Shown piece by piece: positions 1 to 43,440 of a stretch of DNA of 43,440 nucleotides. The notes under the pieces are model-generated. The model was given only the letters and a program-made list of their open reading frames with translations. It had not been told where the DNA came from and made no database searches. The DNA lies in the NCBI GenBank assembly GCA_963648625.1, contig CAVJEZ010000001.1:1-43440 (forward strand), read 5' to 3'. This DNA comes from Odoribacter splanchnicus. Lineage in GTDB: Bacteria; Desulfobacterota; Desulfovibrionia; Desulfovibrionales; Desulfovibrionaceae. Position numbers and translations under genes: made by a program. Position 1 is the first letter of the stretch; the number at the start of each line of letters is the position of its first letter.

Positions 1-170
1 TCCTCCTACAGGCTGAGCCTGCCAGGGGCCGCACGCTAGACGGTGTTGAAGCCTGCCTGCTTGTGCGCTATACCACGCAGGCAGGCATATAATGGTTGCC
101 GTCTGCAGCAACAGCTTAGTGCACTAACAGCCTGGCAGGACGGACCTGTCAGATATTCCAAGGAAAAATC

Positions 171-470
171 ATGTCTCAGAATACAGCTGTAATCAGCAGG
201 GAAGATGTGCTCCATCTTGCCCAGCTGGCCCGTCTTGCCGTCGATGAAGCCGAAGTGGAGCGTTTCTCGGGACAGCTCAGCGATATCGTGTCCTATATGG
301 ATGTGCTCAATACCATAGATACGGAAAACGTGGCTCCCCTCTACACCACGGCAGATCACGTCCTGCGCATGCGCGAGGACGCAGCGGAGCATGTGCGGAC
401 CCGCGAGCAGATACTGTCCAATTCGCCTGAGAAGAACGACGAGTTTTTCGTCGTCCCCAGAATCGTCTAG
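171..470 (+). CDS. gatC: Asp-tRNA(Asn)/Glu-tRNA(Gln) amidotransferase subunit C
   Basis: ISREDVLHLAQLARL...LNTIDTENVAPL...MRED...FFVVPRIV; AAGGA RBS; directly upstream of gatA. Confidence 0.95.
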   Translation: MSQNTAVISREDVLHLAQLARLAVDEAEVERFSGQLSDIVSYMDVLNTIDTENVAPLYTTADHVLRMREDAAEHVRTREQILSNSPEKNDEFFVVPRIV

Positions 471-496
471 GACTGTGAGGAAAAGGAGAACACAAC

Positions 497-1957
497 ATGC
501 AGGATTTGACAGAACTTTCCCTCACAGAGGCTGCCAGTGCCCTGAAAGACGGCAGCATCAAGGCTCAGGATGCCGCAAGGGCCTGCCTTGACCGCATTGA
601 GGCAACGGAAGGTAAGCTTGGCGCCCTTCTCCATGTGGATGCAGAAGGGGCCATGAAGCTGGCTGAAAAGATGGACAGCGAGGGGCCTGATCCCGCTAAG
701 CCCCTGTGGGGCGTGCCGGTTACCATCAAGGATGCCCTCTCTACCAGCACCATGCCGACAACTGCGGCTTCCCGCATCCTTGAAGGCTTCAAGCCTGTCT
801 ATGATGCCTATGCCGTGCAGAAGATGCGCGAGGCCGGAGCCATTATCCTTGGCAAGAACAACATGGACGAGTTCGCCATGGGATCCACGACTGCCAACTC
901 TGCCTACCAGGTGACGCACAATCCCTGGAATACGGACAGGGTGCCCGGCGGTTCCTCTGGCGGATCCGCCTGCTCTGTTGCTTCCGGACAGTGCTTTGCC
1001 TCCCTTGGCTCGGATACCGGCGGTTCCATCCGCCAGCCTGCCGCCTTCTGCGGCTGCGTGGGCATCAAGCCCACCTATGGCAGGGTGTCGCGCTACGGCC
1101 TGATTGCCTATGGTTCATCCCTTGACCAGGTCGGCCCCCTGACCAGGACTGTGGAAGACTGCGCCCGCGTGCTCTCAGTCATCGCCGGCTGGGACGAGCG
1201 TGACATGACCTGCTCACCGAAGGATGTGCCCGACTATCTTGCCGGCCTTAATCCTGCCGATCTTGCAGGCCGATCCGTGGGCATTCCGAAGGAGTATATG
1301 GGCGAGGGCCTGTCAGACGAAGTCCGCAAGGGCGTAGAACAGGCAACAGAGGCACTGAAAGACCTTGGCGCAAAGGTTGTGGAAGTGAGCCTGCCCAGCA
1401 CAGAGGCCGCCATTGCAACCTATTATATTATAGCCATGGCTGAAGCCAGCTCCAACCTGGCCCGCTTTGATGGTGTCAGGTACGGGCACAGGAGCAAGGA
1501 AGTTCTGGACCTGCAGGACCTGTACAAGAATTCGCGCAGGGAAGGCTTTGGCGAGGAAGTCAAGCGCCGCATCATGTTGGGAACGTTTGTCCTCTCAGCC
1601 GGCTACTACGATGCCTACTATAAGAAGGCCGCCCAGGTGCGCAGGCTTATCCGCGACGAGTTTGTGACGGCACTGGGTTCCTGCGACTGCCTCCTGGCTC
1701 CTGTATCGCCCATTGTGGCCTGGCCTCTGGGAGCCCATCAGCAGAATCCCTTGCAGGTATTCCTCATGGATGCCTATACCTGCCCCATCAATCTGGCCGG
1801 ACTGCCCAGCCTGTCCATGCCGGCAGGGCTTGGAGAATCCGGCATGCCTGTCGGATTGCAGCTCATAGGCAGGGCCTTTGAGGAAGGAACCCTCTTCAGC
1901 ATCGGATCTGCCCTTGAGAAGAAGCTGCCGCCCCTGGGCAGGCCCAAGGGACTGTAG
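497..1957 (+). CDS. gatA: Asp-tRNA(Asn)/Glu-tRNA(Gln) amidotransferase subunit A
   Basis: Amidase signature [32 protein letters not shown] and [22 protein letters not shown]. Confidence 0.97.
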
Positions 1958-1990
1958 AAAGGCTTTGCAGCCTGAAAAACTGAAAAAGAG

Positions 1991-2031
1991 GGAGACGTCC
2001 TGGCCATAGCTGCCGGGGCGTCTTCTTTTTT
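1991..2031 (+). terminator. Rho-independent terminator after gatA
   Basis: ggagacgtcctggc / gccggggcgtcttc stem (with G-U pairs) followed by a T-run. Confidence 0.7.
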
Positions 2032-2116
2032 ATGCCTGCATTTGCCAAAACTGCCGGAGTAGTACATAAACAGGCGAGCTGAAAAACACTTTTCCGGAAA
2101 AACATAAGGAGAAAAT

Positions 2117-2545
2117 ATGGCTGAGAATTTTGCCGGCTTTGCACCGTCATCCGGCCTGCCCAGGCAGCGGGCCATGACGCTTACAGAATCCGTGCGTACC
2201 TGCTGGATGCAAAAGTTCTCCTGTTTTGAAGGGCGCGCCAGCAGGTCTGAATACTGGTGGAACTACCTGGCTGTTGCGGTTGCCAATATGGTTTCCAGTT
2301 CGCTTGCTGCGGTATCCCTTCTTTTTGCCGTGCTGGCCTTTGTCTATGGCGTGGCCGTCTTTATCGTCATGCTGACCTCAACAACACGCAGGCTGCACGA
2401 TACAGGCCGCAGCGGCTGGTGGCAGCTTTTAGGGCTCACCATTATTGGACTGATTCCCCTCCTGTATTTCCTGTGCAAGCCGTCAGAACAGGCTCCGAAC
2501 CAGTACGGCGGCATACCCTGCCTGGAACAAGCCCAGTGGATGTAG
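2117..2545 (+). CDS. DUF805 (YhaH/YhaI-like) inner membrane protein
   Basis: F(E)GRASRSEYWW, RRLHDTGRSGWW, N(Q)YG motifs; AGGAG RBS. Confidence 0.9.
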   Translation: MAENFAGFAPSSGLPRQRAMTLTESVRTCWMQKFSCFEGRASRSEYWWNYLAVAVANMVSSSLAAVSLLFAVLAFVYGVAVFIVMLTSTTRRLHDTGRSGWWQLLGLTIIGLIPLLYFLCKPSEQAPNQYGGIPCLEQAQWM

Positions 2546-2843
2546 CAGGACTTCTTTGAGAGTACGCTCCCTGACAGCCCATGACCTAATAAGCTGCCTT
2601 TTGGCGGAAAAGTAAGAACACGGCGTTCAAACAAGTGATATACCCATGGAATGAGCACCGTTTTGTCAGTTTGGGAGGGCGATTGTTAGAGGTCAGGGAA
2701 AAGCATGAGAGATATTTTTTTTCAAAAAAACAGACTGATTGCACAAACAGTCTTGAGTGCCGAACAGTTTTGAAGTAGAAACGGTGTTTTCAATAAAGAC
2801 GGCTCGTTATTTTGGTTTTTACCGTCTTTTGGGAGCATGTTTT

Positions 2844-4295
2844 ATGTCTGGCACTTTTTACTTCCTGGGAAGCATAGCCCTGCTTCTTCTTGGCTACTTC
2901 CTGTATGGTAGATTCATAGAGAAAGTCTTCGGGGCTGACTACGGACGCCCCACTCCTGTACAGAGCAAGAGAGACGGCGTCGATTACATCGAAATGCCGA
3001 GATACAAGATTTTTCTCATTCAGTTCCTGAACATTGCCGGACTAGGACCTATTATCGGAACCCTGCTTGGAGCCCTGTACGGCCCCGTAGCCATGCTGTG
3101 GGTTGTTTTTGGCTGCATCTTTGCCGGTGCAGTCCATGACTACTGCGCAGCCATGATCTCGCTGCGCAATGACGGCGCATCCTATCCCGAACTTGTAGAC
3201 ATGGCCTTTGGCAGGCGTGCCCGCCGTGCCATGGAATGCTTCTCCGTCATCTTCATGGTCCTGGTGGGAGCAGTGTTCGTCCTTGGACCTGCGGCCCTTC
3301 TGGCCAGCATGACGCCTATGAACTTCCTCTTCTGGGCCGTCATCATCTTTGCCTATTATTTCCTGGCAACAATACTGCCCATTGACGTGGTCATCGGCCG
3401 CATATACCCCTACTTTGGCGTACTGCTGATCTTTATGACCTTCGGCCTTGCAGGCGCCCTGCTTCTGGGCGACAGGCCCATCCTGCCCAATACCGACTTC
3501 TTTACTAACTACAATCCCAAGGACCTGCCCATATGGCCGCTGATTTTTGTGACCATTGCCTGCAGCGCCATATCCGGCTTTCATGCCACGCAGTCTCCGC
3601 TCATGACCCGCTGTGTTGCCTCTGAACGTGACTGCCGCTTCCTTTTCTACGGCCCCATGATTGCAGAAGGCATCATCGGCCTTATCTGGGTGACCCTGGG
3701 CCTGAGCTTTTACGACTCCCCCGAAGCCCTGCAGGCCGTGATTACGGAAGGCACGCCTACGCTGGCCATCAAGCAGATATCCTTAGGCCTGCTTGGCCCT
3801 GTCGGCGGATTTATCGCCATCCTTGGCGTGGTTGTTCTGCCTGTGTCCACGGGCGATACAGCCTTCAGGTCAGCCAGGCTCATTGTGGCGGATGCCTTTA
3901 ACCTGGACCAGAAGGCAGTCAGCAAGCGCCTCATGGTGGCCATTCCGCTTTTTGCAGTCGGCATCGGTCTTACCCTGGTCGATTTTGATATTATCTGGCG
4001 TTATTTTGGCTGGGCCAACCAGGCTTTGTCCTGCGTTACCCTGTGGGCTGTGTCCATCTATCTTGCCCAGCGCGGACGCAAGTACATCGTCACCGTTATC
4101 CCGGGTCTTTTTATGACCACAGTCTGCGCCACCTATCTCTGCAATGCCAAGATCGGCTTTGGCCTGGACATGACTACGTCCACTATTATCGGGGCAGTCT
4201 TTTCCCTGCTTTGCCTGGTGGTCTTTTGCAGGCACCTGCCAGCCTGGAGGCAGCAGTTTGTGCTGAATGGCTCGTCTGAAAAGACCTGGCAGTAG
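2844..4295 (+). CDS. cstA: Carbon starvation protein A family transporter
   Basis: DGVDYI, LIQFLNIAGLGPI, GCIFAGAVHDY, TIACSAISGFHATQSP; start moved to ATG 2844 (GGGAG upstream). Confidence 0.92.
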   Translation: MSGTFYFLGSIALLLLGYFLYGRFIEKVFGADYGRPTPVQSKRDGVDYIEMPRYKIFLIQFLNIAGLGPIIGTLLGALYGPVAMLWVVFGCIFAGAVHDYCAAMISLRNDGASYPELVDMAFGRRARRAMECFSVIFMVLVGAVFVLGPAALLASMTPMNFLFWAVIIFAYYFLATILPIDVVIGRIYPYFGVLLIFMTFGLAGALLLGDRPILPNTDFFTNYNPKDLPIWPLIFVTIACSAISGFHATQSPLMTRCVASERDCRFLFYGPMIAEGIIGLIWVTLGLSFYDSPEALQAVITEGTPTLAIKQISLGLLGPVGGFIAILGVVVLPVSTGDTAFRSARLIVADAFNLDQKAVSKRLMVAIPLFAVGIGLTLVDFDIIWRYFGWANQALSCVTLWAVSIYLAQRGRKYIVTVIPGLFMTTVCATYLCNAKIGFGLDMTTSTIIGAVFSLLCLVVFCRHLPAWRQQFVLNGSSEKTWQ

Positions 4296-4345
4296 CAAGT
4301 CAGGCCATTTTAGGCTGACAACAGAGAAGTACGAAAGAGAATTAC

Positions 4346-4378
4346 AAAGGCCGCCGGTACATCTATCGGCGGCCTTTT
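4346..4378 (+). terminator. Terminator hairpin after cstA; left copy of a 32-bp direct repeat
   Basis: aaaggccgccggtacatctatcggcggcctttt; 27/32 identical to 6525-6556. Confidence 0.8.
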
Positions 4379-4540
4379 GCTGTGCGTCATAGGCACTGTG
4401 GCGGCTCCGAGCTTTGAAAGCGAAGTTCTGTCATGGGCAGGCTCGGCCTTGTCATGAAGCCATCTGACGATCTTCGCCTTTCCAGCAATTTAGTCTGTTT
4501 TGATGCAGGTAGGAATTTTATAGGTCAGCATGATGTTGGG

Positions 4541-4563
4541 TTGTAAAGTAAAATGCGTTACAA
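4541..4563. promoter_or_regulatory. Putative antitoxin (RHH) operator, imperfect inverted repeat
   Basis: ttgtaaagta-aaa-tgcgttacaa (8/10 arms) about 20 bp upstream of the RelB-like ATG. Confidence 0.45.
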
Positions 4564-4582
4564 AGCATTCGAGATGATAATC

Positions 4583-4792
4583 ATGAAAAAGGCGATGACA
4601 CTCAATCTTCATGTAAACCCTGCCGTCAGGCAGCAAGCTGAAAATGTGCTGAAACAACCAGTTCCGAATGCTGATGCCATGACCGATGAGCAACTCCATG
4701 CAGCCTTACAGGCCGGCATCAGGGAGATTCAGAATGGGGATGCCGTGGATGCTGTAAGCGCATTTGCACAATTCAGGGAACAGCACAGATGA
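4583..4792 (+). pseudogene. RelB/DinJ-family antitoxin, apparently with an internal in-frame deletion
   Basis: MKKAMTLNLHVNPAVRQQAENVLKQ (RHH strand and helix A) joins PVPNADAMTDEQLHAALQAG...FAQFREQHR; the usual LG-x-x-MS-x-A...GGIPF segment is absent. Confidence 0.65.
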
Positions 4793-4881
4793 AGCAGTGA
4801 GTCCCGGCATCTGCACTGCGTGATGTACGAGGTTTAATCCGATACCTTCAGCAACATCAGGCACGTTCTCTTATACCATAA
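4789..4881 (+). pseudogene. RelE/ParE-like toxin remnant
   Basis: ATGA overlap with the antitoxin stop; reads MKQ*VPASALRDVRGLIRYLQQHQARSLIP*, resembling the A-x-x-D-L-x-x-I-x-x-Y helix of RelE/ParE. Confidence 0.5.
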
Positions 4882-4934
4882 GGACTTCCCCTGGCTGGCA
4901 ATGCGCCTGGCTGTATAAAGGGAAGTCCTTTTTT
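4880..4934 (+). terminator. Terminator-like hairpin after the TA remnant
   Basis: aaggacttccc (4880-4890) / gggaagtcctt (4920-4930) followed by Ts; long 29-nt loop. Confidence 0.45.
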
Positions 4935-5037
4935 GTGCCTGTTGAAAAAGGCTGCAAGGTGCCTCAGTTTGTTGCCTGATGCTACATATTTTCGTCAGTA
5001 CAGACCTGAAGATGACGCAATGTAAGATTGAAGGCAA

Positions 5038-5074
5038 TTGAAAACTTGCCTGTGCATGACATGCAAGTTTTCAA
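5038..5074. repeat. 12-bp perfect inverted repeat upstream of COG1373 ATPase 1
   Basis: ttgaaaacttgc-N13-gcaagttttcaa. Confidence 0.85.
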
Positions 5075-5188
5075 CAGGATGCAGTTTGTCGTGGACTGAC
5101 TCTCTCTTGCATTGTTTTTTGCTGAACTGTATATGGCAGTGTTGAAATATGGATTGATAAAACAGCAGAATTCCAAAAGGGAGAGGCT

Positions 5189-6496
5189 ATGAAAATCAGG
5201 CGTGACCGCTATTTGAAGCAACTTACAGACTATATATGTGACGGGCAGGTGAAGGTGATTTCCGGGATCCGCGGATGCGGCAAATCCTATCTTCTCCACA
5301 CACTGTTTCGCGAGCATCTTCTCTCTAATGGGGTTGCAGAGAATCACATTCTGTCCTGCGATCTCGATATGGAGCAGGATTTCCGCTACCGCAATCCTCT
5401 TGAGCTTGCATCATGTTTTCGCAAGCGTGTTGAGGGATCCTCAGGGCAGTTTTATCTCTTTATAGATGAGATTCAGAAGGCCTGCGAGGTGCCGAACCCC
5501 TATAATCCCGATGGCAGGAAAGTCACAGTCTATGATTCCCTCAATGACCTGAAATCACTTCCCAACCTGGATGTGTACGTAATTGCAGGCACTTCCATGA
5601 TGCTGCCGTCAAACATACCGACGGAGTTTCGCGGGCGCAGTGATCAGATTCGCGTTCATCCTCTGAGTTTCTCAGAATATTATGCTGCTGTTGGCGGGGG
5701 CAGGCAGGAAGCTTTTGACAAGTATGCCCTTTACGGAGGCCTGCCGTACTGCCTGTCCCTGCCTTCGGATACCATGAAGAAGGAGTATCTCAGCTCCGTC
5801 CTTGAAGGACATGTGAAGGAGATTGCAGAAAGCAGGAAAGTCAGGCGCTCTGATGCACTGCCCGCTCTTTGGGAAGTGCTTTGTTCGTCCGCCGGCTTCC
5901 TGACCAGTCCGGAACGTATCGCAGCAGCCCTTAATGCAGGGCAGATTCAGAGCGGGAAGAAAGCGGTCGCACTCAAGACAGTACAATCACAGCTTGACTG
6001 TCTGTCTGATGCCTTTCTCTTCAGCTTATGCAAACGATGGGATGTCAGGGACAAATACTATACCGGCTTTCCAGCCATGTATTACTGCGAGGATACAGGC
6101 CTCCTCAATGCTGCTGCAGGCTTCAGACAGCCGTGCATGCCGCAGGTCATAAAGAATATCATCTTCAATGAGCTTGTTGTCCGCGATTGTGCCGTGGATG
6201 CCGGCATTGTTTATGACAGCAGGGCTACAAGCTGCGGCAGCATGCCTGAGGCCAGAGAAATCGATTTTATTGCAAGCTATGCAGGCAAGAAATTCTACTT
6301 CCAGTCTGCCTGTGGCCTTGTAACAGAGGAAAGGTATGCTGCCGAAACAGGCCCGCTTAAGCTTGCCGGGGACAGTTTCCCCAAAATTATCGTGTGGCAT
6401 GATACCTGCAGCCGCTGGTATGACGACTATGGCATCTTCAATATCGGAATGCCTGACTTTTTGCTGGATGATACGCTTCTGAGCCGCTATCCCTGA
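5189..6496 (+). CDS. COG1373-type ATP-binding protein (AAA_14 + DUF4143), divergent copy
   Basis: Walker A GIRGCGKS, Walker B FIDEIQ, PLSFSEY, YGGLP, C-terminal EIDF...YFQSA; clearly paralogous to 36820-38073. Confidence 0.88.
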   Translation: MKIRRDRYLKQLTDYICDGQVKVISGIRGCGKSYLLHTLFREHLLSNGVAENHILSCDLDMEQDFRYRNPLELASCFRKRVEGSSGQFYLFIDEIQKACEVPNPYNPDGRKVTVYDSLNDLKSLPNLDVYVIAGTSMMLPSNIPTEFRGRSDQIRVHPLSFSEYYAAVGGGRQEAFDKYALYGGLPYCLSLPSDTMKKEYLSSVLEGHVKEIAESRKVRRSDALPALWEVLCSSAGFLTSPERIAAALNAGQIQSGKKAVALKTVQSQLDCLSDAFLFSLCKRWDVRDKYYTGFPAMYYCEDTGLLNAAAGFRQPCMPQVIKNIIFNELVVRDCAVDAGIVYDSRATSCGSMPEAREIDFIASYAGKKFYFQSACGLVTEERYAAETGPLKLAGDSFPKIIVWHDTCSRWYDDYGIFNIGMPDFLLDDTLLSRYP

Positions 6497-6520
6497 TATC
6501 GGGCACTGCCCTGACAGGAA

Positions 6521-6560
6521 ATATAAAGGCCGCCGGAACAATGACCGGCGGCCTTTATAT
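6521..6560. terminator. Bidirectional terminator; right copy of the 32-bp direct repeat
   Basis: atataaaggccgccgg-aacaatga-ccggcggcctttatat between the convergent ATPase and recR genes. Confidence 0.85.
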
Positions 6561-6577
6561 CAAATGTATGGCTCAAT

Positions 6578-7189
6578 TCAGCGCAGTTCCTGACGATATT
6601 TCAGGGACTGCCTGAGCGTTTCTGCGTCCATGTGCCTGACTTCGCTACCCAAGGGGATGCCCTGGGCAAGCCTTGAGATGCGTATGTCCGGGAAGCGTGC
6701 CTGTACCGCTGTCTGCACGAAAGATGCGGTATTTTCCGCATCCAGCGTGGCGCCCAGGGCAAAGATCAGTTCCCTGACAGTTCCTTCGGCAAGGCGGTTC
6801 ATGAGACGGGTAAGGTCCAGCTTTTCCTGTCCCTGCGGAGTCATGCTGCTGAGCAGCCCGCCCAGGATAAAGTACTGCCCCCTGTAGAAGCCGCCGCGTT
6901 CCATGGTAAGCTGGCTGTCCCAGTCCGTGACCACGCACAGCTCAGCGGCATTCCTGGCAGGATCGGCACATAGCGGACAGACTTCCGTTGCGGAAAAGCC
7001 GCCGCACATCCTGCACAAGTGCAGGTTGTCCCTGAGCGTGGCTATGCTCTGCCCAAGCGTGCGCGTGTTTTCTTCCGGCCAGTCCAGAAGCGTCATGGCC
7101 ATGCGCAATGCAGATTTTGGCCCCATGCCTGGCAGCCTGCCCAGCATGCGGACCAGTTCCTCCAGGGGCGCTGGTAAGCCTGTGCTCAT
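6578..7189 (-). CDS. recR: Recombination mediator RecR
   Basis: LPGMGPKSALR HhH motif, CxxC...CxxC zinc finger, Toprim domain, SRLAQGIPLG. Confidence 0.96.
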   Translation of the reverse strand: MSTGLPAPLEELVRMLGRLPGMGPKSALRMAMTLLDWPEENTRTLGQSIATLRDNLHLCRMCGGFSATEVCPLCADPARNAAELCVVTDWDSQLTMERGGFYRGQYFILGGLLSSMTPQGQEKLDLTRLMNRLAEGTVRELIFALGATLDAENTASFVQTAVQARFPDIRISRLAQGIPLGSEVRHMDAETLRQSLKYRQELR

Positions 7190-7500
7190 TAAAAGATGCC
7201 CGGAATGCGGATTCCGCCGGAAATAGCGGCCATTTCCCTTTCAAGGCTTTCCTTGGAAATGCGCATGGCCTCGTTGATGGCAGAAAGGACAAGGTCCTGC
7301 AGCATCTCGACGTCGCCGCCTTCAAGTGCCTTGGGATCAATGACCAGGGACTTTACTTCCTGGTTGCCGTTGACAGTAGCCTTGACGATGCCGCCGCCGC
7401 TGGAAGCCTCAAATTCCTTGGTGGCTGCTTCCTGGCGCATGGCCTGGATTTTGTTCTGTATGACGTTTGCCTGACGAACAAGGTCATTCATATTGCGCAT
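7189..7500 (-). CDS. ybaB: YbaB/EbfC nucleoid-associated protein
   Basis: SSGGGIVKATVNG, IDP, DVEMLQDLVLSAINEA; conserved dnaX-ybaB-recR order. Confidence 0.95.
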   Translation of the reverse strand: MRNMNDLVRQANVIQNKIQAMRQEAATKEFEASSGGGIVKATVNGNQEVKSLVIDPKALEGGDVEMLQDLVLSAINEAMRISKESLEREMAAISGGIRIPGIF

Positions 7501-7569
7501 AATAAATCCTCTTCAAAAGATATAGCTGGTGATGGAAAGAAAAGTTCGCTGTGAAAGACGCATCCCTGC

Positions 7570-9609
7570 CTAGCGCCGGCGTACCTGGTCTACACGCGCA
7601 TTGAGTATCTCAATGCAGTGCGCAAGTTCGGGCCTGTTCACTTCCGGCTGTCCATGCCCTGAGCCGGCATTCTGGATAGCTTCCTGCGAAGCCGCAAGCG
7701 TTATGCGGACGGGCTGGTGCAGGGAGGAAGAAAGAGATTTTTCAAGCTGCGGCAGGCTGCTCTTAAGGCTTTCTGTCTGGTGGACGCTTCCGCCTTCAAG
7801 AAGGATGTTGCCGCCTGAGATGCCCTTGCAGGAAAAGCCCCTGAGGCGGTGTCCGATGGCAGGATCCTGGCATTGCAGGGCCAGCCATTCCTGTACCTTT
7901 TCAAAGCTTGTTGCTGTATCAGCCTGGCCTGATTTTGTCTCTGCAGCGGCAGGAGAAGCCGCTGCCTTTTCCGCAGGCATGGACGGCGTGGCTGCCGGAG
8001 TAACGGCCTTTTCAGCTGCCGGCCCGGCAGGCGTGGCAGGCTGTCCCTGTGTTACGGCCTGCCCGGAAGGAACAGGCTTTCCGCCAGGCTCTGCATCTGC
8101 TTTCACGGGGGCAGCCGGCTTTGCGTTATTCTGACTGGCTGCCCCGGGAGCCGCGGCAGGCGTGGCTTGCTGTACAGGCTGTGCCTGTACAGGGGCTTTT
8201 GCCGGCTGTGCCGGTGGAACGGAGGCCTTGGCCTGTCCTGCAGAAGCCTGCTGCTGATGCTGCTGCCAGCCAGAGGTCCTTTGTCCGGCAGCCTGCTGGC
8301 TCTGGGAATACTGGGAAGGCTGGGAAGCCGGGGCTGCTGCCTGCTGCCGTGCAGCCTGCGCAGAAATTTGCTGTGTATTTTGCGGCGCAGATGCTGTCTG
8401 TGCTGCAGACGATGCAGCAGGCGATGCTGTCGCAGATGAGGGAGCTGCCGTGCCGGCTGATACGGTATTGGGCTTAGGCTCAGTCCTTCCCGCCACTTCG
8501 GCAGGCAGCAGGCGCGGCAGAAGCGCCATATTGACTAACAGAAATTCCAGTGCTGCCGCCGGATCCTGCCCTGACGAAGGCATGAGGGAGCGTCCGCTGT
8601 CCAGGAGCATCTGCCAGGCCGCATGCAAATAGCCGGGCCTGAATTTGGGGGCAATGCGTTCCAGAAAGTCCAGCTCGTTGCCTGACAGGCCGAGCCTGGC
8701 CACGGTTTCCCTGTCGCAGGTCTGCAAAAGGAAAAGCGAGCGGATGGTGTCCGTAAGCTCCCTGACAAAATAGCGGATGTCTATCTGCTTTGAGACCAGC
8801 TCCTTGGTGTACACGGCTGCATCGCCGCAGCTGCCGCTGGCAAGGGCAGTGAGCAGGTTCTCCAGGATGTCCTGGGAGACAAGTCCCAGAACCGAGCGCA
8901 CAAAGTCAGCCGTAAGCTTCGGCGGACCGAAGGAAAGCACCTGGTCCAGCAGTGACATGCTGTCGCGGGCCGATCCTGCCCCCCTGTGCGCTATGAGGCG
9001 GACAGCATCCGGCTCGTATTCTATATGCTCGCTGTCCAGCACCTTGCTGAGATGGGCAATGAGCGTCTCTTCCTGAAGATGGCTGAAGGAAAAGACCTGG
9101 CAGCGGCTGAGAATGGTAGGGGGAAATTTGTGGATTTCGGTGGTGGCAAAAATAAAGACGACATGCGCTGGCGGCTCTTCAAGGGTTTTCAGCAGGGCAT
9201 TAAATGCCGCATTTGTGAGCATGTGCGCTTCGTCAATGATAAAAATCTTGTAGCGCCCCTCCATGGGGGCATAGCCCACCTTTTCCTTCAGTTCCCTGGC
9301 ATCCTCCACCTTGTTGTTTGAGGCGCCGTCCAGCTCGATAACGTCAGGATAAGTCCCCTGGGCTATGCGCCTGCAGGCAGAGCATTCATTGCAGGGCTCG
9401 GCACAGGGAGAATGCTCGCAGTTTAGCGCCTTGGCAAATATGCGGGCAATGGTGGTCTTGCCCACGCCGCGTGTGCCTGCAAGCAGATAGCCCGGAGCCA
9501 CGCGGTTCTCGGCGGCTGCCTTGGAAAGCGCCGTCTTGATGAGATCCTGTCCGGCCAGCTCTGAAAAACGCTGCGGACGGTATCGTGTGGCAAGGGAAAT
9601 ATACTTCAT
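7570..9609 (-). CDS. dnaX: DNA polymerase III subunit gamma/tau
   Basis: LATRYRPQRF, GTRGVGKTT, zinc-binding cysteines, IIDEAHML, TILSRC; long Ala/Gln/Pro linker. Confidence 0.96.
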   Translation of the reverse strand: MKYISLATRYRPQRFSELAGQDLIKTALSKAAAENRVAPGYLLAGTRGVGKTTIARIFAKALNCEHSPCAEPCNECSACRRIAQGTYPDVIELDGASNNKVEDARELKEKVGYAPMEGRYKIFIIDEAHMLTNAAFNALLKTLEEPPAHVVFIFATTEIHKFPPTILSRCQVFSFSHLQEETLIAHLSKVLDSEHIEYEPDAVRLIAHRGAGSARDSMSLLDQVLSFGPPKLTADFVRSVLGLVSQDILENLLTALASGSCGDAAVYTKELVSKQIDIRYFVRELTDTIRSLFLLQTCDRETVARLGLSGNELDFLERIAPKFRPGYLHAAWQMLLDSGRSLMPSSGQDPAAALEFLLVNMALLPRLLPAEVAGRTEPKPNTVSAGTAAPSSATASPAASSAAQTASAPQNTQQISAQAARQQAAAPASQPSQYSQSQQAAGQRTSGWQQHQQQASAGQAKASVPPAQPAKAPVQAQPVQQATPAAAPGAASQNNAKPAAPVKADAEPGGKPVPSGQAVTQGQPATPAGPAAEKAVTPAATPSMPAEKAAASPAAAETKSGQADTATSFEKVQEWLALQCQDPAIGHRLRGFSCKGISGGNILLEGGSVHQTESLKSSLPQLEKSLSSSLHQPVRITLAASQEAIQNAGSGHGQPEVNRPELAHCIEILNARVDQVRRR

Positions 9610-9680
9610 GGGGGCTCTTCTGCCTGTGCAGGCACCTGGGGCTTATGCCGCCTGCAGCATAAAAGGCGTTAAAATCAGTA

Positions 9681-9718
9681 TTGCCGGCCTGCAGGACAAA
9701 CGCCCTGCAGGCCGGCAA
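9681..9718. terminator. 15-bp perfect hairpin between ilvE and dnaX
   Basis: ttgccggcctgcagg-N8-cctgcaggccggcaa; U-tract weak. Confidence 0.55.
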
Positions 9719-9733
9719 ACATCATATATGCAC

Positions 9734-10654
9734 TTAGATTGTGTACGGAGCAAGCCAGTCCTTGTACTTGGGATTCTGGCCATGGACAACCTTGAAGAAT
9801 TCAGACTGCAGATGCTTGGTCACAGGGCCGGCATGGCCTGCGCCAATCTGGCGGCGGTCCACTTCGCGGATGGGGGTCAGCTCGGCTGCAGTGCCGCAGA
9901 AGAAGGCCTCGTCTGCAATGTAGATTTCGTCCCTGGAGAAGGGCAGTTCTTCGACCACGTAGCCCAGATCCCTGCCAAGCTCGATCAGGGAGGCACGGGT
10001 AATGCCGCCCAGGGTGTTGGTCAGCGGAGGCGTCTTGATCCTGCCGTTGCTCACGATGAAGATGTTTTCGCCCGTGGCTTCGGAGACAACGCCGGCCGGA
10101 TCAAGCATGATGGCTTCGTCAAAGCCGTCGTCAACGGCCTCGCACTTGGCCAGGATGGAGTTGATGTAGTTGCCGCCGGCCTTGGCCTTGGACATCAGGG
10201 TGTTGGGATGGATGCGGGTGAAGGAGCTGGTGCGCACGCGGATGCCCTGTTCCAGGGCCTCGGCGCCAAGATAGGCGCCCCAGGGCCAGACAGCGATAAT
10301 GGTGTGCACAGGGTTGGTGCCGGGATAGACGCCCATTTCCTTGAAGCCCACAAAGGCCAGGGGACGCAGGTAGGCGGCCTTCATCTTGTTGACTTTCAGG
10401 GTCTCGATGCAGGCGTCGTAAATCTGCTCTGCCGTATAGGGCATCTTGATGCGCAGGATTTTGCAGGAATTGACCAGGCGCTGGGAGTGTTCCTTCAGCC
10501 TGAAGACAGCGGAACCGGCATCGCCGCAGTCATAGGCACGGATGCCTTCAAATGCGGAGTCGCCGTAGTGCAAAGCATGGCACATAACTGACACTTTTGC
10601 GTCAGCCCAGGGAACCATTTTCCCGTCGAACCAGATGTAATCGGTAGTAACCAT
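9734..10654 (-). CDS. ilvE: Branched-chain amino acid aminotransferase
   Basis: IWFDGKMVPW, HALHYG..FEGIRAY, KAGGNY (PLP lysine), CGTAAELTPI; start at ATG 10654 after AAGGA. Confidence 0.96.
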   Translation of the reverse strand: MVTTDYIWFDGKMVPWADAKVSVMCHALHYGDSAFEGIRAYDCGDAGSAVFRLKEHSQRLVNSCKILRIKMPYTAEQIYDACIETLKVNKMKAAYLRPLAFVGFKEMGVYPGTNPVHTIIAVWPWGAYLGAEALEQGIRVRTSSFTRIHPNTLMSKAKAGGNYINSILAKCEAVDDGFDEAIMLDPAGVVSEATGENIFIVSNGRIKTPPLTNTLGGITRASLIELGRDLGYVVEELPFSRDEIYIADEAFFCGTAAELTPIREVDRRQIGAGHAGPVTKHLQSEFFKVVHGQNPKYKDWLAPYTI

Positions 10655-10948
10655 TGTAATATCCTTGCTGTTTCCGTACAGGCAGGGCATGTACAAAATG
10701 CCCGGTCCTTTGCGGAAATCCTTATTTTGTAAAGGTCCCTGCCACGATATGCCGCGAACAAGGGGCTCTTTGCTTGAACGGACGCTGCGCCGCAAGGAAA
10801 TAAGCCGGCCTGTCCACCTGGGGAAAGTCCTTTATATAAAGGAAGGAAAGAACAGGCAGAAAGCCTGAGCGGCGATAACGTTGTTTGTACTTAATCTCTT
10901 CCTGCTGTGCAAGCGAACAGTCCAAAGGAACAGCCCGGTGCCACGGCA

Positions 10949-12322
10949 TCAGCCATGCACCCTCTGCCCGCGGGTAAGCTCCCTCTGGTGGCGCCAGTAG
11001 AGGAGGCAGAGGACAATGGTAGTGATGACCCAGCTTATGGGATAGACTGCCATCAGCGTGGTGAAGTCCGGAGTCCAGGCAAATACCGTATAGACCCAGA
11101 TGACGCGGATGGTGCAGATGCACACCAGGGTGGCAATGGCCGGAGGCAGCGAGCAGCCGTAGCCGCGCATGGCATCGGACGTCGTTTCCATGATGACGTT
11201 GATGGGCTCTGCCAGGACCACAAAGAGGATGCGGGTGAAGGCCAGCGAGATGACGGCCTCGTCAGCGCTGAACCAGCCTAAGATCGTTTTGCCAAAGTAG
11301 ATGGCTATGGCCACGAGCAGGCAGGTGGCAGCCATGTTGATGCCCATGGAAATCCAGGTGGCACGGCGGCAGCGGGCAAGATTGCCCGCGCCGTAGTTCT
11401 GGCTCACAAAGGTCGTGGCAGCCAGGCCGAAGGCGTTGATAAAGCAGTAGACATTCATCTCTATGGTGAATGCTGCAACGCAGCCTGCCATTGCCGCAGG
11501 GCCAAGGCTGTTGATTGCCGCCTGTATGAGCAGGTTGGAGAGGGAGAAGACCATGCCCTGGATGCCGGCGGGAAGGCCGATGCGGATCATGGTGGCCAGA
11601 TCCTCGCGGTTGATCTGCAAAAGGCGCCTTGGCGTAAGCCTGAGCTCGTCATGCAGCACAAGCTGCTTCCAGAAGAGGTATCCTGCAGCCAGCACGTTGG
11701 CGAGGACTGTCGCCAGGGCGACGCCCCCTGCAGCCATATGGAAGACAAGCACGACGACGAGGTTGGCGACGGCATTGAAAATAGTGGCAAAGACAAGAGC
11801 CAGCAGGGGCGTCTTGGTATCGCCCTTGCTGCGGAAGACGGCTGCCAGGAAGTTGTAGATGGCCATGAAGGGCATGCCCAGCAGGAATACCCTCAGGTAG
11901 TCGCTGGCAGGCTCGCGCACGGATTCGGGAACAGCCAGGCAGTCAAGCAAAGGCCCGCAGCCAAGCTCGCCGATAATGGTCGTAAGGATGCCAAAGCCCA
12001 GGGCCAGCCCGAAGGCTGTGTGCACGGCACGCCTGGTCCTGTCAGGGCGGTGCATGCCTATGTCCCTGGCCACGACGACGTTGGCGCCCAGGGAAAGCCC
12101 CATGCAGAGGCTCACGGCCAGCCCTATGATAGGAACATTGTTACCCACGGCTGCCATGGCATCAGAGGAGACAAAGTGTCCCAGCACAGCCACGTCGGCG
12201 GCATTGAACATCTGCTGCAGCATGCCGGTGACGGCCAGCGGAATGGCAAAGATGATGATTTTGTCCCACAGGGAGCCTGTGAGCATGTCCATGGACTTTG
12301 ATGATTTGTCGTTGCTTTTCAT
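10949..12322 (-). CDS. MATE family efflux transporter
   Basis: QQMFNAAD, FRSKGDTKTPL, FVSQNYGAG; about 12 TM segments. Confidence 0.93.
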   Translation of the reverse strand: MKSNDKSSKSMDMLTGSLWDKIIIFAIPLAVTGMLQQMFNAADVAVLGHFVSSDAMAAVGNNVPIIGLAVSLCMGLSLGANVVVARDIGMHRPDRTRRAVHTAFGLALGFGILTTIIGELGCGPLLDCLAVPESVREPASDYLRVFLLGMPFMAIYNFLAAVFRSKGDTKTPLLALVFATIFNAVANLVVVLVFHMAAGGVALATVLANVLAAGYLFWKQLVLHDELRLTPRRLLQINREDLATMIRIGLPAGIQGMVFSLSNLLIQAAINSLGPAAMAGCVAAFTIEMNVYCFINAFGLAATTFVSQNYGAGNLARCRRATWISMGINMAATCLLVAIAIYFGKTILGWFSADEAVISLAFTRILFVVLAEPINVIMETTSDAMRGYGCSLPPAIATLVCICTIRVIWVYTVFAWTPDFTTLMAVYPISWVITTIVLCLLYWRHQRELTRGQRVHG

Positions 12323-12565
12323 GGCGTTATGTACGTGTCAGATGCCGTATGCAGGCTGTATGTCGTTTTGTTGGGGGGATAAAAGTGACGTACAGAGTAC
12401 TATAGTTCAAATGAAGTGCGGATCGGAAAAATAAGACGCCGCGCGGCCATGTCAAGCTGTTTCCCATGCCTGCCGCCTGCCGCTTGTTGGCAGTCCATTA
12501 AGGCCATGTTCCTGATGCATCCCAGGGCTCATGCGTTTTGCCTGCATCACAGCCTCTGTTTGTGC

Positions 12566-12609
12566 CTGCTTTCCTGTCTGCTTTCCTGTCTGCTTTCCTG
12601 CCTTCTTTC
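12566..12609. repeat. 12-bp tandem repeat (ctgctttcctgt) x3 plus a partial copy
   Basis: Units at 12566, 12578, 12590 and a degenerate one at 12602. Confidence 0.9.
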
Positions 12610-12729
12610 ACGGTTGACAAGAAAGAGGGAGGGTGAAACAAAAAAGCGTATTTTTGCAAAAGGATGCGGGGTCTTTGCGGCATTGCCGCAGGACTTTCGC
12701 GCACATATATAGTTAAGGCAGGGACCAAG

Positions 12730-14460
12730 ATGGATAAGGCAGCAAATAATGCAGGGATTGTCCTTGGCATTGATGCCGGGGGAACGCATACCGATGCCGT
12801 GTTGTGCGAGGGCGGAAGAATCCTTGGCACAGGCAAGGTGGCAACAGAGCAGGACAATCTGCCGCACTGCATAGCAAACGTCCTGGACGATCTTGCCAGG
12901 GACTGCGGTCAGGATGCCCTGAAAAAGGTTGAGCGGGTGACGCTGGGAACGACGCTCCTGGTCAATGCCTGCGTGCAGGACAGGCTGGACAGGGTAGGGC
13001 TTGTGCTCTCGGCAGGGCCCGGGCTCAGCCCCCTGCGCTTTGCCATGGGAGAGCATGTCTTTGTCGTCCCCGGCGGCCTGGACCACAGGGGCGTGGAAGT
13101 GGACCCCTTAAAAATGGCAGGTCTCAAAGGACAGCTTGAGGCCTGGAAAAAGGAGGGACTGGCGGCCCTTGCCTGTGTCGGCAAATTCTCTCCCCGCAAT
13201 CCTGCCCATGAGCTGGCCATGGACGCAGAGTGCAAAAAAGTCCTGCCTGATGCCGGCATGACGCTGGGACACCGCCTGAGCGGCGAGCTGAATTTTCCGC
13301 GCCGCATAGCATCTGCCTATTACAACAGTGCCTCGCTGCGCCTGCATAACGCCTTTCTCGATGCCGTGCTCGATACTTTGCAACATAAAGGATGTACGGC
13401 TCCCGTATTTCTGCTCAGGGCAGACGGCGGGTCCATGCCATGCAGCGCTTCGCGCCTGTTCCCTGTCCATTCCCTGCTGTCCGGTCCTGCTGCCAGCGTC
13501 ATGGGCGTCATGGCCTTGCAGGAAGGATTAGAGGAAAAATGCACCCTGCTGCTCGACATGGGCGGCACGACGACGGATTTGGCGGTCTTTGTGGACGGCT
13601 CGCCTGTCATGGATCAGGACGGCATGAAGCTTGGCGGACGCAGAACACTGGTACGATCCCTGGCAACAGTATCCATAGGCATAGGCGGCGACTCCGTTTT
13701 GCGCGTGTCAGACGGCGCAGTGAAGGTAGGCCCTGACCGCGAGGGGCCTGCCGCAGCCTTTGGCGGAAAAAGGGCAACCTTGCTGGATGCACTCAATATC
13801 CTTAACGAAGAGGGCGAGGACGAGACTGCCGGCTCCCTTGAGGCCAGCAGGGAAAGCATGAAGGCCCTGGCGGATGAACTTGGGAAAACTGTGCCCGAGG
13901 CAGCCGCACTGGCCTGGAAGGCTGCAGCAGAGTCCATACGCCTGGCTGTATCCGGGCTTGTAAACGATATCAATATGAGGCCCATTTATACCCTGAAGGA
14001 ATTAAAGGAGCATGAGGACGCAAGGCCTGCCTGCGTGGCCCTGACCGGCGGGCCTGCCCTGTGCGTGCGCCACCATCTGGAAGAGGCCCTGAAGCTTCCT
14101 GTCGTCCCTGTTCCCATGGCAGACGTTGCCAATGCCGCAGGGGCTGCCCTTACAAGGCCCTCGGCAAGGCTGGAAGTCTATGCCGGGACTGAGCGCGGGA
14201 CACTGTTTGCCCCTGCGCTTGACATAGCTGAGAAGCTTCCCCGCAATTCTTCCCTGCAATATGTGAAGGAAAGGGCCCTGGCCCTGCTGGAAGAAAAGCT
14301 TGCCAGCGAAGGGATAGCAGACTGTCCCCTGCAGGTTACAAACGCCGACCTCTTTGCCACCCTGACAGACTCAGGATACGGCTCAAGGGACATGCGCGTG
14401 ACCTGCCAGACCGTGCCCGGCCTGACTGCAAGGATTGCCGCGGCCGGAAGCAACAGCTGA
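12730..14460 (+). CDS. Hydantoinase/oxoprolinase family protein (A-type)
   Basis: GIDAGGTHTD, LGTTLLVNA, SLLSGPAASV, LDMGGTTTD, GIGGDS, VANAAGAA. Confidence 0.88.
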   Translation: MDKAANNAGIVLGIDAGGTHTDAVLCEGGRILGTGKVATEQDNLPHCIANVLDDLARDCGQDALKKVERVTLGTTLLVNACVQDRLDRVGLVLSAGPGLSPLRFAMGEHVFVVPGGLDHRGVEVDPLKMAGLKGQLEAWKKEGLAALACVGKFSPRNPAHELAMDAECKKVLPDAGMTLGHRLSGELNFPRRIASAYYNSASLRLHNAFLDAVLDTLQHKGCTAPVFLLRADGGSMPCSASRLFPVHSLLSGPAASVMGVMALQEGLEEKCTLLLDMGGTTTDLAVFVDGSPVMDQDGMKLGGRRTLVRSLATVSIGIGGDSVLRVSDGAVKVGPDREGPAAAFGGKRATLLDALNILNEEGEDETAGSLEASRESMKALADELGKTVPEAAALAWKAAAESIRLAVSGLVNDINMRPIYTLKELKEHEDARPACVALTGGPALCVRHHLEEALKLPVVPVPMADVANAAGAALTRPSARLEVYAGTERGTLFAPALDIAEKLPRNSSLQYVKERALALLEEKLASEGIADCPLQVTNADLFATLTDSGYGSRDMRVTCQTVPGLTARIAAAGSNS

Positions 14461-14520
14461 ACGTGGCAGCAGGAAGCAGGAACAGGATAACAGGCAGGCA
14501 GGACTGCAAGGGAGATCGTA

Positions 14521-15003
14521 ATGGAAGTTGTCCTCTTTGAGCCGGAAATACCGCCAAATACCGGCAATATTGCCAGGCTCTGTGCCGTGACAGGGTCAAG
14601 GCTGCATCTTATAGAGCCCCTGGGCTTCAAGCTTGAAGACCGCTACCTGAAAAGGGCAGGGCTTGACTACTGGCCGCATGTGGAGATGCATGTCTGGCCT
14701 TCCATGGATGCCTTCATGGCTGACAGAGAGGCAACCAGGCCTGAGGCCAGGCTGGTGATCGCCTCCTCAAAAAAGGGCGGCTTCCCGGTGCACCGCTTTT
14801 CCTTCCACGAAAACGATATCCTGCTCTTTGGCAGGGAAACGGCAGGCCTGCCGCCCGAAGTGCGGGATTTGTCCGATTTGCATGTGCGCATTCCCATGCT
14901 GAAGGACCACGGCCGCTGCATCAACCTGGCCACGTCCTGCGGCATCGTCGTCTATCAGGCCCTGGCCAGCAGCGGAGTCCTGGACAATGAAGAATGGTAC
15001 TAA
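14521..15003 (+). CDS. trmL: tRNA (cytidine/uridine 34-2'-O)-methyltransferase
   Basis: VLFEPEIPPNTGNIARLC, LHLIEPLGF, RAGLDYW, FGRETAGLP. Confidence 0.95.
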   Translation: MEVVLFEPEIPPNTGNIARLCAVTGSRLHLIEPLGFKLEDRYLKRAGLDYWPHVEMHVWPSMDAFMADREATRPEARLVIASSKKGGFPVHRFSFHENDILLFGRETAGLPPEVRDLSDLHVRIPMLKDHGRCINLATSCGIVVYQALASSGVLDNEEWY

Positions 15004-16012
15004 GGTAGAAAGTCCCAAAGACGGAACTCCGGGACGAGGAAGTCAAAAAGCAGGAAGTCCAAAAGCAGGAATTTCACTGCAGCTGTGGCTGCTGACCCTG
15101 CTCTGCATGACCATCTTTGCCTGCAACTCGATTTTCTGCAGGGCTGCCCTGAAAGGGGGCAGTGCCATGGATCCCGCTATGGCGTCTTCCATGGCGGCCT
15201 CTGTGGTGCCTTCTATGGGCCCCATGCTGTATACGTCATTGCGCTGCCTTGTGGCAGGCCTTGTGCTGGCACTGCTCTGCCTGGCAGGCATTATTCGTGC
15301 GCCAAAAACAGAAGGCCGGCCGGCAGCGGGAGTATGGAAGGGAGCCCTGGCAGAGAGCAGCTGGGCCGGAGCACTTTTTCTTTTTTTGTACATGTTCTGC
15401 TTTTCCCTGGCCTATGTGGACATTGCCTCGGCCCCGGGAACTCTCGTCCTTAACATGTGCGTGCAGTTTGCCATGGTGGGCTTTGGCATGCTGCACGGGC
15501 TCTATCCAGGACGCCTTGAGTATGCCGGCCTGGCAGTTGCCCTGGCAGGCCTTGTTGCCCTCCTAAGCCCCGGGCTTACCGCTCCTTCCCCGTTGGGGGC
15601 CCTGCTTATGGCCTTTGCCGGCTTTGCCTGGGGCGCATACAGCCTGTGCGGACGAAAGGCAGCCGATGCCGGGCGGGCAACGGCAGGATATTTCTGGCGG
15701 GCATCGCTCTTTGCACTTGCCACACTCGTATTTGCTCTTATATTTGAAACAGCTCCTCATGGAACGGCTGTGCTCTTTGCCGTGGCAGGCGGGCTTGCCT
15801 CGTCTCTTGGCTATATCCTCTGGTATGCCATCGTGCCTAAGTATTCGCTGACCGGCAGTGCCGTGATACAGCTGAGCGTGCCCGTACTGACGGCTTTGCT
15901 GGGAGCCTTTTTTTTGTCCGAAGCCATTACCCTGCGTATCGTTGTCTGTTCGGCCCTGGTCCTTGGCGGCATCTGCATGGCGCTCATGAACAGGAAGGAC
16001 AGGCAGAAATAA
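14987..16012 (+). CDS. DMT/EamA family transporter
   Basis: FACNSIFCRAAL, FSLAYV, AWGAYSL, QLSVPV; about 10 TM segments; start uncertain (17-nt overlap with trmL). Confidence 0.85.
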   Translation: MKNGTKVESPKDGTPGRGSQKAGSPKAGISLQLWLLTLLCMTIFACNSIFCRAALKGGSAMDPAMASSMAASVVPSMGPMLYTSLRCLVAGLVLALLCLAGIIRAPKTEGRPAAGVWKGALAESSWAGALFLFLYMFCFSLAYVDIASAPGTLVLNMCVQFAMVGFGMLHGLYPGRLEYAGLAVALAGLVALLSPGLTAPSPLGALLMAFAGFAWGAYSLCGRKAADAGRATAGYFWRASLFALATLVFALIFETAPHGTAVLFAVAGGLASSLGYILWYAIVPKYSLTGSAVIQLSVPVLTALLGAFFLSEAITLRIVVCSALVLGGICMALMNRKDRQK

Positions 16013-16100
16013 TACGCTTGTCAAAGGCGGGATGTATCGTCAACAAACTCTTGCCGCGTAAATGCTGTCCATTGCTGTAAGGGGTTTAAGGAGTAGCCAT

Positions 16101-17315
16101 ATGTCTCTGTGCACAGTTGAGGAAGCCATTGCTGATATCAAGGCTGGCAAAATGATCATCCTTGTGGATGACGAGGACCGTGAAAATGAAGGCGACCTGA
16201 CCATGGCCGCCGAGTTCGTCACGCCTGAGGCCATCAATTTTATGGCCCATCACGGGTGCGGCCTGATCTGCCTGCCCATGGCGCCCGAGCTGTGCGAGAA
16301 GCTGAAGCTCAATCCCATGACGGAGCGCAACAATTCCATGTATCACACCAACTTTACCGTCTCCATCGAGGCGCGCAACGGCGTGACGACCGGTATCAGC
16401 GCTGCTGACAGGGCAACAACCATCCTGGCTGCCGTGGCCGACAACGCCAGGCCCGAGGACCTGGTGACCCCAGGCCACATCTTCCCGCTGACTGCCCGTC
16501 CCGGCGGCGTGCTTGAGCGCACCGGCCAGACAGAAGGCTCCGTGGATCTGGCCAAGCTTGCCGGACTGAAGCCCGCAGCCGTCATCTGCGAGATCATGAA
16601 GGAAGACGGCACCATGGCCCGCATGCCTGACCTTGAAGTCTTCGCCAAGAAGTTCGACATCAAGATCGCCTCTGTCCACGACATCATCCGCTACCGCCTG
16701 GAACGCGGCCAGGTGTCCGTGGAATGCGTGGCCCATGCCCATCTGCCCTCCACCTTCGGCGACTTTACCGTCTATGCCTATGAGAGCAAGATTGAAAAGG
16801 GCACGCACCTGGCCCTTGTCAAAGGCGACATTACTACGCCCGAGCCCGTGCTTGTGCGCGTGCACAGCCAGTGCCTCACAGGCGATGCCTTAGGATCCCT
16901 TCGCTGCGACTGCAGGGGGCAGCTCGGTGCCGCCCTGCGCCAGATTGAGAAGGAAGGGCGCGGCTGCCTGGTGTACATGCGCCAGGAAGGCCGCGGCATA
17001 GGGCTTGCCAACAAAATCAAGGCCTATGCCCTGCAGGACCAGGGCTATGACACGGTGGAAGCCAACATGAAGCTGGGCTTCCCCCCGGATCTCAGGGACT
17101 ACGGCACAGGCGCCCAGATCCTGGTGGATCTTGGCATCCACAAGCTGCGCCTTTTGACCAACAACCCCAAGAAGATCAAGGGCCTTGCCGGCTACGGCCT
17201 GGAAGTCGTGGACCGCGTGCCCATCGAGATAGAGGCCTGCGAGGAAAACAGGCACTATCTTGAGGTCAAGAAGGAAAAAATGGGCCACATCCTGAGCGGC
17301 ATCCGCTGCCACTAG
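16101..17315 (+). CDS. ribBA: Bifunctional DHBP synthase / GTP cyclohydrolase II
   Basis: [31 protein letters not shown]...[18 protein letters not shown]. Confidence 0.96.
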
Positions 17316-17402
17316 GCATTTTTTACAAGTATGAAAAAGAGGGGGACTGTCCGGCAGATGCCGGCAGCTCTCCTCTTTGTTTTTGAAAAAGGTACATGAG
17401 CC

Positions 17403-18398
17403 ATGCGCTACCTGCGTCTGAAGAGCACGGATCCGACCCTGAACCTGGCCATTGAGGAAGCCCTCTTTGCTTCGCTGGACGAGCAGAGCGAGCCTCTTTT
17501 CATGCTTTGGCAGAATGCCCCCAGCATCATCATAGGCTGCCATCAGAATGCCCTGCAGGAAATAAACAGCCGCGAAGTGGAAGAAAGGCATCTTCCCGTT
17601 GTCAGGCGCAGCACGGGCGGCGGTGCGGTGTACCATGATCTGGGCAACCTGAATTTCTCCTTCCTTGAATACAGAAAGGGTGTCAGGCAGACAGATTTCA
17701 GGCGCTACCTTGAGCCCATAGTCAGGGGCCTTGCCCGCTGCGGCGTGGACGCAGTTATAAAAGGGCGCAATGACCTTGAAGTGCAGGGGCGCAAGATATC
17801 GGGATCTGCCCAGCGCCTCTCACAGGGCAGGGTGCTGCATCATGGCACATTGCTTGTGGATGCGGATTTTGAAGCCATGACCAGGGCCCTGACTCCTGAT
17901 CCGGAAAAATACCTCTCCAAGGGCATTGCCTCTGTCAGGGCACGCGTGGCCAATATCAGCTCTTTCTGGGACAAGGGCACAACGCTTGAAAAGCTCTGCT
18001 CAATGATTGCGGAAGAGGCCGGAGGAATATCGTGCACTATGCCGGAAGCAGTGCTTGAGCGTGCTTATGCGCTGCAAAAGGAACGCTATGGCTCATGGGA
18101 CTGGAACATAGGCAAGTCGCCTGCCTTTACAACAAAGACTGAAAAGCGCTTCCCCTTTGGCCGCATCCAGATCTGCCTTGCCGTGGAAGGCGGCGTTATT
18201 ACGGCCTGCCGCCTCTACGGGGACTTCTTTGCACAGAGACCGGTGGCTGAGCTTGAAGAGCGTATAGCAGGCTGCCGGAGCAGCCGCGAAGATCTTGAAA
18301 AGGCCCTGCAGGGCGTCTGTTATGCCGATTATTTCAGCGGCGCAAAAGACAGCAATGCAGAGGACGATCTGCGCAGCTTCTTCCTGGATGCCCTGTAG
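17403..18398 (+). CDS. lplA: Lipoate-protein ligase A
   Basis: NLAIEE, VVRRSTGGGAVYHDLGNLNFS, GRNDL..GRKISGSAQ, HHGTLL, W(D)WNIG. Confidence 0.93.
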   Translation: MRYLRLKSTDPTLNLAIEEALFASLDEQSEPLFMLWQNAPSIIIGCHQNALQEINSREVEERHLPVVRRSTGGGAVYHDLGNLNFSFLEYRKGVRQTDFRRYLEPIVRGLARCGVDAVIKGRNDLEVQGRKISGSAQRLSQGRVLHHGTLLVDADFEAMTRALTPDPEKYLSKGIASVRARVANISSFWDKGTTLEKLCSMIAEEAGGISCTMPEAVLERAYALQKERYGSWDWNIGKSPAFTTKTEKRFPFGRIQICLAVEGGVITACRLYGDFFAQRPVAELEERIAGCRSSREDLEKALQGVCYADYFSGAKDSNAEDDLRSFFLDAL

Positions 18399-18888
18399 CA
18401 GCAACGGGGCTCTGAGCAGGCCTTGCAGCACAGGCAGGCAGAAGAGACGGCAGTGATACACTACAAAATGGTGCGCCCGGTGATGCCGGATGATACCGTG
18501 CAAATAATATGATTAAGGTATCAGGAAGGCAGCTGGAATCTGCCCCGCTATTTTGCCAGTAAGAAATTTTGTCAATAAAACAAAGATGTTGCAGAGGTGT
18601 ATGGCATCTTTTCCTGATGCCTTTTTTAAGGTAGCAAAACAAGAGTCTGCTTCCCCGTGAGGTTGCGGGAACACTGGCCGGCCAGGGCAAAGTGAAAGAG
18701 AAAAAAGTGGCAAAGAGGCAAACAGGGGCAGCAAACAGGTAGTGAAAAGAAAGATTTGTGCATCTTGTTGTCTCTTTTCTTGTTTTCACCCTGCCAGTGT
18801 GCTAATGAGTCAGTTATAGCAGTATAATTTTAACGGCTTCTGCTCCTGTGCGTCTTTTTTTCGGCAGGAGCATGAAAAAGGAGTAGCT

Positions 18889-19977
18889 ATGGCTGAACTT
18901 CTCTATACGCCCCTGTCCCGCTGGCATGAAGAGCATGGCGCCAAGATGGCCCCCTTTGCCGGCTGGTATATGCCCATCCAGTATGAAGGCATTCTGGCAG
19001 AGCACAAGCACACCCGCGAATGTGCCTCTGTTTTTGATATCTGCCATATGGGCGAATTCCTGGTCAGCGGACCCGATGCAATGGACCGCCTCATGCGGGC
19101 TGTCAGCCACAGCCTGGCAAACCTGGCTGAAGGGCGCTGCCGCTACGGCTTTATCCTGAATGAGAAGGGCGGCGTCCTGGACGACTGCATCATCTACCAC
19201 TTGGGACCTGATTCCTACATGGTCGTTGTCAATGCAGCCTGCAAAGGCCAGGACCTTGCTGTCCTGAAAGAACGCCTGCACGGCCTTAACGTCACCGATA
19301 TTTCCGACAAGACTGCCAAGATTGACATCCAGGGCCCCAAGGCCGTGGAAATCATGGAAAAGTTCCTGGGCGAGGACCTGAGCGGCCTTGGCTATTTTGC
19401 CTTCCGCTACACCACCTGGCGCGGCCACAAGCTGATGGTCAGCCGCACCGGCTATACCGGCGAACTGGGCTATGAGCTCTATATTGATGCCAGCCAGGCC
19501 GTGGCCTTGTGGGAAGCATTGCTTGAAGACGAACGCGTCCGTCCTGCCGGGCTTGGCGCCCGCGACACCCTGCGCATGGAATGCGGCATGGCCCTCTACG
19601 GCCATGAGCTTGATACAGAGCACACCCCTGTGGAAGCCGGCCTTGGCATCATGATGAAGAGCGAGGCCGACTACGTGGGCAAGCAGGGCCTGGGCCAGAT
19701 CCGCGAAAAGCTTCTGCCCTTGCAGCTTGAGGGACGCCGCGCTCCCAGGCACGGAGACAAGGTCGAGCTTGACGGCAAGGTTGTGGGCAGTGTCACTTCC
19801 GGCACCTTTGCCCCGTCTTTGGGTTATTCCATCGCCTTTGCCTGGGTCAGCGCCGATGCTGCCGATGCCGGCGCCTACAATATCGTGACATCCAGGGCCA
19901 GCCTCGCTGCCAAGACAGTGCAGTTGCCTTTCTACAAGAACGGCACGGCCCGTACCAAGCTTGCTCCCAAAGCCTAG
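18889..19977 (+). CDS. gcvT: Glycine cleavage system T protein
   Basis: FAGWYMPIQY, FDICHMG, SRTGYTGELGYEL, GLGARDTLRME. Confidence 0.96.
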   Translation: MAELLYTPLSRWHEEHGAKMAPFAGWYMPIQYEGILAEHKHTRECASVFDICHMGEFLVSGPDAMDRLMRAVSHSLANLAEGRCRYGFILNEKGGVLDDCIIYHLGPDSYMVVVNAACKGQDLAVLKERLHGLNVTDISDKTAKIDIQGPKAVEIMEKFLGEDLSGLGYFAFRYTTWRGHKLMVSRTGYTGELGYELYIDASQAVALWEALLEDERVRPAGLGARDTLRMECGMALYGHELDTEHTPVEAGLGIMMKSEADYVGKQGLGQIREKLLPLQLEGRRAPRHGDKVELDGKVVGSVTSGTFAPSLGYSIAFAWVSADAADAGAYNIVTSRASLAAKTVQLPFYKNGTARTKLAPKA

Positions 19978-20086
19978 CCCCAATGGCCTGGTCTTAAGGA
20001 TCCGGCTTCATTTTGCAAACAACATTCCCTGCCTTTTTGCTTGTGGGCAGGGAAAACAACAATACCGAACAGTCAGGAGAATCGTC

Positions 20087-20470
20087 ATGTCTACTCCCAC
20101 CGATCTCAAATATTCCAAGAGCCATGAATGGGTCCGCATCGAAGGCGACGAGGCCGTAATCGGCATCACCCAGTTTGCACAGGACGCCCTGGGCGACCTT
20201 ACCTATGCCGACACCCTGGCTGAAGGCGAAGAGCTTTCCATTGACGGCGAATGCGGCTCCCTGGAATCCGTGAAGGCCGCAAGCGATCTGTACTCCCCTG
20301 TTGCTGGCACTATTACTGCCGTGAACGGCGAACTGGCCGATCATCCCGAAATCATCAACTCCGATCCCTATGGCAAGGGCTGGATTTACCGCGTGAAGGT
20401 ATCTGAAGTCTCTCCCGATCTGCTGGATGCCCAGGCCTACGACGCCCACTGCGCTTCTGAAAGCCATTAG
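20087..20470 (+). CDS. gcvH: Glycine cleavage system H protein
   Basis: YSKSHEWV, GITQFAQDALGD, ESVKAASD (lipoyl lysine), NSDPYGKGW; AGGAG before ATG 20087. Confidence 0.96.
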   Translation: MSTPTDLKYSKSHEWVRIEGDEAVIGITQFAQDALGDLTYADTLAEGEELSIDGECGSLESVKAASDLYSPVAGTITAVNGELADHPEIINSDPYGKGWIYRVKVSEVSPDLLDAQAYDAHCASESH

Positions 20471-20481
20471 CGGAGGGGATT

Positions 20482-21858
20482 ATGCCCTATATCCCGCATA
20501 CAGAAAAAGAGCGTGATGACATGCTTAAGGCCGTCGGCGTCAGCACGCTGGACGACCTCTTTGCCGATATAGCTCCGGACCTGCGTCCCAAAGCATTCTT
20601 GCCAAAGGAAGGCATGACAGAGCAGGAAGTCCGCGACAAATGCGAACGCCTGGCTGGCAAAAACGCCCAGAACCTGTCCTTCTTAGGCGCCGGATACTAT
20701 GACCACGGCATTCCCGCTGCAGTAGATGCCCTGTCAGGCCAGTCTGCCTTTGTGACAGCCTATACGCCCTACCAGGCAGAATGCTCCCAGGGCACGTTGC
20801 AGGCCATCTTTGAGTTCCAGACTGCCGTGGCAAGGCTGCTGGACATGGACTGCGCCAACGCATCCCTCTATGACGGTGGCTCTGCCCTGTTTGAGGCCTG
20901 CACCATGTGCGTGCGCCAGGCAAGGAACAGGAAGAAGGTTGTCGTTGACGAGGGCGTCAATCCAATCTGGCGCAAGATGCTGGCCACTTATTCCCGCAAC
21001 CTGCCCATGGAAATTGTGGTTGTGCCCCACAAAAACGGCGCACCAGACAAGGATGCCTTAAAGGCTGCCATTGATGCCGATACAGCAGGCGTTGTGGTGC
21101 AAAACCCGAACTTCTTCGGTGTTGTCGCCGATTATGCCGATGTCTTTGAGGCAGCAAAGGCTGCCAAAGCCTTAAGCGTTATCGCCGTCAATCCCGTCAT
21201 GCAGAGCGTTTTGAAGACGCCCGGCGCCATGGGTGCCGACATTGCCGTGGCCGAAGGCCAGGGACTTGGCATTCCCTTGAATTTCGGCGGACCCTACTTA
21301 GGCCTTATGGCCTGCAAAAAGGCCATGGTCAGGCAGATGCCCGGCCGCCTTGTGGGGCGCACCAATGACAAGGAAGGCAGGACAGGCTACGTGCTGACCC
21401 TGCAGGCCAGGGAACAGCATATTCGCCGTGCCAAGGCTACCTCCAATATCTGCTCCAACCAGAGCCTCTGCGCCCTGCGCAGCCTGGTGCATCTCTCGCT
21501 GCTTGGTCCTGACGGCCTGGTTGATGTGGCTGAGAACAGCATAGCCAGGGCCCATGAGGCTGCTGAAAGGCTGGCCGCCATTCCAGGGGTTACGCTTCTG
21601 AATGACCAGCCCTATGCCAACGAGGTGGCCCTGCTCCTTCCTGTCAGCGCTTCTGCCGCTGTCAGCCGCTGCATGAACAGTGCCCATCACACTGTTCCGG
21701 GCTATCCGGCCGGACGTGCGTACCCTGGCATGGAAAACGTCCTTGTTGTCGCCTGCACGGAAAAGCAGACTTCCGCCAACGTGGAGACGCTTGCCCGTGA
21801 TCTCGCCCGTGCCATTGCCGATGTCAGGGCTGACGAGGCCTTTGAGGCAAGGGGGTAG
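20482..21858 (+). CDS. gcvPA: Glycine dehydrogenase subunit 1
   Basis: MPYIPHT, FLGAGYY, TAYTPYQAE.SQG.LQ, LQAREQHIRR.KATSNICSNQ. Confidence 0.96.
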   Translation: MPYIPHTEKERDDMLKAVGVSTLDDLFADIAPDLRPKAFLPKEGMTEQEVRDKCERLAGKNAQNLSFLGAGYYDHGIPAAVDALSGQSAFVTAYTPYQAECSQGTLQAIFEFQTAVARLLDMDCANASLYDGGSALFEACTMCVRQARNRKKVVVDEGVNPIWRKMLATYSRNLPMEIVVVPHKNGAPDKDALKAAIDADTAGVVVQNPNFFGVVADYADVFEAAKAAKALSVIAVNPVMQSVLKTPGAMGADIAVAEGQGLGIPLNFGGPYLGLMACKKAMVRQMPGRLVGRTNDKEGRTGYVLTLQAREQHIRRAKATSNICSNQSLCALRSLVHLSLLGPDGLVDVAENSIARAHEAAERLAAIPGVTLLNDQPYANEVALLLPVSASAAVSRCMNSAHHTVPGYPAGRAYPGMENVLVVACTEKQTSANVETLARDLARAIADVRADEAFEARG

Positions 21859-21863
21859 GGAAG

Positions 21864-23309
21864 ATGCAGACAATATTTGAAAAATCCGTTCCTGGCCGCC
21901 ACTGCAAGGGCATAGGCCCCAAGCCTTCCGCCAAGAAGGCAAAGGACTTTTTGCCGGCAGACCTTCTGCGTGCTGAAAAGCCCAAAATGCCCGAGTGCTC
22001 CGAACTGGACGTGGTGCGCCATTTTACGCAGCTGGCCGGACGCAACTACAGCGTTGATGCAAACTTCTATCCTTTGGGATCCTGCACGATGAAGTACAAC
22101 GCCAGGATCAGCGAGGAAGTCGCAGCGCTTGCCGGCTTTAACAGGGCGCATCCCATGCAGGCCCTGCTTGATAACGGCAAAAGCAGCCAGGGCGCCATGC
22201 AGTGCCTCTATGAGCTTGAAAGGAGCCTTTGTGCCATCACCGGCATGAAGGGCTTTACCCTGCAGCCCATGGCCGGCGCCAACGGCGAGTTTACCGGCGT
22301 ATCCATTATTGCAGCCTATCACAGGGCCAAGGGGCGTGACCGCCGCATCATGCTCATTCCTGATGCAGCCCACGGCACCAACCCTGCCTCTGCTGCCATG
22401 GCCGGCTTTACTGTCGTCAATATCGAGTCAAAGGACGGCATGGTTGACCCTGCCGCTGTCAAGGCTGCTATTGACCAGTACGGCGACCAGGTGGCAGGCC
22501 TGATGATGACCTGCCCCAATACCCTGGGCCTGATGGAACTGCACTTAAAGGAAATTGTTGCCCTCCTGCACGGCATTGATGCGCTCCTCTACTATGACGG
22601 CGCCAACATGAACGCCATCCTTGGCAAGATGCGCGTGGGCGATGCCGGCTTTGACGTGGTGCATCTGAACCTGCACAAGACTTTTGGCACGCCTCATGGC
22701 GGCGGCGGTCCTGGTTCCGGCCCTGTGGGCGTGTGCGCGCGCCTCATTCCCTTCCTGCCCTCGCCCAGGGTGGGCAAGGCAGAAGACGGCAGTTATTACT
22801 TCCTGCCCGAGGATGAGCTCAGCATCGGCCATATCGGTCCCTTCTACGGCAGCTTCGGCGTCCTTTTGAAGGCTCTGGCCTACATCTGGCGCCTGGGCGG
22901 CGAGGGACTGGAACGTGTGGCCGAGTACGCCGTTCTCAATGCCAACTACCTGCGCGTCCAGCTTAAGGACGTTCTGGACGAGCCCTTTGACCGCCTCTGC
23001 ATGCATGAGTTTGTGGCCTCTGCGCCGCAAGGCATGCACGCACTGGATATTGCCAAGGGACTGCTGGAACGCGGCATGCACGCTCCCACCATGTACTTCC
23101 CCCTGCTGGTGCATGAATGCCTTATGCCCGAGCCTACCGAGACCGAGAGCAAGCAGACCCTGGATGAGTTCTGCCAGCTTTTGCGCGAGATAGTCGCCCA
23201 CGGCAAGGAAGATCCTGCCTGGCTTGAGGAAGCGCCCAGAGGCCTGCCCGTGTCCCGTCTTGATGAGACGCAGGCAGCAAGGCAGATGAAGCTGACTGAA
23301 GACCTGTAG
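21864..23309 (+). CDS. gcvPB: Glycine dehydrogenase subunit 2
   Basis: YPLGSCTMKYN, AHGTNPASA, HLNLHKTFGTPHGGGGPG, EPTETES. Confidence 0.96.
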   Translation: MQTIFEKSVPGRHCKGIGPKPSAKKAKDFLPADLLRAEKPKMPECSELDVVRHFTQLAGRNYSVDANFYPLGSCTMKYNARISEEVAALAGFNRAHPMQALLDNGKSSQGAMQCLYELERSLCAITGMKGFTLQPMAGANGEFTGVSIIAAYHRAKGRDRRIMLIPDAAHGTNPASAAMAGFTVVNIESKDGMVDPAAVKAAIDQYGDQVAGLMMTCPNTLGLMELHLKEIVALLHGIDALLYYDGANMNAILGKMRVGDAGFDVVHLNLHKTFGTPHGGGGPGSGPVGVCARLIPFLPSPRVGKAEDGSYYFLPEDELSIGHIGPFYGSFGVLLKALAYIWRLGGEGLERVAEYAVLNANYLRVQLKDVLDEPFDRLCMHEFVASAPQGMHALDIAKGLLERGMHAPTMYFPLLVHECLMPEPTETESKQTLDEFCQLLREIVAHGKEDPAWLEEAPRGLPVSRLDETQAARQMKLTEDL

Positions 23310-23342
23310 GCCGCACAGCCTGCAAGTGACGAATAGAAAAAG

Positions 23343-23371
23343 GGAGGTCCCGGCAACGGGGCCTCCTTTTT
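23343..23371 (+). terminator. Terminator of the gcv operon
   Basis: ggaggtcccg-gcaa-cggggcctcc followed by ttttt. Confidence 0.8.
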
Positions 23372-23486
23372 GCATTGGCGGACAGAAAAAACTCCCGGGC
23401 TGGACTGGCTGCCCTGCCTGCTATAATGTGTAGCACGGACGACCTTTAAGAAAACTCTAAAAGGAATTGCAAGGAGGATTTTTACC

Positions 23487-23762
23487 ATGCGTGATACTGT
23501 CACCATGCAAGTCAGCATAGACCGTGACATCAAAGAACAGGCCGGGATATTGTTTTCCAGTCTGGGGCTCGACATGTCCGGGGCCGTGAATCTGTTTATG
23601 CACCAGTGTGTCCTTAAGGGAGGACTTCCTTTTCCAGTAGAGGTGCCCCGCTTCAGCCAATGCACTGTGGAGGCCATGAAGGAAGCCAGACGTATTGCAA
23701 ATGATCCGTCCGTTCCGGCTTACGACAGCCTGGACGATGCAAAGAAGGAGCTCAACAGCTGA
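23487..23762 (+). CDS. RelB/DinJ-family antitoxin (orphan)
   Basis: IDRDIKEQA...LGLDMSGAVNLF...GGLPF...TVEAMKEA; AGGAGG RBS; TATAAT at 23421-23426. Confidence 0.88.
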   Translation: MRDTVTMQVSIDRDIKEQAGILFSSLGLDMSGAVNLFMHQCVLKGGLPFPVEVPRFSQCTVEAMKEARRIANDPSVPAYDSLDDAKKELNS

Positions 23763-23861
23763 GTAACGGCTGATCCTTCATGCCAGGTTCCCCGCAGGCT
23801 CCAAAAGGAAGAAAAGTGTGCGGCTTCCAGGACATGGGGAACAGAAAAACAAAGCACACAA

Positions 23862-23909
23862 AAGAAGCGCCGCGCAAGGTCTGTACGAAAACCTTGAACG
23901 GCGCTTCTT
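23862..23909. terminator. Hairpin downstream of the amtB-PII operon
   Basis: aagaagcgccg...cggcgcttctt with an inner caaggt/accttg stem. Confidence 0.65.
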
Positions 23910-23955
23910 ATTGGGCTTATGGGGAATTCAGAGGAGTGGCTGGATTATTTTCCGG

Positions 23956-24294
23956 CTAGACGGCTTCCTCGCCTCTTTCGCCGGTCCTGATGCGGATGCT
24001 TTCCAGAACATTAGATACAAAGATTTTGCCGTCGCCTACATGTCCGGTCCTGGCTGCGATGATGATGGCCTCGATGATTTTGTCGGCACTGGCATCGGCG
24101 CAGACAACCTCGATGCGGACCTTGGGCAGGAAGTCAACCCTGCGGGTCGTTGCCCTGTACACTTCCGTGTGGCCGTGCTGGCGTCCGAAACCGCGGATTT
24201 CTGTGTAGTTCATGCCGTTGACGCCCATGTCGGTCAAAGCCTTCTTGACCTTGTCAAATACGCTGGGGCGTATCAGAGCCTCTATCTTCTTCAT
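23956..24294 (-). CDS. glnB: PII nitrogen regulatory protein (GlnB/GlnK family)
   Basis: 112 aa; MKKIEALIRP, GFGRQ, DFLPK, TG..GDGKIF, IRIRTGERG; could equally be called glnK because it is linked to amtB. Confidence 0.9.
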   Translation of the reverse strand: MKKIEALIRPSVFDKVKKALTDMGVNGMNYTEIRGFGRQHGHTEVYRATTRRVDFLPKVRIEVVCADASADKIIEAIIIAARTGHVGDGKIFVSNVLESIRIRTGERGEEAV

Positions 24295-24368
24295 TGTTGT
24301 GTCTCCGTTATTAGTAGCTTGAGCAATATACTCGTTGTTTGCGGGCTATCAGGAAGAAAGCCTTGCAG

Positions 24369-25577
24369 CTAGATATTGTAGCCGCGTTCGTTGTGGAGGT
24401 TAAGATCCAGGCCGGAGACTTCTTCGTCTGCTGTAGCTCTGATGCCGATGGTGGCATTAACCACAGCCAGGATGATGCGGCTGACGATGTATACATATAC
24501 CCAGGTGCCGACCACAGAGACAGCCTGAATGCCAACCTGGGCGGGATTGCCGGCGAGCAGTCCGTCAACGCCGTTGACGCTTGCCACACAGAACACGCCT
24601 GTCAGGATAGCGCCTACTGTGCCACCGAAACCGTGGATGCCCACAACGTCAAGGGCGTCGTCGTAACCGAACTTGGTCTTGAGCATCACGCCGCCGTAGC
24701 AGGCCACGCCGCCGACAAAGCCCATGATGATGGCTGCATTAAGAGGAACAAAGCCGGCAGCAGGAGTGATGCAGACCAGGCCTGCAAGGGCGCCGGAGGC
24801 AGCACCAAGGGAAGTGGGCTTGCCAGTACGAATCCATTCAACCAGAAGCCATCCGACGATACCGAAGGCCGTGGCGATGTGGGTGGTAGCAAAAGCATGG
24901 GCAGCGAGGTCGCCGGCGCTAAGGGCGGAACCGGCATTGAAGCCGAACCAGCCGAGCCAGAGGAGACCGCAGCCAAGCAGGGTCATGGGCAGGTTGTGAG
25001 GGCCTTCGCTGGAAAGACCGGATTCAAGACGGGGTCCGAGAGCCTGGGCACAGGCCAGGGCAGCCGCACCGGAAGCCATATGGACAACAGCGCCGCCAGC
25101 AAAGTCAATGGCACCGAGCTGGGCCATCCAGCCGCCGCCCCACACCCAGTGGGCCATGGGGCAGTAGGCAAATATCAGCCACAGGCCGGAGAAGAGCAGC
25201 ATGGCAGAGAATTTCATGCGTTCAGCATAGCCGCCAGAGATCAGGGCTACTGTCAGGCAGGCGAACATGCACTGGAACATGAAGAAGGTGGCATGGGGAA
25301 GGTTCTCGGCGGCAGGTGCTACCGTACCGGTTATACCGTTCATCATAAAGTAGCTGAAGTCGCCGATGATACCGTTGACATCATGGCCAAAGGCCAGCGA
25401 GTAGCCAACGATAATCCAGATAACCGTTCCCAGCGCAAGGGAAGCGTAGCTGTGCATGGTGGTTGAAAGCACGTTCCTGGAACGGACCAGACCGCCATAG
25501 AAGAGGGCCAAAGCCGGGGTCATTACAAAGACCAGGCCGGCACAGATAAGTATGAAAGCATTGTCAGCAGCGTTCAT
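24369..25577 (-). CDS. amtB: Ammonium transporter
   Basis: MTPALALFYGG, FQCMFA, DFAGGAVVH, LWLGWFGFNAGS, DDALDVVGIHG. Confidence 0.96.
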   Translation of the reverse strand: MNAADNAFILICAGLVFVMTPALALFYGGLVRSRNVLSTTMHSYASLALGTVIWIIVGYSLAFGHDVNGIIGDFSYFMMNGITGTVAPAAENLPHATFFMFQCMFACLTVALISGGYAERMKFSAMLLFSGLWLIFAYCPMAHWVWGGGWMAQLGAIDFAGGAVVHMASGAAALACAQALGPRLESGLSSEGPHNLPMTLLGCGLLWLGWFGFNAGSALSAGDLAAHAFATTHIATAFGIVGWLLVEWIRTGKPTSLGAASGALAGLVCITPAAGFVPLNAAIIMGFVGGVACYGGVMLKTKFGYDDALDVVGIHGFGGTVGAILTGVFCVASVNGVDGLLAGNPAQVGIQAVSVVGTWVYVYIVSRIILAVVNATIGIRATADEEVSGLDLNLHNERGYNI

Positions 25578-25664
25578 GTGTCATTTCCTTACAAGTAACC
25601 TCAGATGGGACCGGACTAATCGTTGTCGTCACTTGTCGGACACGTTCCGGATTGCCTGGTATAT

Positions 25665-25680
25665 TGCACAGAGCGTGCCA
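25665..25680 (-). promoter_or_regulatory. Sigma-54 promoter of amtB-PII
   Basis: Minus strand TGGCACGCTCTGTGCA: GG-N10-GC spacing, one mismatch to TGGCAC-N5-TTGCW. Confidence 0.75.
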
Positions 25681-25816
25681 AAGTATGCCGCTGCTGGAAA
25701 TATTTTTTGCTGTTTTTCTCTTTGTTGCCTGATTACAGGCAGTTGCACTTTCTTTTTGTCACTTGTATCCATGGAGCGTCATCCTAAACGGGACAAGGAA
25801 GAATTTTCAATTTATG

Positions 25817-26045
25817 ACATTTTTGTAACTTTCCGTCCTGACACAGTACAAAATATCCGTTTCAGGCAGGATAGAAAATGCTAAAGCGTGGCTTTATATC
25901 ATAGTGTTTTGATAAACTACATTTTTGTAATAAATATTTCCTTCTTAGGCGGACTGACAGGGAAGGCAGGCTTTTTTAGGAGTTTTTCAGGAAAAGTGAC
26001 TGTTTGACCAATGAATAAAGCCTGTTTCTTTGTTACATTTTTGTA
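25817..26045. promoter_or_regulatory. Three copies of ACATTTTTGTA, candidate enhancer-binding-protein sites
   Basis: Exact copies at 25817-25827, 25919-25929 and 26035-26045. Confidence 0.5.
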
Positions 26046-26267
26046 GAAAATTATTGTCTGACAGCACTTGCCCTTGTATGGCCGCTGCTGTTCCCAGGGC
26101 CTGGACCTTGTTTTGAAAATTGCCGCCGTACCTGATATCTATCATTTAACAGGGCATTGATTGCCTGGTACCATCGGACCTTTGACAGGGATGGTGCCGG
26201 ATCGTATGCCTTCTTAAGTCCTTAACCTTTTACTGAGGGGCAGTCTCTTCCCCCATGCGAGCAAAGT

Positions 26268-27047
26268 ATGTCTTCTATTGACTGGAACAAAAAGCAGTGT
26301 GTCGTGCTTGATCTTGACGGAACCGTGTACCTTGGGAACATCCCCATTGCTGAATCCGTCGCTGCCATACAGCGCAACTATGACAGGTTCGATTTTTATT
26401 TTCTGAGCAACAATACGTCGCACTCGCCTGATTCCTACGTAACAAAGCTCAATAAGATGGGCATACCGGCCCGCCTGGACCAGTTTCTCTGCCCGACCAC
26501 GCCCCTGGTCGATTACCTTAAGGAAGAGGGCATAGGCACGGCCTATGTTGTGGGCAATACCCTTTTCAAGAATGACCTGGCCAGGCGCTTCCCTGAGCTC
26601 AAACAGCAGGAAGAGGGCGCTGAATGCGTCATTCTGGCCTACGACACGGAGCTCACCTACGAGAAGCTTGCCCGCTCAGCCCTCCTGCTTCAGAAAAAGA
26701 ACGTGCGCTTTTTTGCCACCCATCCTGACCTTGTCTGTCCTTCTCCCGAAGGCCCCCTTCCGGATGTGGGCAGCTTCCTATCCTTATATGAGACTGCAAC
26801 CGGCAGGCGCCCTGAAAAGATCTTTGGCAAGCCGAGGACAGAGGTCCTTGAGCCTGTTTTCAAAAAGTATCCCAGGGAAGCGGTTGTCATGGCTGGCGAC
26901 AGGCTGAGCACGGACAAAAAGCTGGCCGAAAATGCCGGCATCGACTTTATATGCGTTTTGAGCGGCGAGGCGACAGCAGAAGACGTACAGAAGGAAGAAA
27001 GGCAGCCGACTGTTATTGCGCCTACACTCGGCCATGCCATGCCGTAG
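26268..27047 (+). CDS. HAD-IIA (NagD-like) phosphatase
   Basis: DLDGTVY, FLSNN, ATHPDL.CP, FGKP, MAGDRLSTD. Confidence 0.92.
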   Translation: MSSIDWNKKQCVVLDLDGTVYLGNIPIAESVAAIQRNYDRFDFYFLSNNTSHSPDSYVTKLNKMGIPARLDQFLCPTTPLVDYLKEEGIGTAYVVGNTLFKNDLARRFPELKQQEEGAECVILAYDTELTYEKLARSALLLQKKNVRFFATHPDLVCPSPEGPLPDVGSFLSLYETATGRRPEKIFGKPRTEVLEPVFKKYPREAVVMAGDRLSTDKKLAENAGIDFICVLSGEATAEDVQKEERQPTVIAPTLGHAMP

Positions 27048-27119
27048 GCTGCTGAAAACATATTCAGGAAAGGCTTTCTTTTATCAGCCTGGCCGCAAGT
27101 ACAGACTGCAGTGCCTGCA

Positions 27120-27362
27120 ATGCGTCTCTTATACGCAGCCTTGTGCGGGCCGGAGTATTTGCAAGGCCGGAGCAGTCACAAAAAGAATGTACTGTATCAC
27201 TCATGGATTTGCAGGGCTGCCAGAGTGCTGGGGATTGCAATGCTGTTGCCTTGCTGTTTCGGGCCGGATGCCTGGCCATTAAGGACGCTGATCCCAATGG
27301 AGTGCTTGCTGTGCTGGCCTGTCCCAATAAGGAAGTGGCATCTTCCATGGAATTATTGCGTT
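27120..27362 (+). pseudogene. Internal fragment of an AAA-ATPase_like / PD-(D/E)XK (PDDEXK_9-type) gene
   Basis: ALLFRAGCLAIKDADPNGVLAVLACPNKEVASSM resembles the family motif LL-x-Q-x-GYLTIK...L-x-x-PN-x-EV; no Walker A or nuclease part. Confidence 0.55.
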
Positions 27363-27622
27363 CCCGGGAATGTGCCAGATCCTGTTGCCAGGCCCAGTGC
27401 TAAAGGAACGTTTGAATTTGGGCACTAAATGAAATATAAAGCCGCCTTGCACGGTGCTGAAAGGCATTGTGCCAACCGGGCGCAGGGCACAGGGACCATG
27501 CCAGACAATGTCTGGCAATATCCTGCATGTGCCGCCGGCTTTTCAGTCTGAAGGCATCATCATATTATTATAATGATGGCAAAGCCTGCGTCCGAGTTTT
27601 CCGCTGGCGAGAGGTGTGAATA

Positions 27623-30544
27623 GTGAAAGAGACTACTGTTGTTATTATAGGCGGCGGTGCTACCGGTGCAGGCCTTCTCAGGGACCTTGCCATGCGCGGC
27701 GTGCCGGCCATGCTCTTTGAAAAGGGCGGCTTGTGCCACGGCACAAGCTCGCGCTTTCATGGCCTATTGCACAGCGGCGGCAGATATGCCGTTTCCGATA
27801 ATGAGGCTGCTTCCGAGTGCATCAGGGAAAATACCATATTGCGCCGCATAGGAGCAGGCTGCATACACGAAACCGAGGGCTTCTTTGTCCTGACAAAGGA
27901 AGATGATCCTTCCTATGTTTCCAGCTGGACTGCCGGCTGCCGCAAGGCAGGCATTGAGGCAAAAGAACTCGATCCGAAGGAAGCCCTGCGCATGGAGCCC
28001 GGCCTTGATCCTTCCATGCAGAGGGTCTTCCAGGTGCCTGATGCCGCCATAGACGGCTTCAGGCTGGTGCTGCACAATGCCATGAGCGCCGAGCGCTATG
28101 GCGGCACCTTCTATACCTATCACGAAGTGCTGGGCATTTTGTCTGAAAACGGCCGTGTCACCGGCGTCGAGGTCCGCAATACGCAGACTGGCGAAACAAT
28201 GCGCATCAACTGCCAGCTTGTCGTCAATGCGGCCGGTTCCTGGAGTGCCGAGGTTGTCAAAAGCTCTGGCATCCATCTGCCCTTAACACCTGACAAGGGC
28301 ACGCTCATTGTCTTCAACAGGCGCATTACAAACCATGTGGTCAACAGGCTGCACAAAAGCGGCGACGGCGACATCTTTGTGCCCAACGGCTCGGTGACCA
28401 TATTGGGCACGACATCGCAGACCGTGGACGATCCCGCAGACTTCAGCACCACCACAGATGAAGTGCTGCGACTGCTGGACCTTGGCAGGCCCCTTTTCCC
28501 TGCCATCGACTCCTACAGGATTCTGCGTGTCTTTGCCGGCACAAGGCCCTTGTACACGCCTGGTCCCGATGCTGGCCGTGCCGCATCCAGGGGCTTCCAT
28601 ATCAGCGACCATGCAGAAGACGGCATGGAAGGCCTGATGACCATCTTTGGCGGCAAGCTCACCACCTACAGGCTTATGGCCGAGAAAATGGCCGACATCG
28701 TCTGTGCAAAGCTTGGCGTGACTGCAATGTGCCGCACTGCGGACGAAGCCCTTGTGCCTCAGCCGGCAGACTGGGCCCAGACTTCTGCCAAGACAGTCTT
28801 CCTGCCCCAGAGCATAGGACTTGTTGCCGACAGGCTGGGCGATGATTTTGCCGCCTGCATAAGGCAGACAGGCTGCAGGGGCAAGAACAACCCCATGGTG
28901 TGCGAGTGCGAGATGGTCTCCATGGCAGAGCTTCTGCACGTGGCCTCCCAGCCATCCACCCATTCACTGACAGACGTGCGCCTCAGGACCAGGCTTGGCA
29001 TGGGAACATGCCAGGGCACATTCTGCGGCCTGCGTGCAACTTCTGCCCTGGTGGAGCACGGCATAGTCTTTGGCAATCCCCTTGAGGATATGCGCAACTT
29101 TGTGACCGAGCGCTGGAAGGGCACAAGGGCTGCCTTCTGGGGACAGCTTGCCAGGGAAATGGAACTGGCAAGAGTGATGTATTCCTCTGTCTTTGACAGC
29201 AGGGAAGACGTTCCTGCCGTATCCTCGCTTAAGGCAAAGCCTGAGGCTGCGAAAGAGGACGCAGGCAGCAAGGCGCCTGCCCTTTCCACAAGAACCAGTG
29301 ACACAGTCGTTGTCGGTGCAGGCCTTTCCGGCATGTTTGCCGCCCTGCTTGCAGCCGAGGCCGGCAGAAAGGTTACCCTGATAGCCAAGGGCGCAGGAGC
29401 CCTGGCCATAGGATCGGCGACTATTGACGTGCTTGGCGCAACAGGGAAGGGCAAAGTCTCAGGCAATCCCCTGGACAGCCTGGGAGACCTTGCAGAAAAT
29501 CATCCCTACAACCTTGTGGGACGCAAAGCTGCCGAAGAGGCTCTTGCCAGGTTTGCCGATGAGACTGCCAGGAGGGACTGGCCCATGACAGGGTATGAAG
29601 GAAATGCCCTGGCAAACCACCTTCTGCCCACAGTTCTCGGCACTGAAAAAATTTCTGCCCTTTATCCGGCCTCGCTTGATCCGGCACCATTGCTTGCAGC
29701 CAAAAGAATCCTCGTCTGCGGCATAGAGGGCCTGCGTGACAGCATGCCAGGCATGGCAGTCCATACCCTGCGCAGCAATCCTGCCTTTGCCGGCAAAAAG
29801 ATTGACCATTGCTGGCTTCCCACGCCCTGGCAGGGAACCTACCGTGTGGAGACTGCCCTGGATGTGGCAAGGGCCCTGCAGGGATCCCTTTGCGAGGACT
29901 TCATGCGTGCCCTGGGCAAGGCGGCAGAAGGCTATGACGCTGTTCTCATGCCGGCTGTGTGCGGCATACAGCCTGATCTTTCCATCTGGAGCAGGCTCTG
30001 CTCTGCCGCAGGATGCCCTGTGGTGGAAATGACGGGCCTGCCTCCGGGAGTAACCGGCATGCGCCTTGGAAAGCTTTTGCAGGAATCGCTGGCTTCTGCC
30101 GGCGTTACCATGCTTGAAAACACAAAGGTCACGGGCTTTGAGCAGGAAGGCGGCCGCATGACTGCCCTGCGCACAACCCATAAGGACGGCGACCGCCTCT
30201 ATGTTGCCGAACAGTTTATTATTGCCACAGGCGGCATAGTCAGCGGCGGCCTGGAAATACATCCAGGGTTCGCCAAAGACTCTGTCCTTGGCGTGGCATC
30301 AGCCCTGCCCAGTGACACGGCTTCCTGGGCCCTGCCTGATCCCCTTGGTCCGCAGGCCTTTGCCCTGCTTGGCATGCCTGTCTTAAAGGGCCTTGAGCCG
30401 ACACTGGACGGGCAGGAGCCGTATTTAAGCAATGTCCGCTATATCGGGCGTGCCATAGCCGGACAGGATTCTGCCTTTGAGCGCAGCGGCAACGGCATTG
30501 CCATAGCAACGGCCTATGCCGCTGTCACAAAGCCCTGGCTGTAG
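27623..30544 (+). CDS. glpAB: Fused anaerobic glycerol-3-phosphate dehydrogenase subunits A+B
   Basis: GlpA: IIGGGATG, HGLLHSGGRYA, GGKLTTYRLMAE, BFD-like CECE...TRLGMGTCQGTFC; after a linker, GlpB: VVGAGLSG, PPGVTGMRL, IATGG, SGNGIA. Confidence 0.88.
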   Translation: MKETTVVIIGGGATGAGLLRDLAMRGVPAMLFEKGGLCHGTSSRFHGLLHSGGRYAVSDNEAASECIRENTILRRIGAGCIHETEGFFVLTKEDDPSYVSSWTAGCRKAGIEAKELDPKEALRMEPGLDPSMQRVFQVPDAAIDGFRLVLHNAMSAERYGGTFYTYHEVLGILSENGRVTGVEVRNTQTGETMRINCQLVVNAAGSWSAEVVKSSGIHLPLTPDKGTLIVFNRRITNHVVNRLHKSGDGDIFVPNGSVTILGTTSQTVDDPADFSTTTDEVLRLLDLGRPLFPAIDSYRILRVFAGTRPLYTPGPDAGRAASRGFHISDHAEDGMEGLMTIFGGKLTTYRLMAEKMADIVCAKLGVTAMCRTADEALVPQPADWAQTSAKTVFLPQSIGLVADRLGDDFAACIRQTGCRGKNNPMVCECEMVSMAELLHVASQPSTHSLTDVRLRTRLGMGTCQGTFCGLRATSALVEHGIVFGNPLEDMRNFVTERWKGTRAAFWGQLAREMELARVMYSSVFDSREDVPAVSSLKAKPEAAKEDAGSKAPALSTRTSDTVVVGAGLSGMFAALLAAEAGRKVTLIAKGAGALAIGSATIDVLGATGKGKVSGNPLDSLGDLAENHPYNLVGRKAAEEALARFADETARRDWPMTGYEGNALANHLLPTVLGTEKISALYPASLDPAPLLAAKRILVCGIEGLRDSMPGMAVHTLRSNPAFAGKKIDHCWLPTPWQGTYRVETALDVARALQGSLCEDFMRALGKAAEGYDAVLMPAVCGIQPDLSIWSRLCSAAGCPVVEMTGLPPGVTGMRLGKLLQESLASAGVTMLENTKVTGFEQEGGRMTALRTTHKDGDRLYVAEQFIIATGGIVSGGLEIHPGFAKDSVLGVASALPSDTASWALPDPLGPQAFALLGMPVLKGLEPTLDGQEPYLSNVRYIGRAIAGQDSAFERSGNGIAIATAYAAVTKPWL

Positions 30545-30557
30545 GAGGACGTGCAGG

Positions 30558-31766
30558 ATGAATACCAAGAACAAAAAGATGCCTGTGGGCGTTGATCCCG
30601 ATGCCTGCATAGCCTGTACTACCTGCACGGTTTTCTGCCCCGTAGCCGCTGTGTCAGGCGAATTCCTGGGCCCCAAGATGATAGGGCCCGCCTATGAGCG
30701 CTTCCGCCTGTCCGGGCTTGAGGAAGACAAGTCGCTGAGCTACTGCTCCAACTGCAAGAACTGCGACATCTCCTGCCCCCAGGGCGTGAGCATTGCCAGC
30801 ATCAACATGGTTGCCAGGGCAAAGCAGTACGGTGAAAAGCATCCCCATTTCCTGAGGGACTGGATTGTCAGCCATGCAGAGACAGTGTCCTCCCTCATGT
30901 GCTTTACCCCTGCCAGCCTCAACAACAAGCTGATCAGCCTTCCCATTGTCCGCAAGGCCATGGACTTTATCGGCATCTCAAAGGGCGCTCCCATGCCGCC
31001 CTATGCCGCCAAAAGGTTCAGGAAAAGGATCAAGGAGCTGAACCAGGTGGCGACCGGCAAAACAGTCGCCTTCTTCCCCGGCTGCTATGTGGATCTCTAT
31101 GACGCAAAGGCCGGCGAGGATCTGGTATGGCTTCTGGGCAAGGCCGGATACAAGGTAGTGATACCCGATGAGTTCCGCTGCTGCGGCGTGCCCATGATAG
31201 CCAACGGCTTTATGGACGATGCCAGAAAGAATGCCGCCCGCAACCTTGCAGCCATGCGTTCCATGGCAAAACAGGGCATTCCGGTAATAACGGCCTGTCC
31301 TTCCTGCGAGCTTATGCTCAAGGAAGAGATTCCCTCCTTCTTCCCCGAACTGGCAGAAGAAGGCATGCCTGTCATCACGGACGCCCAGGAATTTGTCCTG
31401 AACGAGATACAGGAAGGAAGGCTTTCCCTTTCCCTGAAAGAGGCGCAGGCAAAGGTCATCTACCATGCGCCCTGCCATATGCGAGCCCTGGGGATTGGGC
31501 TTCCCGGCTATGAGCTCATGAAGACCCTCGGCATTTCCTGCCAGGCCGCCAATGCCGGCTGCTGCGGCATCTCGGGAAGCTACGGCTTCAAAAAGGAAAA
31601 GCATGAGGTAGCCATGAAGGTAGGAGCCGAGCTTTTTGACGCGGTCAGGAAAAGCGGCGCTTCCTATGTAGCCACTGAATGCGGCACCTGCCGCCTGCAG
31701 ATTACAGGGGCAACTGGCATTCCCTCGCTGCATCCTTTCAGCCTGATCAGGATGCTGGCTGAATAA
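30558..31766 (+). CDS. glpC: Anaerobic glycerol-3-phosphate dehydrogenase subunit C
   Basis: Two CxxCxxCxxxCP motifs and CCG domains (CCGVP, CCGISGSYGFK); AGGAGG RBS. Confidence 0.93.
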   Translation: MNTKNKKMPVGVDPDACIACTTCTVFCPVAAVSGEFLGPKMIGPAYERFRLSGLEEDKSLSYCSNCKNCDISCPQGVSIASINMVARAKQYGEKHPHFLRDWIVSHAETVSSLMCFTPASLNNKLISLPIVRKAMDFIGISKGAPMPPYAAKRFRKRIKELNQVATGKTVAFFPGCYVDLYDAKAGEDLVWLLGKAGYKVVIPDEFRCCGVPMIANGFMDDARKNAARNLAAMRSMAKQGIPVITACPSCELMLKEEIPSFFPELAEEGMPVITDAQEFVLNEIQEGRLSLSLKEAQAKVIYHAPCHMRALGIGLPGYELMKTLGISCQAANAGCCGISGSYGFKKEKHEVAMKVGAELFDAVRKSGASYVATECGTCRLQITGATGIPSLHPFSLIRMLAE

Positions 31767-31803
31767 GGCTTTCTCGCCCCGCCAGGGGCAGATAAGAATA
31801 TAA

Positions 31804-31840
31804 AAGAGCAGGCTGCGAACCGGATTCGCAGCCTGCTCTT
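31804..31840. terminator. 16-bp hairpin between convergent glpC and the lprI-like gene
   Basis: aagagcaggctgcgaa-ccgga-ttcgcagcctgctctt. Confidence 0.75.
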
Positions 31841-31905
31841 GCTTTCAGAAAAGAAATCCTTCGTGGAGTAGCAGTCCCACCACAAAGCGGTTTCGGGCCT
31901 GGGTC

Positions 31906-32325
31906 TTACATACCCTCAGACTTGAGCAGCTTTGCCTGCTTCTTGGTTTCTTCAGCCAGGAAGCCTGCGGCACTCAGCCTGCTCATGGTTCCGTCAGAAG
32001 AGCTGTAGATATACTCGGCCATGCCTTCCTTGTACTGTATCCAGGCCCTCTGAGCCTTTTTCAGGTTGGCTTTGCATTGCGGAGTGCCTTCCTCATCGCA
32101 GTTCTTCATGGCCATTTTGTAGTTTTTGTTGAGGATTTTGTCCCAGTACTGGTAGGCAGAATCGTAGCATCCAATCATGTCTGTAGTTGCACTGCTGCGG
32201 TTCATGCAGGCATTGAAGCCAGGGGCCAGTTCCTCTTCTGCTGCCTGGACGGCACAAGGTGCAGCCAGGGCGGCACAAAGAAGTCCGCATGTAACAAGTT
32301 TTGCCGGAGTAAAGCTGATAGCCAT
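31906..32325 (-). CDS. Secreted LprI-family (DUF1311) lysozyme-inhibitor-like protein
   Basis: Signal peptide; C-M...TTDMIGC...WDKILNKNY...LKKAQRAWIQYK; AGGAG RBS. Confidence 0.8.
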   Translation of the reverse strand: MAISFTPAKLVTCGLLCAALAAPCAVQAAEEELAPGFNACMNRSSATTDMIGCYDSAYQYWDKILNKNYKMAMKNCDEEGTPQCKANLKKAQRAWIQYKEGMAEYIYSSSDGTMSRLSAAGFLAEETKKQAKLLKSEGM

Positions 32326-32957
32326 AATGTTCTCCTTTGTCTGAGGGCCTGGTTTAGAGGCTTGCAGCACTCAGCCCTCTGCTTGAGGTATTCAGTCCAT
32401 TTTTCAAAAAAAGGTGTGGGGTACTATAAGCAGGACAATTTGAAATTTGGTTATTTTCAGGGGAAATGTCAATATATCTTGCATATAAATTGCATGTATT
32501 GCAATGGGAAAGTTCAGTGTACAGAAGTTGCTACCGGATGATTATCATAGCAGTCTGGTATGCTATCCATTTTAGTACATGCCATTCTGCTTCTTTTATG
32601 GTGAGTTTGTGCAGGGATTTGGCCTTTGTGCCGGAACAGCGGTACGGCTGCCATAATGTGCAGTACTGACAGAGATGTTGTCGTGCCATCATTCCTGAGC
32701 AAGCTGGTAAGGAAAAGACTATTGCCATGAAGCAGGCTATTAGATAGAAAATAGTGGCAGTGAACCATATGCTGTGAGTACATGACTGATTTAAACACCG
32801 GAGGACAAACTGGCCGGCAACAATGGGATGTTCCGGCTGGAAATCCTGCTTTGTACCTTAATGGTATTTGCATGAAGTCATGAGAGGGTATCTAGAAACA
32901 GGCTGTTGCTTTTGCAATACTGTTACCCTGCATCTTTTGCTTTTGAGGAAATCTTTT

Positions 32958-34154
32958 ATGAGCGCAGAAACAAACCTCCAAGCTGGCAATATACTTCCTG
33001 CCCAACAGAGCAAAGAGTACCTTGAAAAAATGAAGGATGTACTTGAAGTTTCTGATGAAGATTTAAAACGTCTGAACGAGCTGGTTGCAGATTGTTTAGA
33101 ATCATACCACACCCGTCCGGCGGGACAGGACTGGTCAGAGTGGCTCAAAAATGAAGGGGTACGTCACGCCAGGGCATGGAACAGTGAAGACGAGCGGGTG
33201 CAGGACGTTAAGCAGATTATAGATAAAGCGGAAGAAATTACTGCCACTTATCAGAATTTCGGGGAGCACATTGCCCAGGGGAAAAGTGCTGAATTCTGGA
33301 TTGCCAAAAAGATTGAAAGCGGCGCAAAGTACCTTGGAATTGATACAAGCCGGTATGCGCAAAGTATTAAAGAAGCCTTGCAGAAAGCAAACAAGGATGT
33401 TTATGAACAGCTCGGAAGGATTCCGCTTGTCGGGGACTTTGCCGTTTCCAAAGAGCAGATCGAAAGGGGAAATAATGTTACTGCCGGTCAGCCTGCTGAA
33501 TGGAATGATTTCACCCGTATCGCAGTAGCAAGAGATATCAAGCAGTTGAGCCTTGATAACGTTAGTGCCAATTTAGCTTCCAGGGAAGCGGTAATGCAGG
33601 CTCAGGAGCCTCTCAATAAAGAGACGGGCTTCGAAAAGCATGATTTCAGCAGGGATCTGGAAGAGTCTTGCAAAACATCCTTGAATGAAGCTGTCAACAT
33701 TGGTCTTGGAAGTGCTGTGGCCGTAGCCCTGATAGTGTTTAGCCGTGGTACTCAGTCTGATTTATTAGGCTCTGTACCTGCGGATATCATAACTGCTATA
33801 GTCTTTGATACACTGAACAAGAACAGAATTATGTATCAGACTGCCAACGGGAGCATAGGTCCTTTTGAGGTAGTTGATGCCTCTTTAAATTCAACAGTAG
33901 TTAATCTTGGAGGCATGGTGGGAGGCCGGTTGGGCGCGTCAGTAGGCGCTGTTGTGGGCTCTGTTTTTGGACCAGCAGGTACATGTATTGGCTCTCATGT
34001 TGGCAGTCTTGTGGGGAAACAGGCTGGCCCCATAGTTGCTGAGAAGTTGTATGGTGGGTCTAAAAAAGTCTGCAGCGTTGTCAGCAGAACAGTTAGTTCA
34101 GTTTGTATCTCTGATAGTAGGTTTGTTAAAGGTGTATCCAGCCTGTTTTCCTGA
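32958..34154 (+). CDS. Hypothetical protein: helical N-terminus, hydrophobic segments, C-terminal glycine zipper
   Basis: GAGG RBS; IGLGSAVAVALIVF; LGGMVGGRLGASVGAVVGSVFGPAGTCIGSHVGSLVG (GxxxG repeats). Confidence 0.8.
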   Translation: MSAETNLQAGNILPAQQSKEYLEKMKDVLEVSDEDLKRLNELVADCLESYHTRPAGQDWSEWLKNEGVRHARAWNSEDERVQDVKQIIDKAEEITATYQNFGEHIAQGKSAEFWIAKKIESGAKYLGIDTSRYAQSIKEALQKANKDVYEQLGRIPLVGDFAVSKEQIERGNNVTAGQPAEWNDFTRIAVARDIKQLSLDNVSANLASREAVMQAQEPLNKETGFEKHDFSRDLEESCKTSLNEAVNIGLGSAVAVALIVFSRGTQSDLLGSVPADIITAIVFDTLNKNRIMYQTANGSIGPFEVVDASLNSTVVNLGGMVGGRLGASVGAVVGSVFGPAGTCIGSHVGSLVGKQAGPIVAEKLYGGSKKVCSVVSRTVSSVCISDSRFVKGVSSLFS

Positions 34155-34242
34155 TTGTACGAATGACGGATACATTAAAGGTATGTAACAAAATTCAGTA
34201 ATAAGCCTGATTGATGATATTATGCTATAGAGAGAAAAAAAA

Positions 34243-35157
34243 ATGGCAAAGACAATTAAATTCAACCTTATTTGCGATGGCAATCCTGTTCGTACTATAG
34301 AGGAATTACAAAATAACTTTTCTATTCAGGATGTCTTGGAGTTGTATAATAACAAACAGCTCCACCGTTGGCTAAAGGTTAGAGGATATCCGCAATTTGA
34401 AGATGTCACTAATATTACCGCAAGTGACCCGATGGAAATCATCAAAGAACTGATACGTATTTTCGATATTGAAACTGATAAACAAGAAATTGAAAAAGAT
34501 ATTTATATCCTTAATTATTTGGAAAGGCGCAAGGAACGTTATGCTGTTTATAAGCAGGAAAATTATAATATAGAGAGAATTATTAATGATTATGAAAGTG
34601 GATATGATGCGCTGGTAAGGGACATATTAAGACATCCTGATGATGTTGCTTTTATTAAGGCAAAGATCCATGCAATTATTGCAAATTATACATGGATACT
34701 GAAACGGGACCACAGAGCATTGTTTTACATGTTGGCAGAAAGGTCTCCCCTGGCAATTATGTGTCTTTTGATGAATAAACAGTGCAGAAACTATTATCTT
34801 CCTGTTGCAGTTGCTGGTGAAGACGGAAAAAAAAGCTTTGATATAGATAAGGATTTCGATAAACGCCAGATGTATGAGAAAATCAAAAAAATGATTACAG
34901 ATAAGCGTATACTTAATTCATTAGGTGAAAATCTTATTACAGAATCAAGCGTGTCAACTGGTATCTGGACGCAACTTCAGCCTGGTGGCAGGAAGTTCAT
35001 GATTGTCAGCATGGACAAAGGAGACTATGTCTGTCCTGCTTATCCGGGAGGCGATGGATTGTCTGTGCAGGACATTAGGGATAAATTTGTTATCATTAAT
35101 GGTATTGATTATAAGAGTAGTAGTGCAAAGCACTGCTTGCGTTACATGAAGGTTTAG
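34243..35157 (+). CDS. Hypothetical protein (304 aa)
   Basis: Long AT-rich ORF, N-terminus MAKTIKFNLICDGNPVRTIEELQNNF; stop 2 nt before the AAA+ ATG. Confidence 0.85.
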   Translation: MAKTIKFNLICDGNPVRTIEELQNNFSIQDVLELYNNKQLHRWLKVRGYPQFEDVTNITASDPMEIIKELIRIFDIETDKQEIEKDIYILNYLERRKERYAVYKQENYNIERIINDYESGYDALVRDILRHPDDVAFIKAKIHAIIANYTWILKRDHRALFYMLAERSPLAIMCLLMNKQCRNYYLPVAVAGEDGKKSFDIDKDFDKRQMYEKIKKMITDKRILNSLGENLITESSVSTGIWTQLQPGGRKFMIVSMDKGDYVCPAYPGGDGLSVQDIRDKFVIINGIDYKSSSAKHCLRYMKV

Positions 35158-35159
35158 CC

Positions 35160-36707
35160 ATGCAGGAAAGTCAAGTTAATATATTGGCTTCATATATCAA
35201 CGCCTTGCACCCTATTATTTACATTAATCATTTTGATTCAAAGGTGATTGATGATGCAATTAGGAAGATTGGTAAATTATCTACATATTATGTCGAATAT
35301 AATAATGCCTTAGGTGCTGTAGATTTTAAAACAAAAAGATCTCTGCATGAATGTGATCTTGAAAATTTTCTAAAATCAGCACTAGAGTTAGGTTATGACC
35401 AGGATACATTTCTTATTTTAAGAGATATTCATGGTGAAATGAATAACCATAAGGTAATTTCACTTTTAAAAAGAATTGCTGAAAAAAATATCAATACTGA
35501 TAATTACAATACAACCATCCTGATTATATCAGAAGTCGTTGTAATTCCACGTGAACTGGAAAATTTCATAACCGTATTTGAGGTCCCTTTGCCGACAATT
35601 GATGAAATTCATACGCTGATATGTAATTTCGTTGACGACCACGAAATTATTGTGTCCGAAGAGGATATTAATGACATTGCACTTTCCTTAAAGGGGCTAA
35701 ATGAATTCAATATACTGCAGATACTTTATCTTGCTTATCAGGACGGCGGCTGTATCGGCAGAGATAATAAAAAATTAATTTTAAAGGAGAAAGAGCAGTT
35801 TGTAAAAAAATCGGGCATGCTCGAAATAGTACACTTTTCGGAGACGGTTGATGACATCGGCGGTCTAGAAAATTTAAAAAAATGGCTTGGAAGAAAGGCC
35901 GAAGTTTTTAGAGAATTGGACAAAGCTATAAAGTTTGGCGTAGCTGTCCCTAGGGGTATCATGATTGTTGGCATGCCAGGCTGTGGCAAAAGTCTGACTG
36001 CAAAGGCAACTGCCAGCCTGTTTGAAATACCTCTGGTTCGTCTTGACGTTGGCCGTTTACTGGGGAAATACGTTGGCGAATCCGAAAATAATATGCGAAA
36101 GGCGTTGAAACTTGCCGAAGCAATCAGTCCTTGTGTCCTGTGGATTGATGAAATAGAAAAAGCGTTCGCCGGTATCGGAGCAGATGACGGTAATGGTGTT
36201 ACTACACGTCTTTTCGGTCAGTTCCTTACCTGGATGCAGGAAAAAGAAAATACGGTCTTCATAGTTGCAACGGCTAACGATATCTCCAGAATGCCACCTG
36301 AGTTTCTGCGAAAAGGAAGGTTTGACGAATTGTTTTTTGTTGACCTTCCCAATGATGAAGAACGTATGAAAATTTTGGACATCCATCTGAAAAACCGCAA
36401 GAAATGGAATAAAGCTATTGATTACACTGCGCTGATTAAGGAAACTGAAGGTTTTAATGGAGCTGATCTTGAAGCAGTGGTCAATGACACCATTGAAAGG
36501 GCATTTATTGACCAAAGAACTGAAATTACAACAGAAAATTTGATTTGTTCTGTGAGGGATACAACGTCTATTTCAAGTACGTTGAAAAATAAAATAAAAC
36601 AAATCAGGGATACTGTAAGCGCAATGGACATTAAGCGTGCGAGCATTGAAATTAGCCAAAGTACAGTTAAAAATTGTTTAACGATGATTGCAAGCAAGGT
36701 TCGCTAA
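35160..36707 (+). CDS. Ycf46-like classic-clade AAA+ ATPase (degenerate N-terminal module plus active module)
   Basis: [10 protein letters not shown], Walker A GMPGCGKS, pore loop KYVGESE, Walker [31 protein letters not shown]. Confidence 0.9.
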
Positions 36708-36819
36708 GTAGCAGTTACGGTCAACTCATATTTGTATACTTAGGCACTACATTGCTTGTTTTGACGTTACAGATTGAGCGGGTGCCCATAACTGTCCATA
36801 ACAAAAAGAGGCCTATCCG

Positions 36820-38073
36820 CTAAAAGTCCAGACTGTCTTTATTAAGAAGAAATTGCAGGATGCTCATAATGAGAATGCCATCGTTATTATAATGCGGTGT
36901 TAAACAATCTCTTGTAATTATTATTTTCTTAAACCCATCTTTTGTCAGTAGCAGGGATCTTTGTTCCTGTGCGAATTTTTCTTTATCATCTACAGAGAAA
37001 GAAGATTGTATGTGATAGCGCTTTGAACACTTATTACAGACAAAATCAATTTCATACTGTACATGTACGCCATTGCCAGCTTGGTTTGTCCTATTGAATG
37101 GAACAACTCCTACATCAACAGAAAAGCCACGCATTTTCAGCTCATTAAAGATGATATTCTCCATGGCATGAGTTTCTTCTATCTGGCGAAAATTTATATG
37201 CGTATTCCGTAAGCCTAAATCTGTAAAATAGTATTTGTATGGTGTATTAATATATCTTTTGCCCTTAACATCATATCGAATTGCCTGATCAATAAGAAAA
37301 GAGTCACACAGATATTCTATATATTTTTCAATAGTATTTTTACTAACGACAGTTTGCTTCATGCTCTTGAATGTCTTTGAAAGCCTTGTCGGGTTAGTAA
37401 GCGAGCCAACAGAGGAAGAAAGAATATTTAGTATATCTTTCAGTTCATCTTTTTTACGAATTTTGTGTCTGCGTATAATGTCCTTGATATAGGTTTCATC
37501 CAGAATGTCCTTCAGGAAGGCTGTTTTCTCGTCAGGGTCATTCATCTGAGCTATTTGAGGCAGGCCGCCGTAGAGCATGTATTCCGTCAGGCTTTTTTCC
37601 TGCGAACCCTGATATACGGACATGAATTCAGCAAAACTGAGCGGGTACATATGTACTGCAATGCCTCTGCCTTCGAATTCAGTGACAACGTCTTTGGAGA
37701 GGAAGCGGGCATTGCTTCCGGTAACGTAGACATCGACATTTTTTCTGTTATTCAGGCTGTTGAGCACTTCAACAAACTCGTCGAGCATCTGTATTTCATC
37801 CAGCAGGATGTAGTACATGCCGTTATCTTTGATTTGTTCTGTAATGTGCGGATGGAACACATTGGGGTCGCGGAAGCGCTTGTTCTCAAAGAAGTCAAAG
37901 TTCATTTCAAGAATATGGCTGCTGTCTGTTCCTTCTGCCAGAAGATGGTTTTTGAAAAGAGTGAACAACAGATAGGATTTGCCACAGCGGCGAAGACCGG
38001 TGATTACCTTGGTGATACCATTGTGTTTTTTCCTTATCAGGCTGGCCAGGTAGGAATCTCTTTTGATTTCCAT
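36820..38073 (-). CDS. COG1373-type ATP-binding protein (AAA_14 + DUF4143)
   Basis: GLRRCGKS, LLDEIQ, YVTGSN, PLSFAEF, KYYFTDLGLRN, MENIIFNEL, EIDFV...YHIQS. Confidence 0.92.
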   Translation of the reverse strand: MEIKRDSYLASLIRKKHNGITKVITGLRRCGKSYLLFTLFKNHLLAEGTDSSHILEMNFDFFENKRFRDPNVFHPHITEQIKDNGMYYILLDEIQMLDEFVEVLNSLNNRKNVDVYVTGSNARFLSKDVVTEFEGRGIAVHMYPLSFAEFMSVYQGSQEKSLTEYMLYGGLPQIAQMNDPDEKTAFLKDILDETYIKDIIRRHKIRKKDELKDILNILSSSVGSLTNPTRLSKTFKSMKQTVVSKNTIEKYIEYLCDSFLIDQAIRYDVKGKRYINTPYKYYFTDLGLRNTHINFRQIEETHAMENIIFNELKMRGFSVDVGVVPFNRTNQAGNGVHVQYEIDFVCNKCSKRYHIQSSFSVDDKEKFAQEQRSLLLTKDGFKKIIITRDCLTPHYNNDGILIMSILQFLLNKDSLDF

Positions 38074-38164
38074 TGCAACTTCCCAAAATTACCAACAGTA
38101 CAAAGCAGGGAGTCTGAGGCACCTGCCAGTCTTTATGGGAAAGCAGGCAGATGCCGGAATTGTA

Positions 38165-38381
38165 TTCTAATGACTATTTTTGCGGGTATTGCAACAAATA
38201 GTCATTAGAAAAAGACTGATAAAAGATGCTGGCCGGAAGAGCAGGGGAGGTACAGGACCTTTGTTGACTGTTTTTGCGAGTATCTCAAGAAAAAGTCAGC
38301 AGACACGGCAAATCCTTTGCAAGATGGGAGACATGGGATCGGGTAGCGCTGTAATCCTGCTGACTGTTTTAGCGGGTATTG
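38165..38381. repeat. Mini-array of palindromic 34-bp repeats with unique 60-62-bp spacers
   Basis: Units at 38171, 38265 (28/34 identical to the first) and 38361 (19/21 over the first 21 nt, then truncated); periods 94 and 96 bp. Confidence 0.8.
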
Positions 38382-38396
38382 GATGTTTGGCACAAT

Positions 38397-38427
38397 AAAA
38401 AAGCCACCCGCACAAAATGCGAGTGGC
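38397..38427 (-). terminator. Terminator of the TRAP operon
   Basis: gccacccgca-caaaa-tgcgagtggc with an A-run on its left (U-tract on the minus strand). Confidence 0.7.
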
Positions 38428-38462
38428 ATAAATGAGGGAAATTCAAGAAGCTGCTTAGTGCT

Positions 38463-39743
38463 CTACATAAGGAAGTTCAGCGGGATGAGTGAAAGTTCCG
38501 GTACGAAGAGCAGCAGGAAGAGCATGAATATCTCAACTATCAGGAATGGCAGAAGCTTCTTCACCAGGTGTGCAAACTTGATTTCGCCAATACCGCAGAC
38601 CACATAGAGAACCGTTCCCACAGGAGGCGTGATAACGCCGATGCCGAGGTTCAGGATGAAGAGCAGGCCGAAGTAGTACGGGTCAATGCCTGCCTGTGTG
38701 ATGAGCGGATAGAAAACAGGGGCGAAAATCAGGATGTTGGGCGTCAGGTCCATCACCATACCCATAAAGAGCATGAAGACCATGATGGCGCAGAGCAGAA
38801 GCTTCGGCGAGTCAATGAGCGGGCTGAAGAACTGCACAACCTGCTGGGGAATCTGGGCAACTGTAATGAAGAAGCCGACAGCAGAGGCTGTTGCCACGAC
38901 AAACATAACCACAGCCGTGGTACGGGCAGCATTGGCGCTGACGCGGATAAGGTCGCGTATGCTCAGCTCGCGGTAGTAGCCCATGCAGACCACGATGGCG
39001 TAAATAGCTGCGAAGGCGCCGCCTTCTGTGGGTGTAAAGATACCGAAGCGGATGCCGCCCAGCAGGAGGACGGGCATCATGAAGGCCGGCGTGGAATCAA
39101 GGATGATGCGGCGAACTTCGGCCTTGGTGAAGGTCATCGTGTCGTTGTAATTGTCTTTGCGGACGATGAAGTACCACATCACCATGAGGGCCAGGCCGAT
39201 AAGGATGCCAGGCGTCAGGCCTATCATGAAGAGTTTTGTGATAGACAGACCGGAAACTGTGGCGCCCAGGATAATAAAGTTTGTGCTGGGCGGAATGATG
39301 GGGCCTAAGATAGCGCCGGATGCGATGACTGCACCGGCACGTCCCTTGTCATAGCCGACCTGCTTCATCATGGGCAGGAGAAGGCCGCCAAGGGCTGCTG
39401 CCTCGCCCACTGAGGATCCCATAAGGCCGGCAAAAATAATGGAGGCAACAATGGCTGCATAGCCCAGGCCGCCGCGGATGTGGCCCACCATGAGCTGTGC
39501 CAGGGCGACAACGCGTTTTGAAAGGCCGCCCACTGCCATGATTTCGCCAGCGAAGACGAAGAAGGGAATGGCCAGCAACGGGTAGTTATTGGCACCATCC
39601 AGCATGGAGTTGGGGATGATCATGGCATCCCACATGCCGGAATGGAACATGAGCACCACTGCGCAGATGGCAAGCACGATTGCCAGGGGGATGCCCAGCA
39701 GCATGAAGAAGAATAATGTTCCCAGGAAGAGTAGTAATTCCAT
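38463..39743 (-). CDS. dctM: TRAP transporter large permease
   Basis: LLAIPFFVFAGEIM, GPIIPPS, GIFTPTE, ITPPVG. Confidence 0.94.
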   Translation of the reverse strand: MELLLFLGTLFFFMLLGIPLAIVLAICAVVLMFHSGMWDAMIIPNSMLDGANNYPLLAIPFFVFAGEIMAVGGLSKRVVALAQLMVGHIRGGLGYAAIVASIIFAGLMGSSVGEAAALGGLLLPMMKQVGYDKGRAGAVIASGAILGPIIPPSTNFIILGATVSGLSITKLFMIGLTPGILIGLALMVMWYFIVRKDNYNDTMTFTKAEVRRIILDSTPAFMMPVLLLGGIRFGIFTPTEGGAFAAIYAIVVCMGYYRELSIRDLIRVSANAARTTAVVMFVVATASAVGFFITVAQIPQQVVQFFSPLIDSPKLLLCAIMVFMLFMGMVMDLTPNILIFAPVFYPLITQAGIDPYYFGLLFILNLGIGVITPPVGTVLYVVCGIGEIKFAHLVKKLLPFLIVEIFMLFLLLFVPELSLIPLNFLM

Positions 39744-39764
39744 AATTTGCTCCTTTAACGCTTC

Positions 39765-40370
39765 CTACAAGTCTTCGTTCTTGAGGAATTCGTTAATACG
39801 CTCTTCCTTTGTCATCTTCGGATGGTACTCTTCGTTAGGCGTGCGAAGAATTACAACGATGTCTCGGATGAAGATTACAATTGCAGCCGCTGCGCAGATG
39901 GGGAGCGAACAGTTGATGAAGACCATGTTGATGTTTGTTGAGACCGAGTAGGTATCAGCGGTCTGCATAACATACATAACGCCGCCGGCAAGCAGCAGCC
40001 CCATGGTCGCCATGGAAATCAGGATGGCAATAATATCGACAGTTTTCCTGGTTGCGCCATGCAGCGCATCCACAAGCATGTCAACGACAATGTGTTTTTT
40101 GTGGTAGAAAGCCTCAATGGCACCAAAGAAGGTCACGTAAATAAACAAAAAGCGTGCCCATTCCTCGCTGGGAGGAAAGCTCGACCTGAAGGCATAACGG
40201 AGAAAGGCATTGTAGGTAACAAGGGCAATCATGCTCAGGAAGATGATGGCGCAGAAGAGTTCAAAAAGAAAACGTCCGCCGTGGGTCTTCTCTTCCTGAG
40301 GCTTGGATTCGGCAATATCCGCTGCCTTGGGAGCATTCAGGGTTTGAGACTGTTGCTGGTTGTTGGCCAT
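39765..40370 (-). CDS. dctQ: TRAP transporter small permease
   Basis: Four TM segments, RY.F, SEEWARFLFIYVTFFGA, HIVVD. Confidence 0.9.
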   Translation of the reverse strand: MANNQQQSQTLNAPKAADIAESKPQEEKTHGGRFLFELFCAIIFLSMIALVTYNAFLRYAFRSSFPPSEEWARFLFIYVTFFGAIEAFYHKKHIVVDMLVDALHGATRKTVDIIAILISMATMGLLLAGGVMYVMQTADTYSVSTNINMVFINCSLPICAAAAIVIFIRDIVVILRTPNEEYHPKMTKEERINEFLKNEDL

Positions 40371-40433
40371 AATATTGGCTCCATACGGACAAAATTTTGT
40401 TTTCAGAAGCCCGGGTCAGCCGGCACTGTTCTG

Positions 40434-40469
40434 AAAAAAGGGGCTGCGGCCAAGACAGCCGCAGCCCCT
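40434..40469 (-). terminator. Intercistronic terminator/stabiliser hairpin after dctP
   Basis: aggggctgcggc / gccgcagcccct 12-bp stem with a U-tract on the minus strand. Confidence 0.7.
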
Positions 40470-40481
40470 GCAAATGACTAA

Positions 40482-41492
40482 CTACTTATAGGCAGCAGCG
40501 CTGTCGAGGATTTCCTTGGCGTTGGGAACGTAGTTCTTGGACTTGGGATCCGTGAACAGGCTCCAGCTGCGCTCACCGGCTTCCTTCATGAACTTGTGAA
40601 GGTCGGGGGTGGGCTCAACAACGCGGCCCTTGTGGGCGATAACTTCCTTGGCGGCCTTGTCATCGTTGGCGATGGCGTTGGCCCAGCACTCTTCAGCGGA
40701 CTGCTTGGCAGCCTGATCAAACCAGGCACGATCCTGGGCGGGCAGGCCCTGGTAGAACTTCTCGTTGATGTACAGGCCGTGGATCACGAGGATGTGACGG
40801 GTGGTCGTAACAACGGGGCACTTTTCGTACATCTTGTCGGCAACGATGTCGCCGAGAGGAGAGTCGCCGCCGTCGATGACGCCCTGGTCAAGAGCGGCAG
40901 GCACTTCGGCGAAAGGCATGGGCTGTCCGGAGATGCCGCATTCCTTGGCGAAGTTGGTGTACAGGGGGATGTTAGGCACGCGCATGCGCAGGCCCTTGAT
41001 GTCGTTGATGCTCTTCACTTCGTTCTTGGTGTAGAAGTTTCTGAAGCCAAGAGGGAAGGCATTGATCATGCGCAGGCCGGACTTTTCGGGGAATCCCTTG
41101 TGGATGAGCTCGAAGGTCTTGCCGTTCATGGCCTTGTGGGCGTGCTCATAGCTGTCGAACAGCATGGGGGTCTCAAGCATGCCCATGGAAGGCTGCAGAG
41201 AAGAAGTCTGGGTGCCGGTGGCACACATCTGGATAACACCTTTGCGGGTGTTGGCAATGTAGGCGTCTTCCTTGCCCAGCATGCTGTTGGGGAAAACCTG
41301 GACCTGGTACTTGCCGTTGGACAGTTTTTCGAGGATTTCGCCAAACCTGTGCATGACGACTGTCTCGGGCACGCCTTCGGGTTTCATACCTGCGATCTTG
41401 ATGACGGTTGCACTCTGTGCAGGTGCAGCGCTCAGGCAGGCTGCGCCGAACATGAAGGCGCAGATAAGCAGTAAGGCATGAATACGTTTCAT
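40482..41492 (-). CDS. dctP: TRAP transporter substrate-binding protein
   Basis: Signal peptide; VFPNSMLG, GFRNF, DIKGLRMRVP (carboxylate-binding Arg), PMPFAEV..ALDQGVIDG. Confidence 0.94.
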   Translation of the reverse strand: MKRIHALLLICAFMFGAACLSAAPAQSATVIKIAGMKPEGVPETVVMHRFGEILEKLSNGKYQVQVFPNSMLGKEDAYIANTRKGVIQMCATGTQTSSLQPSMGMLETPMLFDSYEHAHKAMNGKTFELIHKGFPEKSGLRMINAFPLGFRNFYTKNEVKSINDIKGLRMRVPNIPLYTNFAKECGISGQPMPFAEVPAALDQGVIDGGDSPLGDIVADKMYEKCPVVTTTRHILVIHGLYINEKFYQGLPAQDRAWFDQAAKQSAEECWANAIANDDKAAKEVIAHKGRVVEPTPDLHKFMKEAGERSWSLFTDPKSKNYVPNAKEILDSAAAYK

Positions 41493-42001
41493 CGGGACCT
41501 CCCTAAAGATTACCGAAGCCCCCTGTTTTTGCTAAGCTGTTCTGTTTTCGCAGGGGAAAGAAAACAGAGCCGGTTAGGATGCCAACTTGTATGCTCAAAA
41601 GACAGTCTGATCTGCAGAGCATACTTGTTTACATTGGTATATCTATACTCGGAAAAGGCACAATGGTCTACACTCTGGCGGATATTTATTACTTGGACCG
41701 TATGCTTTGCTGCCGGTACTTTTTTTTTGATGCGAGGTGCGGCCTGTGCCTGGACAAAGGCCTGAGAAAAGGCCTGCCCGAAGCCTGTGCTGCAGCATCA
41801 GCGCAGTGCCTGGCTGAAGGCGCACATAAGTCTGCGCTATCCCTTCCGGCACTTTCCTGGCCTGGATTTCCTATTATGGCCTTTCTTGAAGCCCGGGCTG
41901 GATGGTGCTAAGCAAACGCTCACAGCAATGCCGCAAATCCGTGCCGGCGGCCTGCCTTGTCTTACGGCAGACAACTGCCAAGCCATCGTGAAGGAGTTTT
42001 C

Positions 42002-42922
42002 ATGCCCGAACTGCCTGAAGTAGAAACCGTAGTCCGCACCCTCAGGCCCCATATACAGGGCAGGGCCATACTGTCTGTGCAAAGCTTCGGAACATCCTGC
42101 CTGGCAGCGGACAGCAGGCAGCCTGATGTTTTGTGCGGGGCTTTTGTCACAGAAGTCACCAGGCGCGGCAAGTACATAGTCATCCGGCTTGAGAAAGGCG
42201 GTGAAAAGCTCTTTCTTGTGGTGCACCTGCGCATGACAGGCAGGCTTATGGCATATGAGAGGCCGTCTTCTGACCAGTCTGAGGAATCGTCCGCAGTGTC
42301 GTCCGGTGTCGCGCCTGCCTGGCCGCAAAGCCTTCTCGACAAGCACGCAAGGGCCCTTTTCTTGCTCGGCAGCTCTCATGATGCGCATGAGCCCGGCATT
42401 CCTTCCTGTGCCCTTGTTTTTCATGATGTACGCAAGTTCGGGCGCCTTTTTATCGGCACGGAAGAAGACCTTTGCAGGTGGCCTTCCTGGAAAAAGCTCG
42501 GGCCTGAGCCCCTTGAAATGGGAGAAGACGCCTTTGTGCAGGCCATGAAGGGGAAAAGGGCCATCAAAAAGGTATTGCTTGACCAGACGCGGCTTGCAGG
42601 TGTTGGCAATATCTATGCTGACGAGTCGCTTTTTGCAGCCTGTATCCATCCTTTAAGCAATGCCGGCAGTGTGCCGGAGGAAAAGCTGCGTCTTTTGTAC
42701 AGGGAGCTTTGTCGCATCCTCCTGCTTTCTATTGAGGAATGCGGCAGTTCCATCCGCGACTACCAGGATGCTGACGGCAACGTCGGGGCTTTTCAGAATT
42801 ACTTTGCTGTGTACGGCAGAAAGGGCGAGCCTTGCAAAAAATGCGGCAGGCCGCTTGAAAGGACAGAGGTAGGAGGACGCGGCACTGTTTTCTGCGGGTA
42901 CTGCCAGCAGCTGTTTGACTAA
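42002..42922 (+). CDS. mutM: Formamidopyrimidine-DNA glycosylase
   Basis: MPELPEVE, RRGKY, HLRMTG, DVRKFG, LLDQ..LAGVGNIYADE, C-terminal zinc finger. Confidence 0.96.
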   Translation: MPELPEVETVVRTLRPHIQGRAILSVQSFGTSCLAADSRQPDVLCGAFVTEVTRRGKYIVIRLEKGGEKLFLVVHLRMTGRLMAYERPSSDQSEESSAVSSGVAPAWPQSLLDKHARALFLLGSSHDAHEPGIPSCALVFHDVRKFGRLFIGTEEDLCRWPSWKKLGPEPLEMGEDAFVQAMKGKRAIKKVLLDQTRLAGVGNIYADESLFAACIHPLSNAGSVPEEKLRLLYRELCRILLLSIEECGSSIRDYQDADGNVGAFQNYFAVYGRKGEPCKKCGRPLERTEVGGRGTVFCGYCQQLFD

Positions 42923-42999
42923 AAATGCGAAAACTCTGTTACAGGATTCCCTGCTATCTGTTTGTTTTTACGCACAATAAAAAAGAGATATCAATTTTG

Positions 43000-43029
43000 T
43001 TGACAAAATTAAAAGGAATAGTTACTGAT
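43000..43029 (+). promoter_or_regulatory. Promoter (-35 TTGACA) with a probable PerR box
   Basis: TTGACA at 43000-43005; AAAAGGAATAGTTACTGAT (43011-43029), an imperfect AGTAA-N3-TTACT palindrome. Confidence 0.55.
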
Positions 43030-43063
43030 TAGATAACAATTGGATAGCGGAGAGGTATACTTT

Positions 43064-43440
43064 ATGCAGACACAACAGCATCAGACACGCATGACCCGCC
43101 AGCGTGCCGTCATTCTGGAAGAACTGCGCAAGCTGACCACACATCCCACTGCTGATGAATTGTATCAGATTGTGCGTACAAGAATACCCCGTATCAGTCT
43201 GGGAACTGTGTATCGCAATTTGTGTTTCCTTTCGGACGCAGGAACAATACTCGAACTTGAGACTCCGGGAAATGTGAAGCGCTTTGACGGCAATGTTAAT
43301 CCCCACCAGCATATTCGCTGTGTTTCATGCGGCAGGGTTGCCGATGTCCCTGGGGAAGTACAGCTTCCGGACGTGCAGTCTATGCGCGTGGCCGGCTTTT
43401 CCGAAGTGCTGAGCAGCCGTATTGAGTACGACGGCATCTG
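43064..43440 (+). CDS. perR: Fur-family regulator, PerR-like (partial; runs off the window and is missing from the ORF track)
   Basis: MQTQQHQTRMTRQRAVILEELRKLTTHPTADELY...ISLGTVYRNL...RFDGNVNPHQHIRCVSCG; GGAG/GAGG RBS. Confidence 0.85.
   Translation, partial: MQTQQHQTRMTRQRAVILEELRKLTTHPTADELYQIVRTRIPRISLGTVYRNLCFLSDAGTILELETPGNVKRFDGNVNPHQHIRCVSCGRVADVPGEVQLPDVQSMRVAGFSEVLSSRIEYDGI

Follow-up and report, generated by a model that had tools for sequence, protein, structure and literature searches.

PDC-S01, in which an ATPase is fused to a PD-(D/E)XK domain, originates from a guilt-by-embedding screen (10.1101/2024.01.29.577857) and has been reported to rank fourth in frequency among defence systems across prokaryotes, with most core PDCs still awaiting validation (PMC12988326), and to be the single locus encountered most often in rumen genomes (PMC13356809). 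DUF4143 has been catalogued as a PD-(D/E)XK family whose function is unknown (PMC3424549) and is mentioned elsewhere as a REase effector (10.64898/2026.10.19.760177). The window, i.e. the whole stretch of 43,440 nucleotides that was analysed, contains a gene of this kind with a short series of palindromic repeats upstream.

Inverted repeats at a gene's own promoter are familiar from toxin-antitoxin, AbiE and restriction-modification C-protein operons, where there are typically two of them, recognised by a helix-turn-helix protein that the module itself encodes. Structures of Orc1 show the protein bound to DNA on long sites with A/T tracts, and NTPase+REase genes of the present kind were reportedly proposed in 2016 to be mobile elements. 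The most probable reading of the repeats (approximately 70%) is that they are autogenous operator sites, at which the ATPase itself most likely binds and represses its own gene.

Repeat units, gene product and inserted DNA in the window

An initial annotation had described a CRISPR-like mini-array of 34-bp units separated by 60- and 62-bp spacers, comprising U1 (38171-38204), U2 (38265-38298) and a truncated U3 of 21 nt (38361-38381). All three units were confirmed at these positions, with identities to U1 of 28/34 (82%) for U2 and 19/21 for U3 and start-to-start spacings of 94 bp (U1-U2) and 96 bp (U2-U3), and the perfect 15-bp inverted repeat attributed to U1 was likewise recovered (arms 38165-38179 and 38196-38210). 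The three repeats are real and above chance expectation, as a 19-nt core, itself a pattern derived from the three copies, had three matches in the window where shuffled sequence gave a mean of 0.02, with 0/100 shuffles reaching three, and was absent from the rest of the 2.1-Mb genome when up to three mismatches were allowed. The extent of the unit was corrected: U1 and U2 align in register with, and are complete copies of, a 42-bp dyad site found in relatives, and U3 represents half of it, so that the spacers are 52 and 54 bp, and the supposedly differing stem extensions of U1 and U2 correspond to the CTA...TAG termini of a single conserved site (Table 1).

Of the window's sites, O1 alone scores above the matrix cut, and all three do so in L001 and L002, two loci which share the dctM context and the three sites of the window and whose proteins are 88% identical to its product; the orthologues of O2 score 23 bits in L001 and 37 bits in L002. 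O3 adjoins the tail of the dctM terminator, and a weak outer arm is also seen in the distal copies of L002 and L085. The gene start lies 93 nt past the full U1 site, in agreement with the distance of about 90 bp first given. A minus-strand TAGAAT noted as overlapping U1 is present at 38164-38169, but is weak as a promoter, having a 19-bp spacing to TTGCAA, and is not kept in L001.

Table 1. Coordinates of the sites, gene and flanking features within the window
Feature	Position	Strand	Description	Score or context
Accessory island (approximate)	31800..38400		GC 0.33-0.47 vs ~0.57	between CCG/4Fe-4S gene and dctM
AAA_14 + DUF4143 protein	36820..38073	-	417 aa	Pfam PF13173 + PF13635, COG1373, PADLOC PDC-S01
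Site O1 (U1 + flanks)	38167..38208		full 42-bp dyad, closest to gene	22 bits (matrix trained on proximal sites of 61 relatives)
Spacer 1	38209..38260		52 bp, ordinary intervening DNA	orthologous to same-position spacer of L001 and L002
Site O2 (U2 + flanks)	38261..38302		full 42-bp site, more decayed	below the 14-bit matrix cut
Spacer 2	38303..38356		54 bp	positional orthologue in L001 and L002
Site O3 (U3)	38357..38381		gene-proximal arm and centre; other arm absent	half-site 25.6 bits (self-included matrix)
Intrinsic-terminator-like hairpin	38403..38427	-	follows host dctM	right edge of inserted DNA
Host dctM	38463..39743	-	TRAP transporter	26 other dctM loci without site

Membership of the gene product in PDC-S01 was assigned by the PADLOC profile PDLC04787 (E 1e-117). 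A structure model built on 57 sequences (pLDDT 90, against 37 for a single-sequence model) predicts a STAND/Orc1-like ATPase at residues ~1-190, a winged-helix region at ~205-285 and a C-terminal alpha/beta domain at ~297-417 carrying the motif residues E341-I-D343 and Q356-S-S. In the full-length model, region 205-285 is arranged as helix-strand-helix-helix-hairpin and is aligned with Orc1/SSO1545. Over residues 1-295 the model matched PabY2304 (2qen, Z 18.5) and SSO1545 (2fna, Z 18.4), with rmsd 3.3-3.5 over ~261 aligned residues, as well as the DNA-bound Cdc6/Orc1 2qby (Z 12.8, rmsd 10.2, 260 aligned) and plant NLR/STAND domains. Sequence searches of solved structures returned nothing significant, and Atlas look-alikes of the C-terminal domain were mostly unnamed clusters, one of them with DUF4143 on 15% of its members. 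The description of the product as an NTPase with DUF4143 and a nuclease-like motif stands as regards AAA_14, DUF4143 and the retained EID, but the motif in the window reads EIDF...YHIQSS and has no canonical lysine. Across the subfamily, EID is kept in 154/166 members and QSA (QSS in the window) replaces (D/E)xK in 157/166. The complete D...(D/E)xK catalytic set of a PD-(D/E)XK nuclease thus appears to be absent, and the putative nuclease may have a variant active site.

The lower-GC DNA between dctM and the CCG/4Fe-4S gene (30516-31766) holds an LprI-family gene, two genes with no Pfam match, an AAA ATPase and the AAA_14+DUF4143 gene. In L202 and L203, the two nearest loci with informative flanks, dctM is followed directly by the CCG gene where the ATPase gene is absent, which indicates that ~6.6 kb was inserted in the window. 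No island terminal repeats or target-site duplication were found. Within the inserted DNA, 32868-36707 (+) is low in GC and encodes proteins of 428 and 304 aa that match nothing in Pfam, PADLOC or NCBIfam, and after them an AAA ATPase of 515 aa whose IetA/IteA-like match is below threshold; these genes may form an accessory or defence operon that has escaped annotation. Separately, the dctM of L002 (G152) is 97% identical to that of the window, and the Firmicutes-genus label of that genome is at odds with its content.

The 42-bp site and its promoter in relatives

Loci of relatives were fetched from genomes (80) and metagenomes (80), with proteins 62-88% identical to that of the window. After four L001/L002 duplicates were dropped, 153 loci at a minimum of 60% identity were retained, 149 of them with enough upstream DNA and 133 distinct, and a site matrix was trained on 61 proximal sites. 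The site that emerged is a 42-bp dyad, on the gene strand roughly CTAnTGAnnA-[A/T tract]-TGCG-N6-CGCA-AAAA-TnnTCAnTAG, with CTA...TAG at its ends and then, moving inwards, a TGA/TCA-type box, an A/T tract and a TGCG/CGCA box around a 6-nt centre. The matrix detected two copies in 94 of the 133 distinct regions, one in 28, three in 2, twelve in 1 and none in 8, and in 7/8 of the last group a variant pair is visible by eye, six with a 5-nt centre. The loci L079, L080, L160, L176, L182 and L183 form a clade with the 5-nt centre in both copies, the usual centre being 6 nt.

Among the 91 pairs spaced 73-78 bp apart, 82 bracket a sigma70 promoter of the TTGTAA-17-TATAAT type whose -10 box ends 1 nt before the proximal copy, against 0/91 at each of seven shifted control positions. 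The distal copy in this usual layout lies just upstream of the -35 box, and is therefore outside the transcript of that promoter, and the proximal copy, starting 1 nt after the -10 box, spans the transcription start up to the ribosome-binding site. Given this fixed register, the usual 'spacer' between copies is the promoter of the gene. Recovery of the proximal copies is partly circular because the matrix was trained on them, which does not apply to the distal sites or the promoter register, and all these counts overstate independence because the relatives are kin. The register holds in relatives but not in the window's own clade. Copies are 93-96 bp apart in the window (about nine helical turns) and 63 bp apart in the array of a paralogue on contig C127 (about six turns), versus the usual 75-77 bp, and no convincing promoter lies within either array, so that the sites of the window may repress nothing.

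The site belongs to the gene rather than to its surroundings. In the window's own genome, which has 12 DUF4143 matches, matrix matches of at least 18 bits occur exclusively before the two members of the gene's own subfamily, and in five other genomes the gene-linked sites were the best matches, with a few matches elsewhere at 1-2 mismatches. The hosts of relatives span several phyla, and across 47 dereplicated loci no flanking ORF was shared by more than 4, no gene besides the ATPase co-travelled with the site and no recombinase did so. None of 150 genomes sampled from the host family yielded a member of the subfamily, which occurred in 2/41 genomes sampled from a neighbouring genus. Viral contigs contained four relatives of the protein (43-44% identical) and 0 matches to the strict site pattern, and thus show no sign of phage-borne decoy sites. 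A site-like sequence of 26 nt is common to three unrelated genomes (G155:C1:97525, G156:C3:121631 and G157:C3:108528) at 1-2 mismatches, away from matched ATPase genes, and is probably a terminator-type element. In the window, L001 and L002, a sequence past the stop codon that weakly resembles the site was out of register and was set aside.

Private palindromes or repeats were also found de novo at more distant paralogues (L087, L089, L192, C139, C112 and window 5189), and are only suggestive, since controls also reached 15/16 and 18/22. At L087 there are three copies of a private motif ~85 bp apart, and L093/L099 is a divergent gene pair with a separate motif for each gene. The second PDC-S01 gene of the window, at 5189-6496 (+), encodes a product 34% identical to that of 36820-38073(-) and has an unrelated palindrome with 16-bp arms (15/16 complementary) at ~5030-5070, some 150 bp upstream.

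The position of the site, its symmetry and its co-travel with the gene support the operator alternative offered in the initial annotation, in which the ATPase would bind the repeats. The best candidate for the binding element is the Orc1/STAND-like winged helix of the gene product, which would most likely engage the sites as a symmetric oligomer, and self-repression would keep a potentially harmful ATPase-nuclease scarce. In a tree-based comparison of 92 two-site loci from this narrow subfamily, protein changes on branches where both sites change were not enriched in the predicted recognition helix (34/84, p=0.56), and the best single helix position, 245 (8/10, p=0.014), would not survive correction. 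In the window lineage, the gene arrived with the island beside dctM and no clear promoter is left between the copies, and the three copies would serve as a decaying operator or roadblock array acting on weak or read-through transcription.

Concerted change and alternative readings of the sites

Neighbouring copies change together. In the four central bases, changes on the same branch to the same base numbered 16 against 2.1 expected from other columns, with corresponding values of 9 against 0.9 for the flanking pair and of 20 against 7.0 and 15 against 3.3 for the arms. Across 62 nearest-neighbour pairs, 12/58 distal centre differences were mirrored exactly in the proximal copy, at a background difference rate of 0.126 per site and with some rows repeating one event, and five of the mirrored rows have an identical recognition helix. 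Copy number also varies. The paralogue L082 (G000:C127, gene 790-2040(-), 63% identical) has an upstream array at 2051-2848 with 12 matrix matches and a degenerate 13th at an exact 63-bp period, built from duplicated A/B units, and its orthologue L085 has three copies at 63 bp with unique spacers. The perfect A/B middle of the long array could be inflated by assembly, and its diverged ends indicate that some of the amplification is real. A single hybrid site, with the distal left arm and the proximal right arm and lacking a 75-bp promoter module, is present at L009, L013, L022 and L123.

Misalignment between close direct repeats explains such concerted change without any enzyme and would be the simplest cause of the concerted change, amplification and hybrid sites alike. 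It would keep neighbouring copies alike and delete or multiply them, a mechanism that fits the observed pattern and would account for the mutations shared between centres, for the single sites of hybrid make-up and for the array of 13 copies at the paralogue.

An unlikely alternative to operator function is that the sites serve as a loading or sequestration platform, on which an oligomer is parked inactive and from which it is freed when an invader degrades or displaces the DNA; the DNA would then act as antitoxin or sensor, copy number would tune the dose and the protein's own nicking might homogenise the copies. Such a role would fit the persistence and expansion of arrays with no visible promoter, whether three copies at 93-96 bp (window, L001, L002) or at 63 bp (L085) or 13 at 63 bp (C127), as well as the excess of centre changes shared by both copies on one branch, some of which occur with an unchanged recognition helix, and the standing of the family as a defence candidate with a STAND-like fold. 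Against it, the dominant design brackets a promoter, the canonical catalytic lysine is missing in most of the subfamily, repeat misalignment makes an enzyme unnecessary for concerted change, and the middle of the C127 array is the part open to assembly inflation. A tentative elaboration, to which only a small chance is given, is that a protein from among the commonest uncharacterised defence candidates is held in check by its own DNA, the helically phased 42-bp sites on which it oligomerises forming the antitoxin or sensor and the array a genetic accordion, in which 1, 2, 3 or 13 copies, kept alike by conversion that the protein's own nicks might start, would tune or silence the system, and which would outlast the promoter.

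It is quite unlikely that the sites are recombination or insertion sites of a loxP or att type, moving the gene as a cassette or excising its promoter. Their arm-centre-arm geometry is of that kind, centres match within a locus in 80% of cases against 48% when shuffled, O3 is a half-site at the island edge, and L052 carries a third full site 66 bp past its stop codon. In addition, 4/28 single-site loci resemble precise promoter deletions between copies that leave a hybrid site, although the four are metagenome assemblies which share one upstream flank and may therefore represent a single event or a collapse. A site downstream of the gene was seen in just 1/148 loci, that of L052, the far end of the island has no matching half-site, no recombinase co-travels, and dctM loci lacking the gene carry no site (0/26, from 0/3 and 0/23). 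These observations argue against integration or excision at the sites.

The units are very unlikely to be hairpins within a regulatory RNA, whether a processed one, as had been raised at the outset, or one in the 5'-UTR. The arms do covary (52 two-sided changes, 0/500 shuffles, length fixed), but a symmetric protein site predicts equal covariation of its arms. The 327-nt leader folds at z -3.87, but palindromic direct repeats alone lower the folding z. The proximal copy does lie between transcription start and ribosome-binding site in relatives, but the copy upstream of the -35 box, on the untranscribed side, is conserved equally well. Stem mismatches show no preference for G-U over A-C (88:105 proximal, 87:83 distal), pairing at stem positions 11-14 is lost in between 10 and 18 of 30 sequences, and seven weak Rfam matches by E-value included none near the gathering score. 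The block beside the GCG box is 93-97% A/T, with A·A at 135/396 proximal and 170/336 distal positions interrupting the stem, as expected for shape read-out of duplex DNA. Together, the lack of a G-U preference and the frequent A·A within the A-tract block indicate a DNA site and not a guide RNA.

The CRISPR-like framing was not borne out, as the spacers are inherited by position and are drifting. Spacer 1 aligned to the same-position spacer of L001 and L002 with z of 5.5 and 8.2 and to the other spacer with z of 0.2 and -0.6, and spacer 2 gave z of 3.7 and 5.0 to its positional counterparts and 0.4 to spacer 1. Among the window, L001 and L002 there is thus no spacer turnover, only the same order and identity with drift. 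Against limited collections, the spacer region had no match in phage and one chance-level match (E=1) in plasmids. The absence of cas genes was correctly noted: a Pfam scan of 32 translated frames of the window identified none, and a search of the genome (88% complete) did not recover Cas1. The repeats are also not near-identical, given 82% identity and a half-site as third copy. A CRISPR- or TIGR-like guide array of an undescribed RNA-guided system, as might be suggested by a trio of repeats whose spacers are unrelated to one another, next to an ATPase gene with a nuclease-like domain, is therefore extremely improbable and was rejected on the positional orthology of the spacers, the lack of a phage match in the collection searched and of Cas1, the use of the 'spacer' as promoter in relatives, most of which have just two copies, and the duplicated, similar spacers of the long C127 array.

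Comparison with described systems

A defined cognate DNA site would give PDC-S01 its first substrate for assays of binding, ATPase and nuclease activity; phage screens may give different results with clones that include the upstream sites and clones that lack them, and concerted evolution together with site expansion suggests a simple way in which the gene could be tuned or silenced. The outcome for the CRISPR-like lead is negative. No description of the upstream sites was found in the accessible literature, and as far as searched an operator site at PDC-S01 genes is unpublished, autogenous control itself being a known type.

The gene is a member of PDC-S01 by AAA_14 + DUF4143 architecture and by profile, but differs in that its subfamily lacks the canonical catalytic lysine and in having upstream DNA sites, which are not mentioned in the accessible part of the PDC-S01 description (PMC12988326). 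The likeness to CRISPR mini-arrays and TIGR arrays is confined to the outward repeat and unique-spacer look of three units, whereas the window has decayed repeats and no spacer turnover, no targets in the collections searched and no Cas1, and the usual spacer in relatives is a promoter. With archaeal Cdc6/Orc1 and SSO1545/PabY2304 the protein has in common the ATPase and winged helix, but at ~15% identity, with an added C-terminal DUF4143, as an accessory gene and with nothing to suggest a replication origin. The resemblance to toxin-antitoxin, AbiE and C-protein operators lies in inverted repeats, typically two, at the gene's own promoter. Here, however, it is the ATPase-nuclease that presumably binds, no separate regulator co-travels, and the copies of a site that is long, at 42 bp, lie on either side of the promoter rather than overlapping its -35 and -10 boxes.
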